Source: Centroscyllium fabricii
Taxonomy: Eukaryota
DNA length: 64,000 nt
Assembly (NCBI GenBank): GCA_051313645.2
Contig: JBNRSN020000016.1
Coordinates: 22,444,001 to 22,508,000 of the forward strand
Reading direction: 5' to 3'
The position numbers and the translations under genes were made by a program. The notes beneath the pieces are model-generated. The model was given only the letters and a program-made list of their open reading frames with translations, had not been told where the DNA came from and ran no database searches. This document shows, piece by piece, positions 1 through 64,000 of this stretch (position 1 is the first letter of the stretch; each line of letters opens with the position of its first letter).

Positions 1-685
1 ACTGAAAGCAGAAGACACACCCCCATCTTCATCCAAGGGGCTGAGGTGGAAAGGGTGTCCAGCTTCAAGTTCCTCGGGGTCCACATCTCGAAAGACCTCT
101 CCTGGTCACTAAACACCTTCTCTCTGGTTAAGAAGGCCCAACAGCGCCTGTACTTCCTAAGGAAGCTGAAGAAAGCCAGGCTGTCATCCGGCATCCTCTC
201 CCAGTTCTACCGCTGCACAATCAAAAGCATACTGACAAGCTGCATCACAGTCTGGTATGGAAATTGCACCATCTCAGACCGGAAGACCCTGCAGCGGGTA
301 GTCAAAACTGCCAAACGAATCACCGGTACCCAGCTACCGTCAATTGAAAGCATCTACCTCAAACGCTGCCTACGGAGGTCTCTGAACATTATTAAAGACC
401 CCACACACCCCAGCCACAGTCTGTTCAACCCCCTGCCCTCCGGGGGATGCTACAGATCAATTCGCACCCGCACGACTAGATTTAAGAACAGCTTCTTCCC
501 CAGGGCTGTCAGCCTCCTGAACTCTAAAAAAAAACTCCGGTACCTGCACACCTGAAAATGTACTTTACTGTATGCAATTTGCAAGTAATTTATTTGCACT
601 ACTCTCGGGAGCGTCGAGTCTTCGTCTCATTGTATTGTACTAGTACTCTGCAATGACAATAAAACTTGAATTGAATTGAATTGAA
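1..685 (+). mobile_element. Rex1/Babar-like non-LTR retrotransposon, 3' end (cut by window edge)
   Basis: ORF 46-555 with FKFLGVHI...[13 protein letters not shown]...WYGNC...DPTHPSH...NSFFP, typical of the Rex1 C-terminus; 3' UTR ends CAATAAAAC(TTGAA)n; near-identical to copies at 34.5, 38.2 and 52.2 kb. Confidence 0.88.
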
Positions 686-750
686 CTCTGAGCTCAACCC
701 CATATCTTCTGCATCATAAGAGGTTTTAAATGAATATTTTGCATCTGTGT

Positions 751-1010
751 TAGAAACATAGAAACATAGAAAATAGGTGCAGGAGTAGACCATTCGGTCC
801 GTCGAGCCTGCACCGCCATTCAATACGTTCATGGCTGAACATAAGAACACAAGAACACAAGAACACAAGAACACAAGAACAGGAACACAGGAACACAGGA
901 ACACAAGAACACAAGAACCCAAGAAATAGGAGCAGGAGTAGGCCAATCGGCCCCCCGAGCCCGCCCCCTCACCCATCAAGATCATTGCTGATCCTACCCT
1001 AACCTTCATA
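751..1010 (-). mobile_element. two stacked CR1-type LINE/SINE 3' ends with octamer microsatellite tails
   Basis: (AGAAACAT)n and (AAGAACAC)n tails next to AGGAGTAGGCCA...CGAGCC, the reverse complement of the 3' end seen on CR1 and V-SINE copies throughout the window. Confidence 0.7.
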
Positions 1011-1127
1011 CCACTATCACCCTTCTCCCACCCAAAGAACCATGTGATCTCCTGGGCCTCTTTCTGTGCTGTATAGCTCTATGACTATGACTCTATGACC
1101 ACCTGCCTCCACCTCCATAAAATTGCC

Positions 1128-1409
1128 TGTGGTAATCATGATTACCAGTGTATATAGTTGAGCACACGACAGACCAGCATGTATAGTGGCTGGGTGCATT
1201 GTATATAGTTTTGTATAACGACACTGTCGCGAGGTCAGGTCAGCCACACCTCTAACTCCTCCCCTCAGGTGAGGGCCTTATAGGTGAGGTCTGACCTGCC
1301 CCCATTCATTCTGCACTCAATGTTCGAATGGAGACTAGCTCCATTGTAAAGTGATTAAAAGCCTCTAGTTAAGGTAACTACTCGTCTTTGTCTTATTGAT
1401 GATACGTCA
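1128..1409 (+). mobile_element. solo LTR, Gypsy lineage 2
   Basis: TGTGGTAA...GATACGTCA ends, 5-bp TSD TTGCC on both sides, similar to LTRs at 8016 and 11229. Confidence 0.9.
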
Positions 1410-1970
1410 TTGCCCACTTCCACTCTCATCTCAGCCCATCTGCCACCGTAACCATCAGCGAACTATTCTAATGCTCTCCTGGCCCATTTCCCTTTCTCCA
1501 CCCTTCGTAAAATTCAGCTCATCCAAAAGCTGCTTATCACGTGCCAAGTCTCACTCACCTATCAACCTGCTCCTCATTGTGCTTGTTGTATCCTTGTCTC
1601 CCAACGCCGCAAATTTTAAATTTTCATAATTGTGGCCTTGACCCTTCCTATCTCTGTAACCTTCTCCAGCACCAAAACCATTCCTCCAAACTCTCCATTC
1701 CTCTGAATATAGCCTCTTGTGCACCTTCTCCTCCCTTAGCCCCACCATTGGCAGCCATGGCTTGATCTGCCTAGGCCCCAGGGTCTTCATCTCTCTTAAT
1801 AAATCTTTCCTTCTCTCTACTTCTCTCTCCTTCTTTATGACCGCCCTTAAAACCCACCTCTTTGGCCAATGTTTCGGTCGCCCCTTCTAACATCTCCTTC
1901 TGTGACTCCACGTCTATCTATTTCCTTATAACATTGTGAAGCGCCTTGGGATGTTTTTCTGCATTAACGG
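1410..1970 (+). mobile_element. decayed L2-like LINE 3' fragment
   Basis: similar to L2-like ends at 38.0, 50.1 and 60.4 kb, ending GTGAAGCGCCTTGGGATGTTT. Confidence 0.55.
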
Positions 1971-2428
1971 TGTAGTTTCAGGGAATTATCTATTTGAACC
2001 CCCTGGATGTCTCTAGCCACAACCTTTAGCATTCCATGTTTTTTCCTCCCAATACGTATTACCTCACACTTATCCTCATTTAATTGCATCGGACTCCTCC
2101 TCTGCCAATTCTACTAACCTGCCTGTCTCTTCCTGAAGTCTTTCACAGTTCACCTCGCTGTTTTCCAAACCTACTTTTGTAAATACTTTTCATAATTTCA
2201 TGAGAAACAAAGGAAACCGAAATATGTATCTGCTAAGCTGAAGAAGGATCAAATATATATTCAAACAAAACCCGCAGGGAGCTAGTATTTGAATCAAGTG
2301 GCTTGACCCCTCGCTCAGATTCCTGATTAGCTATAACACCTGTTCTGGAACTGCTACCTGTCGAACAAGCTGGGCCATCTTCTGTTGGTCAACTTGGCTT
2401 TTAACCCCATATGTACCATGGGGTTAAA

Positions 2429-2726
2429 GCGTGGGTTTCCTCCGGGTGCTCCGGTTTCCTCCCACAGTCCAAAGATGTGCGGGTTAGGTTGATTGGCCAG
2501 GATAAATTGACCCTTAGTGTTAGGGGGATTGAATATGTGGGGTTACGGGGATAGGGTGGGATATGTGTCGGTGCAGGCTCGATAGGGATTGAGGGATGTG
2601 GGGCGAGGGCAGGGGCGTGGTGCTGGGTTTGGATGATCAGCCAAGATCTCATTGAATGGCGGAGCAGGCTCGAAGGGCCGAATGGCCTACTCCTGCTCCT
2701 AGTTTCTATGTTTCTATGTTTCTATG
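2429..2726 (+). mobile_element. V-SINE/HE1-like SINE, 5'-truncated
   Basis: V-domain GTGGGTTTCCTCCGGGTGCTCCGGTTTCCTCCCACAGTCCAAAGA, CR1-like tail (TTCTATGT)n. Confidence 0.85.
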
Positions 2727-2789
2727 ACAGAAAGAAAGAAGCCAACAAGACAAAAATTCCTTCACTGAAGGTTTAAGAACACAAGAATG

Positions 2790-3398
2790 TTCTTGGTACA
2801 TCGGCGAGACCATGCACACACTTCGACAACGGATGAACAGACACCGCGCAACAATCGCCAGGCAGGAATGTTCCCTCCCAGTCGGGGAACACTTCAGCAG
2901 TCAAGGACATTCAGCCTCCGATCTTCGGGTAAGCATTCTCCAAGGCGGCCTTCGAGACACACGACAACGCAAAATCGTCGAGCAGAGGCTGATAGCCAAA
3001 TTCCGCACCGTAATATCGGCTTCATATCACGCTACATGTGACCCTGCCTGATGTAGAGTCATCCAGGCTAGAGACATCTTTGCCTTGTAAGGAAATTCCT
3101 TTTTTTCAAATCATTCTGTGTGTTTTCGCATAGACAAGAGGACTGCAGCATTTGACCCTTTGTGACTGTGCCTCATTGCTCTCAGACTGATATGTTAAAA
3201 TATGTTAATACACCTGTGTCTGCTATGTTTGTCTCTTTGCTAAGGCGAGATGTGGGAGATATCCGATTTCTCTCTCCCTTGCATATGTGCTTTCTTTGGA
3301 TCAACTTCACTTCACCTGACGAAGGAGCAGCGCTCCGAAAGCTTGTGATTTAAAATAAAACTGTTGGACTATAACCTGGTGTTGTGTGACTTCTTACA
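2790..3398 (+). mobile_element. Penelope-like element 3' fragment (GIY-YIG endonuclease remnant plus terminal repeat)
   Basis: translation YIGETMHTLRQRMNRH...LPVGEHFS...EQRLIAKFRT; terminal region shared with 9740 and 46822 copies. Confidence 0.85.
3312..3348 (+). ncRNA. minimal type I hammerhead ribozyme motif (Penelope type)
   Basis: TCAC-CTGACGA-A-GGAGC/AGC/GCTCC-GAAA-GCTT-GTGA: CUGANGA and GAAA cores, stem I TCAC/GTGA, stem II GGAGC/GCTCC, palindromic AAGCTT stem III. Confidence 0.8.
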
Positions 3399-3399
3399 A

Positions 3400-3955
3400 G
3401 AATATAAGAAATAGGAGCAGGACTAGGCCATACGGCCCCTCGAGCCTGCTCTGCCATTCAATAGGATCACAGCTGATCTTCTACCTCATCTTCACTTTCC
3501 TGCACTATCCCCATATCCCTTGATTCCCTTAATATCCAAAAATCTATCGATCTCTGTCTTGAATATACTCAACGACAGAGCCTCCACAGCCCTCTGGGGT
3601 AGAGAATTCCAGAGATTCACCACCCTCTGAGTGAAGAAATTCCTCCTCCTCCCAGTCTTAAATGGTTGACACCTTATCCTGAGACTATGACCTCTAGTTC
3701 CAGCCAGGGGAAACAGCCACTCTGCACCTACCCTGTCAAGCCCTTGAAGAGTATTACACGTTTCAATGAGATCACCTCTCAAACTTCTAAACTCCAGAGA
3801 GTATAGGCCCAATCTACTCAATCTCTCCTCATAGGACAACCCTCTCATCCCAGGAAACAGTCTGGTGAACCTTGGTTGCACCCCCCCGCCCCCCCAAGGC
3901 AAGTATATCCTTCCTTAAGCAAGTAGACCAAAACTGTACACAGTACTCCAGGTCC
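3400..3955 (-). mobile_element. CR1 LINE 3' fragment
   Basis: LSYEERLSRLGLYSLE...LRGDLIE...RRNFFTQRVVNLWNSLP. Confidence 0.88.
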
Positions 3956-5130
3956 CTTGTCTTTGCTGATCTCAGCGAGAGGCATTGATAAGGTGTTTAC
4001 AATTGTCCTCAGCACTCCCTGAGCTAAAGAGCAGGAAAGGTTCTCCTCAGAATATGCCGGTGACCTCCATTGGGAAGTAACGCGTGTGCGGATGCCGGTT
4101 CGAACCGGGTAGACAGGATCAGTCGCAGCTATGTCGTTGCCCCCCATCGCACCCCCATCCCCCCTCCCCCGCCCCACAGCCAAATAGCATGCTGGCATCC
4201 GCCATCCAGGCTGACAGGTGAAGAGCGACGACCAGGTGGAACTGCAGCCAAGCATGAGCCAGCACCTTAGGGTGGAGGGAAATCAGGAGAAAGCAACAGA
4301 CACAAGATTCTGCAGCAACGCCTCATATGGGCCGCTGACGTTTGGTGAGACTTGGCAGCAGAGCGGCTCTGTTTAGTGCACTCGGCACTGATAACTGGGG
4401 AGCTTTTTACCCTCGGATCGGGATTTTGTACTCCAATGTTATGCTTGGAAGTGCCCGTGTGTACAGGGGGAGTGAAAGGGAAGCGGTCCTGGTCTAAGGA
4501 ATTTGGCGCTTGGAGCCGGTATAACCTTAATTGCAGGCAAACGTACAGCCCACCTCCTCAACTCTGTGACAGCCCCGCGCCTTGTTTGTTAGCTTTACTT
4601 AGGAGCAGCAGTGAAAGGCAATACTTTTTCAGCCTGTTACGATTGTGCCAAGGCAAACATCTTTTTTCGAGAGTGCTCTCTCAATTTAAAGCTAAATATC
4701 AACCTGCCTCTGCCCTGATAGACACATACAGTATATCACTGTCCTGCCCCATCTAATTTCATTAATGTGATCTTGTGGCCATTTCGTGGCAGTTTAACTA
4801 CTGTTATTTGTGGCCTCATCAAAGGCGAGTATTGGCAATAAATTCCATTCTACGGAAATTAAGGTATAAATAACATCCCACCTTTCTGCCACATTAGCTT
4901 ATTATATCTATACATTTAATTAAATGAAAGCACAATGACATTTATTTGATCCCTACTCGCTTGTTAATGGCAATAAACGGCAAAGAGAAAGGAGAGAAAA
5001 AAACATTATTAGGTATTAGTCGTTTTACATCGATAGTTCGTAAACCATCCTTGGAACAGTGGAGTTCAGAGTCCCGACCAGACCTTCCTCATTTGTTCCT
5101 CGGAACTTGTTGAATACGGGAGCGGGATAC

Positions 5131-5500
5131 GACACGGTGGCGCAGTGGTTAGCGCTGCCGCCTCGCAATCAGGAGCTCCTGGGTTTGAATCCTGCTTGGC
5201 CCGGGACCTCTCTGCGTGGAGTTTGCATGTTCTCCCCGTGTTCGTGTGGGTTTCCTCCGGGTACTCCAGTTTCCTCCCACCACCCAAAGACATGCAGGTT
5301 AGGTGAATTGGAGATACTAAAAATTGCCCATGAGTATGTGTGTGAGATATAGTTCTTAGAGTTGGGGGTGTCGGGGGATATGGGGAGAGGGTAGGAGGGG
5401 GGTGCTGGGTTTGGGTGATCAGCCATGATCTCATCAAAATGGCGGAGCGGGCTCGAAGGGCCGAACGGCCTACTCCTGCTCCGATCTTCTGTGTTTCTGT
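5131..5500 (+). mobile_element. V-SINE/HE1-like SINE, full length
   Basis: tRNA-like head (GGTGGCGCAGTGG A box, GGTTTGAATCC B box), V-domain, CR1-like tail. Confidence 0.85.
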
Positions 5501-6064
5501 GGATGTATATTAATTAGAAACTATTAATGCTTCAGTTTGAGTTCAGGAGGTCCTTGACTTCCATTGTTTATAACCTTGGTTTTTCCATTCTCCATCGCAA
5601 CAAAGTGATATTGATTGTCGTAACTGGTGCTTTTGGATAACTCTCCTCCCCTAAACCCCCAACCCCTGCATTAGCACGAGTGATAAAAAAAAGGGGGAAA
5701 TTGACTGTGCTCAGTCAAAAAATGAGTGACTACCTTACAGTGAATCATTTCCCAGCCGATTGTTCAGATCTAGTGCAATTATGGAATACAGGTTCACAAT
5801 TCCTTATCCGAAACCCTTGGGGCCAGATGGGTTTAGCTTTGCGGGATTTTTCGGTTTTCAGAATGGTGCCCAGTGCGCAGGCGCTCTGCGCATGTGCATG
5901 CGCATTGCCGTGTTGGCGTTGTCTGAAATGGTAGGAGATTGTGGGCTCGGGGAGGAATTGGACCCGCAGGTGGGCTGGAAAGCTTCATAAACACCCAGCA
6001 CAAGATGGCGGCGTGCATAGACGCAGCGGCTTTGCGTCTCCCGAATTTTTAGTGTCCCTGGTTC

Positions 6065-6535
6065 CCGCACTGTTCCTGGAGAGGACGGCGGGGTCGGTGG
6101 AGTAGAGCACCGGTGCTCCTCAATCGGGGCACCGGTGCTGAACAAGCCGTCGTGGTCGTCGGAGCGCCGGGGTGCTGAGAGCGGGCTCGGAGATCCGTGG
6201 GGCCGTCGGGCTCGGAGAGCCGTGGGGGCCGTCGGGCTCGGAGAGCCGTGGGGGCCGTCGGGCTCGGAGAGCCGTGGGGGCCGTCGGGCTCGGAGAGCCG
6301 TGGGGGCCGTCGGGCTCGGAGAGCTGAGGGGCCGGGAGCTGCGAGACCGTCGTGGCTGGAGCGCCAGGGCCTGCGTGGCCGGGACCGGGCGCATCGTGGC
6401 TGCAGCGCCTGGTGGGATGGAATGGATCAGACTGGGACCAAGGACATTTAATAATTTGGGAGATTGCATGTTTGCATTTCGTTGTTTTGTGTATGTTCAC
6501 TTTACAATGACAATAAATTGAATCTTATCTTATCT
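6065..6535 (+). mobile_element. retroposon 3' region with GC-rich 25/26-bp tandem repeat
   Basis: units GTCGGGCTCGGAGAGCCGTGGGG(G)CC; ends ACAATGACAATAAATTGAA(TCTTA)n; second copy at 14577-15080. Confidence 0.65.
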
Positions 6536-6662
6536 AGTGTAGGCCTCAGGCCCCGAATTAGCTTTAGGATTATTACCTTATACTCCGCTTCTAGTCCAAA
6601 ATGGGTCATGTTTGGCGCAACTCGGGTCATGTGACGCTCCAAAAAAACTTTTGGTTTTCGGA

Positions 6663-8284
6663 ACCAACGGTCGGTGGTGTTTATGTTTAACACTAAACAA
6701 CGGGGTAAAATTAAGAATGATAAGATCCTTCGGTGGCGGATCGAGCTCTCAACTTACGAGTACAACATTCTTTACCGGCCAGGTAAGCTCAACAAGCCCC
6801 CGGATGCCCTGTCCAGGGGAACGTGCGCCAGTGCCCAGCTTGAGCGGCTGCAGGGCCTCCATGATGGCCTCTGCCACCCGGGTGTCACCAGACCCGCCCA
6901 CTTTGTGAAGTCCCGTAGCCTCCCCTACTCCATCTCGGAGATCAAGGCTATGACAAGAGTGCCCTGTCTGCGCTGAATGCAAACCCCAATTTTACAGGCC
7001 AGAAAGGGCGCACATCACTAAGGCCACCCGCCCCTTCGAGCGCTTGAGTGTGGACTTCAAAGGTCCCCTCCCCTCCACTGACCGCAACTCGTATTCCCTC
7101 ACGGTCATCGACGAGTTCTCCCGCTTCCCCTTTGCCTTCCCCTGCACAGATATGACGAGTGCAACGGTGATCAAACACTTCACCATGCTGTTCGCCATTT
7201 TCGGTCTCCCCAGCTATATCCACAGCAACCGGGGGTCGTCATCCATGAGCGACGAGCTGCGTCAGTTCCTGCTCCAGAAGGGGATTGCCTCGAGCAGAAC
7301 GACCAGTTACAAACCCCGGGGGAACGGCCAGGTAGAAAGGGAGAACGGGACGATCTGGAGGGCGGTGACCCTGGCCCTGAAGTCCAGAGGCCTTCCAGTA
7401 TCCCGTTGGCAGCAGGTCCTCCCCGACTCGCTCCATTCCATCCGCTCTCTGCTGTGTACCGCTACCAATGCCACACCTCACGAGCAATTGTTTTCCTTCC
7501 CCAGGAAATCGACTTCGGGGACAGCACTCCCGCTGTGGCTGACCACCCCAGGGCCAGTGTTGCTTAGGAAGCACGTCCACGGCCACAAGAAGGACCCCCT
7601 GGTGGAACGGGTGCAGCTGCTCCACGCCAACCCGCAATATGCGTTCGTGGCATACCCGGACGGGCGCGAAGACACGATCTCAATGAGGGACATGGTGCCC
7701 GCCGGGGCCACGATCATGGAACCCCCGGTTGAGCCTCAGCTTCACCAGCCACCACCCACCGAACACTGGCCCCCATACACACACACACCGGGGCCCTCGC
7801 CATCAACGGCCGATGAACAGAGGTCGGACATCGCACCGCTGCCACCATTGGCGGACGACACGACCCCGACCCCGCGACCAGAAGCACCATCACCGGCACC
7901 CCATCGGTCCCTCAGGCAGACACGGACACCCGAGAGACTGAACACAGAATGCTAATTTGCCAACTGTGTTAGCGCATGTTCACCCCGCCGGACTCATTTT
8001 TAAAGAAGGGGTGAATGTGGTAAACCTGTATTTCGCCACTGTATTGTACCACTGTAATGGTACCATAATGCACCACTGTACATATGTAGATATCGGTATA
8101 CAGGAGCCTGCCTCAGCTGACCCACCTCTGACTCCTCCCCTGAGTCCAGGTATATCGGTAATTGCCTACCATCCCCCGGTCAGTACAGACCCAAGCTCAG
8201 CTGAGACACGCTCCATTCTATAGTTAATAAAAGCCTTTAGTTGAGGTAACTATTCGCCTTTGTGTCTTAATTGACGATACGTCA
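6663..8284 (+). mobile_element. Gypsy LTR retrotransposon (lineage 2), 5'-truncated: RNase H end, integrase, PPT, 3' LTR
   Basis: KIKNDKILRWRIELS, HHCC remnant, SVDFKGP...VEREN; PPT AAAGAAGGGGTGAA 8002-8015; LTR 8016-8284 TG...CA. Confidence 0.92.
6674..7955 (+). pseudogene. pol: Gypsy pol fragment (RNase H C-terminus plus integrase), frameshifted near 6960
   Basis: ORFs 6674-6976 and 7044-7955 align with the minus-strand pol at 61336-63013; second catalytic D reads N (IHSNRG). Confidence 0.88.
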
Positions 8285-8419
8285 CTCTGGTGAAAAAGCC
8301 AGGGTCCACACCCCGAGTTTTAACAATGGCGATTTGTCCTCAGCGCACAGTGAGAAACTGTCTCTGAAGAACATTCTAAATACACCCTTCCAGCACGGCA
8401 GCTGCCCCTCCAGGCCAGT

Positions 8420-8968
8420 TGGGTTCTGGACACCATATTATAAAAAGGATATAGAGGCATTGGAGAGGGTGCAGAGAAGATTTGCAAGGATGATACCAGA
8501 AATACGAGGGTCTACATATCAGGAAAGGATGAACAGGCTGGGTCTCTTTTCTCTTGAAAAAACAGAAGGCTGAGTGGTGACCTAATAGAGGTCTTTAAAA
8601 TTATGAAAGGTTTTGATAGAGTGGATACAGAGAGAATGGTTCCACTTGTGGGGAAGAGCATAACTAGAGGCCATCAATATAAGATAGTCAGCAAGAAATC
8701 CAATAGGGAATTCAGAAGAAACTTTTTTGCCCAGAGAGTGGTGAGAATGTGGAACTCGCTACCACAGGGAGTGGTTGAAGTGAATCGTATCGATGCATTT
8801 AAGGGGAGGTTTGATAAGCATATGAGGGAGAAGGGAATCGAGGATGATGCTGATAGAGTTAGATAAGGAAAGATGGGAGGAGGCTCGTGCAGAGCATAAA
8901 TGTCGGCATGGACTGGTTGGGCCGAATGGCCTGCTTCTGTGCCGTATATCCTATGTAATCTTATGTAA
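8420..8968 (+). mobile_element. CR1 LINE 3' fragment
   Basis: FWTPYYKKDIEALERVQRR...LGLFSLEK; RRNFFAQRVVRMWNSLP. Confidence 0.88.
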
Positions 8969-9739
8969 ATACCTTTGCAGAATATTCTTGGTTTGATATA
9001 TAAAATCCATTAAGGGTCGATCTGGTCAGATCAATGCCAGTTTTGCATGCCTTGACATCAGACTGGCTGGAAAACTGGCCTTTAAATCTGGTGTTCAGCC
9101 AATAGAAACCCGGTTTCCTTGAACTAGTTGGCATCTACAAACTGGACAGCGGGAGGCGGAAGAAAGAACGTAAGGTTCTAAACTTATTGTTATTTTAAGT
9201 GGGAAAGAAAGGTTAGAATAGAGCAGGTGGAAAAAACATCAGGTAATAAAAAAACACTGTAAAAGGGGAGGAGAGAAAAAGGGAGTAAAGAAAAGAAAAA
9301 TAATACAAGATCGGCTCATTTGTATAAGTTCCAGGGACTCCGGGAGGTGGACGCACCTCAACATGTACTGGGAGTGCCTGGAATGGGGTTATTGGGGAGC
9401 CGCAGCGGGTAAAGGGCTGCTGCTTGCTTGTTGTGCATGCCAGCCATGTTCTTGGGATAGCGGAAGGTGCACTGGGCATGGGATGAGGAAGGAATGAGGG
9501 AAACGGTGTACATCATGCAGAAGCGTTGGGATGGTGGAAACAAAGTTACCTGGAGTTCATTTTTTAAAAACAAAATGGCAGACTCGCCTTTCAGCACTTC
9601 TTTGAAACGAGTGTGGAGGAGATGGAATACTGTTACTTTTCAGCATCATAGCTTGTTTTTGGAGTTCTTCACAGTTTGTTTTGCATCAGCTTTGCTAGTT
9701 TTCTTTGTATAGTTTGCCATCGCAGTGCAAGTCAATGCA

Positions 9740-10750
9740 TGCAAGAAGTCACACAACACCAGATTATAGTCCAACAGTTTTATTTTAAATCACAAGCTTT
9801 CGGAGCTTTTGCCCCTTTGTCAGGTGAAAGAGAGACTGACTTAAAGAACGCACATATGGAAGGAAGGGAGAAATCCGATCTCTACCACATCCCACCTTAC
9901 CAGAGATAGACAGAGCACACAAAGGCGTATTAACATATTTTAAGAGACTCATTTAAACATAGCATATATAGAGAGAGAGAACACTGTGGTCTCTCCAGCT
10001 GTTTCACATCACACCTCAGCTGAGGGACATCAAAGCAATCAAAGGTGTTCTAACATATCAGTCAGCCTGAGATCAAAGGGTTCAGTCACAAAGGGTCAAA
10101 CGTTACAGTCTGCTGTCCTTGAAAATCCCACAGAATGATTTTTTAAAAAACAAGGATTTTTCTTACTGAAAATCGCAGAAGAAGCCAAAGATGGTTCGAG
10201 TCTGGATGACTCTACGTCAGGTGGGGTCACATGTAGCACTACATAAATCCAATATCATGGTTGAGGCCGTGCTCATGGGTGCGGAACTTGGCTATCAGCC
10301 TCTGCTCGACGATTTTACGTTGTCGTGTGTCTGGAAGGCCACCTTGGAGAATGCTTACCCGAAGATCGGAAGCTGAATGTCCTTGACTGCTGAAATGTTC
10401 CCCGACTGGGAGGGAACACTCCTGCCTGGTGATTGTTGCGTGGTGCCCGTTCATCCGTTGTCGTAGTGTCTGCATGGTCTCACCGATGCCCCGGGGAATA
10501 CTTTCCTGCAACGTATGAGGTAGACAACATTGGTCGAGTTACATGAGTATGTACCATGTACCTGGTGTGTTGTGTCCTCACGTGTGATGATGGTATCTGT
10601 GCTGATGATTTGGCACGTTTTGCAGAGGTTGCTGTGGCAGGGTTGTGTGGTGTTGTGGTTGCTGTTCTCCTGAAGGCCGGGTAATTTGCTGCGAACGATA
10701 GTCTGTTTGAGGTTAGGCGGCTGTTTGAAGGCGAGTAGTGGAGTCAATGC
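9740..10750 (-). mobile_element. Penelope-like element 3' part (GIY-YIG domain plus terminal repeat)
   Basis: AFKQPPNLKQTIVRS...C..C...YSCNSTNVVYLIRC; IGETMQTLRQRMNGH. Confidence 0.88.
9790..9827 (-). ncRNA. hammerhead motif, core-mutated copy
   Basis: reverse strand TCACCTGACAAAGGGGCAAAAGCTCCGAAAGCTTGTGA; CUGACAA replaces CUGANGA. Confidence 0.65.
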
Positions 10751-11199
10751 AGGCACAGGTGTGTCATTTTGTGCATTCACTGCCTTGTGCTAGAAGGGAC
10801 CCACGCAGGACAGAATAGTTGTAGGTTTTCAGTCCCCGGTCATTTCAACCAGGGTGACAGTAGGGTCTCTACAGTTGTCGTCCGCCTCCAATCGACTTGG
10901 CCACTGGAGGGGCATAGCGTAGGGAGGCCAGAGGGACTGAGGAGGAGAACTATCCAGCCCAGCTCCCACAGTTCTTGTTTGCTTTCCTGCTGGAATGAGT
11001 ATAGGTGCGGATGTTGGATGAGGATTTCGATGACGGCCCCACAGTTGAACAACCGGCGGACATCCACGGTCCGGGTTCACGCATTAAGAATGACCACACG
11101 GGTAAGGCATCCTGCGGAGGCAAGGCCCCAGCTTGAGTCAGGCCCTTCAGAAGAGGTGCAGATAAGTGATAAGAGGAGAGAAAAAAGGATTTTATTTTA

Positions 11200-11925
11200 A
11201 TTCATTCATGGGATGTGGTTGTTTCCAGTGTGGTAACCGTTATATGTACTCTTATTACCACCTTAATATTGTTACCAATATTACACAGTATGTATAGCGG
11301 CCGGGTGCATGATACAACTGTCCTGTATTGCGACACTGTCGCGGGGTCAGGTCAGCCACACCTCTAACTCCTCCCCTCAGGTGAGTGCCTTATAGGTGGG
11401 GACTGATCTGCCCCCATCCATTCTGTACCTGATGTTCGATCGGAGCGTAGCTCCTTTGTAAGCTAATAAAAGCCTATAGTTAAGGTAACTACACGTCTTT
11501 AGTTTTATTAAGACTATTGACGATACGTCATCCAGCAAGACCAGCATTTATTGCCCTCGAGAAGGTGGTGGTGAGCTACCATTTTGAGCACAACTTAGTG
11601 TCTCTTTAGGCCATTTCAGAGGCCAGTTAAAAGTCAACCACATTGCTGTGGGTCTGGAGTCGCAAATAGACCAGATTCGGGTAAGGATGACAGATTTCCT
11701 TCCCTAAAATGTATTAGTGAACCAAGTGGAGTTTTATGGTAGCTCCACGTTCACCATTAACTGATACTGTACTAGCTGTTTTTTTATTCCGGATTGAATT
11801 AATTATTTTAAATTTAAATTCCCCAACTGCCATGGTGGGATTAGACTCAAGTCTCACAGATCATTAATCCAGACCTTACCTGGATTGACATAGTACTAGT
11901 AACACAACCATTATGCTACCGTACC
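11200..11925 (-). mobile_element. tRNA-derived SINE family B, interrupted by a solo LTR
   Basis: similar to copies at 32053 and 43070 (GTCAACCACATTGCTGTGGGTCTGGAGTC). Confidence 0.7.
11229..11530 (+). mobile_element. solo LTR, Gypsy lineage 2
   Basis: TGTGGTAA...GATACGTCA, AATAAA, 5-bp TSD TCCAG. Confidence 0.92.
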
Positions 11926-12696
11926 CACACAGCTGCAGCATGAAATGAGTTGAGGCTTTCTTCTTCCCAGCCGAGGGACTTAGCCATTTAGCTCTCATTA
12001 TGCCTGGGCCTATTACAGTACCTTGGCCCATTGCCAAAGTTTTCTTATATCGTTTGCACAAAACAGGTAATAGCGGGCGACCAACTGCTGACTGGTGAGG
12101 CTGCCTTCATACGTGTGAAGGACCCATTACTTAAACAGGGAGGCTCCACCATCAGGAACTGACCGTGCATTTTTTTTTGTTGAAAGAATTCTGATTAGCT
12201 TTCATATTTTTTTTTTCCCCAGCCTGTTTCGGATTTTTTTTTTTTTTAATGTTGCGCAGTTTTATTTTGTGGCCTGTGGTCCTGACGACGTCATCGAGGG
12301 ATCTGTTTTCCAGTAGTTACCCAGCGCAACAGTGCGAGGGAGCTGAGTTAGCACACGTGCAGCTGATGCGGCAGGGTCAGTGACGCACTCTGGGTTAATG
12401 TCCGTAATCTACTGATGTTAACGCAACTTTCTCCCCTGCTGTTCAATCGAAAAAATGCTTGAGACGTGTTCTGAAAAATGATCGCAGTTCAGAGCCTCAG
12501 GCCTCCAGAGCGATTTCAAACCACATATTTGGCCCCAATCCGTGGCCCTGGGTCACAAACTTAGTCGTGTCGCTACGGGGAGGTGCCCGTTAGAATCTAA
12601 TCTTTCCCCATGGAGAGAAGAAAGGTTAGAAGGTGCGTTATTCCTATCGCACTACTGGGTGTCTCCAACTGACAGAAGCCTAAATGCATAGGCTTG

Positions 12697-13850
12697 GGTA
12701 CGGTAGCATAGTGATTATGTTACTGGATTAATGGTCTGATGGAAAATTAGTTCAAATCCCACCACGACAGCTAGGGAATTTAAATTCAGTAAATTAAATT
12801 TTTAAAAATCTGGAATAAAAAGCTGGTTTCAGTAATGGTGACCCTGCAGCCAGCTTGTTGTAACCCAGCTGGTTCATCAAGTTCAAATTCAAGTTCAAAT
12901 TTTATTGCTACATGTACTAAATTTAAAAAATCTAGACAGTAAAATGCATATTGCTTTCTGCACGCGCCATACAAAAAGAACATTAAGATGCACGGCACGC
13001 ACGGAGCCCGCAAGACGTCAGCCATTCTCCGGCGCCATCATCGTGGGTCCGTTGCTGCTCCGGCCTCTCAGTTCGATGTTGGCATCCTCTTCCTTCCATT
13101 CCATACACTACAATACGCCGCTAAATCCAGTGTTGACATTCATCGCAGATGCGAAGCGCGGTGTCCGACGGCCCGAGTGGGGGCTGCCTCACGGCCCAAC
13201 GCCGTGCTGGTACTCCGAAACCTCCCGAACTCACGAATTCCTGGAGTGATGTCAGATATCCCGGGGGTCTCCATCTCGGCTCCACGCCATGCCGGCACCC
13301 CCAAGATCTCCCGTGCTCCACAACTCCGGTATCGGTGTTCGATGTCCCGGGGCCTGCCTCACGGCACAACGCCATGCTAGCTCCCCCGATTCCTCTGAAC
13401 TCCCATACTCCGGGAGTGAAGTTCGGAGGCCTGGGGCCTACCTCTCGGCCCGACGACAAACAGGCTTCCCGAATCAACTGAACCCCACCCGACAGCGATC
13501 GAGCAACTTCCTGCATCCCGACATTTAAGCCATCCACTGGACTCCCTCCCGATTTTCTTTGAGGGCTGATGGCGCCGAATTGTAGGTTTAACTGTCACAT
13601 TCAAGACAGCTCGCCTTCATGGCGACCGTTCCAGCCAGAGCACAGCGTCCCTCCTTTAGGGAAGGAAATTTGCCGTCCTTACCTGGTCTGGCCTATATGT
13701 GACTCCAGACCCACAGCAATGTGGTTGACTCTTAACTGCCCTCTGAAATGGCCGAGCAAGTCATCAGTTGGATAAGGTGGCTCACCATCACCTTCTCAAG
13801 GGCAATTAGGGATGCCAGCGATGCCCACATCCCATAAATGAATACATTTT
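12697..13850 (+). mobile_element. SINE family B, interrupted by a minus-strand retroposon
   Basis: head GGTAGCATAGTG...GTTCAAATCC; body resumes near 13655 (TTTAGGGAAGGAAAT...). Confidence 0.65.
12878..13650 (-). mobile_element. non-LTR retroposon GC-rich 3' region with (TTGAAC)n tail
   Basis: reverse strand CAATAAA followed by (TTGAAC/T)n; block CAAGACGTCAGCCATTCTCCGGCGCCATCATCGTGGGTCC shared with 15545-16300. Confidence 0.6.
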
Positions 13851-13904
13851 TAAAAAACATCGCCTTCCCTTCTCATGGTCATCGAAGGCCCAGGGGAAAC
13901 AAAT

Positions 13905-14330
13905 AAGAAAAAGAAAGATTTGCATTTATATAGCGTCTTTCATGACCACAAGGACGTCCCAAAGTGCTTTACAGCCAATGAAGTACTTTTGAAGTATAGT
14001 CACTGTTGCAATGTAGGAAATCCGGCAGCCTATTTCTGTACAGCAAGCTCCCATAAACAGCAAAGTGATAATGACCAGGCAATCTGTTTCTGTGATGCTG
14101 ATTGAGGGATAAATATTGGCCAGGGCACTGGGGATAACTCCCCTACTCTCCTTTGAAATCGTGCCATGTGATGTTTTATGTCCACCTGAAGGAGCTGACA
14201 AGGCCTTGGTTTTAATGTCTCATCTGAAAGACGGCACCTCCAACAGTGCAGCACTCCCTCAGTATTGCACTGGAGAGTCAGCATAGATTTTTGTGCTCAA
14301 GTCTCTGGTGTAGATCTTGAAATATTGGGA
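13905..14330 (-). mobile_element. DeuSINE-like SINE (SacSINE1/AmnSINE-type central domain)
   Basis: reverse strand GGTGCCGTCTTTCAGATGAGAC...CATGGCAC...GGCCAATATTTATCCCTCAA. Confidence 0.75.
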
Positions 14331-14576
14331 TCCATCCCTTCGACACAAGGAAAACAACAAAAATGGAAGATTAAAAGCCATAAGTGTGTTAATCACCATT
14401 AGGGATGTATCCTGATCTACACCATTGTGAATTTGCAATCCCATTTCCTACATCAGCCACTCTCAAACCAGTTTAATGTTTAATTATTTAAACACATTCT
14501 GGGGCTTTGGGCATCACCAGCAAGTCCGGCATTTATTTCCCATCGCCTAGTTGTCCTTGAGAAGGTGGTGGTGGCC

Positions 14577-15080
14577 TAGCGGGCTCGGTGAGCCGTGGGG
14601 CCGTCGGGCTCGGAGAGCCGTGGGGCCGTGGGGCTCTGAGAGCCGTGGGGCCGTCGGGCTCTGAGAGCCATGGGGCCGTCGGGCTCGGAGAGCCGTGGGG
14701 CCGTCGGGCTCAGAGAGCCGTGGGGCCGTCGGGCTCGGTGAGCCATGGGGCCGTCGGGCTCGGAGAGCCGTGGGGCCGTCGGGCTCTGAGAGCTGTGGGG
14801 CCGTCGGGCTCGGAGAGCCATGGGGCCATCTGGCTCTGAGAGCTGTCGGGCCGTCGGGCGCCGGGAGCTGCGAGGCCGTCGTGGCTGGAGCGCCAGAGCC
14901 TGCGTGGCCGGCACCGGGCGCATCGTGGCTGCAGCGCCGGGTGGTCCTGGTGGGATGGAATGGATCAGACTGGGACTAAAGGACATTTAATATCTTGGGA
15001 GATTGCATGTTTGCATTTCGTTGTTTTATGTATGTTCACTTTACAATGACAATAAATTGAATCTTACCTTATCTTATCTT
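14577..15080 (+). mobile_element. second copy of the retroposon 3' region with 25-bp GC-rich minisatellite
   Basis: about 11 units; 3' end matches 6340-6535; flanked by direct repeat (CT/TT)AGTTGTCCTTGAGAAGGTGGTGGTGG at about 14547 and 15079. Confidence 0.7.
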
Positions 15081-15544
15081 AGTTGTCCTTGAGAAGGTGG
15101 TGGTGGAGCTTCTTCTCGAACCGCTGCTGTCCATGTGGGGAAAGTACTCCCACAATGCGCTGTTAGATATGGAGTTTTAGGAATTTGTTCCATGAAGGAA
15201 TGGCGATATGTGTCCAAATCAGGATGGTGTGTGACTTGGAGGGGAACTTGGGGGTGATGGTGTTTTCCATGCACCTGCTACCCTTGTCCTTCGAGGTGAC
15301 GGAGGTCACGGGTTTGGGATTATGAGTTTTTTGTGCTGGAGCTGCACCCATTAGGAGATGGGTTCACGTTGTCCAAGAACATCTCACAACACCCTTAGAG
15401 CCACACCTCATAGATAGAATGTCCTTTAAGTAAGCTGTATTGTCTTGAATTGATTGCAATCCTTTTTATTCTCTCTTTTTCTCCATTGATTCCATCTCAC
15501 CATTCATTCCATCTTGTATTCCCTGGAATTTAGAAGGTGAAGTG

Positions 15545-16300
15545 TTCAAGTTCAAGTTCAAGTTTAAGTTTATTGTCACATGGACTAAATACAATCTAGA
15601 CAGTGAAATGCTTACTGCGATCCGAACGCACCCCGCAACAAGGACATTAACCTGCCCGGCACGCACGAGCCCACAAGACGTCAGCCATTCTCCGGCGCCA
15701 TCATCGTGGGTCCCGTTCTTGCTCCGGCCTCTCAGTTCGATGTTAATTGTTCTCTACCGCTCCGTTAACTTGCTCTGTCGCTGTTCCTTCCGATGTTACT
15801 CTTGACTTAACTCCTTTCGGCCCGACACCATGCCGGCTCCCCCGAATCCACAGATCTTCGAACTTCAGGAGCAGCGTCCTGGGGCCTAGCTCCCCTCCAG
15901 GCGCCATCCCGGCTCCCCTGAGCTCCGAACTCCAGGCCAGAGGCCTGGGGCCTATTCCAGCATCCTCCGGCTCCCCCGAGCTCTGAACTTTGGGCCTGAG
16001 GCCTGGGGCCTAGTCCAGCACCCTCCGGCTCCCCCGAGCTCTGAACTCCGGGCCTGGGACCTAGCCAGCACTCTCCGGCTCCCCCGAAACCTGGGGCCTA
16101 GCACTCGGCCTGGCGACATTCCGGATCTCCCCAAGTCTTCCGAGCTCCCCGCTCTCACTCCCGACAGCCGATCGCCGCCCCGCATCTTGCAGCCTTACCG
16201 GGCTCCCTCCCAGTGCCGCGGATGGTGGCTGTTTCGAGCAGATTGACTTTGCCTCGAGGAGCGGCCGCACGGCCGCTCCAGCCGGAATTGGAACCGGAAC
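15545..16300 (-). mobile_element. non-LTR retroposon GC-rich 3' region with (TTGAAC)n tail
   Basis: related to 12878-13650; internal imperfect repeats CCGGCTCCCCCGAGCTCTGAACT...GGCCTGGGGCCTA. Confidence 0.6.
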
Positions 16301-16309
16301 TGGAAGTGG

Positions 16310-16670
16310 TGATTTTATCCACGTTTTAAAGATATTATGGGTGGGTAGATGGAGAGAAACTACTTCCGCTGGTTGGGGAGTCCAGGACTAGGGGACATAG
16401 CCTAAAAATTAGAGCCAGGCCTTTCAGGAGTGAAATTAGGAAACACTTTTACACATAAAGGGTGGTAGGTTTGGAACTCTCTTCCACAAATGGCAGTTGA
16501 TGCGAGATTAATTGTTAATTTTAAATCAGAGATTGATAGCTTTCTGTTAACCAAAGGTATTAAGGGATATGGGCCAAAGGCGGGGAGATGGAGTTAGGTC
16601 GCAGATGAGCCATGATCTCATTGAATGGTGGAGCAGGCTCAAGGGGCTGAATGGCCTCCTTCTGTTCCTA
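16310..16670 (+). mobile_element. CR1 LINE 3' fragment
   Basis: ACTAGGGGACATAG...TGGAACTCTCT...GGTATTAAGGGATATGG, CR1-type 3' UTR. Confidence 0.75.
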
Positions 16671-17557
16671 TATTGATTTATCTTTTCTTCTCCCTTGCTC
16701 CTTTTGACCTTCCCCATTACTCTTCATGGCTCACTGGCTTAATGGAAATGAGGCCCAAGGCCCAATATCGGCACAATGAAGGAATAAGCCATGTTCAGAA
16801 AAATACACCATTCCATGAAAGAATTCTGGCCTTATTAAAACATGACAAACTGGGCTTGAAAATCTAAAAACCTAACAATGGAGAAGCTGTATTGTTAACA
16901 GCATTCAGGCTATTGGGCTAAGATAAGTTGTTGACACTGAATCAATAACCTTATTGAAACAGGAGATTTGGAGAGCCCTGAAGTCTGAAGCTTTGGAAAG
17001 AACACAATGGTAAACCCTGTCAAGGTGTTTTAAGTTAAACTTCGTAAACAGGGACATAAAATTAAGAAAATATGCCTTCGTAAAAATGACATCAAGTAAA
17101 AGAAACACCTGCCATCAAATTGTTTTTGTGTTGAACTTGGAATACCTAGAGAGACACGATTCTGTGTTACAACCAGCTGAGGTGACTAAGAATTGCATAT
17201 ATCACCCTGGTTGAGGTGTTTTAATTTCCACTTCGTAAAAAGAAACAAACAGAAGACCTTGGTAAAAAAGACATCAAATAGATGCACCTGCTGTTACACT
17301 ATTTTTTACGGTGGGCTTGGGACACATGGGGTAGAGACATAATTCTGCATTGCTACCAGCTGAAGTGACTGTATAGAATAGCAGGGGTCAGCGGAAAAAT
17401 GATTAGCGATAATTAGCTTACATCAGCAGAAAACTTCAATAAAATACCACTGAGAAGGGTATAAATATTGAACTTTCAAATGGGAGGATAGATTCAGTGT
17501 AAAGAGGCAAAGCGATTCTCAGGCTTCAGAGGCGGCTCTGTAAGTTTACAACTCTGT

Positions 17558-18296
17558 GGGGCTAAATTGGTCAGCCCACGATTTGTAGCGCTGACCTGGG
17601 CGCTGCGCTATTTTTAGTGCCAGCTCATCGCTGGTGCTGTTAGGGCTGAAATTCGTCTGCATCTCCCATTATGGGAGGGCTGGCACTAAAGCAGATGGGC
17701 CGCCTCGCTCTTGGTGCGAGGCGGCCGAATATCGGGGCGCGTGAGTGTCGCTGCGCCAAGGAGCGCATAGCGGCAGCCTGCGGCTGCAGGCCTTCCTCCC
17801 CGATTAAAGGGGAGGGGCCTAGTGCGGCTGTGGCCGGAGCCCCGTGGGGCCGCCGTGTGACCAAACTCGCCAGAAAGAGCCCGGCACTGGAGGGACGTGC
17901 CAGGCTCAGTAGCCGAGGTCTGGCCCCGCCGGGGGAGCAGCGAGGGAGGCCGGGGGAGGCCGAGAGGAAGGTGCTGGCAGTCAGCCAGCAATAAAAATGG
18001 CCGACCGCCGCACTCCCCTTTAAGCAGCGCTCCCCTGCTGCTGTTACGGCCCAAAAAAGCTGGCACGGGCAGCGCCTAGCGATAAATCGGCGGACGCTGC
18101 CCACTTGCAGCCATAGGCGCCTCCCAGGCGCTTCGCAGGCTGATGATGTCATTCCCGATGTCCAGTTGGGTGCTAAATTCATTGGGGCGCAACCAGTTAG
18201 CCTCCAACTTAGCGCTCAGCTGAATTTTGCGCTGGGCACGATCCCTGGCGCTGTTGGGCGCTAACGGACCAGCGCTAGACTGCCAATTTCGCGCCC
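17558..18296. mobile_element. GC-rich MITE-like non-autonomous DNA transposon
   Basis: imperfect TIRs GGGGCTAAATTGG / CCAATTTCGCGCCC, many TAGCGC motifs; related to 22850-23122 and 39581-40617. Confidence 0.65.
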
Positions 18297-18419
18297 TTTG
18301 TACCTCGTGGATCAAGGTACTGTACTGTATTTGAATTTGGTGGACATCCTGGAATAAAGACGGAGAACTGGAAAACTGAAGTGAAGTTAAGATCTGACGA
18401 TAAGAATTGTAAGCTTTCA

Positions 18420-20562
18420 ATTCAATTCAATTCAATTCAAATAGCTTTATTGGCATGAATGGTATCAACCGGTTTTGCCAAAGCATTGTAACATACATAA
18501 AAAAATTACATTAGTAGAGCATTATAACATACATTGTAACATACATAAAAATAATACATTAGTAGACGTAATACATAGAATAATACATTAGTAGACGTCT
18601 TGACAACCGTACATTAGTTACGCACACATGTACATTTATACCCGCATATAGAGCTTGTATGCTCATCCTAGCTTCAATGGTCACTGGTTGTCCCTCTGCT
18701 TATGGCAAGCTGTGACGTAGTTTGCCGCTAGTTTTACACATTCCCTCTGTTCCCCTAATAGGTATGGGAGTTTCTGGTGGTCGGTCAAATTTTTGAATTC
18801 AGGACATGTTGTTGCAAATTTTGGGAAGAAATTTCCCCTTATTCCCTGATAGATTTTGCAAGTTGTGAGGAAGTGCAGCTCTGTCTCCACCACTCCCTGA
18901 CTGCAGTGGGAGCACAGCCTTTCCTCTCTGAGCAGCCAAGTCTTTCTGTGTCTGCCTTTTTCGATGGCTAGGCTGTGCTCGCAAAGTCTGTACATTGTCA
19001 GGGTTTTTCTCAGTTTGCTATCTTTCACCATGGACAGGTAATCCGCCATGGTGTACTGTCTGTTTAGGGCCAAATAACAATCTAGTTTGTTTTGGGTTTT
19101 TGTCGTTTCTGTCCAGTAGTTCAGGTATTTTTCTTTTTGTTTAGTAATAATTGTGTTGGGTCGGATTCTGAGTGCTAGAGCGTCACTGTCCAGGGGTTGG
19201 TTGTTACCAGTAGTGTTAGTAGTTTTTCCGCTAAGTTGGTTGTTAACAGTAGTGTTAGTAGTTACTTCGCTAAGTCCTAGGACTAGTTGGTTGAGGGGAC
19301 TTCTTTTTATGTTCGCTTCTTGGCATTTCAGGGCTTTGTAGTGATAACTGTGGGGGTTGCTCAGTTTGAGATGTTTCCAGAATTTGATTGCTCTTTTTTG
19401 GATTTTAAATAGTAGTGGGTATTGGCCTAACTCTGCCCTGCATGCATTTTTTGTGGTTTTCCTCTGAGTCCGAAGGATACTCTTACAAAACTCAGCATGC
19501 AGGGTCTCAATTGGGTGTTTGTCCCATTTTGCAAATTCGTGGTGTGTTAGCAGACCCCACACCTTGCTGCCATAAAGTGCAATTGGTTCAATTACTGAAT
19601 TAAAAATTTTGATCCAAATGCCAGGTGGAATTTCTATTTGGATTGACTTCTTAATGGCATAGAATGCCCTTCTCGCTTTCTCTTTCAGTTCGTTCACAGC
19701 CAAGTGAAAATTTCCCGTGGAACTGATTTTTAACCCTAAGTATGTGTAGTTTGTAGTTTGTTCAATTTGTGTTGCTCCTAGTGTGTAGTTTGTTTTGGTT
19801 CCCTGATGTCTGGTTCTTTGCTGGAATACAAGAACTTTGGTTTTTTTGGGGTTTATTTTCAATGCCCAATTCTGGCAGAATGACTCTAACCGATCGAGGT
19901 TCTGCTGTAGACCCTCCTCTGTCGGTGACAGCAGGACTAGATCATCTGCATACAGGAGGAATTTAACCTCGGAGTCATGCAGGTCGAGGCCCGGTGCTGT
20001 AGATTGTTCCAGTGTTTTTGCCAGTTCATTTATATAGATGTTAAAGAGAGTTGGTGACATAGACGAGCCCTGTGCCACGCCACGCCCCTGTGGGAAGTAT
20101 TTTGTTTGTTTATCTCCGATTTTAACTGCACATTTGTTTCCTGTGTACATTGATTTAATCACATCATACGTTTTTCCCCCTATCCCACCTTCGATGAGTT
20201 TTAGGAATAGACCATCGTGCCAAATAGAGTCGAATGCCTTTTGGAAATCTATAAAGCAGGCAAAAATTTTGCTTTTATTTTGGTGGACATGTTTGTCTAT
20301 TAGGGTGTGTAGGGTGAAAATATGGTCAGAGGTTCTATAGTTTGGTAGGAATCCAATTTGGCTGTTACTCAGGACATTGTGCTCCGTGAGAAAGCTTGTG
20401 AGTCTTTTGTTTATGATACTACAGAATACCTTCCCCAGGTTGCTGCTCACACAGATGCCTCTGTAATTGTTTGGGTCAAGTTTGTCTCCACTTTTAAATA
20501 TGGGTGTTATGAGTCCTTTGTTCCAGACTTCAGGGAAGTAACCGACACTCAGAACCAAGTTG
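18420..20562 (-). mobile_element. RTE-X-like LINE, 5'-truncated
   Basis: RT ORF, 3' UTR with AATAAA and (TTGAA)n tail, 9-bp TSD AAGCTTTCA at 18411-18419 and 20563-20571. Confidence 0.85.
18681..20562 (-). CDS. non-LTR reverse transcriptase with C-terminal CCHC zinc finger; uninterrupted but lacking the endonuclease and start
   Basis: NYRGI, FIDFQKAFDSI, GVAQGSSMSPTLFNIYI, LLYADD, YTYLG, LAIEKGRH...RLCSHC...ETELHFLTTC; the first ~45 aa of the tracked ORF come from flanking DNA. Confidence 0.88.
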
Positions 20563-21020
20563 AAGCTTTCACTTTTTGGAACTGTGAATGTTGTGATTGA
20601 AACACCTACTGTAATTACATGTCGGTTCTTTAATAAATCTATATATTTTTGGAATTGCCCCACGTAATACTTCTGTATCAAACTCGCAAACTCAATCACT
20701 GCTCACTCTTTGGTGAGACGTTGCAGAATTCTGGGGGAGTTTTCCGGACCCTCATAATATCTGGAATGTTGCAGTCTAGCTAAACTTATTAAAAAGTGCT
20801 ATCGGAAGGACGGTGACATCTTCAGGTAGTTCCGTTCCCTTACGGAGTGATGGTCCGCACCTTTAGACCCAATAAAGCATCTTTACGATTCTGCTACCTC
20901 AAACTTTAATTGAAAGTGAACGTCTGGGGAATACGCCTGATCTGGGGTAGCCCTAAAGGGGCTAGGACTAGTAATTATCCCTTCAGCACCTCGGACCTCA
21001 CCATTTAGGTGAAGGTGCAG

Positions 21021-21395
21021 TGTAACTACCCAGAGAGGCACTCATGTCTCCCTTTAAGGCAGAAGCCAGAGACACACCGGCCTCCCTTTAAGACATAATC
21101 CTCTTTTGGTAAGTCGGTTCCACCCCCGTTGCCCCATTGGTCTATGGAATCAACAGTCACGGACCCAAATAGGCTAACAGCGCTGCCACTTATGGATCAC
21201 ATGGTTTCCTGCTGTTTCGCGCCTTTAGCTCTCGGTTCTACATTGATGTTCTTCTTCTTGTCGTATCTTCTTTCGAAGTGGTGGATGGAGTTTTTAACAG
21301 ACCGGTTAACGGTCTGCTTTTTGACCGCGCGTTAGCGCCTCCTCCGTGGTCACTGCCTGCTATTGCACCTGGTCTTCCCCGATGGTCTCCCATCC

Positions 21396-21428
<33 letters not shown>

Positions 21429-21550
21429 CGAGGTCGACTTGGGATCGGGCGTTCTAGATATGTTGTCGAATAAAGACTTGTTGAAGTGTGCTCTGCTGTT
21501 TCCCTCCAATTCTTTATAATTTAAAAGTGGGAAACCTTTGGTTACCCACA
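21021..21550 (+). mobile_element. putative LTR of a CsRN1-type Gypsy element (left end uncertain)
   Basis: ends ...CCCACA, then 2 nt, then PBS; AATAAA 21469-21474; candidate start TGTAAC after a purine-rich tract. Confidence 0.6.
21356..21468 (-). pseudogene. 5S rRNA-derived segment (A box, intermediate element, C box)
   Basis: reverse strand 21432-21384 CTCGGAAGCTAAGCAGAGTCAGGCCTGGTCAGTACTTGGATGGGAGACC matches vertebrate 5S rRNA, as recalled, at 46/49; flanks more diverged. Confidence 0.88.
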
Positions 21551-21552
21551 AT

Positions 21553-21564
21553 TGGTGACCCCGA
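21553..21564 (+). promoter_or_regulatory. primer-binding site, tRNA-Trp type
   Basis: TGGTGACCCCGA is complementary to the tRNA-Trp 3' end. Confidence 0.8.
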
Positions 21565-22599
21565 ATGGCAGATGAAGATTCAGCTGGCCAGAACGTGCGC
21601 CCCGCGGCCAGGCAACAAGAACGGCCGTCGAATGCAAGCCTCCCAACCTTTTGGGAGCACCAGGCAGCAGCCTGGTTTCTCAACATGGAGGCACAGTTTA
21701 GAATCAAGCACATTGCTGAGGATGAGGATTGATATTTTCTCGTTGTTGCAGCCCTGCCGAGTCACATTGCTGCTGGCATCGTGGACCTGATACGGGACCC
21801 GCCGCCAGCCGACAGGTACGCTGCACTTAAAAGACATTTACTGCAGGCCCACGACCTACCAGAGGCCGTTCGGGCCCGCCAACTACTAGAACTTCCGATG
21901 CTAGGCGACTCTATGTCCACGCGGTTGATGAACCGTATGCTCGCCCTGTTGGGCGGCCACAGAGGTTGCCCTTTATTCCGGGCACTCTTCCTCAGCCTAC
22001 TGCCCCAACCCGTGCAATCTGCGTTGGTGAATGTTAACAGCAATGACTATGCAGAACTGGCAGCCACAGCGGACCGGATATGTCTATTCGCGCCCTCCAC
22101 GTGTGCCACCGCGAAGCCCCCAACCCCTGCACAGCAGCCAACACCCCGACCACAGCCGGAGCTCTGTTTTTATCATGCGCGCTTCGGCACGAAGGCCAAC
22201 CGCTGTCGACCACCTTGTGCCTTCTCCAACCTGGGTAGCCAACCTAAGCCACACTCTTCCAAACAGCAACGTCGCCAGGGACCAGCTGTTGCTAATGCCA
22301 TAGGCACAGTCGGTCACCAACTTTACATTAAAGATTCTTTGTCAAATCAAAAATTTCTCTGCGACACTGGGGCCCAGCTTAGCATTTTGCCGGCTACGCG
22401 TGCCGATCGACAGTCTGGCCACACGGGCCCACCCCTCCTCGCAGTCAACGGCGCGCCCTTCGCCACGTTCGGCAAGAGGCGGGCAGAAATTATGTTAGGC
22501 GAACAACGCTTTACCTGGGACTTTGTCGTCGCCAATGTTGCACACCCATTATTGGGAGCAGACTTCCTCTGTGCACACGGCCTGTTAGTCGACGTCCGC
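21565..22599 (+). pseudogene. gag: CsRN1-type Gypsy gag-protease fragment
   Basis: CFYHARFGTKANRCRPPC (CHCC), protease FLCDTGA...LLGADFL; frameshifted 5' part; fused to a SINE at about 22600. Confidence 0.85.
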
Positions 22600-22787
22600 G
22601 TGAATATGTGGGGTTACGGTGATAGGGTGGGATATGTGTCGGTGCAGGCTCGAGAGGGATATGGGGAGAAGGCAGGGACAGGGTACTGAGTTTGGATGAT
22701 CAGCCATGATCTCATTGAATGGCGGAGCAGGCTCGAAGGGCCGAATGGCCGACTCCTGCTCCTATCTTCTATGTTTCTATGTTTCTA
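22600..22787 (+). mobile_element. V-SINE 3' portion
   Basis: TGAATATGTGGGGTTACGG... through (TTCTATGT)n. Confidence 0.85.
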
Positions 22788-23379
22788 TACAGAGGGAGGT
22801 TAGGAGAGGGAGAGATACAGAGAGAGATAGAAACAGCTTAGGAGACATCATATAGTGTTTCCCCTCCCCCTTTAAGAGCTGAGCGGCTCTGGCGTTGCTG
22901 GGAATGCCAGGTGTGGTAGATGGAGCGCTGCGCCCACGCTCGCCACTTAGCGCCTGAATATTGGCCGTTTGCACCAATGCAACGCTTGATTTAGCGCTGC
23001 AATCTGCAAGGCCGACGCTAAAGCGAATATCGGGAGATCGGGCGCTAATTTGCATCCGGCGCTAATTTTAGCGCTGCGCCCAGTGCAGCGCCCCAAAACG
23101 TGCGCTGACCAATTTAGCCTCCATAGAGTCACAGGACTGGGTTTTGCCATTGGGGGCGGGTCAGGTGGTCGGCAGGTCCCGCCCCCGCCTCCAATGTGAG
23201 GCGGGATAATTTAACGACTTGGCACTAATTGGGCACTTGATTTCCAGCGTATGGGAACCCCTGGCCCAACGAGTCTTTTGGTCCTGAGACTCGCCTCTGA
23301 TGATGTCATCTATGCAGCTGCATTGAAGGCCTGCAAATGGCCTCAGTTCATTATCTGCCGTACAACTTTCTTTGCAGAG

Positions 23380-25569
23380 ACTTCTGAGGGCTCCCTCCAA
23401 GCTCTGGTGGAGGGAGCAAGAGCTCAGAAGGAGCTGCTGCTTCCTTCCTCGGAGGATAAAACCTCCCCCACAGGTCAAAGCTGTGTGGCTGCAAGTGGCA
23501 CAGGAGGTGAGTGCCATGTAATGCAGCAAGAGGTTTCATGACCTTCTCCGCACAGGAAAAGTGAGTATGAGATCACCATGACCCTCAATCTGCTCCCCAT
23601 TGCCTCTCATCACCAGCACTATGCTTTGTCAACCTCCTCCTCCCCTTACATCGCTGCACCCTTAACCATTCCCTCTCTCTCTATGTACACATTCACTTAA
23701 CTATTCGACTTTGCAGACATTATACTCCCTGTCACTGTTATTCTAACAACACACAGGGAGGGCCCTTGGTCTTGGGACCTCACTCCATCTTTGTGTCCTT
23801 CTAAGCATCTACGCTATGGATTCTCTGCACTCACTCCTTCATTCTCACTCAAACTCCACTTGTGTCCCTCGTTGCAGGAAAAGTGAGCTCACAATAAGAG
23901 GGAAAGGGCGAAGACAGGAGGAGGGCCATATTAAACAGCCCAGCTCACCAGCGCAGAGGAGGTGGCGCTCGAGATTGTGGGAGCCGAGGAGGATGCGCAA
24001 GTGGGGGACGGCCAGATGTGTGCATCAGAGCAAGCTGGTGACAGATTGTTTTTTTGTCTCTGTCATTGACATTGCATGAGTGACTGATATTGATTCTGAT
24101 GCTCTAACAGATCGACTTATGATCATCTGCACAATTCCATGTGCATGCAATGTTTATCTCACATGTCTAACTCTTTCCTTTGATTCCCCACAGGACCATC
24201 GACAGGCCCACTCCCCACTGTCTAGGAGGAACAGCCTGAGCTACAAGACTCCTCAGAGGAAGCTGCAACCTCTGAGGGTGCAGCGTCACCAGAAATAAGC
24301 GCACCCAGCACCAGCGCAGACACTCACACCTCGGTGGGACCTTCGGGACATAGAGTAGTGTTGTCACCTTGTGTGTCATCATAGAATCATAGAATCCCTA
24401 CAGTGCAGATAGAGGCCATTTTGGCCTATCGAGCCTGCACCGACACATATCGCACCCTATCCCCGTAACCCCACATATTTAATCCCCCTAACACTAAGGG
24501 TCAATTTATCATGGCCAATCAACCTAACCCGCACATCTTTGGACTGTGGGAGGAAACCGGAGTACCCGGAGGAAACCCACGGGGACACGGGGAGAATGTG
24601 CAAACTCCACACAGATAGTCACCTGAGGCCGGATTTTAACCCGGGCCCCTAGCGCTGTGAGGCAACAGTGCTAACCACTATGCCATGCCGCCCGTATCAC
24701 AGCTCACAAGTGAGCATCAGCAGGTGGTGGAGACATGGACAGCAGTGGAGAGTCCTTGTCAGAGGGTGCAGAACTCTGCCAGCTCGGCTCAGCTGCATGT
24801 GGACCCTGTGCCTCCAGGTCCATCCAGAAGTAGAGTGGTGCTGGAACTCCAGGAACAGATGCAGGAGTCTCTGGCAGGTGTTTTCTCCAGGATCATTGCG
24901 ATTGTGGAGTGATAGAGGAGTCCATTGCTAACATAAGCAGCGCCTTTGTGGAGGCATTGGCGCATGAACGCATCACCATGGAAACAATGCCACCTCCATG
25001 GAAAGGATGGCTATTGTAGAGGAGAGGATGACTACGGCCATGGAGGAGCTAAGTTGCCAGAGTGTTGAAAACATGGTCAATGCACAGAATAGTTTGAAAT
25101 CTCTGGAGGAGCGATGGGCAGCTATTGAGCAGAGCTTTATGGAAGTCCTCTGGAGTAGGACAGCTAGTGCAGAAACAGGTTCTCATGGCCCCCCTTGAAG
25201 TGTGGCAAGGTGCTGTCCAGCCTCTTGCTAGCTCTGAAGTGGGGCTGACCCATGAGAGGGATATTGGTGGCAGAGAACAAGGAAGTGGGGGCCCCTCTCC
25301 AAGTGCACACGACCATGCCACTGCAGAGCCCTCGGTCAGAGCTCCACCAGAGTCCTCACCCAACTGAGATTGGTGTTTCAGCCCCTGCACGGACGTAGGA
25401 GGAGCAGACTGTTGGTGAGCCCTCACAGGCTCGCAATCCCAGAGGACACCTGCCAAATGTGTCAATGCAGGAGCAGCATGAAAGTGAGCAAGGGGCCTCC
25501 ACATCTGCTGAAGCCACAGGGGAAGCACCACGTAGGAGCATGCGTAAGAGGAAGATAAAGCACAAGTAG
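23380..25569 (+). pseudogene. Harbinger Myb/SANT-like DNA-binding protein, intron-containing, disrupted
   Basis: LQALVEGARAQKELL...KRFHDLLRTGK, donor GTGAGT 23561, acceptor 23877, then EK*AHNKRERAKTGGG; basic C-terminus RRSMRKRKIKHK*. Confidence 0.72.
24378..24693 (-). mobile_element. V-SINE inserted in the Harbinger Myb gene
   Basis: reverse-strand head, V-domain and (TTCTATGA)n tail. Confidence 0.85.
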
Positions 25570-25779
25570 TCACAAGGGCAGTTGTGTTATAAAATGACTT
25601 GGTGGCAAATTGTTGAAGTTGTGGGCTGTGTCATTTCGCAAATGGGACTTCCACATTGAGGGCTCAGGGCGACTTGGAATTGTCAGTATGGTGGTCAGAG
25701 TGATAGGAAGCCGCAGGTTCTTGTCCATTGTCGATGTTGTGCTAAGAAGGTGTGAGCCAAATGTGTTTGATTGGGCAGC

Positions 25780-26900
25780 CTAAGCAAATCTGGTCAAGAT
25801 CAGTGCATTCTTTGCATCCCGGGCAGCAATGTTCTCGCGTGCTGCTGCCACTGGTTGATGCGCCGCTGCAAGCTCTTCATTCTCGCTCTCCTCCTCCTCA
25901 TCTGAGGAAGATATATGAGGAGCCACTTGTACCTCAGGCAGCTGCAAGCCACGATGCTGTGCCATGTTGTGAAGTGCACAGCAGACCACAATGATTCTGG
26001 AGACCCTGGCTGCTGAGTACTGCAGGGCTCCACCTGATCTATCAAGGCATCTGAGTCGCATCTTCAGCAAACCGATGGTTTGCTCGATAATGGATCTGGT
26101 GGAAATGTGGCTGGAGTTGGAGTGCTCCTCGGCTTCATTGGATGGCCTCCTCAAATGCGTCATTAGCCACGTCTTCAGGGGATAGCCCTTGTCTCCAAGT
26201 AGCCATCCGCAAATTTGGTCTGGCAGACTGAAGAGCGAAGGCACACTAGACTGGCACAGGATGAAGGAGTCATGGCAACTGCCAGGGTACTTGGCGCAAA
26301 CTTACAAAATTTACTTCTTGTGGTTACACACCAGCTGCACGTTGAGGGAGTGGAAGCCCTTGCGGTTGACAAAAATACCTGGATTAGGATGGGGTGCCTT
26401 AAGGGCCACATGTGTGCAGTCTACGACGCCTTGCACCCTTAGAAAGTCTGCCAGATTAGCAAATCCAACGGCACGCGCGGCTACACTTGCTTGATCCTTG
26501 GAGAATTTGATGTAATTGTGCGCATTGGCCAAGAGGGCATTGGTTACCTGCGTGATGCCAGTGTGTGCGGCCACCTGGGAGATGCCGCTGATGTCTGCAG
26601 ATCCTTGGAATGAGCCTGAAGCAAAAATGTTGAGAGCGGTGGTGACTTTGACGGCCACTGGTAAGGGGTGTCCACCCGTTCCTCTGGGCTCCAGGTCTTG
26701 CTGCACCATTGCGCAGATGTCACCCACTGCCTCTCGCGAAAGTCTGAGCCTCCTTTGGCACTAAGCTCAGTCATGTTGAGGAAGCTCATCCTCTGTAAAC
26801 CCTGTTTGGGGAGTATCACCTGCGCTGACGTCCTTCCCTGCGCTGGTGCCTTCTGGCCTGTGCAGCTTAAGGTGGGTGAGCAGCAGGTTGGCACTTCTGT
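25780..26900 (-). pseudogene. Harbinger DDE transposase (HARBI1-like), frameshifted
   Basis: [65 protein letters not shown] across several frames. Confidence 0.9.
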
Positions 26901-27371
26901 TGTTGCTGCTGCTGTTGTTCCTGGCTTTGCTGCTGCCGTGGTTGCTCTTCGTCCGACTCCAAGGTCCAGGAGGAGAGGAAATAAATGGTTCTCATGCTGC
27001 AGGTATGTACCTCAGTTGAGGAAGCGCTCAGTCAAGATGGGGAGAGGGGTTTCCAAGGACGTCACACTGGAGATGGAACTCCGCTTCAAAACTTGAAAAA
27101 TCAGTAGACATGCAAAAAGTTCTCCAAGACTTGAGAAAAGAAAGTTCTGGCACCTGTAAATGATCATTGTGCAAAACTCTGTTTTTATAGTAGAGCTGCA
27201 GCTGTCAGTAAGCCATCCACTTGTCAGCCCGCCAGGATTAACTGGCGTGTTCCAGGGGAGACGTGCAGCACGTGGGAAATGTGGTAAACTCTGAACGGCC
27301 TCTCAAAATAAAGGCACTTAAATGGTAGTTAAGGGCCTGAAGGGCCTATCCCGCCTCTTGGAGGAGGGACC

Positions 27372-27683
27372 TGATGCACGATCAATTAAACTCAAAGACT
27401 GGTTGAGGTTCAACTTAGGCTATTATTAGCAGTGATCAGAGCCTGGCTCCTTCCACAGTCGAGTTCAGGGGGAAAATGGAGAAAGCTCAGCAGCCGCTGG
27501 CTTTATACTCTGAATGTGGGTGAAGCCAGCACTGACCGAGTCCTCCGAGAACCAAGGTTTACACACAGTGGTGGCGAACGGTATTGCAGGTAAATATATA
27601 CAAACAGTGAACAGACAGTGAACAACAAGGCAACTATTTACACAGTGGATACGTGGCGGTAAACCGTATTGTGGTTTACCACA
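27372..27683 (-). mobile_element. solo LTR, Gypsy lineage 2
   Basis: reverse strand TGTGGTAAACCAC...GTGCATCA, 5-bp TSD GGACC. Confidence 0.88.
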
Positions 27684-27835
27684 GGACCGAAACGGGGTCT
27701 GAAAGCCCGCATTTGGGAAAGTTGCTCAGAGGCGGGTTGGAGGCGGGATTGGAGCCCGACGTCCCTTTTGGCAACTTTCCCACCTGACCCGCCTTCAAAC
27801 CCGCCACCTTGGGCCTGGCAAAATCCAGCCCATTG

Positions 27836-28110
27836 AGTCATGATGGCACAGAAGGAGGCCATTCAGCCCATCGAGTCCATGCCGGCTCTCTGTAGAGCAA
27901 GCCAGTCAGTTCCATTCCCCTGCTCTATCCCTGTAGCCCTGCAAGTTTATTTCCCTCAAGTGCGGATCCAGTCTCCCCTTGAATACATTGCATGTCTCCG
28001 CTTCTACCACTTCAGTCGGCAGCGAGTTCCAGGTCCTCACCACTCGCTGCGTAAAAAAGTTTTTCCTCACATCTCCCCTGTATCTCTTGCCCAAAACCTT
28101 AAATCTGTGT
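27836..28110 (-). mobile_element. CR1 LINE 3' fragment
   Basis: RKNFFTQRVVRTWNSLP. Confidence 0.8.
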
Positions 28111-28950
28111 CATGTAGCGTCTTTAATGTGGTAAAACGTCCCAAGGCGCTTCAGAGAACCACATAAAGAAATGTTAGGACGTTTGGCCAAGAGCTTGGTC
28201 AAAGAGGTAGATTTTAAGGAGGGTCAGAGAGGAGGAGAGAGGTGGAGATGTGGAGAGGTTTAGGGCGTAACGCCAGTATGTGATTAGCATCCCGCATTGT
28301 TGGGAGGTATGATTCAGTTTAAAAATTAAAGTGCCCACCCCAGAGAATGTAACCGATTGCTGGGCGATTGATCTACCAAAACTTTGTGTCCGATCTAGCA
28401 GAGCCCAGATGCTTTTCCCTGGCTTGATAAACGATGGCTCCTTTTAAGCTTCTGCAGGTGACAGAATTCTCCTGGGTGCAATAGGAAAACCTAGTGGGAA
28501 CCCACCAGAGATATGTGAATTAACGTGACCCTGGTAAATTTGCGAGTGTCAGTGCCAGCGACTGGCGGGCGAGTGGAATTTCTGATCCACCCCACTTACT
28601 GTGGTATATCTGTTAAATAGGAACAATAGGAAAGTCTAGACCAGGACAACTCAGACTTGCTCAGTACAATTTCTCCACTGAATTGTGCTCTCAGCTGAGG
28701 TCACATTGCTGTCACTTTGCCTTTGGGAGTACTTAAAAAGGCATCATCGTGAAAAAGTTTTCATCTAGCCTATTTTCAGTTATTCGCACGTACAAAACAG
28801 GATAAAATAAAATGTCAAAACACATTATGAGAAAAAGAATGATTTGTGCATTTCTGGCTTAGCTTCCCTTCAAAACAGAAAAAAAAGTTGGCACATGTTT
28901 TTAAAAGCAAGAACATGTTCTTGTATTATTAAGACCTGTAATAGCTCCAT

Positions 28951-30745
28951 TAGATTCTGGGAAACATGGAACAGCCCCATCTGATTCTAGACAACCTGGA
29001 ACAGCCCTGCCTGATTTTAGACAACCTGTAACAGGCCCGTCTGATTCTGGACAACATGGAACAATCCTGTCTGATTCTAGACAACCTGTAAAAGTCCCAT
29101 CTGATTCTAGACAACATGTAAGAGCCCTGTCTGATTCTGGACAACCTGTAACAGGCCCGTCTGATTCTAGACAACCTGTAACAGCGCCGTCTGATTCCAG
29201 ACAACATGTAAGAGCCCTGTCTGATTCTGGCCAAACTGGAACAGCGCCGTCTGATTATGGACAACCTCTAACAGCCCCGTCTGATTCTGGAAAACATGGA
29301 ACAGACCCGTCTGATTCTAGACAACCTGTAACAGCCCCGTCTGATTCTAGACAACATGTAAGAGCCCTGTCTGATTCTGGACAACATGTAACAGACCCGT
29401 CTGATTCGGGACAACCTGGAACAGACCCGTCTGATTCTGGACAACTCGAAACAGCCCTGTCTGATTCTGGAAAACATGGAACAGACCCGTCTGATTATGG
29501 CCAACCTGGAACAGCCCCATCTGATTCTGCACAACCTGTAACAACCCTGTCTGATTATGGGAAACCTCTAACAGCCCCGTCTGATTCTGGAGAACATGGA
29601 ACAGACCCGTCTGATTCTAGACAACCTGAAACAGACCAGTCTGATTCGGGACAACCTGGAACAGCCCCGTCTGATTCTGGGCACCTTGGAAAAGCCCCAT
29701 CTGACTTGGACAACCTGTAACAGCCCCATCTGATTCTAGACAACCTGTAACAGCCCTGTCTGATTCTGGACAACCTGAAACAACCCCATCTGATTCTAGA
29801 CAACCTGGAAAAGCCCCGTCTGATTCTAGACAACCTTCAACAGCCCCGTCTGATTCTAGACAACCTTCAACAGCCCTGTCTGATTCTGGACAACCTGAAA
29901 CAACCCCATCTGATTCTGGACAAACTGTAACTGCCCCGTCTGATTCTAGACAACCTGGAAAAGCTCCATCTCATTCTGGACAACCTGGTACAGTCTCATC
30001 TGATTCTGGACAACCCGTACAGCCCCGTCTGATTCTAAACAACCTGTAAGAGCCCTGTCTGATTCTGGCCAATATGTGACTGCCCCGTCTGATGCTGGGC
30101 AACCTGTAACAGCCCCACCTGATTCTAGACAACGTGTAAGAGCCCCGTCTGATTCTGGACAACATGTAACAGCCCTGTCTGATTCTAGACAACCTGTAAG
30201 AGCCCCGTCTGATTCTGGACAACATGTAACAGCCCTGTCTGATTCTAGACAACGTGTAAGAGCCCCGTCTGATTCTGGACAACATGTAACAGCCCTGTCT
30301 GATTCTAGACAACCTGTAAGAGCCCTGTCTGATTCTGAACAATATGTGACTGCTTCGTCTGATTCTGGACAACCTGTAACAGTCCCGTGTGATTGTAGAC
30401 AACCTTTAACAGTCTCATCTGATTATGGACAACCTGTAACAGCCCTGTCTGATTCTGGACAACTTGTAACAGCCCCATCAGATTTTGGACAACCTGTAAC
30501 AGCCCCGTCTGATTCTGGACAACCTGTAACAGCCCCGTCTGATTCTAGACAACCTGTAGCAGCCCCATCTGATTCTGGACAACCTGTAACAGTCCCGTGT
30601 GGTTCTAGACAACTTTTAACAGTCTTGTCTGATTCTGGACAACCTGCAACAGCCCCGTCTGATTCTGGACAACCTGTAGCAGCCCTGTCTGATTCTGGAC
30701 AACCTATAACAGCCCCCTCTGATTCTGGGCAACCTGTAACAGCTC
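28951..30745. repeat. 30-bp minisatellite, about 60 units
   Basis: consensus CTGATTCTRGACAACCTGTAACAGCCCCGT, contiguous units, two 29-bp units near 29705 and 30018. Confidence 0.95.
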
Positions 30746-31844
30746 AGCATCTATTGCCCAATTTCACCTAATGTTGTCCGGCCTCCACTGTAAATCTCAG
30801 GTTAAAATATTTAGTGTTTCTTTGATGCATTCTAATGAGTTTGAGCAGGTGACACCTGTTATGCTGTCTTCTAATTCAACTACTTTTCTGGGATTTCAGA
30901 TCGGCAGAATTCCTTGCCTTCCCCAGTTTTCCTTTTCTTCTGCACTCTTCGGACTTTCAGAACCCAAGCTTTACATCACCAAATCACTCTTCCCTCCTAC
31001 TCTTTCCAACTTGTGTGGTGTCTAGCCCTAAGGTCCTTCACCTAGTTTCTTCCATTAAAAAAAAATTAAGACCCAAATGGAAATGTTATTTCCTACTAGT
31101 TTTACAAGTCACGAAGTACCATTCACATCTCCACCATAATTGTACATCAGACGCATATAGACCAGCTCATTGCAGCAATGAGTTTTTTAAATACACTTCA
31201 CTAAACATTTTCCCCCTATTCCAAGCACTGATTTATTGATTCAGTCACTGTTTACACAGCAGAGCAGTGCTGGCCTCTTTGCATTGCCTCATGTGTCATC
31301 AGTGTGCGTCCAACTGCAACAACATTCTGTAGAAAGAACTTAAACTCCACGCCAGATATTTCAAGTATTTCTTCTGTCATTCTCTTGCCTCTGGACAACT
31401 TTGCATTCCCTTTGATTTGTCAACATTGTCCTGCTCACTCATTCCCTGCCAGCTCGCCCGTACACCGGCGTTACCATCAGCACAACACGCTGTCTGTCAG
31501 TGCGTGTCACTGTGCTAACTTTGCAGGCCTCGTGGCCCGAGCATTGCAAGCAGTGACAGCGGTGTCACAAAATTTAGTTGCTTGCGGAACACCAGGCTGA
31601 AACTTTTGAAAGCTGGCATCTCACCTCAAAGGCAGAAATGAACAATCACAATCTTGGCAGTCACTGAAACATCATGTCGAATAAACGTAAGAATTTTCTC
31701 GACACGGAGCTGAAAACAATTGGTTCCATCAGAATGAAGCCTAATTGATAGGATTTCAGTAAATTTCACAACACAGAAACTTTCAGCGACCGTCCTAACA
31801 CGGATGTTGTAAAATAACATTTGGTGAACTTGCAATTAAATTTG

Positions 31845-32050
31845 ACAACAACAACTTGCATTTATAATGGCACCTTGAAAATAGTAAAACGTCCCAAGGC
31901 GCGTCATTGACGCCAAACCAAAGAAAGAGACATTAGGACAGGTGACCAAATGCTTGGTCAAAGAGGTAGGTTTTAAGGAGGGTCTGAAAGGAAGAGAGTG
32001 AGGTAGAGAGGCGGAAAGGTTTAGGGAGTGAATTTCAGAGCCTGGGGTCC
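31845..32050 (-). mobile_element. L2-like LINE 3' end
   Basis: CAACAACTTGCATTTATA...GTCCCAAGGCGC...TTGGTCAAAGAGGTAGGTTTTAAGGAG. Confidence 0.65.
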
Positions 32051-32052
32051 TA

Positions 32053-32528
32053 TGGGGAGGCGGTGGCGTAGTGGTTATGTCACTAGACTAGTAAGCCAGA
32101 GGCTCAAACAAATGCTCTGAGGATATGGGTTCAAATCCCACCATGGCAACTGGTGGAATTTCAATTCAATTCAATTTAATTCTGGAATTAAATGTTAGTC
32201 TTAGTAATGGCCACCATGATACCATTGTCGATTGTTGCAAAAACCCATCTGGTTCACTAATGTCCTTTAGGGAAGGAAATCTGCCATCCTTACCTGGTCT
32301 GGCCTACATGTGACTCCAGACCCACAGCAATGTGGTTGACTCTTAATGCCCTCTGAAATGGCCCAGCAAACCACTCAGTTGAAAACAACCGCTACGAAAA
32401 ACAATAAGACTGCAGCGGTTCAAGAAGGCGGCTCACCACCATCTTCTCAAGGGCAATTAGGGATGGGCACTAAATGCAGGCCTAGCCAGTCAGCGACGCC
32501 CACATCCCATCAACGAATAAAAAAAAAG
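32053..32528 (+). mobile_element. tRNA-derived SINE family B, full length
   Basis: GGTGGCGTAGTGG A box, GGTTCAAATCC B box, ends GAATAAAAAAAAA; inverted relative at 43070. Confidence 0.8.
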
Positions 32529-32673
32529 GCTGAAAGCACAGCCGCCAATGGTGGAGCGATGAAAAACAGTAATACGCAAGAGGCCAGAGTTGGAGGAGCG
32601 CAGAGATCTTAAATGACTAATAAGTATCTCTCATCTAATTATCATTCAAGAAAACTTAAGTAATTAAGACTTG

Positions 32674-35600
32674 GTGTTCAATTTTCCTTCAGCTGTGGGG
32701 AATTAGCGGGTTTCTGTCAGGTCAGGTTTCCCACACGAATCCTAAAGGGCCTGGGAGCCCCACACAATTTTGGCTCAATTGGCCAATTGATTTCCAGCGT
32801 GTGGGAACCCTTGGCAACTGAGTATTTCCAGTCAGAAAGTCGCACAATATGATGTCATCGTTGCTGGTGCATTTCAGGTCCACAGCAAGGCTTGCTTCTG
32901 CTGCAGACTGCCAACCTTTTGCCCTTTCATGCCAGAGGGACCTGGAGGCAGAATCGCCATCGAGAGACCTAGGTCTGCTTCCAGGTTTGGTGATGTGGCC
33001 CTGCAAGCTTTAGTAGAGGGAGCAAGAGCTCATAAAGAGGTGCTCTTCCCTTCTTCAGGGAGGAAGAAGTCTCCCCAGCAGGCTGTGTGGATCCAGGTGG
33101 CAGAGGAGGGCAACTCATTATCAGAACCCCGCAGAACCTGGATTCAGTGCAGGAAGAGATTTCATGACCTTCTACACACTGGAAAAATGAGGATGGAATT
33201 CCCCTCACCCTCAATCTGATCCCCAATGCCTTTCCTCACCAGCACTCGGCTTCAGCAATCTCTTCCTCCACATCCCACTTGACACTCACATCCATGCACC
33301 CTTACCCATTCCCTCTCTCTCTCTATGCTCACATTCACATTACTATTCCACCATGCAGCCCTCACACTCCCTATCACTCTGATGCTTTGAACACAACTGA
33401 CAACACATATGGAGTGCCCTTGGTCTGCCCACCTCACTCCATCTTTGTCTCCTTCTAAGTATCTATGCTATGGAATCTCTACACTCACTCCTTCATTCTC
33501 ACTCAACCTCCATTTGTCTCCCTCATTGCAGGAAAAGAGAGCTCACAATAAGTGAGAAAGAGTGAGGACAGGAGGAGGGTCACCCTCACTAGCCCACCTC
33601 AACCCCTGGGAGGAAGTGGTCCTGGAGATCGTAGAAGTGGAGGAAGAAGCGCAAGTGGGGGACAGACAGACGGGTGCATCACAGCAAGCTGGGGACAGAT
33701 TAGTTCTCCATCTCTCTCATTGACATTGCATGAGTCGCTGATAATGATTCTGAAGATCTAACAGATGGACTTATGATCATCTGCAATACGCAATGTGCAT
33801 GTAACCTTGGCCTCACATCTCTGACTCTTTCCTTTACTCCCCCACAGGACCATCGCAAGCAGCCGTCCCCACTAGCCAGGAGGAAGAGCCAGAGCATCCG
33901 GACTCCTCAGAGGAAGCTGCAACCTCTGAGGGCGCAGCATCAGCAGAATTCAGCGCACCCAGCACCAGCGCAGACACTCACACCTCGGGGGGACCTTCGG
34001 GACATAGAGTAGTGTTGGCACCTGGTGTCTCACAGCTCAAAAGTGAGCATCAGCAGATGGTGGAGACAGGGGCAGCAGTGCAGAGTCCTAGTCAGAGGGT
34101 GCAGGACTTTGCCAGCTGGGCTCAGCTGCATGTCGACCCTCTGCCTCAGGGTCCATCCATAAGATCGGTGGTGGTGGAACTCCAGGAACAGATGCAGGAG
34201 TGGGTGGGTGAGCAGCAGCCTGGCGCTCCTGTTGCTGCTGCTGTTGTTCCTGGTTCTGCTGGTGCCACAGCTGGTGGGGGAGCTCATCTAATGCCCAGAA
34301 AGGAATGAAATAAATGGCATCATGCTTCTGGCATATGCCTCCACTGAGAAAGGGCTGAGTGAAGGTGCTGAGAGGGGTTTCCCAGGAGTTCACACTGGAG
34401 ATATGTGTGAGGCTCCAACCTTCCACAGGTGTGCTTAAGACTTCCAGAAGTTGCCCCAATCCTGAAAAAATAAGGCCCTGCCACCTGCATATGATGGCTG
34501 ATTCAATCTCATAATTTATGATGGACTTCAATTCAATTCAATTCAATTCAATTCAAGTTTTATTGTCATTGCAGAGTACTAGTACAATACAACGAGACGA
34601 AGACTCGACTCTCCCGAGAGTAGTGCAAATAAAATAAATAAATTACATGCAAATTGCATACAGTAAAGTACATTATCAGGCATGCAGGTACCGGAGTTTC
34701 TTTTTAGAGTTCAGGAGGCTGACAGCCCTGGGGAAGAAGCTGTTCTGAAATCTAGTCGTGCGGGTGCAAATTGCTCTGTAGCATCTCCCGGAGGGCAGGG
34801 GGGCGAACAGACTGTGGCTGGGATGTGTGGGGTCTTTAATAATGTTCATAGACCTCCGTAAGCAGCGTTTGAGGTAGATGCTTTCCATTGACGGTAGCTG
34901 TGTACCGGTAATTCGTTGGGCAGTTTTGACTACCCGCTGCAGGGTCTTCCGGTCCGAGATGGTGCAATTACCATACCAGACAGTGATGCAGCTTGTCAGT
35001 ATGCTTTCTATTGTGCAGCGGTAGAAGTTGGAGAGGATGCCGGATGACAGCCTGGCTTTCTTCAGCTTCCTTAGGTAGTACAGGCGCTGTTGGGCCTTCT
35101 TAACCAGAGAGGAGGTGTTTAGTGACCAGGAGAGATCTTCCGAGATGTGGACCCCGAAGAACTTGAAGCTGGGCACCCTTTCCACCTCAGCCCCTTGGAT
35201 GAAGATGGGGGTGTGTCTTCTGCCTCCAGTCCTCCAGAAGTCCACTATGATCTCCTTAGTTTTCTTGGTGTTCAGTGCCAGGTTGTTGTCGGCACACCAA
35301 CCCACAAGACGCTGGATCTCATCCCTGTAGGCTGACTCATCGTTGTTGGTGATCTGGCCAAACACCATGGTGTCATCCGCGAACTTGATGATCGTGTTGG
35401 AGCCATGGACAGCCGCACAGTCGTGAGTGAAGAGGGAGCAGAGGAGGGGGCTGAGCACACAACCTTGTGGGGCCCCCGTGTTCAGGGTAAGGGGAGAGGA
35501 GGTGAGGTTGCCTAACTTCACAGACTGTGGTCTGTTGGTTAGGAAGCCCAGGGTCCAGTTGCAGAGGGAGGTGTTCAGGCCGAGGGTGAGGAGTTTGGTA

Positions 35601-35943
35601 AACAATTTGCTGGGGACTTGCAGCTGAAAGTCAGCAAGCCGAATATATCCCCGCCAGGTTTCACCGGCGGTGTTTCCAGCTGGCAGGTTTTGTGTGGGAA
35701 AAGGCTGAAAATTGCAAGGACCCCTTAAAATGGGATTATAGATGCCAATCAAGGATGATTAAGGTGCCTAAAGACCATTCCCGCCAGTCGCGGGCGGGAC
35801 TGATTTGGGTCGAACAGACAATGGCAGGGGAAAATTGCAATGCGTCGGGAAACATGCAGGAGGGGTCGCGGCCCCCCGGTTTTGCAATTTTGTGGCCCGC
35901 CCCACCGAAAAGCCCGCCTGACGGCTCAAGGAAAATTGACCCC
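32674..35943. mobile_element. internally deleted Harbinger relative carrying a Rex1 insertion
   Basis: TIRs about 17/20 (GTGTTCAATTTTCCTTCAGC / GCTCAAGGAAAATTGACCCC); Myb 5' part (WIQCRKRFHDLLHTGK) joined near 34200 to the transposase 5' region. Confidence 0.78.
34529..35613 (-). mobile_element. Rex1/Babar-like LINE, 5'-truncated, RT C-terminal half open
   Basis: [17 protein letters not shown], Rex1 C-terminus, (TTGAA)n tail, TSD GGACTT at 34523 and 35614. Confidence 0.9.
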
Positions 35944-36190
35944 TTTGGGTCTGAATAGGAATCACTTTGGAAATGGGCAAGTCCTGCTGTCAGTCGATCC
36001 GATTGGATTTATCGCACATCAGTATGATTGCAGCATTAGCCTCTTGCCTGTGAAAAAGTCACACTGTGTCCTGGCTAATATGAGGGAAAACGTGTATCTG
36101 GTAGGTGATGCATCTCTCAGCTCTAATCTCCAAACTCCAATTTCTCGCTCATCTTCAAAAATATTCTCATCTCTCTATATAATTAATATT

Positions 36191-37121
36191 GGGCCAGAAA
36201 TTAGGGTCGCAACGCGTGAGTACGCGCTTGGTACTCACGCGTGGGTCCATCGGACGTGCCGGTTTCTGGCATGCACCGCGCATGCGCACGAAACCGGCAC
36301 TTCTGATCCCCTGAAAGAAGGGGTCAGGGATCGGAACGCGTGCGCGTGCGCAGCAGCGGGTGCGCAATGGACTTCCGATTTTTTTACAGCTTTTTATCCG
36401 GGTAAGTATTAGAAAAAGATATGGCTGCTATTTTCAAGCGCAAAGACTGGTTTTCAGCAGGCAACAGGTGATTTAATTCAATGAAAACATTTTTTCCACG
36501 AGTTTTTCATTTTTATATACTTTAAAGAAAGGTAAGTTGATTTTTAGCCCCGTTAAATACTTCAATTATTTTTTTCAAAATTTTAAATTTTTGTTTAAAA
36601 TAGCGAATTTGTGTAATTGGTAGTTATTTTTTAAAATATGATTAAAAATAAATTATTTTAAGATTGTGGTAAACCACTGTATATATATGTTTGTACCCCG
36701 GACCCAGGTATAAAGGCGACTGTCTCCCTCCCCCAATCATTCTGGGATCAGTCGACTAGCTGGGGCATGCCCATGTCTTAGTGAATAAAAGCCTTTAGTT
36801 CACTCCACAACTTCTCGTCTCTGAAGTTATTGATAAGGCATCAAAGATTTACTGAGGTTTTGGGGCTGTAGTATTCATAAGTTTGACAGGTCTTCCTGTC
36901 AAACTTATGAAGGGGGCATTGGCTCCCCACGGACCACGTGATCCCGCGCGAAGCCTCGCACTAACTGCGCCGCTCAGATCCAGGAGCACAGCGCGCCGGC
37001 AGTTCAGGAGGGCCCAACATCGGGATTTCATGCGGGTGCACTGTTAAATGGCCGGCGCGGTCCGTAAGTGTGGGTTGGAGGCTTGCACTCGCGGGAAGCC
37101 TCCAACCCGAATTTCTGGGCC
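36191..37121. mobile_element. MITE with GGSCCAGAAATT TIRs and ATT TSD (PIF/Harbinger-like)
   Basis: TIRs and ATT on both sides; related to 41504 and 47875 copies. Confidence 0.8.
36665..36843 (+). mobile_element. short solo LTR, Gypsy lineage 2, nested in MITE
   Basis: TGTGGTAAACCAC...GGCATCA, TATAAA, AATAAA, 5-bp TSD AAGAT. Confidence 0.9.
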
Positions 37122-38219
37122 ATTGTTTTTCCAGTGCTCCTCTCTGAGAACACAAGAGCATAAAAAGTAGGAGTAGGAATAGGCCATTTGGCCCTTCGAG
37201 CCTGCTCCGCCATTCAATAAGATCATGGCTTACCTCAACTCCACCTTCCCGCACTATCCCCATATCCCTCGATTCCCTTAATATCCGAAACTCTATTGGT
37301 CTAAACATTCCTCAATTGTTCCTTTTAAACAGGAAATATTCCATCCCACAAACTGATCTTACTCCCTTCTTCCTCGCAATGTTTAAATCAAGACTGCTTA
37401 TGATTGTCTCTGCTTCTTACTCCTTGGAGTAGAAATTTATTTTGGGTAGTATGCGATCAGCAGCCCGTTATACGCCCCACGCACATACCAGGTGAGGCAT
37501 ATAGCGGGGCAGACAATCCGATAGCGCAAATAGATTTTTGGGCACTAAGGTAATCAAGGAATATGGGGATAGGGTGGGAAAGTGGAGTTGAGGTAAAAGA
37601 TCAGTCATGATCTTATTGAAAGGCGGAGCAGGTTCAAGGGGTCATAAGGCCAACTCCTGCTCCTCTTTTTTCTGTTCCTTATGTTCTTATGTTTTGCCTG
37701 AGACAAATATTCTACCCCATTTTTTCTCAGGACCTCAAAAGCTCTGGAGCCCCTGGAACCTCAATCAGTTCTCTGTATCTCCTGTGATCGATGGGCTTTG
37801 AAAACCCAAGCTTGGCGTTACCAAACCACTCCTTCCAAGATTTGATTGCTCTGCTCTTCTGCTCATTTTGACCTTGGCGGGCAGTGGTGTTACCTATTCA
37901 TTGATATGAAATAGTAATAATTATTAATTGAAATGATTGTCTTTCATCCAGTTGTCCAGCACGAGGGCATCTTGTTATTAGGGTCCTCTAGCCCTATAAC
38001 CATCCGATATCTCTGCGCTCCTCCAATTCTGGACTCTTGCGCATCGCTGATTTTTATTGCTCCACTATTGACAGACGTGCCTTCAGCTGTCCAAGCCTAA
38101 AGTTCTAGAATTCCCACCCTAAACCTCTCCACCTCTCTACCTCTCTCTCTCCTTCTTTAAGATGCTCCTTAAAACATACATCTTTGACCAAGCCAATCCT
38201 AATATCTCCTTATTAGGAT

Positions 38220-39139
38220 TGCTCAGCCCCCTCCTCTACTCCCTCTTCACTCACGACTGTGCGGCTGTCCATGGCTCCAACACGATCATCAAGTTCGCGG
38301 ATGACACCACGGTGGTTGGCCAGATCACCAACAACGACGAGTCAGCCTAAAGGGAAGAGATCCAGCGCCTTGTGGGTTGGTGTGCCGACAACAACCTGGC
38401 ACTGAACACCAAGAAAACCAAGGAGATCATAGTGGACTTCCAGAGGACTGGAAGCAGAAGACACACCCCCATCTTCATCCAAGGGGCTGAGGTGGAAAGG
38501 GTGTCCAGCTTCAACTTCCTCGAGGTCCACATCTCGGAAGATCTCTCCTGGTCACTAAACACCTCCTCTCTGGTTAAGAAGGCCCAACAGCGCCTGTACT
38601 TCCTAAGGAAGCTGAAGAAAGCCAGGCTGTCATCCGGCATCCTCTCCAACTTCTACCGCTGCACAATAGAAAGCATACTGACAAGCTGCATCACTGTCTG
38701 GTATGGAAATTGCACTATCCCGGACCGGAAAACCCTGCAGCGGGTAGTCAAAACTGCCCAACGAATTACCGGTACACAGCTACCGTCAATGGAAAGCATC
38801 TACCTCAAACGCTGCTTACGGAGGTCTATGAACATTATTAAAGACCCCACACACCCCAGCCACAGTCTGTTCCCCCCCTGCCCTCCGGGAGACACTACAG
38901 AGCAATTTGCACCTGCACAACAAGATTTCAGAACAGCTTCTTCCCCAGGGCTGTCAGCCTCCTGAACTCTAAAAAGAAACTCCAGTACCTGCACGCCTGA
39001 TAATGTACTCTACTGTATGCATTTTGCATGTAATTTATTTATTTTATTTGCACTACTCTCGGGAGAGTCGAGTCTTCGTCTCGTTGTATTGTACTAGTAC
39101 TCTGCAATGACAATAAAACTTGAATTGAATTGAATTGAA
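38220..39139 (+). mobile_element. Rex1/Babar-like LINE, 5'-truncated, inserted in an L2 end
   Basis: LSPLLYSLFTHDC...KFADD, stop at 38348, frameshift near 38872, (TTGAA)n tail. Confidence 0.9.
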
Positions 39140-39580
39140 TTATTTGGCTCATTGTCAAATTTTGTTTGATAACCACTCCTGTGAAGCGCCATGGGACGTT
39201 TTAATACATTAAAGGTGCTATATAAATGCAAGTTGCTGTTGTTGTTCAAGTATCAGGAGATGGGGTTTGGATTGGGATGCAGGCTGAATGGCCAAATTGC
39301 ATTCTCTGAGATTCCTGATGTTCCAAATGCTAGCCTTTTAGTGTCTGCAGGGTATTCAATGTGGGTGGAACATCTCCACTGTGCCTTATCCTCACTTCAC
39401 CTGACATTCACACTCGCACTCTTTCCAACACCAGGGTCACTGGATAATGATCTGGAGCGGGAACCCTGGAGGGCTTTTTCCCCCCCTCCTCCCTTCCCCC
39501 CAAAGGGGGCTCTGAGGCCAATTACACAACGCACATAAAGGTGTTAATAGGCACATATTAACCGGTGTCATAGAGTGTAT

Positions 39581-40617
39581 GGGCGCAAAATTGGCGCCTT
39601 AGCGCCGGCCCATTAGCACCGAAAATCAGTGCTAATGGGCCGGCGCTGAATTAGCGCCAAAATTAGCGGCGGGCGCTAAATTGGCATAGAGATTAGCACC
39701 AGCGCTGAACACTAGCGCGCGCTAATAAGCGATCAGCAATCCTCAAGGAAATGCGTGTGCAATGCCCGCCCGCCAGGCTGCGCCCGAAATTTGCTTTTGC
39801 GCCAGTCCACCCTGCTCCGCGCTGCCAGCGCCAGCTTTGGCAAGCGCTACTGCGGGTTTGAGTGGCCGCTTCAGCGCTGCTAAAAGGGCCACTCTCCCTC
39901 TTTGGTCCGAGCGGCCAGCTGATGGGGGGAGTTGGCCCGAGCGGCCAGCTGATCAGAGAGTGGGGAGGGGGGCTGCCCAACCCCCCCTCCCCGCTCTCTG
40001 ATCAGTTGGCGATCGGGGATCGCCCGACCCCCCTCCCCGCTCTCTGATCAGTTGCCGATCGGTGGTCACCCGACCCCCCGATCCAGCAACTGATCAGAGA
40101 GTGGGGAATGGAGTCGGGCGACCCCCGATCGGCAACTGATCAAAGAGCGGGGAAGGGAGTCGGGCGACCCCCGATCGGCAACTGATCAAAGAGCGGGGAG
40201 GGGGGGTTGGGCAGCCCCGATTGGCAACTGATCAGAGAGTGGGAAGGGCGGTCGGGCGGCCCCCGATCAGCCAATTGATGAGAGAGCGGGGAGGGGGGTC
40301 GGGCAGCCTCTGATCGGCCAATTGATGAGAGAGCGGGGAGGAAAACATGCTGCTCTGCTTCCCCTTTAAGACCTTTTTGGCTGCAGAGGTCATGGGTAAG
40401 CAAGCAGTTGGTGAGGGAGTGCTGCGCCATGAAACGTCAATTAGCGGCTAAAAACTGGCCACCTGGAAGCCATGCAAGACCTGAATTAGCGCCGAAATCT
40501 GCAAGGCCGGCGCTAACGGCAATATTGGGCGCCTCGGCACTAATTTAACGCCGGCGTTAATTTTAGCTCTGCGCCCATTTTAGCGCCAGAAAACATGCGC
40601 TCACAAATTTCGCGCCC
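39581..40617. mobile_element. GC-rich MITE with internal repeats in both orientations
   Basis: TIRs GGGCGCAAAATT / AATTTCGCGCCC, AT on each side; internal CTGATCAGAGAGTGGGG-type units. Confidence 0.75.
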
Positions 40618-40619
40618 AT

Positions 40620-41050
40620 AGAGTAATACAGCACAGACAGAGGCCCTTCAGCCCATCGTGTCCGCACCGGACATCAAGCCCTGTCTATTCTAATCCCATT
40701 TTCCAGCATTTGGTCCGTAGCCTTGTATGTTATGGCATTTCAAGTGCTCATCTGAATGCCTCTTAAATGTTGTGAGTGTTCCTGCCTCCACCACCCTTCC
40801 AGGCAGCGAGTTCCAGACTCCAACCACCCTCTGGGTGAAAAAGTTCCTCCTCAAATCCCCTTTAAACCTCCTGCCCCTTACCTTGAAACTATGCCCCCTG
40901 GTTATTGACCCCTCTACTGAGGGAAAAAGTTCCTTTCTATCTACCCTATCTATGCCCCTCATAATTTTGTACACCTCAATCAGGTCCCTCCTCAGCCTTC
41001 GCTGCTCCAAGGAAAACAACCCCAGCCTGTCCAGTCTCTCTTCACAGCTG
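40620..41050 (-). mobile_element. CR1 LINE 3' fragment
   Basis: RLGLFSLEQRRLRRDLIEVYKIM...RRNFFTQRVVGVWNSLP. Confidence 0.88.
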
Positions 41051-41503
41051 AAAAAAGCACTGTGATTTTTGTTTAATAGGTCGCATTGCATAACAATCGT
41101 GTTTTCACCCTCCCATGCGGGAGATTCATATTCCGCTGATGAGACTAACCCAGTGTAGTTCACTCGCAACCTTGCTGCCCTCAGTTGTGCAGTCAGCCTC
41201 GTTTAGCTAAATAAAAAAACCTGAGGCAAGTGCTTCAAACGTGTTTGGTTTGTGCTTGGCATAAGTTGTGGAGCTGCCTTTAACTGTTTGAGTGCTGCAA
41301 GACAACGCAAGAATTCTCAATAGCCAGCACTCCCTCTCTCCCGTAGAACTGATTTTCATGGTAAATGTCATTATGGAATGCCCTACAGAACCAGGGGTCG
41401 CAGTCTCAGGATGAGGGGTCGGCCATTTAGCACTGAGGTGAGGAGAGAGGGTTGTGAATCTTTGGAATTTTCAACCCCAGAGGCCTGTACATGTTCGGTC
41501 ATT

Positions 41504-42747
41504 GGCCCAGAAATTCGGGTCGGAGGCTTCCTGCGGGTGCAAGTCCCCGACCTGCACTTACTTTGCGCGCCTGCCGTTGTGCTGTGGGCCCACGTGGAAT
41601 TCCAATCCTGGGCCTGCTCCAGCTGCCGGCGAGCAGTGCTTGCGTATCCCAGCGGCGCAACTAGTTTGCAGCGTCCCCTGGGATCACATGGGCCATGGGG
41701 AGCCAATCGGAGCAGGGAATCTGTATTCATACATTTGACAGGAAGACCTGCCAAATCTATGAATAGGGATCGGCCCCAAAACCTAATTAAAACTTCAAAT
41801 AAATGTTTTAAAAAATCACATTTCTAAAATAACTACAGGTTGAGCACCAATAATCTGGCACGGGTGGGACCAGACCCGTGCCGGGAAAGTGAAAAAACCG
41901 GTAGAATGAAGTCGGTCAGTGTGCATGCGCGCACCATTCAAAATGGCCACGCGCATGCGCACAACATTGGAAATGGCCGCCGAACGTCCTTGCTGAGTCT
42001 CAGCTGCGGTTTGTGCCTCCTGATGACGGCCCGCTGGCTGCTCCGGGGAACCGCGCGCTTCACCATGGCGGGCGCTCGGGACCCACACATTCAAAACGCG
42101 GCTTGAGCCGCTGTGCCCTGACGCCACGGAAGGCACGGCTTGTCTGGCGGCCTTTTTGAATGATCTGCGCATGCGCTCGCCGTTCGGCGGCGCATGCACA
42201 GATCATTCGCCAAAGCCTCGAGCGCGGCTGCCATTTTGCGCATGTGCAGGGCAGTCGGGGCGATTTATACCGGACCACTGAAGTTGCCGGTGTTTCAGGT
42301 AACGGATTACCGGGGCTCAACCTGTATAAATTACATAAATTAACTGTTTTAAAAAGAAATTAAAAAAATTGAAAATACTTAATTAAAGTTTTTAATGGGG
42401 CTAAAAATAAACTTACCTTTCTTTAAAGTATTTTAAAATGATAAACCTGTGGAATTTTTTTTTAATTTGACTTACTTCAGGTCTTACCTTGTTAAAAGCG
42501 GGCCTTGCGCCTACTTTTTCCACGCGCAGCTTCTAGGGACTTACCCGCATGGAGAAACCTGTGAAAAAAGCAGAAGTTCAATGCGTGCAGCGCTGCCTCT
42601 CCAGCGCACGCGTTTTGAACTTTGAACCCTTTCCTTCAAGAGAACGGAAGTTCCAGTTTCCAGCGCACGCGCAGTGCATGCGCAAAACCGGCACTTCCGT
42701 TGGCCCTGCGCTGTGTACTCACCCGTGGGGACACGAATTTCTGGGCC
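41504..42747. mobile_element. MITE with GGCCCAGAAATT TIRs and ATT TSD, inserted in a CR1 end
   Basis: perfect terminal TIR; host CR1 sequence GGTC-ATT-GAGTAC is restored on removal. Confidence 0.88.
41836..42324. mobile_element. Tc1/mariner-pogo-type MITE nested in MITE
   Basis: TA-CAGGTTGAGC...GCTCAACCTG-TA. Confidence 0.85.
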
Positions 42748-43069
42748 ATTGAGTACATTCAAGACTGAGATAGATAAGATTTTTGGACACAAAGGGAATC
42801 AAGTGATATGGGGATAGGGCGGGAAAGTGGAGTTGAGGTAGAAGATCAGCCGTGATCTTATTGAATGGCAGAGCGGGCTCGAGGAGCCGAATGGTCTACT
42901 CCTGCTCCTATTTCTTATAGTTGTTTATACATTGGGACCTACAATGTGTACAGAACGACGGAATTTTTCACACTGTTTCTGAATGAACTAAACTTGTTAA
43001 ACCAAAAGTTGCAGTTTCTTGCTGGAGTGCTTCTGCAGCCTCCTGTGAGGAGAAGCCAATTTTAAAAAA

Positions 43070-43542
43070 ATTATTAATTCGTTGATGGGATGTGGGCATC
43101 GCTGGCTGGCTTGGCCTGCATTTAGTGCCCATCGCTAATTGCCCTTGAGAAGATGGTGGTGAGCCGCCTTCTTGAACCGCTGCAGTCTTATCGTTTTTCG
43201 TAGCGGTTGTTTACGACTGAGTGGCTTGCTAGGCCATTTCAGAGGGCATTAAGAGTCAACCACATTGCTGTGGGTCTGGAGTCACATGTAGGCCAGACCA
43301 GGTAAGGACGGCAGATTTCCTTCCCTAAAGGACATTAGTGAACCAGATGGGTTTTTGCAACAATCGACAATGGTATCATGGTCGCTTTTACTAAGACTAA
43401 CATTTAATTCCAGAATTAAATTGAATTGAATTTAAATTCCACCAGCTGCCGTGGTGTGATTTGAACCCATATCCTCAGAGCATTTGACTGAGTCTCTGGC
43501 TTACTAGTCTAGTGACATAACCACTATGCCACCGCCTCCCCA
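43070..43542 (-). mobile_element. SINE family B, full length
   Basis: close reverse complement of 32053-32528. Confidence 0.82.
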
Positions 43543-44528
43543 TTATGGACAATAATGGACAATGCCTTGAACAGCCGAGCTGCAGGCTCCTGTGAGGAGA
43601 TGCCAAATACTGGGCTGAGGCTAAGCCACTGGGGGTACTCGCGTGGATTTTGGTTTTGAAATCCTGGCTGTACATCAGCTGTGATCTGCCGTTCAGTCCA
43701 GTTTGTTAGCTGCGCCTAGCCTACCCCTTTAGGAGATAAAAAAGAAAATACTTAAAAGAGATAAGCAGAAAGCTTTTTCTGACCTGGAAGAGGAACCAAG
43801 GATTTACAAGCAGCTGCCAATCTACAGGGAAGCAATTAACCACTAATGGACCTCTGGACATGGCTAAGGCCTTGACTTGACCTCCGGATGTGCCTTTTGC
43901 AGTAATTCGACCTTGCAACCTTCAAGGGACAGGACCTTTGCAGCAGAATAATACACTGCGCGTTACCTGGTGCGATGCTCCTATCTTCATAAAGCATCCA
44001 CTTTACCATGAACAAAGGCCACCAGGGGAATCGACTCATCTAAAATAACAACAGAAAAGGTTCTGGAAATTTGCAGAAGTTCCACAGGCAGCGGAAAGGA
44101 GCAGAGGAGGATCAGCGTTTCAGAGATGGAACATCTACAGTCCAGATATTAGCCCATCTTGTGTTCAGATGCCAAGAGACTTGCTGTGTATCTCCAGCAT
44201 TTTCCGGCTGTGTTTGTCACCCAGCCAGTAACAGACAGGCACTGTCACCATGAACCAAATGGTTCCCTCCTCCATTTGAATTTCTACAAACTGAAATGGA
44301 AAAGATGCTCGACGTGCACAGTAACTTGGACAGGTTTCTAATTGCACTTTCTTTCTTTGGGCATCGGACATAGAATCAGAATCAGCATTAGCACCAGAGC
44401 TCCCCCCATTTGAGTGGAATTTCCCAAATCTGATCCCGAATCCGAGCATGTGGATCGATTCGCTTTCACTGCCAGAGCTGCCAACACAGGTAATCTGCCT
44501 TTCAGATGAGACGTTAAACCGAGGACCC

Positions 44529-45232
44529 AATTTTGTTAACTATATTTTGAAAATGGAGAGCAGTACAGTAAAGCCGGAATGCCTCGATATCAACCCCCAG
44601 GCGCCGAACGCTGCAAATGACTTTGAACATTCGTTCCGCTGTGTCGAGGCCTACATGAAGGCCGTGAAAGCGACCAGTGACGAGGACAAGCTGCAGGTAC
44701 TGGTCTCCAGAGTCAGCCGCCCAAAAACAGAAGGACAACTACATGCGCCCGGTCAACTCAGTCTACGCCAGGCATCTATTCGGTCAGAAGACAATGGCTG
44801 GGTGAGTCAAATGAAGAATTCCTCCAAGCGCTCCAAGCCCTCATACGGGCCTGCGACTGCCAGGCAGTGACGGCAGAAGAATATGCCAACCACCTGGTCC
44901 GTCATGCGTACGTAACAGGGCTCAGGTCCAGCCAGGCCCGCCAACGGATGCTGGAGCAGGAAAAACTATCGCTCGAGTCCGCCATTACGCAATCTAATGC
45001 GGTGGACGATGCACTCCGGCGCTTGGATGCATACAGTGAGAGCAGCTCCCACGCGGGCCCACCTAACCTCTGGGCGCCGCAGACATGGGTCGAAGCCCCA
45101 ACGATGGCAGCGGCAGCTGCGAAGACGCCGGCAGGGCCCAAATGCTACTTCTGCAGCTAGGCGAAACACCCGCAATCACTGTGCCCCACGAAGAGCGCGA
45201 CCTGCGCGAAGTGCGGAAAGAAGGGCCACTTG
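44529..45232 (+). pseudogene. gag: Gypsy gag fragment with leader (lineage 2 by inference)
   Basis: ATG 44553 MESSTVKPECLDINPQ..., zinc knuckles CYFC...H....C and CAKCGKKGH; frameshifts and a stop. Confidence 0.78.
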
Positions 45233-45556
45233 GGGCGGCACGGTGGCATAGTGGTTAGCAGTGTTGCCTCGCAGCACTAGAAACCCGGGTTCAAATCCAG
45301 CCTCGGGTACTATCTGTGTGGAGTTTGCACATTCTCCCCGTGTCTGCGTGGGTTTCCTCCGGGTGCTCCAGTTTCCTCCCACAGTCCAAAGATGTGTGGG
45401 TTAGGTTGATTGGCCAGGATAAATTGACTCTTAGTTTTAGGGGGATTAAATATGTGGGGTTACGGGAATAGGGTGGGATATGTGTCGGTGCAGGCTGGAT
45501 GTGCCGAAATGGTCTCTATCTGCACTGTAGGGATTCTATGATTCTATGATTCTATG
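45233..45556 (+). mobile_element. V-SINE, full length
   Basis: GGCGGCACGGTGGCATAGTGG head, V-domain, (TTCTATGA)n tail. Confidence 0.9.
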
Positions 45557-45817
45557 ACCCGTCTGTCCTCTCAGGTGGATGTAAAAGATCCCATGGCACT
45601 ATTCAAAGAAGAGCAGGGCGATTCTCCCTGGTGTCCTGGCCAATATTTATCCCTCAACCATCATCACTAAGAAAGAGTTTATCTGGTCATTATCACATTG
45701 CTGTTTGTGGGAGCTTGCTGTGCGCAGATTGACTGCCACGTTTCCTACATTGCAACAGTGATTACACTTCATAAGTACTTCATTGGCTTTGGGATGGCCT
45801 GAGATGGTTATGAAAGG

Positions 45818-46067
45818 CATAGAATCATAGAAACATAGAAACTAGGAGCAGGAGTAGGCCATTCGGCCCTTCGAGCCTGCTCCGCCATTCAATGAGATCA
45901 TGGCTGATCATCCAAACCCAGCACCCTGTCCCTGCCTTGTCTCCATATCCCTCTCGAGCCTGCACCGACACATATCCCACCCTATCCCCGTAACCCCACA
46001 TATTCAATCCTCCTAACACTAAGGGTCAATTTATCATGGCCAATCAACCTAACCCGCAACTTTGGAC
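45818..46067 (-). mobile_element. V-SINE 3' portion
   Basis: reverse complement of the SINE 3' half. Confidence 0.85.
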
Positions 46068-46821
46068 ATCCACCTGAGAGGCGCTATATGAATGGAAGTT
46101 CTTCTCTCTTTCTAATGCTGAGTCGGCAGTACTGTAAGTGGGATTTGATGGTCCACTCAGCCGGATATTATTCATTCAGCCCGGTTATTCTCTCTGGCTG
46201 GGTGCACCAATGCAGCTTAACTTTTCCTTTTTGTGAAACATTGGCGCTAGCAAAAAGAGAAAATGAAACAACAATTCAGCCATCCTTTTGTCAGGACCAG
46301 TCTCACACGCCAAACCAGCAGATCCCCCCCCCAGCCCCCCACCCCCCGACCCACACACAACCACAGAAACTACTTTGTTCGAAAGTCCTATTTGTTGATG
46401 TTATGTGCGAAAATTAAATAGAGAAAAAAAAATTGATGGGTGGGAAAGCGCAGGTACTCTGCAGGAGGAGAGCAGGTGTCACAGTTTCTTGAAGATACAT
46501 GCTTCTTTTCCTCATGAAATTGCATATACCTATACTCAGTTTAATGCTCGCTGGCATTGTCAACGACTCCCTCCTTTCAGACTTTGGTCTCTTACCTTCT
46601 GAAACTGTCAACATCCCATCTCCATTACAGCATTGAATACAATTCAAAAAGTACTTAATTGACTATAAAGTGCTTTGGGAAGTCCTGAGACCATGAAAGG
46701 CGCGATAGAGTTGCAAGTTCCTTCTTCCTTTTTTTCTCTCCATGAAGAAATCTCCCATGTCCCTCTGTCCTCTCCAATTATTGCCCTATCTCCAACCTCT
46801 GCAATCACCAATTGTGTGGCC

Positions 46822-47200
46822 ATGATGTGGAGGTGCCGCTGTTGGACTGGGGTGGACAAATGCAAGAAGTCACACAACACCAGGTTATAGTCCAACAGTT
46901 TTATTTTAAATCACAAGCTTTCGGAGCTTCTGCCCCTTCGTCAGGTGAAAGAGAAGCTGACTTAAAGAACGCACATATGGGAGGAAGAGAGAAATCTGAT
47001 CTCCCACATCTCACCGTAGCAGAGATAGACAGAGCACACAAAGGCGTATTAACATATTTTAACACATCAGTCTGAGATCAATGAGGCACAGTCACAAGGG
47101 GTCAAATGCTGCAAAACACACAGAGTGATTTTAAAAAAAAAGGAATTTCCTTACAAGACAAAGATGTCTCTAGTCTAGATGACTCTACGACAGGCAGGGT
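46822..47200 (-). mobile_element. Penelope-like terminal repeat fragment
   Basis: aligns with 9740-9940 and with 3040-3090 and 3310-3398. Confidence 0.78.
46911..46948 (-). ncRNA. minimal type I hammerhead ribozyme motif, intact core
   Basis: reverse strand TCAC-CTGACGA-A-GGGGC/AGAA/GCTCC-GAAA-GCTT-GTGA. Confidence 0.8.
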
Positions 47201-47874
47201 CAATTGTTTTGTTGCTGCTCAGCTCTGTACCCACCCCTCACTCTTCAACACACCTGAGCCCACCCACAGGATTGAAACGTTGTCAAACTTAATGATGGCC
47301 TTCTCTTTAACTGCGATCGCAGCGCACTACCTGTCCTCCTTGACCTTCTGCGGCCCAGTCTCTCCGCGGTCCCTCCTCATTCTACCTAAGCCCCTTCTCT
47401 TTATTGCCCAGCCTTTCAGTCAGCATCTCCAATTTCTCCTTGCTCCATTTCTCAGCCTCTGGTTGTTTTCTCGCCTCTGTGAGGTGCTTCGTGATGTTTC
47501 ATTCTGTTAAAGGACCTCCCGGAATGGAGGTTGTTCTTGTGCGTGATCTTCACTTGTTCACTTTCTCCGATGCCAATCAGAGCCAACTTTAGAATGATGT
47601 TGCATCCATTAAAAATGGGCATGCCCTGCTTGGAGCTCAGTGCTTTGCTGCATTTCATAACAGCCTTGCATTTGACTGTTGTCCCAGACACAGAGAATAC
47701 CGCATGTGACTGTCTCCTATAGCATAGATAGCAAGGCTGTTATCTGAAGGCAGTATAAGAGCTGGTTAAAATAATCAACTTATTTGACAAGCTAGCTCAT
47801 ATGTTGCATTTATCTAAAGTTTTACATTTGACTTCCATTGTTGCTATCATTGTTTATATTACATCTGTTATATT

Positions 47875-49083
47875 GAGGCAGAAATTAGGATCCCAACGCG
47901 TGAGTACGCGCTGGGCACTCACCCGTAGGCCCATCGGAAGTGCCGGTTTCCGGCATGCACCATGCACGCTCGCAAAACCGGCACTTCCGATCCCCTGAAA
48001 GAAGGAGTTAGGGGTCGGAACGCGTGCGCGGCAGTGGGTGCGCAATGCACTTGCGATTTTTTTGCAGCTTTTTATCCGGGTAAGTATTGGAAAAGGTTAC
48101 GTCTCCTATTTTCAAGCGCAAAGACTGGTTTTCAGCAGGTAAGTGGTGAATTAATTCAATTTAAAAAAACATTTCCACAGGTTTTTCATTTTTAAATACT
48201 TTAAAGAAAGGTAAGTTGATTTTTAGCCCCTTTAAATACTTCAATTCTTTTTTTCAACATTTTAAATTTTTGTTTAAAATACAGGTTGAAGTTCGTTAAT
48301 CCGGCACCCGAAAAACCGGCAACTTCGAACGTCCGTCAATAATTTCCCTGACAGCCCGGCGCATGCGCAAAAAGGCCACCGCGATCGATGCTTCGGTGAA
48401 TGATCTGCACATGCGCCGCCGAACGGCGAGCGCATGCGCAGATCATTCACAATGGCCGAGCTGATCCCGAGCCAAGCCTGGCCGCTGCGAGCCTCCCCGA
48501 GCCTGGCCGCTGCACGCTTCCCCGAGCCTGGCCGCTGTGAGCTTCCCCGAGGCGGGTCTCCCCGAATGATCAGCGCATGCGCAGACCACTCAAAATGGCC
48601 ACCGGAATTTCGCAGCGGCCATTTTGAATGGTCTGCGCATGCACTCGCCGAAACTTCAATCGTTCGGGATTTTCACTTGTCCGGTACGGGCCTGGTCCCA
48701 CCCGTGCCAGATTAACGAACATCAACCTGTAGCTAATTTATGTAACTGATAGTTATTTTAAAAAGTGTGATTTAAAAAAATATATATATTTTCAGATTTA
48801 CTGAGATTTCGGGGTTGTAGTATTCATACGTTTGACAGTTCTTCCTGTCAAACTTATGAATGGAGCATTCTGTGCTCCGATTGGCTCTCCACGGCCCACG
48901 TGATCCCGCACGAAGCCTAGCACTATTTTCGCCGCTCGGATCCGGGAGCGTGGCGCGCCGGCAGTTCAGGAAGGCCCAACATCGGAAGTCCATGTGGGGC
49001 CACAGCTCAACGGCCGGCACGGTAGGTAAGTGTGGGTTGGAGGCTTGCACTCGCGGGAAGCCTCCAACCCGAATTTCGGGGCC
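47875..49083. mobile_element. MITE of the 36191 family, ATT TSD
   Basis: arms align with 36191-37121; ATT at 47872 and 49084. Confidence 0.8.
48282..48729. mobile_element. Tc1/mariner-pogo-type MITE nested in MITE
   Basis: TA-CAGGTTGAAGTTCGTTAATCCGGCAC...GTGCCAGATTAACGAACATCAACCTG-TA. Confidence 0.88.
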
Positions 49084-49437
49084 ATTATTTGGAATCTGAA
49101 CTCCACAGTGGTTTAGTGGGCAAATGTGGCACGGTATGGTATTCAGAAAGTTCACAAGTTTTATCTCTTGTCTGTACTGCGTTCGATGATCACAGCTGAG
49201 ACAGCAATTGGGGAATTAAATTGGAAGGGGAAAAATAGATTAGGCTTTTCACCTCTGCTCACTATCCAATTCACCCTGCTGAAAAGTGCACGTGTACGGG
49301 CATCAGCGCTGGGAACCTTTCTAACTTTGGCGGAGGACTGCTGGAAAACCCTGTTCGATTGTCTATGCAGGGTTTCCGCTGGTCTTCAGCCAAAGTCCCG
49401 TCGCTCGATCAGGAAAGTCCCCGAGGAAATGTCTAAG

Positions 49438-49832
49438 GGGCGGCACGGTGGCATAGTGGTTAGCACTGTTGTCTCACAGCACTGGTGACCCGGGTTCAAA
49501 TCCTGCCTCGGGTACTATCTGTGTGGAGTTTGCACATTCTCCCCGTGTCTGCGTGGGTTTCCTCCGGGTGCTTCGGTTTCCTCCCACAGTCCAAAGATGT
49601 GCGGGTTAGGTTGATTGGCCAGGATAAATTGACCCTTAGTGTTAGGGGGATTAAATATGTGTGGTTACGGGGATAGGGTGGGATATGTATCGGTGCAGGC
49701 TCGAGAGGGATATGGGGAGAGGGCAGGGACAGGGTACTGGGTTTGGATGATCAGCCATGATCTCATTGAATGGCGGAGCAGGCTCGAGGGGCCGAATGGC
49801 CTACTCCTACTCCTTGTTTCTATGTTTCTATG
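49438..49832 (+). mobile_element. V-SINE, full length
   Basis: tRNA-like head, V-domain, CR1-like tail. Confidence 0.9.
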
Positions 49833-50112
49833 TAATGTACCCGAGGACAGGATCAGGCTCCACTTTGATTCCTCTCGTGGTCAAATGGCCTGTTAACACT
49901 CACTGCCTTGGTTTACATATGAAGAATGGCCACTTGGGAGAGTTAGCAAAGGGCTCTGCTCCGCCCTCTCTAAGGAGAAAATTAGAATAAATTTAAAAAT
50001 TGAACATTTTATATTAAATGACCACATTCGGAAGGTTTATTTTTGTGCTCAACAGGGTGAGGATGTTAGTGATAGGGAATGATACTCTTCCCAACTCGGG
50101 CTCCCAGTATTA

Positions 50113-50525
50113 CCAACAACAACTTGCATTTATATAGCGCCTTTAACATAGTAAAATGTCCCAAGGCGCTTCACAGGAGCGATTATCAAATAAAATTTGA
50201 CACTGAGCCACATAAGGAGATATTAGGACAGGCGACCAAATGTTTGGTCAAAGAGGTCGGTGTTAAGGAGCGTTTTAAAGGAGGAGGGAGAGGCAGAGAG
50301 GTTCAGGGAGGGAATTCCAGAGCTTAGGGCCGAGACAGCCGAAGACACAGCTGCCATGGTGGAGCAAAGGCAATCGGGGATACGCAGAGACCAAAACTGG
50401 AGGAACACAGAGTTCTTGGAGGATTTATAAGGCCGGAGGAGGTTATAGAGATATGGAGGGGGGGAGGCCATGGAGGGATTTGAACACAAGGATGAGAATT
50501 TTAAACTGGAGGTGTTGCTTCCCGA
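50113..50525 (-). mobile_element. L2-like LINE 3' end
   Basis: QFKILILVFKSLHGL motif typical of the L2 ORF2 C-terminus; (TTG)n tail. Confidence 0.75.
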
Positions 50526-50666
50526 CCAGGTATAACTGGATACAGAGTAAGGCAAACTCCTCCCAACAATACAGCCCCAACCAGTGTGACATTTTTAAGA
50601 ATAGCATTGTGGAAAGATTTCCAGTGAGCGAAGTTACCAATTAGGAACGCATTTTCCATACACCCA

Positions 50667-51065
50667 GAAACATAGAAACATAGAAGATAGGAGCAGGAGT
50701 AGGCCATTCGAGCCTTCTCTGCCATTCAATGAGATCATGGCTGATCATCCAAACCCAGCACCCTGTCCCTGCCTTGTCCCCATATCCCTCGATCCCTATC
50801 GAGCCTGCACCGACACATATCCCACCCTATCCCCATAACCCCACATATTAAATCCCCCTAACACTAAGGGTCAATTTATCATGACCAATCAACCTAACCC
50901 GCCCATCTTTGGACTGTGGGAGGAAACCGGAGCACCCGGAGGAAACACACGCAGACACGGGGTGAATGTGCAAACTCCACACAGATAGTACCCGAGGCCG
51001 GATTTGAACCCGGGTCTCTCGTGCTGTAAGGCAACAGTGCTAACCACTGTGCCACCGTGCCGCCC
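50667..51065 (-). mobile_element. V-SINE, near full length
   Basis: reverse-strand head, V-domain and tail. Confidence 0.9.
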
Positions 51066-52188
51066 TAGAAGAGGCTGTCCCAGCAGCCTGTGAACCTGTG
51101 ACCCAGAGATAGACAGGTTGGTGTCCAACCCACTGTGCCACCCAGCTCCCACTAAGTTTACGTGGATCAAAGGGTTAAGCTGTGCTACTGACTGTGGACG
51201 TTTTTTGCCCGCAAGCCACTCATACAGTAATCACAGTGGGTTTGGCTCTGACAGCTGCCAAGAAGGTTGCTCTTTCCCTGCCTCGTGCCTGGTGCAGCTA
51301 ATTGTCTGCAGCAGCTCATTCTCCGAGGCACTGAGAAGTTGCCTCGGTTGCAGAGTGAAGGTTTGCGCTGAGGCAGTGCACAGCTCACAAGGGACATTGC
51401 TCCACTTCTGTAGACCTCTGAGAATTCTCTGTAAATCGTTGCAATACAACCTTGCTAAAAAAAACACAAATCCGCACCAGTGAGGGATGGGCACTGAACC
51501 AGTCTTGAGCTCTAGAGTGTGTCCAAATTTCAGGGATTTGAGCAATTTGAGTCTGGCTGTGTTTGCACTTGGCTATCAATTATTACTTAAGTATCGTATA
51601 TCTCCAGAAAAACAATGGCAATTATGCGTGCATGGGTACTCACACAGGACTAAGCAGCGTGAAGTTTTAGGGCCACAATTCTGTTTTGAGAAAACTCAAT
51701 GCTTGGGATAGCAAAACATCAGAAATCTTCCCAAATGCGTTCACAATGTCGCAAACACACGGCAGCCAGAGAAAATCTTCCTCGAGCTTATTTTGCCACC
51801 AGAAACAGCTCAAAACAGCTGTTGGTTTCTTTTTGAAAGCAGTGAACTCTGTAGAATGTTTGATTAGGGAGAGTTTAAAGGTCATTTGTTCATTCTAACT
51901 GGTCCTAAACACATTTACAGATAATGGTCAACGTCCTTTCCCCGTTCGAGGTCACAGCTGTGTTTTTAATTGAATTCTGTTCATTTTTCCTCCAGCTTGC
52001 TCAGTTATCCAGGCAAGACATTCTTTTGGCTAATGGTTTGTGACACAGCTCTTTATCTCGGAGAGCTGGTGAGGTTCAAATCAGTTGGATATTATCTCAA
52101 AAACACGACTTGATACTTTTCATCATTAATTAAGCTCACCAAATAAAGTTAAGGGTTGTTTTTCTGTTCACGTACAAGAGAATAAGCA

Positions 52189-52881
52189 ACTGGAAGCAGA
52201 AGACACACCCCCATCTTCATCCAAGGGGCTGAGGTGGAAAGGGTGTCCAGCTTCAAGTTCCTCGGGGTCCACATCTCGGAAGATCTCTCCTGGTCACTAA
52301 ACACCTCCTCTCTGGTTAAGAAGGCCCAACAGCGCCTGTACTTCCTAAGGAAGCTGAAGAAAGCCAGGCTGTCATCCGGCATCCTCTCCAACTTCTACCG
52401 CTGCACAATAGAAAGCATACTGACAAGCTGCATCACTGTCTGGTATGGTAATTGCACTATCTCGGACTGGAAAACCCTGCAGCGGGTAGTCAAAACTGCC
52501 CAACGAATCACCGGTACACAGCTACCGTCAATGGAAAGCATCTACCTCAAACGCTGCTTACGGAGGTCTATGAACATTATTAAAGACCCCACACACCCCA
52601 GCCACAGTCTGTTCACCCCACTGCCCTCCGGGAGACGCTACAGAGCAATTTGCACCCGCACGACTAGATTTCAGAACAGCTTCTTCCCCAGGGCTGTCAG
52701 CCTCCTGAACTCTAAAAAGAAACTCCGGTACCTGCACGCCTGATAATGTACTTTACTGTATGCATTTTGCATGTAATTTATTTATGTTATTTGCACTACT
52801 CTCGGGAGAGTCGAGTCTTCGTCTCGTTGTATTGTACTAGTACTCTGCAATGACAATAAAACTTGAATTGAATTGAATTGA
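52189..52881 (+). mobile_element. Rex1/Babar-like LINE 3' end
   Basis: ORF 52234-52743 near-identical to the other copies; (TTGAA)n tail. Confidence 0.9.
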
Positions 52882-53680
52882 AAAACTGATTATCTGGTCA
52901 GTTGCTGTTTGCAGGACCTTGTTGTGCACAAGTTGGCTGCTGCAATCACTTACTTAACGGTGACCGCATTTCAAAAGTAATCCATTGGTCACTGAACTCT
53001 TTTGACATGTCCTGGGGACGTGCAAGGTGCTATAGAAATGCAAGCTTTCTGTTTCCACAAAGGATGACTGTCCTGCTCAATGACTCCCATAAGAAACATG
53101 GTTTGAAGCACACATCGGGTTTATGTCAACATAAGAACACAAGAAATAGGAGCAGGGGTCGGCCATTTGGCCCCTCGAGCCTGCTCTGCCCCATTCAATA
53201 AGATCATGGCTGATCTTTTACCTCATCTTCACTTTCCTGCACGATCCCCATATCTCTTGATTCCCTTAATATTCAAAAATCTATCGATCTCTGTTTTGAA
53301 TATATTCAACGACTGAGCCTCCACAGCCCTCTGGCGTAGAGAATTCCAAAGATTCTCCACCCTCTGAGTGAAGAAATTTCTCCTCATCTCAGTCCTAAAT
53401 GGCCGACCCCTTATTCTGAGACAGTGATCCCTGGTTCTAGACTCCCCAGCCAGGAAACATCCTCCCTGCATCTACCCTGTCAAGCCCTGCAAGACTTTTC
53501 TTTGTTTAAATGAGATCACCTCACATTCTTCTAAACTCTAGAGAATAAAGCCCTAGTCTACTCAATCTCTCCTCATAGGACAATCCCCCACCATCCCAGG
53601 AATCAGTCTGGTGAACCTTCGATGCACTCCCTCTATGGCAAGTATATCCTTCCTTCGGTAACGAGACCAAAACTGTACAC

Positions 53681-56600
53681 TGTGGCGACACGCCCACCAA
53701 GACCAACAAATCCGCCTCGGGAGTACTGCGGGACATGGCCCCGCCCGCCGGGCGGCGTGATGACATCACCGGGACTTCCGGCAGTGACGTCACCAACCGC
53801 GGGCCCTTTAAATATGCCTGTTCCAGGTGGCTCAGTCTCTTCGCTACCTGGCCCTTGCAGTGTAAACTATTAAATGAGTGTTATCCGATCTCACTGTCTC
53901 TAGCGTGGTTCATCAGGCCTGCATGCACTACAGTGGTGACCTCGATACTTGGAACGACTTCCAAGGGAACATAATGAAGCAGTTGCTGCAGGACTGAGGG
54001 CCAAGCTGCCTCAGTACACTCCCAACCAACATGCCAGCAGGGAGCCAAACAGCGCGACTCCACAGACTGGGCCAGAACTCCGGCCAAATACCAACCCTGC
54101 CAGAGTTCTGGGAACTACATCCAGCGGCTTGGTTCCTCAGCACGGAGAACACCTACCGCATCCATGGCGTACAGGGGGACGATCGATACAACCTGCTCTT
54201 CGCGGCCCTATCACAGACCACGGTCGACCGAATGTGGTCATCGATACAGCACGAACCAACCGCTGGCAGGTACGAATTCCTTAAGGCCGCGCTGCTAAAG
54301 AAATTCACCCCCTCCCAGTTTGAGCGCGACTGCCAGCTCATTAACCTCCCCGAACTCGGGGACGCAGACCCATCAGACCTCTGTGCCCAAATGGAAGCGC
54401 TCAATTGCGACCCAGCCACCATTAAGCGCACCTTGTTCCTCCTCAAACTGCCTCCCTCCGTCAGACCGGCTCTGACGATCCTCTACCACTACAGTAAAGA
54501 GCAACTGGCTGAGGAGGCCGACAAGCTGATGAGGGCCGAGCACTCCTGAGCCGCCACGTGCGAGCCCACTGCCGCGGCACCGGAGCACTACTATGTGCAC
54601 CCCAGGTCCGGCCCCAAGTCTGAACCCAGGCCAGTGCGCACCCGCAAAAAGCCGCGCACAACAGGCCCCGGCTGGTGTTACTACCACACCAGGTTTGAAG
54701 CTAAAGCGCAGCGCTGCGTCCAGCCCTGCACCTTCAAACCCCAAACCAGCTCAAGCCCCACCATGTCCGTAGGCCGCTCTGGAGCACTGCTCTTCGTCAC
54801 GGACAGCGGCTCAGGCCTCCGCTTCCTCTGCGACACAGGCGCGCAGCACAGCATTGTGCCAGCCTCCCCCGCAGAAACCAAGCAAGGCACCCAAGGCCCA
54901 CCACTCGAAGCCGCAAATGGCTCCGAGATAGTTACGTTCGGCACCCGCAAGCTCACCATCAAGCTAGCAGGCCACACGTACCAGTGGGACTTCATCACAG
55001 CCCAAGTCAAACTACCCCTCGTCGGGGACGATTTTCTTTGCGCCCACGGCCTACTGGTCGACGTGACCCGGCGCCGCCTGGTCGACATCCATAACATGTC
55101 GACCATCCCATGCTCCACAGGGCCGGCACACCAGGCCCACGCAGCGTCCCACTGCCGAGCCCGGAAATCCGACACGTACGGAACGCTCCTCGCGGAGTTC
55201 CCAGCCCTCACCAAACCCATCCTCACATCCCGCACAGCCAAGCATGGGGTGGAGCATCACATCACCACCACAGGCCCTCCAGTCCACGCCCACGCACGCA
55301 GGCTGGACCCGGCCAAGCTGGAGATCGCGCGTACCGAGTTCCACATCATGGAACAACTCGGCATAATCCGCCGCTCCAGCAGCCCCTGGGCCTCTCCCCT
55401 CCACATCGCCCCCAAACCCGGCGGTGGCTAGCGCCCCTGCGGAGACTATCGCCGCCTCAACAACGCCACCACCCCAGACAGGTACCCCGTACCCCACATC
55501 CAAGACTTCTCAGCAAGGCTATCCGGCTGCATGATTTTTTCAAAGATCGACCTGGTACGGGGCTACCACCAGGTACCGGTGCACCCGGCGGACGTCCCTA
55601 AGACAGCCGTCATTACCCCTTTCGGCCTTTTCGAGTTTCTCCGAATGCCCTTCGGACTCAAAAACGGGCCCAGGCCTTCCAACGCCTCATGGACTCAGTC
55701 CTACGGGACTTGCAGTTCACATTCGTCTACCTGGACGACATCCTCGTGGCCAGCACCTCCCCCCAGGAACACCTCCTCCATCTCAGGACCCTGTTCAAAC
55801 GCCTGGTCGAACACGGCCTTATATTAAGCCCCTCCAAATGTCGGTTCGGCCTCGAGACGATCGACTTCCTCGGCCACCGCATTTCCCAGACCGGGGCCAT
55901 ACCCCTGCCCTCCAAGGTGCACATGGTCCAGGAATTCCCCCGCCCGCACTCCATCAAGGGGCTGCAGGAATTCCTTGGGATGGTTAATTTTTATAACCGC
56001 TCCATCCCAGGAGCAGCCGCTCTCATGGCACCCCTCTACCAGGCCACCCGCGGGCAGTCCAACAAGGCTGCGGTCGAGTGGATGGCCGAAGCCACCACCG
56101 CCTTCACCGCAACCAAAACCGCCCTGGCCAACGCCACGCTCCTAGCCCACCCTAGGCCCAATGCCAGAGTGCCCCTCACCACCGACGCCTCCGACCGCGC
56201 CGTCGGAGCAGTCTACGAGCAGTGGACAGGCAACTCCTGGCAACCCCTGGCCTTTTTCAGCCGGCAACTCCGGCCCCCGGAGGTCAAGTACAGCACCTTC
56301 GATAGGGAGCTACTCGCTCTCTACCTCGCAGTGCGCCACTACCGCTTCCTCCTAGAGGGCCGCCACTTTACAGCCTTCGTAGATCACAAGCCACTCGTGT
56401 CAGCGATGGCTAAGATCGCCGAACCCTGGTCGGCCAGGCAGCAGCGCCAGCTCGCGGCTGTGTCGGAGTTTACCACCGACATACAGCACATCGCCGGCCG
56501 CGACAACGTGGTTGCTGACTGCCTGTCACGTCCCACCATCAACTCCGTACAAACGGCCGTCGACTACGCCAAACTGGCGGCCGACCAACTGACCGACCCC

Positions 56601-58228
56601 GATCTGCTCGACCCAGCTACCAACCTCCCCGGCCTGCACTTGGCCACCGTAGCACACGGGCGCACAGCCACGGCGGTCCGCTGCGACGTCTCCCTCCCGC
56701 AGCCCAGACCCGTCGTCCCCCACGCATGGAGGCGACACATCTTCCAGACCCTCCATGACCTGTCCCACCCCGGCGCCCGCGCGTCCACTAAGCTGATTTC
56801 GGCACGTTTCGTTTGGTGCGGCCTGCTCAAGGATGTCCGCGCCTGGACCAACGCCTGCACTGCCTGCCAGCGCGCCAAGGTGCACAAGCACATCAAGGCA
56901 CCACTAGAAACGTTTGCCATCCCAGCTAGACGCTTCAGCCACGTCCACATCGACCTGGTCGGACCACTACCGCCATCACGGGGACATACACACGTCATGA
57001 CAATGGTCGACCGCAGCACCCGCTGGCCAGAAGCGGTCCCACTCACCGCTACCACCACCGTGGACCTGGCCAGGGCCTTCATCGCCACCTGAGTCGCACG
57101 TTTCGGCGTACCCACCGACATCACGTCGTACAGGGGCCCCCAATTTACCTCAACCCTATGGGCGACCATCGCCCACGACCTCGGGGCAACCCTGCACCAA
57201 ACCACCGCCTACCACCCACAGGCCAATGGCCTCTGTGAACAGTTCCACTGCTCCATCAAAGCTTCCCTGCGGGCCAGCCTTAAGGACGCAACCTGGACCG
57301 ACCGCCTGCCCTGGGTAATGCTCGGCCTACGCTCAGCGGCCAAGGAAGACCTACATGCCTCAGCGGCGGAACTCGTCTACGGCCAACCCCTAACCGTACC
57401 AGGCGAGTTCGTCGCAGAACCCAACGCCCCCTGGTCAGCCGACCGCTGCCTCAAGGAATTTAACAATCAGGCAGGGGCGTTCAAACCACTCCCGGTGGCC
57501 TGGCACGGAGAGCCGGCAGCACGTGTGCCAGGCGGCATCAAGAACGCCAAATATGTGTTTGTCCGCCACGACGCACATCGAACACCACTACAGCCACCGT
57601 ACGATGGACCGTACAGAGTGCTTCGGGCGGGACCTAAGACATTCCAAATCAAAATGGGCAACAGAACGGAGACTGTCTCGATTGACCGGCTCAAACCGGC
57701 ACATGTAATGGCGGGTGAGACAACAGTCCCCGCGCAGCCACCAAAATGCGGACGCCCTACCGCACCAAAGCCCGCCCACACTCCCATGCAGAACAAGGAG
57801 CAGCGCACGACACGTGCCGGCCGCATCATCCGGCCACCGCAACGCCTCGCCTGAGACTCACCTTTTATGCTCCATTTTTTAATTTTTACTTTATTCTCCC
57901 TTTTTTTATTTTTAACTTTATTCTCCCTCACAGATTCTGGGGGGGAGCTGTGTGGCGACACGCCCACCAAGACCAACGAATCCGCCTCGGGAGTACTGCG
58001 GGACACGGCCCCGCCCGCCGGGCGGCGTGATGACGTCACCGCGACTTCCGGCGTGATGACGTCACCGGGACTTCCGGCAGTGACGTCACCAACCGCGGGC
58101 CTTTTAAATATGCCTGTTCCAGGTGGCTCAGTCTCTTCGCTACCTGGCCCTTGCAGTGTAAACTATTAAATGGGTGTTATCCGATCTCACTGTCTCTCGC
58201 ATGGTTCTTCAGGCCTGCATGCACTACA
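53681..58228 (+). mobile_element. full-length CsRN1-type Ty3/Gypsy provirus
   Basis: LTRs 53681-53932 and 57951-58228 (TGTGG...CTACA), 4-bp TSD ACAC, Trp-like PBS TGGTGACCTCGA, G-rich PPT, order gag-PR-RT-RH-IN. Confidence 0.95.
54031..57854 (+). pseudogene. pol: Gypsy gag-pol with stops (54547, 55429, 57090) and a frameshift near 55665
   Basis: CYYHTRF...[47 protein letters not shown]. Confidence 0.92.
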
Positions 58229-58847
58229 ACACAATACTCCAGGTGTGGTCTCACCAGGGCCCGATATAATTGCAGTAAGACATCTTTACTATTATACTCA
58301 AATCCTCTTGTAATAAAGGCCAACATACCATTTGCTTTCCTAATTGCTTGCTGTACCTGCATGTTAACTTTCAGTGATTCGTGTACAAGGGCCCTCGGGT
58401 CCCTCTGAACACCAACATTTCTCAATCTCTCACCATTTAAAAAATACTCTGCTTTTCTTTTTTTCCTACCAAAGTGGATAACTTCACATTTCTCCACATT
58501 ATATTCCATTTGCCATGATCTTGCACACTCACTTAACCTGTCTATGTCCCCTTGAAGCCTCTTTGCATCCTCCTCACAACTTAAATTCCCACCCAGCTTT
58601 GTATCATCAGCAAACTTGGATATATTACATTTGGTCCCCTCATCCAAATCATTGATGTAGATTGTGAATAGCTGCGGCCCAAGCACTGATCCTTGCGGTA
58701 CACCACTAGTTACAGTCTGCTAACCCAAAAATAATCCGTTTATTCCTACTCTCTGTTTTCTGTCCATTAACCAATCCAAATGGGTGGTGGCTAATTTTCC
58801 AAATTCACACTTGCAGCAAGGAACTTTGCCCATTGTGAATGAGTTGT

Positions 58848-59310
58848 TTTTTTATTTATCCATTCATGGGATGTGGGCGTCGCTGGCAAGGCCGGCATTT
58901 ATTGCCCATCCCTAATTGCCCTTGAGAAGGTGGTGGTGAGCCGCCTTCTTGAACCGCTGCAGTCCGTGTGGTGAAGGTGCTCCCACAATGCTGACTTTGT
59001 CGCAGCGGATTGGTGACAACTGTGTGGCTTGCTGGGCCATTTCAGAGGCCAGCTAAGAGTCAACCACATTGCTGTGGGTCAGGAGTCACATATCGGCCAG
59101 ACCAGTTAAGGACGGCAGATTTCCTTCCCTTCAGGACTTTAGTGAACCAGATGGGTTTTTACGACAATCTGATAGTTTCATGGTTACCATTACTGATAAT
59201 AGCTTTTATTCCAGAGTTATTTAATGAACTGAATTTAAATTCCCCCAGCTGCCATGGTGGGATTCTGAAATCACGTCTCCGGATTATTAGTCCAGGCCGC
59301 TGGATTATTA
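58848..59310 (-). mobile_element. SINE family B
   Basis: similar to 43070-43542. Confidence 0.75.
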
Positions 59311-59313
59311 ATA

Positions 59314-59731
59314 ACATAAACATAGAAACATAGAAAAATAGAAGATAGGAGCAGGAGTAGGCCATTCGGCCCTTCGAGCCTGCTCCGCCATTCAATGAGA
59401 TCATGGCTGATCATCCAAACCCAGCACCCCGCCCCTACCCGCTCCCCATATCCCTCGATCCCTATCGAGCCTACACCGACACATATCCCACCCTATCCCC
59501 GTAACCCCATATATTCAATCCCCCTAACACTAAGGGTCAATTTATCCTGGCCAATCAACCTAACCCGCACATCTTTGGACTGTGGGAGGAAACCGGAGCA
59601 CCCGGAGGAAACCCACGCAGACACGGGGAGAATGTGCAAACTCCACACAGATAGTACCCGAGGCTGGATTTGAACCCGGGTCTCCAGTGCTGTGAGACAG
59701 CAGTGCTAACCACTGTGCCACCATGCCGCCC
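59314..59731 (-). mobile_element. V-SINE, full length
   Basis: reverse-strand head, V-domain and tail. Confidence 0.9.
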
Positions 59732-60659
59732 ATACCCACTATGCTACCATTCCCCTGGGGTATCTGGCTGTGGTGTACAATACAGCTGACTTCGACATCT
59801 AACCACTATATCCACACAAAATGCAGGTCATTGGATATCCACCAAAAGTGGGGACCACGGCTGATTTTCCCCCTCCTTGGCCTAGGTAGGCCGAGGACAA
59901 CAGCAGCACTATTCTTGGTTGAGGACAGTTCTCTCAGCAAAGACCAGCGATCATACCTGCCACTTTATTTGGTCTGTTTTTCTCAGTTTGGCACTGGGTT
60001 TTCAAGGCCAAGGAACTTTCTCTTTCTTTAACGATTGCCAGGGGTGTCCAGATTGCAGTCATTGTTGTGTCAGATACCTGAAAATGAAGAGAGGTATTGG
60101 GATGGCAGGCTTCAGCAGCTTGCTATTGAAGAAGAGAAAATATCCAGACTGTTTTGTTTAAATGTTGGGCAATCTGCCATGAAGAAAAAGTTAGATGGGT
60201 CTAGCTTAACTGGTGGGTGGTTGGCAACATTTGACAGCTTGACATTGAGGGAAAAGTCAGATTTTTTTTTTGCATGCTGAAATGATCAGCAGTTGGCAGC
60301 TTTGCTTCGAAGCAGAATGTCAGACTGTCTTGTTTAAATCCATAGTGGTTGAGAGCGCTGCATGACATGCTGCAATACTTCATTCATAATTTATGCATGA
60401 ATCTCAAAGATTGTCACTTGCCCATCAATGATGGAACCCTCCGAGATATCTGCGCTCCTCCAATTCATGTCTCTTGTGCATTCCCCGATTTTCCTCGCTC
60501 CACTCTGATCGGCCGTGCCTTCCGCTGCCTGGACCCTAAGCTCTGGAATTCCCTCCCTAAACCTCTCCGCCTCTCTACCTCTCTACCTCTCTTTCCGCCT
60601 TTAAGACGCTGCTTAAAACCTACCTCTATGGCCAAGCTTTTGGTCACAAGTCCTAACAT

Positions 60660-60913
60660 TGTGGCGTTTCCACATTGGGGAATAAATGTCTGCACACAAT
60701 TAAACATGTAAAATCCCTTTTAACTGGCAGTTTCCCCCTCCCCTTTAAGAGAGAGGGAAAACGGGAAAAACGGGACCAAGCTGTGACATCGTAGCGCATT
60801 TCGCAGGCTTTTGAATTCATTCTGTTTGTTGGAGTTGAGTAAAAAAGACCTGTGTTGAGTTACTCTACCGAGTTTGGCTGATTATTTTCATTGGGAGACC
60901 GTGGTCTCCTACA
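60660..60913 (+). mobile_element. probable solo LTR inserted in an L2 3' end
   Basis: TGTGG...CCTACA, imperfect 4-bp TSD ACAT/ATAT; L2 sequence continues on both sides. Confidence 0.6.
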
Positions 60914-60955
60914 ATATCTTCTTTTGTGGTTCAGTGTCAAATTCTGTTTGATAAT

Positions 60956-63203
60956 TGTTACCGAATTAACGACCTCGGAGACGAGATATTAAGAGGTGAA
61001 ACAATCGGCTTTTATTAGCTAAAGGTGGACATGCACCAGCTAGTCGACCGTCCCCAGGAATGGCTGGGGGAAGGGAGACGGCCGCTTATATACCTGGTCC
61101 TGGGAGGGAGGAGTCGCAGGCGGGGCCAGCATGGGCATGTCCAGGTAACAACACACAGAGAACTATTATACAACATGGTTATAGGTGATTACAGTAATAT
61201 ATACATATATATATATACAGAGTGGTTTACCACATTCACCCCTTCTTTAAAACGAAAGTCCGGCGGGGTGAATGCGACAGTTTTTTATTATCATTACAAG
61301 TCCAGCCTGTCGGGTGGCCTGGTTTGCCTGGTTGATCAGCGCACCGCTGGCGGTGGGGTCGGCGGACGTACTGTTGTTGGTTGAGCTGGTCGTAGCGGGG
61401 TCGGCGTGGGTGTTTGGTTCTTCGTCGGTGCCCTTGTGGTAAAGGTTAGCGGCGCGCTCTCCCACTCGTCGTCCGACTCTTGGCCGCGTGCACTATGGAG
61501 CCATGCCGGGAGCCATGCCGTGCTGCCTGCAGGTGCTGGGTGGGCGTACCGTGGTGCTGGAGCCTCGTGCTGAGCGACGTACCTTGGTGCAGCTGGCCCG
61601 GGGGGGGTGGCGGGCAGGCGCGGGGGCGTGGGCTGTTGGGCAGGGCTGGTCTCGTGGGCACCTGCTGGTGCCAGGTCCTTGATGGGCACTGTGTCCTCCC
61701 TCCCGTCGGGGTATGCCACGTAGGCGTACTGGGGATTGGCGTGCAGGAGGTGGACCCGTTCGAACAGGTGGTCCGACTTGTGGCCCCTCACGTGCTTCCG
61801 GAGTAGGACTGGTCCTGGGGACGATAGCCATGACGGCAGCGAGGTCCTGGAAGCCGACTTCCTAGGGAAGGCAAAAAGTCGCTCGTGAGGGGTGGCGTTA
61901 GTGGCCGTACAAAGGAGTGACCGGAAGGAGTGGAGCGCTTCGGGGACGACGTCCTGCCAGCGGGAGACTGGGAGGCCTTTAGACCGTAGGGCTAACAGGA
62001 TGGCCTTCCAGACAGTGGCGTTCTCCCTCTCTACCTGTCTGTTCCCCCGGGGGTTGTAGCTGGTAGTCCTGCTAGTAGCGATGCCTTTGGCTAGCAGAAA
62101 CTGACGCAGCTCGTCACTCATGAAAGAGGCTCCCCGGTCGCTATGGATGTAGCTGGGGTAGCCGAACAGGGAGAAAATGCTGTGGAGGGCCTTGATGACT
62201 GTGGCGGAGGTCATGTCTGGGCAGGGGATTGCGAAGGGGAAACGCGAGTACTCGTCGATGACGTTTAGAACGTACATGTTTCTGTTGGACGAGGGAAGGG
62301 GCCCTTTAAAGTCGACACTGAGTCGCTCAAAGGGGCGGGTGGCCTTGATCAGGTGCGCCCGGTCTGGCCGAAAAAAGTGCGGCTTGCACTCCGCACAGAC
62401 CTGGCAGTTCCTGGTCATGGTCTTGACCTCCTCGATGGAGATGGGGAGGTTGCGGGACTTAACAAAGTGGACCAACCTGGTGACCCCCGGGTGGCAGAGG
62501 TCATTGTGCAGGGTTTGGAGATGGTCTACTTGTGCTCTGGCACATGTACTGCGTGATAGGGTGTCTGGGGGCTCGTTGAATTTCCCGGGTCGGTACAAGA
62601 TATCATAATTGAAAGCGGAGAGCTCAATTCTCCACCTCAGTATCTTGTCGTTCTTGATTTTACCCCGCTCTTTGTTGTTGAACATAAAAGCGACTGAGCG
62701 TTGGTCAGTCAGCAGGGTAAATCGTTTGCCGGCCAGGTAGTGATTCCAGTGTCGCACTGCTTCAACGATGGCCTGGGCCTCCTTCTCCACGGAGGGGTGA
62801 CGGTTCTCGGGGCCCTGGAGGGTGCGCGAGAAGAAAGCCACGGGTCTGCCCGCCTGGTTAAGTGTAGCGGCCAGGGCAAAGTCCGATGCATCGCTCTCGA
62901 CCTGGAACGGGACGGCCTCGTCTACGGCGTGCATCGTTGCCTTTGCGATGTCATCCTTTATGCCGCATAAAGCCGCGCGGGCATCTGCTGACAGGGGGAA
63001 TGAGGTTGATCCATGGACATGCCCATGCTGGCCCCGCCTGTGACTCCTCCCTCCCAAGACCAGGTACATAAGCGGCCGTCTCCCTTCCCCCAGCCTTTCC
63101 TGGGGACGGTCGACTAGCTGGTGCATGTCCACCTTTAGCTAATAAAATTGTTACCGAATTAACGACCTCGGAGACGAGATATTAAGAGGTGAAACAATCG
63201 GCT
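60956..63203 (-). mobile_element. Gypsy lineage 2 fragment: RNase H-integrase, PPT, 3' LTR (60956-61234), plus rearranged LTR pieces at 63014-63203
   Basis: LTR TGTGGTAAACCAC...GGTAACA on the reverse strand; PPT 61235-61248 identical to 8002-8015. Confidence 0.92.
61336..63013 (-). CDS. pol: Gypsy pol C-terminal part (RNase H, HHCC, DDE integrase), open but 5'-truncated
   Basis: ESDASD, EKEA, TDQRS, LHNDLCHPG...CQVC, SVDFKGP, HSDRG, VEREN; first ~40 aa of the tracked ORF are antisense LTR. Confidence 0.88.
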
Positions 63204-63204
63204 G

Positions 63205-63665
63205 TTCTCCGTGTCTGTGTGGGTTTCCTCCGGGTGCTCCGGTTTCCTCCCACAGTCCAAAGATGTGCGGGTTAGGTTGATTAGCCATGATAAATTAACC
63301 CTTAGTGTTAGGGGGATTGAATATGTGGGGTTACGGGGTTAGGGTGGGATATGTGTCACTGCAGGCTCGAGAGGGATCGAGTGATATGGGGACAAGGCAG
63401 GGGCGGGGTACTGGGTTTGGATGATCAGCCATGATCTCATTGAATGGCGGAGCAGGCTCGAAGGGCCGAATGGCCTACTCCTGCTCCTATCTACTATGTT
63501 TCTATGTTTCTATGTAGTTCTTAGAGTTGGGGGTGTCGGGGGATCTGGGGAGAGGTTAGGAGCGGGGTGCTGGGTTTGGATGATCAGCCATGATCTCATC
63601 AAAATGGCGGAGCAGGCTCGAAGGGCTGAATGGCCTACTCCTGCTCCTATCTCCTGTGTTTCTGT
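63205..63665 (+). mobile_element. 5'-truncated V-SINE followed by a second SINE 3' end
   Basis: V-domain from 63205, tail near 63513, second 3' end 63514-63665 resembling the 5131 subtype. Confidence 0.85.
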
Positions 63666-63819
63666 GACTTTGTTGCACGGCAGCTCCATTCAGGGTGCGA
63701 TGAAGCAGGGTGGGAGGAAGCTGGTGTGGAGCATAAACACTGGCACAGACGAGTTGCGCCGAATGGCCTCTTTCTGTGCTGTAAATTCGATGTAACTTGA
63801 CTTTTCACTGAGGCAAAGC

Positions 63820-64000
63820 ATCATAGGAACATAGGAGAAGCAGTAGGCCATTTAGCCCCTCAAGCCTGTTCCGCCATTCGTGGCTGACCTGCCACCTAAC
63901 CCACCTTTGCGCCATATTTCTTAATACCTTTGGTTAACAGAAATCCATCAATCTCAGGTTTAAAATTAACAATTGATCGAGCGTCAATTACAGTTTGCGG
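63820..64000 (-). mobile_element. CR1 LINE 3' end (runs off window)
   Basis: reverse complement resembles 16500-16670. Confidence 0.7.

Follow-up and report, generated by a model that had tools for sequence, protein, structure and literature searches.

The 64,000-nucleotide stretch of Centroscyllium fabricii DNA analysed here, hereafter the window, holds at 44528-44555 a retrotransposon leader devoid of the usual signals for tRNA priming. How is reverse transcription of such an element started? Bases 44528-29 are CA, followed by AT, by TTTGTTAACTATA at 44532-44544 and by the gag ATG at 44553. An earlier note, made from the sequence alone, had given this layout and remarked on the lack of a TGG-type primer-binding site (PBS); on re-reading the letters both the layout and the coordinates are correct. 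The note had also paired the 13-mer, 13/13 with one G-U, with TATAGTTAATAAA at 8219-8231 in a long terminal repeat (LTR), and this pairing stands as well. With no more than one G-U tolerated, and leaving aside the 13-mer's own complement, a search of both window strands gives position 8219 as its sole partner. The duplex is one base longer than noted, measuring 14 bp (44531-44544 with 8219-8232) and ending at AATAAAA, and is separated from the CA of the LTR by a 1-nt spacer. The G-U pair is a private change of this copy. A decayed Ty3/Gypsy copy has its leader at 44528-44555, and the CA alone is left of its 5' LTR; as this LTR is lost, the pairing with 8219 is not in cis.

That this gag belongs with the LTR at 8219 had been proposed in the same note, and is confirmed by a single full-length genomic copy that matches window 44528-45231 (87.5%) as well as 6663-8284 (84.5%), so that the 44528 gag and the 8016-8284 LTR fall in one family, denoted A. 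The family A parts at 44528-45231 and 6663-8284 lie on the plus strand. The last two LTR bases and the spacer (44528..44530; family copies read ...GATACGT-CA-A) precede the 14-nt PBS of non-tRNA type, complementary to the LTR tract (44531..44544), and a decayed gag fragment (44553..45231), interrupted after ~45231 by a SINE-like repeat. A decayed 3' part of pol, encoding the RNase H end and integrase (6663..8001), is followed by the polypurine tract (PPT) with the AA preceding the TG of the LTR (8002..8015), and by a 269-nt 3' LTR, TG...CA (8016..8284). In this LTR a TATA-like box at ~8151 places a predicted +1 at ~8182, by TATA/Inr spacing only, and the putative self-primer tract TATAGTTAATAAAA, which includes the poly(A) signal, spans 8219..8232 and would be cut after 8232. 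Further decayed pieces of family A LTRs reside at 1243-1409 and 11355-11509 (72–74% identity).

Full-length copies measure ~4.7 kb and feature 270–280-bp TG...CA LTRs, a PPT and 5-bp target duplications; the latter are exact in 8 of 10 two-LTR copies (from 20 stretches fetched) and near-exact in 1, one end of the remaining copy being unparsed. The domain order is gag (CCHC-type), protease, RT, RNase H, integrase. The order protease-RT-RNase H-integrase, checked in relatives and in window and genome copies, the TG...CA LTRs, the PPT and the target-site duplication are those of Ty3/Gypsy elements, and the best sequence match in PDB is Ty3 Gag-Pol (E 2e-96). No chromo Pfam family occurs among the precomputed domains of the 120 homologues listed, nor in 6 proteins scanned (E 0.01). 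On these sequence features, the leader belongs to a compact, chromodomain-less Ty3/Gypsy retrotransposon. Most sampled copies carry stops or frameshifts. The nearest named proteins are found in rays and catsharks (73–82% identity), the next in cnidarians (~60%); a scan of viral contigs found no relative. The copies of this element in the window belong to families A (44528, 6663-8284) and B (60956-63203), and a third family, A2, is encountered among the arms described below.

Pairing in cis was assessed in copies retaining both partners. Among 30 gag-selected family A loci, 2 had no tract and 1 was unparsed; in the 27 scored, at most 2 of 14 positions are unpaired in 25 copies, and 13 pair perfectly. 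Variable position 13 co-changes in 22 of the 25 copies counted, two with deletions being excluded; the pairs are AT (16), GC (4), TA (2), GT (1) and AC (2). Matches to the pattern AATAAAA-N35-60-CAATTTTATT number 172,604 in the host genome, versus 353 for the reversed control. In the first 30 loci in genome order, 175 of 180 positions left free by the pattern (six per locus) are Watson-Crick paired; 20,000 partner shuffles of these loci gave a mean of 121.7 and a maximum of 147, a comparison that is not a clean probability, as related sequences share history. Collapsed to 17 unique PBS types, 97 of 102 positions are paired (shuffle maximum 84), and positions 8, 9 and 12 each feature at least two types of pair. 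The PBS starts with TTT in genome copies; these residues are fixed by the pattern in the genome-wide search, and free in family copies examined apart from it.

Relatives were sought in metagenomes. Eighty loci were found in contigs, many of them from few assemblies and hence not independent, and 51 had enough upstream DNA. A duplex of at least 11 bp is present in 24 of the 51 regions, and in 1 of 255 shuffled regions. The layout tract-RCC...CA-N-PBS is conserved in 21 of 51, with letters unrelated to those of the host element. Re-inspection of 34 loci yielded ~11 more imperfect duplexes and 13 cases without a gag start; several loci lacked the relevant region, and L201 has no partner for its PBS position in the 130 nt read. 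The poly(A) hexamer varies among the relatives (AATAAA, ATTAAA, GTTAAA, TTTAAA, and GAAGA in L207), and where it is replaced (GTTAAA, TTTAAA, GAAGA) the duplex and the RCC that follows it are kept. In 3 of 3 leaders folded from correct coordinates, the duplex is the minimum-energy structure (z -2.1 to -2.9), and a central duplex accompanied by a hairpin at the U5 end is predicted in all.

The 13–15 nt at the PBS position, after the CA-A of the LTR, are complementary in cis to the LTR tract, and the two covary; self-priming, of whatever kind, is very probable. The covariation check proposed with the original observation was passed, the partner being found in the own 5' LTR of full-length copies. 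No TGG-type PBS, which would have spoken against the proposal, was detected among relatives with a definable LTR end, and the element does not have the TGG start of tRNA-primed Gypsy elements. As to a match with tRNA 3' ends, the screen, also proposed, covered 11 distinct Cys and Lys tRNAs from 30 fetched loci, with a longest 3'-anchored match of 4 nt. The suggestion that the primer ends at AAUAAA is supported as to self-priming, but the end is likely one base later (AAUAAAA), and the hexamers of the relatives tell that AAUAAA is not obligatory. Instead of the 11 nt of Tf1, the precedent cited in the earlier note, the primer likely measures ~53 nt, by the predicted start and by the ends of the arms.

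The first of these arms was met at 63150, on the minus strand, where the same leader layout had been claimed for another element. The layout is there, but the inverted LTR match extends for 134 nt (63147-63014) rather than 10. The U5 part of a family B LTR (63149..63203) begins directly after the tract and ends with CA, its upstream part being replaced by a SINE-like repeat. The PBS runs on into an arm of 134 nt (63014..63147), which is the element's LTR in reverse complement and carries a substitution at the predicted +1 (63096). Joined directly to this arm is family B pol (RNase H, integrase; 61235..63010), with a PPT after it, gag and RT being missing, and then the 279-nt 3' LTR (60956..61234; TATA 61092, predicted +1 61061, tract 61023-61010). 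The opposite-strand joint at 63147/63194 is found also in short-read contigs, possibly derived from the window's own sample. The 63150 copy is a read-through product, in which copying would have gone past the PBS into LTR sequence.

Similar arms were searched genome-wide with three junction patterns (373, 156 and 13 matches), and 153 of the 542 matches were analysed, in sets of 73 and then 80. Seven arms were dropped because of tandem repeats, shared junctions or, in one case, a U5 duplication, and 146 were kept. Loci L166-L169 (G000:C335:139983538-139984704) are four tandem 378-bp units, each made by an LTR piece, a 39-nt arm and the end of pol. One junction is common to L117, L123 and L320, and another is shared by L163, L164 and L302; some read-through products may have been re-amplified. 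A second inversion is found within the left-side U5 of copies L176, L180, L183, L313, L333 and L338.

A TATA box 80–86 nt, and an Inr-like CA(T/A)(T/A) 49–57 nt, upstream of the end of the tract are present in 28 of 30 loci. Predicted +1 positions were set by this geometry, without reference to the arms. In 39 of the 146 arms the end falls between 1 nt short of the predicted +1 and 2 nt beyond it, and in 8 it lies 3–6 nt beyond; 29 of the 82 short arms stop earlier, and 6 end between +7 and 190 nt. The other 64 measure at least 190 nt, and mostly reach the left end of the LTR. Each set shows the peak at +1, with 18 of 35 ends at most 1 nt away in one and 18 of 42 in the other (p ~1e-8 or lower against a uniform 34–60 nt null). 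Family B has the most pronounced peak (28 of 48 short arms), and the signal is weaker in A2 (9 of 28) and in A (2 of 6). Arm ends may be shifted by 1–3 nt by microhomology, and a G-run occurs just past +1 in all three families, where pausing of the polymerase might contribute to the peak. Arms of the cap class continue into element-internal sequence in 16 of 21 cases in the second set. Having two classes of ends, the arms point to two template ends, the predicted 5' end of the RNA and the left end of the DNA.

Family B comprises 106 long arms, against 8,614 normal LTRs. An A to T change at +1 marks 9 of 100 listed arms that cross this position and 0 of 100 normal LTRs (Fisher p 0.003, counted by eye), and the nine include the copy at 63150. 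One-base insertions at +1 were found in 3 of the listed crossing arms, and in 2 normal LTRs, which are both LTRs of one element. Such scars are rare, as only 1 of ~15 long arms of the first pattern-selected set is changed near +1 (by eye). An additional C at arm ends, as a cap might template, occurs in a few junctions, but the acceptor often templates it, and no claim is made. Short arms differ from their own LTR by 0.69 residues in 45 nt, and from the LTRs of other copies by 2.43 (n=29). Being closer to their own LTR, the arms were templated by sequences from the same parent.

Long arms may be part of complete palindromes. Twenty-three of these have both ends in host DNA, in a set that includes loci selected by BLAST besides the long arms found by pattern; 5-bp duplications flank 18 of the 23 exactly and 3 near-exactly. 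Intact palindromes measure 450–550 bp (~500), are gene-free and consist of LTR, A and inverted LTR (e.g. L082, L083, L084, L112, L118, L127, L140). The distinct flanks with 5-bp duplications rule out an assembly artefact, and show that palindromes were inserted by integrase-type integration. Nine long arms (L111, L131, L134, L137, L172, L305, L311, L316, L341) continue past the left end of the LTR into an inverted PPT and 3' pol, which suggests that an over-extended strand was transferred to a 3' LTR. No matched left LTR start was assigned in 47 long-arm rows, of which one is duplicated and a few were missed because of mismatches. Some long-arm loci, for instance L128, L132, L268, L319, L323, L324 and L330, have a left LTR truncated close to the tract or within U5, as though one-ended hairpins had integrated and been opened close to the loop. 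The left ends of truncated LTRs, tried as a map of the cut site, gather about the loop (~30 of the 56 scored as truncated lie within -47..+45 of the cut), but are not sharp and were not used.

In LTR retrotransposons the position of the primer sets the position of the LTR end, and the primer is copied during plus-strand synthesis. The primer of this element is probably the capped RNA running from +1 to AAUAAAA, that is, the first ~52–53 nt of the transcript, and likely pairs through its 3' end only. Transcription would start 29–31 nt after the TATA box, ~53 nt upstream of the end of the tract; the start itself is predicted from TATA/Inr, and the fossil arms likely place the 5' end of the primer at this predicted cap site. 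In the folded leader nucleotides ~40–53 would pair with the PBS, alongside the small hairpin at the U5 end, and a nuclease would cut after AAUAAAA, leaving a capped primer with an unpaired 5' tail of ~40 nt. By analogy with Tf1, the RNase H of the element is the favoured candidate for this cut, with some reservation. Copying of the primer during plus-strand synthesis would rebuild the PBS, and this would explain the covariation. At times synthesis would read on to the cap; a jump into the element interior would then give arms ending at +1, and fold-back or transfer onto the LTR would let the strand run to the left end of the latter, giving palindromes with two U3 ends, which integrase would insert with 5-bp duplications. 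In full-length RNA the same duplex would mask the 5' poly(A) signal.

Much of this evidence could also be accommodated by a self-primer of only 13–15 nt, trimmed at both ends, provided that the PBS, once rebuilt on plus-strand strong-stop DNA, paired with the tract in another, uncut RNA, which was then copied to the cap. Such a primer accounts equally well for the covariation, for the arms ending at +1 and for their match with the own LTR, and the primer of Tf1 is short (PMC7175516). However, a second cut would be needed, with no conserved site apparent for it, and the second RNA would have to come from the same parent; copying along an attached primer would be simpler, and a short primer seems unlikely here. 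The primer might otherwise be made by host 3'-end processing, without cleavage by RNase H, if a short capped transcript of the LTR stopped at the 5' poly(A) signal, or at that of a neighbouring 3' LTR, and was shortened as far as the paired AAUAAAA. Promoter and signal are present in both LTRs, arms end at +1, and the 3' end of the primer coincides with AATAAA or ATTAAA in most families, all of which would fit. Yet duplex and RCC are kept in relatives in which the hexamer is replaced (GTTAAA, TTTAAA, GAAGA in L207), the arms track their own LTR, which disfavours a primer pooled in trans, and the Tf1 precedent is one of cleavage by RNase H; host processing is considered improbable.

A further alternative is that the duplex only masks the 5' poly(A) signal, that priming relies on some host RNA, be it a whole tRNA, a fragment of one or a different molecule, and that arms are DNA fold-backs at a short inverted repeat. 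The duplex does cover AAUAAA, inverted repeats are able to seed fold-backs, DNA could suffice for long arms to form, and the tRNA screen covered Cys and Lys tRNAs only. But the duplex begins exactly 1 nt past the end of the LTR, the location required of a primer, and no single host primer can serve the 17 PBS types found in 30 loci together with those of the relatives. On a DNA template nothing ends at +1; of the 82 short arms, however, 39 have their end there, with only 6 between +7 and 190 nt. Masking with host priming is accordingly given very little credence. Priming by the capped 5' RNA may be extended to a broader proposal, in which the 5' LTR's own poly(A) signal serves as the primer end, one duplex both hiding the signal and defining the capped ~53-nt primer, possibly freed by host 3'-end processing, and read-through generating a new class of integrase-inserted palindromes of ~500 bp. 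This combined version is speculative, and rather doubtful as a whole.

In Tf1 the RNA's first 11 bases pair with the PBS, and RNase H cuts between bases 11 and 12 (PMC7175516). Like Tf1 and Tf2 of Schizosaccharomyces pombe, Tj1 of S. japonicus and the Tf1/sushi group, the present element is a Ty3/Gypsy with a PBS complementary to the RNA of its own 5' LTR, and not to a tRNA (PMC7175516, PMC4600332, bioRxiv 10.1101/2022.12.06.519325). Also shared with the Tf1 group are the use of a piece of the 5' transcript as primer, here a putative one, and a duplex, here predicted, beside the PBS at the U5 end. The leader of that group forms a 'pretzel' of three duplexes, and the folds of the present leaders predict the central duplex and a U5-end hairpin. 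Unlike in Tf1, pairing involves nucleotides ~40–53 and the poly(A) signal, with a predicted capped tail of ~40 nt counted from a predicted start. Read-through arms and two-U3 palindromes are not described in the accessible text on the Tf1 group and, in contrast to Tf1/sushi elements, the proteins have no chromodomain. As the element has no chromodomain and, by its predicted start, does not pair the extreme 5' end of its RNA as primer, it lacks two features of Tf1/sushi and is not assigned to that group. Cigr-1 of Ciona intestinalis has ~245-bp LTRs, one ORF of ~1,200 codons and a CCHC gag. These sizes fit the relatives of the element, a tentative likeness. The Cigr-1 clade is reported from molluscs (PMC6238403); the text available from this source holds no PBS data, and the KIKNDKI motif is absent from its searchable supplements.

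Self-priming was predicted in plants for Tcn1 (Gypsy) and for TAR, Houba and Osr-1 (Copia), from matches of at least 10 bp between the PBS position and the 5' LTR (PMC6317226). These cases show that self-priming arose more than once; they differ from the present one in that the accessible text gives no link to the poly(A) signal, and no map of the 5' end of the primer (PMC6317226). Elsewhere, as far as the available text goes, self-priming is mentioned only for chromoviruses, for fungal elements or in general terms (PMC3601003, PMC6934838, PMC5006619). The full-text literature, which leaves aside Repbase, subscription papers and several supplements, yielded no account of priming or of read-through arms in this clade. 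Repbase may hold notes on self-priming animal Gypsy families, and these could pre-empt the basic claim.

A second Gypsy element, which we take to be CsRN1-like, lies on the plus strand at 53681-58228. It encodes a DUF7041 gag, RT, RNase H and an H2C2 integrase, its LTRs are 96–97% alike, and a canonical TGG-type PBS is found at ~53935, 1 nt after CA. It resembles the family in the Ty3/Gypsy domain order and the short LTRs, but RT/RNase H are only 29% identical. The window also contains tandem arrays at 28821-30771 (30-nt unit), 14505-14929 (25) and 6173-6357 (26), the last two sharing a GC-rich unit, and fragments of a DDE_Tnp_4 transposase and of non-LTR RTs, on the minus strand (25780-26301; 18681-20702; 34676-35758).

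Experimentally shown self-priming rests on Tf1 of fission yeast, and the papers, in the parts available, link it to chromoviruses and a few plant lineages. Self-priming as such is already known from Tf1; what is likely new here are the read-through copies with arms ending at the predicted +1. In the present case the self-priming signature is the hallmark of an animal Gypsy lineage that has no chromodomain. Its LTR-PBS junctions number at least 172,604 in one genome of 7.2 Gb, and annotation tools which require a tRNA PBS would miss or downgrade this lineage. Should a long capped primer be used, the first strand transfer would be limited to the ~20 nt that separate the signal from the poly(A) site, plus-strand synthesis would need to stop inside unmodified RNA, and priming would be coupled to suppression of the 5' poly(A) signal. 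Read-through copies make it possible to map primers with no data other than a genome sequence; they also supply host chromosomes with palindromes. If the 5' poly(A) signal is the primer end, the genome would record the length of the primer and the start site for each family of a large animal Gypsy lineage.

Follow-up and report, generated by a model that had tools for sequence, protein, structure and literature searches.

Fold-back insertions of a shark Ty3/gypsy family point to reverse transcription self-primed from the 5' end of the element's own RNA

A fold-back joint in a truncated element

Near the end of the window, by which we mean the whole 64-kb stretch of Centroscyllium fabricii DNA that was analysed (genome size 7.2 Gb), two pieces of the same long terminal repeat (LTR) lie joined in opposite orientations, and the question raised by this locus is what such a fold-back joint records. 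Judging from the comparisons presented below, it is likely to retain an RNA primer of the element's own making, still attached to the DNA whose synthesis it began. The element concerned is a Ty3/gypsy copy on the minus strand, truncated and jumbled, at window positions 60956-63203. Its parts, together with the neighbouring host sequence, are as follows.

60956..61234, minus strand: 3' LTR of 279 bp, TG...CA, with its end intact (LTR comparison and sequence)
61235..61248, minus strand: polypurine tract adjoining the 3' LTR (sequence)
61336..63010, minus strand: pol fragment with RNase H and integrase (Pfam; it matches the internal region of a natural copy, L074, from position 2238)
63011..63013, plus strand: three inserted bases, CCA, at the joint between pol and the inverted arm, palindromic with the next bases as TCCATGGA
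63014..63095, plus strand: U3 portion (LTR 92-173) of the inverted arm; its TATA position is 63065-63072 (LTR comparison)
63096..63147, plus strand: putative copy of the RNA primer (LTR 174-225; junction arm ends and allele counts)
63134..63147, minus strand: primer binding site TTTTATTAGCTAAA, the 14-nt complement of LTR 212-225 including AATAAA (pattern matches in the genome)
63148..63148, minus strand: spacer, a single A between the LTR end and the primer site, common to related families
63149..63203, minus strand: LTR 225-279, R-U5 after the putative cut (identical to 60956-61010, that is, LTR 279 back to 225)
63204..63515, plus strand: host SINE, 5'-truncated, abutting the antisense piece (sequence)

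The inverted arm (63014-63147) is the reverse complement of the 3' LTR over LTR positions 92-225, with four mismatches at 63041, 63057, 63067 and 63096, and the antisense piece beside it has the length expected of minus-strand strong-stop DNA. The first-pass annotation had described a sense and an antisense piece that tile the LTR around two spacer bases. Both pieces were recovered where it had placed them, with four mismatches and full identity, respectively, but a single base, the T at 63148 on the forward strand, forms the spacer, and the tiling carries an ambiguity of 0-1 nt because the A at 63147 fits either piece. According to Pfam, the pol fragment of this copy comes with no gag, protease or RT polymerase domain; moreover, no remainder of the element (second arm or gag) was found in the 10 kb from 63201 onward, and no target duplication was found at the two ends of the copy. 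No tRNA genes were found within the 64-kb window. The truncation of the abutting SINE, which we take to be a shark HE1-like element, was considered as proof of a deletion and rejected as such, as three other long SINE copies in the window are likewise 5'-truncated. As for the palindrome TCCATGGA (63010-63017), it resembles the bases left by hairpin opening, with a probability of 1 in 64 by chance.

The element family and its clade

The TG...CA LTRs, the polypurine tract and the 5-bp target duplications (AACAC in copy L074 and GTGTT in copy L075) place the family in Ty3/gypsy, with a domain order of PR-RT-RH-IN and an RT that is nearest to that of Ty3 among solved structures. No chromodomain was matched by Pfam in the window protein or in four homologues, while the L075 frame, which stops early, carries no weight here. 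The closest named homologues come from sharks and rays, a sea anemone and a sea cucumber contributing more distant ones; no relatives were found among viral contigs, and no name for the clade was found in the accessible text of PMC3601003, PMC6238403, PMC13524379, PMC5006619, PMC2774666 and PMC12440569. In addition, the catalytic motif of the RT reads YxDN in 97 of 120 motif matches (the L075 frame and homologues P0001-P0120), YLDN aligning with the YLDD of Ty3. Elsewhere in the window, another Ty3/gypsy pol was observed, broken and with RT, RNase H and an H2C2 finger (54550-57854, plus strand), together with retroelement frames at 18681-20702 (minus), 34676-35758 (minus) and 6954-7955 (plus), two of them RT frames and one an integrase.

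A primer site complementary to the element's own LTR

The LTR end followed by ATTTTATTAGCT was matched 5,466 times in the genome, the 5' LTR being followed by A-TTTTATTAGCTAAA; 28 of 30 sampled copies run into gag 10 nt past the site, and the other two fold back. Intact members thus read GGTAACA-AT-TTTATTAGCT, as had been expected. The primer site is the complement of a 14-nt stretch of the LTR (212-225) that ends in the poly(A) hexamer, a relation that holds across the family, and no TGG tRNA-type site was found after the LTR in this family, both of which bear out the self-complementary site that had been proposed in place of a tRNA-type one.

Related elements were compared through metagenome data, in which 80 related loci yielded 40 with a gag start and 35 with enough upstream DNA. 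An exact LTR complement of 12-18 nt is present in 24 of these 35 loci, as against 11 nt at most in shuffles, and the remaining 11 loci, which are mismatched or rearranged copies, have no exact complement of 12 nt. Moreover, the two partners covary: 14 distinct primer sites, including those of two families of this genome and otherwise from metagenome loci, pair with their own LTR over 12-17 nt and with other LTRs over 10 nt at most (182 pairings). The typical layout is CA, A, TTT..., pairing with ...TAAA(A) immediately 5' of GCC or ACC, and the helix ends at LTR 225 in all families. Because the primer site changes between families, no fixed host RNA fits as the primer. When the leader of one copy was folded, and compared with the three-duplex 'pretzel' of Tf1/sushi, the 14-bp helix and an adjacent U5 stem were both present in the minimum-energy structure (z -1.76, with 11 of 200 shuffles equally stable).

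Fold-back junctions as a population

A 27-nt sequence spanning the junction has 260 exact matches in the genome, which amounts to about 5% of the number of primer-site matches, and none was obtained with the reversed pattern as control, so that the junction is not a product of chance. We read 92 of these junctions, namely 91 in list order and the window copy, a non-random sample that includes three duplicate pairs. In the commonest form, the 5' LTR, the primer site and antisense LTR are followed by a jump to pol, gag, the U5 tip or host DNA, and the LTR past the junction is complete in 58 of the 92 copies. Short inverted arms were found in 46 copies, starting at LTR 173-176 in 25 of them (12 at 174), at 177-207 in 19 and at 156-163 in two; with duplicates removed, 23 of 44 short arms start at 173-176. 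The arms of the other 46 copies run beyond the predicted transcription start (+1, LTR 174), 35 of them to LTR position 1 as determined by BLAST. Among the incomplete junction copies, 10 of 34 end at LTR ~210-232 in a scattered manner, three of them within 2 nt of the putative cut.

Exact 5-bp target duplications flank 20 of the 35 testable copies, in which both ends could be found, compared with 0 of 350 shifted controls. Therefore, the fold-back existed in the cDNA before integrase inserted it. Together with the 260 matches, absent from the control, and with the edge of the arms at +1, these duplications sustain the earlier reading of the junction as a joint between primer and cDNA. Some copies (L049, L055, L070, L087, L107, L113 and L136) are mini-insertions of ~320-350 bp inside target duplications (one with a mismatch), which contain LTR, primer site, antisense primer and a few U5-tip bases, being closed by a jump to the U5 tip; owing to their LTR-like size, they could be mistaken for solo LTRs. 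Others (L047, L061, L069, L089, L109, L115, L116, L122 and L123) are palindromic insertions of ~500 bp that have a U3 end on either side and are flanked by target duplications (a single mismatch in two of them), which indicates that integrase accepts two U3 ends.

Transcription start and a sister family

LTR position A174 lies 31 nt after the TATA position, at which the majority allele is TACATAAG, and within CCATTCC, presumably an initiator-like sequence matching the consensus. The sister family has TATAAA at the TATA position and TCATTCT at +1, with unchanged spacing. Both the promoter grammar and the peak of fossil arm ends point to LTR 174 as +1. The commonest internal arm end coincides with this predicted start (LTR 173-176) and, therefore, the primer would correspond to the 5' end of the RNA. 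The sister family, which bears compensatory changes in its LTR/primer-site pair, served as a replicate and is represented in the window by one feature.

36665..36843, plus strand: solo LTR of the sister family, internally deleted, with an AAGAT duplication

Eight of the 15 sister-family junctions are short-armed, all with arms of 53 nt or less, and an upper edge is seen, with only two of the eight arms at 51-53 nt. An apparent AA after the sister-family LTR ends was rejected as a ranking artefact of the query. An extra G before the short arms, present in 12 of 25, was likewise considered as a copy of the RNA cap and set aside as weak, some letters being excluded by construction.

Concerning the window copy, the first base of its primer copy is a T that replaces the A at +1, a rare variant found at 24 of 11,263 sites. 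Fold-backs account for 4 of 12 T loci and for 0 of 18 others (Fisher p 0.018), a weak enrichment that falls to 2 of 10 vs. 0 of 18 (p 0.12) when the pair of copies behind the comparison is left out. The U3 alleles of the arm also differ from those of the 3' LTR of the same copy, at the polymorphic positions LTR 119 and 145. Because of these allele differences and of the T at +1, the U3 part is suggested to have been added from another template at +1, outside the primer, and a second step of synthesis, joined there, is the better reading of the extra U3 (LTR 92-173). The window copy would accordingly be an atypical long-arm version, with a primer copy, a join at +1, U3 back to LTR 92 and a jump to pol. 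Another copy, L101, has a similar structure with its LTR intact.

The cut site

LTR pieces that start abruptly were found four times at LTR 225, twice at 226 and not at all at the control position 235, with patterns that catch about a quarter of the true breaks in one subfamily; in four of these six copies, short homology could set the position anyway. The clearest case is L301, in which two extra bases link U5 from 226 to pol, the whole being enclosed by a perfect target duplication. These ends would place the cut at 224/225 or 225/226, in agreement with the initial proposal, which had the RNA cut fall where AATAAA(A) ends. As for the distal end of the window copy, also at 225, it might represent a true strong-stop end, a reasonable possibility; the stem-loop of a 134-bp palindrome has its boundary at LTR 225 as well, and a rather probable origin is that one palindrome arm was lost later, as suggested by the 58 of 92 relatives that keep the whole LTR past the junction. 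In a separate copy, L296, a 3' LTR (LTR piece at ~1330-1560) lacks exactly LTR 174-224, the putative primer segment, and is joined via an AGCC repeat.

Proposed mechanism and alternative explanations

Altogether, we propose, with a probability of roughly 80%, that the family uses Tf1-like self-priming from the 5' end of its RNA, with a primer of ~52 nt that is released by a cut immediately past AAUAAA(A), then kept and copied. Transcription would start at A174, and RNA nucleotides 39-52, ending in AAUAAA(A), would pair with the primer site. The element's RNase H, as in Tf1, would presumably then cleave the RNA where the helix ends (224/225 or 225/226), and RT would extend the freed 3' end across U5 to the cut before transferring to the short R. 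With the primer left on, the plus strand would sometimes run via the primer site to the 5' end of the primer, giving LTR, primer site and antisense 211 to 174. Such a plus-strand end may fold back or jump to another template (its own U3, pol or the U5 tip), the product being inserted by integrase. Arms past +1, as in 46 of the 92 copies, would require an extra jump or fold-back; fold-back extension could explain the arms that reach LTR position 1, because the copied 52 nt are complementary to the LTR of the same strand. The integrated junctions, the arm edge at +1 and the target duplications provide indirect evidence, drawn from sequence, that the primer stays joined to the cDNA and is copied.

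A different source for the primer would be the 3'-LTR copy of the same 14 nt, at the 3' end either of the RNA being copied or of one packaged with it, or else in a read-through RNA, in which case the pile-up at +1 would arise from plus-strand DNA hopping via the primer-site copy onto the uncut RNA leader. The first-pass annotation had suggested a 3'-LTR or read-through origin as a departure from Tf1, and such an origin could appeal to the presence of the same 14 nt in both LTRs, to the U3 carried by the window arm, to three of the 92 arms that go on in sense into the purine tract and pol (L090, L100 and L112) and to two of the 92 antisense pieces, which end near +1 as an uncut template predicts (L134 and L140). 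Such classes are rare, however, beside the 25 arms at +1, and the ends at 225/226 require a cut leader; cutting the 3' LTR at that position would presumably sever the R needed for strand transfer, and arms that reach LTR position 1 and abut host DNA, with target duplications, fit fold-back cDNA rather than a long RNA primer. Priming from the 3' LTR is thus unsupported as the main route and improbable as a general account, although the same three arms and two pieces may reflect a minor 3' or trans priming route.

It is more doubtful still that the junctions formed on the chromosome, once the element had integrated, when template switching or loop inversion took place between the two 14-nt inverted repeats; the helix would then do no more than mask the 5' poly(A) signal, and something else would prime. 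The inverted repeats are 56 nt apart and invite switching, the other arm is lost more often in long-arm copies, and the end of the window copy at 225 coincides with the stem-loop boundary. Nevertheless, no DNA feature explains the edge at +1, and after a loop inversion the sequence should pick up again in gag directly past the second 14-nt repeat, a clean case of which was seen in 0 of 30 copies mapped. Moreover, rearranged copies possess new LTR-like ends and are enclosed by perfect target duplications (20 of 35); no TGG tRNA-type site is available to such a primer after the LTR, and a fixed host RNA does not fit, given the variation of the site between families. Finally, an assembly artefact of a repeat-rich region is very improbable as the origin of the window junction. 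No read crosses the locus in the runs examined, and the short-read contigs of other samples include none that bridges the flanking junctions of the window copy; yet the fold-back joint (63109-63168) is crossed by one 60-nt contig in each of two of four sequencing runs from other samples, although one side of the joint has just 21 nt, short of the 31-nt threshold for bridging. The arm also differs from the nearby LTR at four sites, and the 260 junctions have different flanks, diverged arms and target duplications. Self-priming from the 5' end of the RNA is, consequently, the reading that we retain.

Comparison with known self-priming elements

Self-priming itself is already known, and what is added here is the geometry and the integrated fossils, an observation that is real and recurrent. 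In the literature surveyed, as far as the accessible texts go, self-priming has been demonstrated for Tf1 and predicted elsewhere from complementarity alone. Within the accessible literature, a search returned no report of priming in this clade, of this geometry, of integrated fossils or of a YLDN/YxDN clade. The hundreds of integrated by-products give the start of the primer and the cut site, moving a prediction to near-direct evidence for an animal clade devoid of a chromodomain, and they do so for a distinct predicted geometry, with an internal helix, a 38-nt 5' flap and an end at the poly(A) signal that leaves a very short R. Reading fold-back junctions also offers a general route to map the primers and start sites of retroelements from assemblies alone. 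In its broadest form, which we advance tentatively and at somewhat less than even odds, our proposal is that a widespread animal Gypsy clade without a chromodomain (sharks, rays, cnidarians and echinoderms) evolved self-priming apart from Tf1/sushi; that a single helix both masks the poly(A) signal at the 5' end and, upon cleavage, releases a capped primer of ~52 nt which always stays in place; that about 1 in 20 insertions is a fold-back recording the RNA start and the cut site; and that the RT is a natural YxDN enzyme, bearing a change that is lethal to Ty1.

The closest parallels, taken from the accessible portions of the reports cited, are Tf1 and Tf2 of Schizosaccharomyces pombe, Tj1 and Tosmo, Tf1/sushi chromoviruses in which the primer site lies beside the 5' LTR and is complementary to the element's own 5' RNA (PMC7175516, PMC11042837, bioRxiv 2022.12.06.519325). 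In Tf1, the RNA pairs through its first 11 bases, and the cleavage by RNase H falls between bases 11 and 12 (PMC7175516), and a primer-site copy remains at the 3' end of about half of the cDNA, together with untemplated bases (PMC11042837). Self-primers at 5' ends have been described for fission-yeast elements (bioRxiv 2022.12.06.519325) and self-priming for Tj1 (PMC4600332). The shark family would resemble these elements in the cut at the end of the helix and in a primer that is retained and copied into the cDNA end, features read here from fossils. It differs from Tf1, in which the first 11 bases are all paired, in that its helix would lie ~38 nt inside the transcript with a primer of ~52 nt, as counted from the predicted +1; in that the 3' end of its putative primer is the poly(A) hexamer, its spacer is 1 nt and it has no chromodomain; and in that it is known here from integrated genomic fossils rather than from particle cDNA. 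Although it appears to work like Tf1, we do not file it under Tf1/sushi, because no chromodomain was found and because the helix lies away from the first bases of the RNA.

An LTR-complementary primer site in place of a tRNA site is also shared with the plant Tcn1 (gypsy) and TAR/Houba/Osr-1 (copia) lineages, for which self-priming has been predicted (PMC6317226). For Tcn1 and TAR, the accessible text bases the prediction on complementarity, whereas here by-products can reveal where the primer starts and where the cut falls; the hosts differ, and TAR belongs to a different superfamily. As for the RT, the second aspartate of YxDD is an asparagine in the YxDN of the shark family, as in the Ty1 D211N mutant, in which, according to the accessible part of that report, transposition was abolished and polymerisation slowed 223-fold (PMC2148107). 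Unlike that lethal change in Ty1 (PMC2148107), YxDN is prevalent in a family with thousands of copies.
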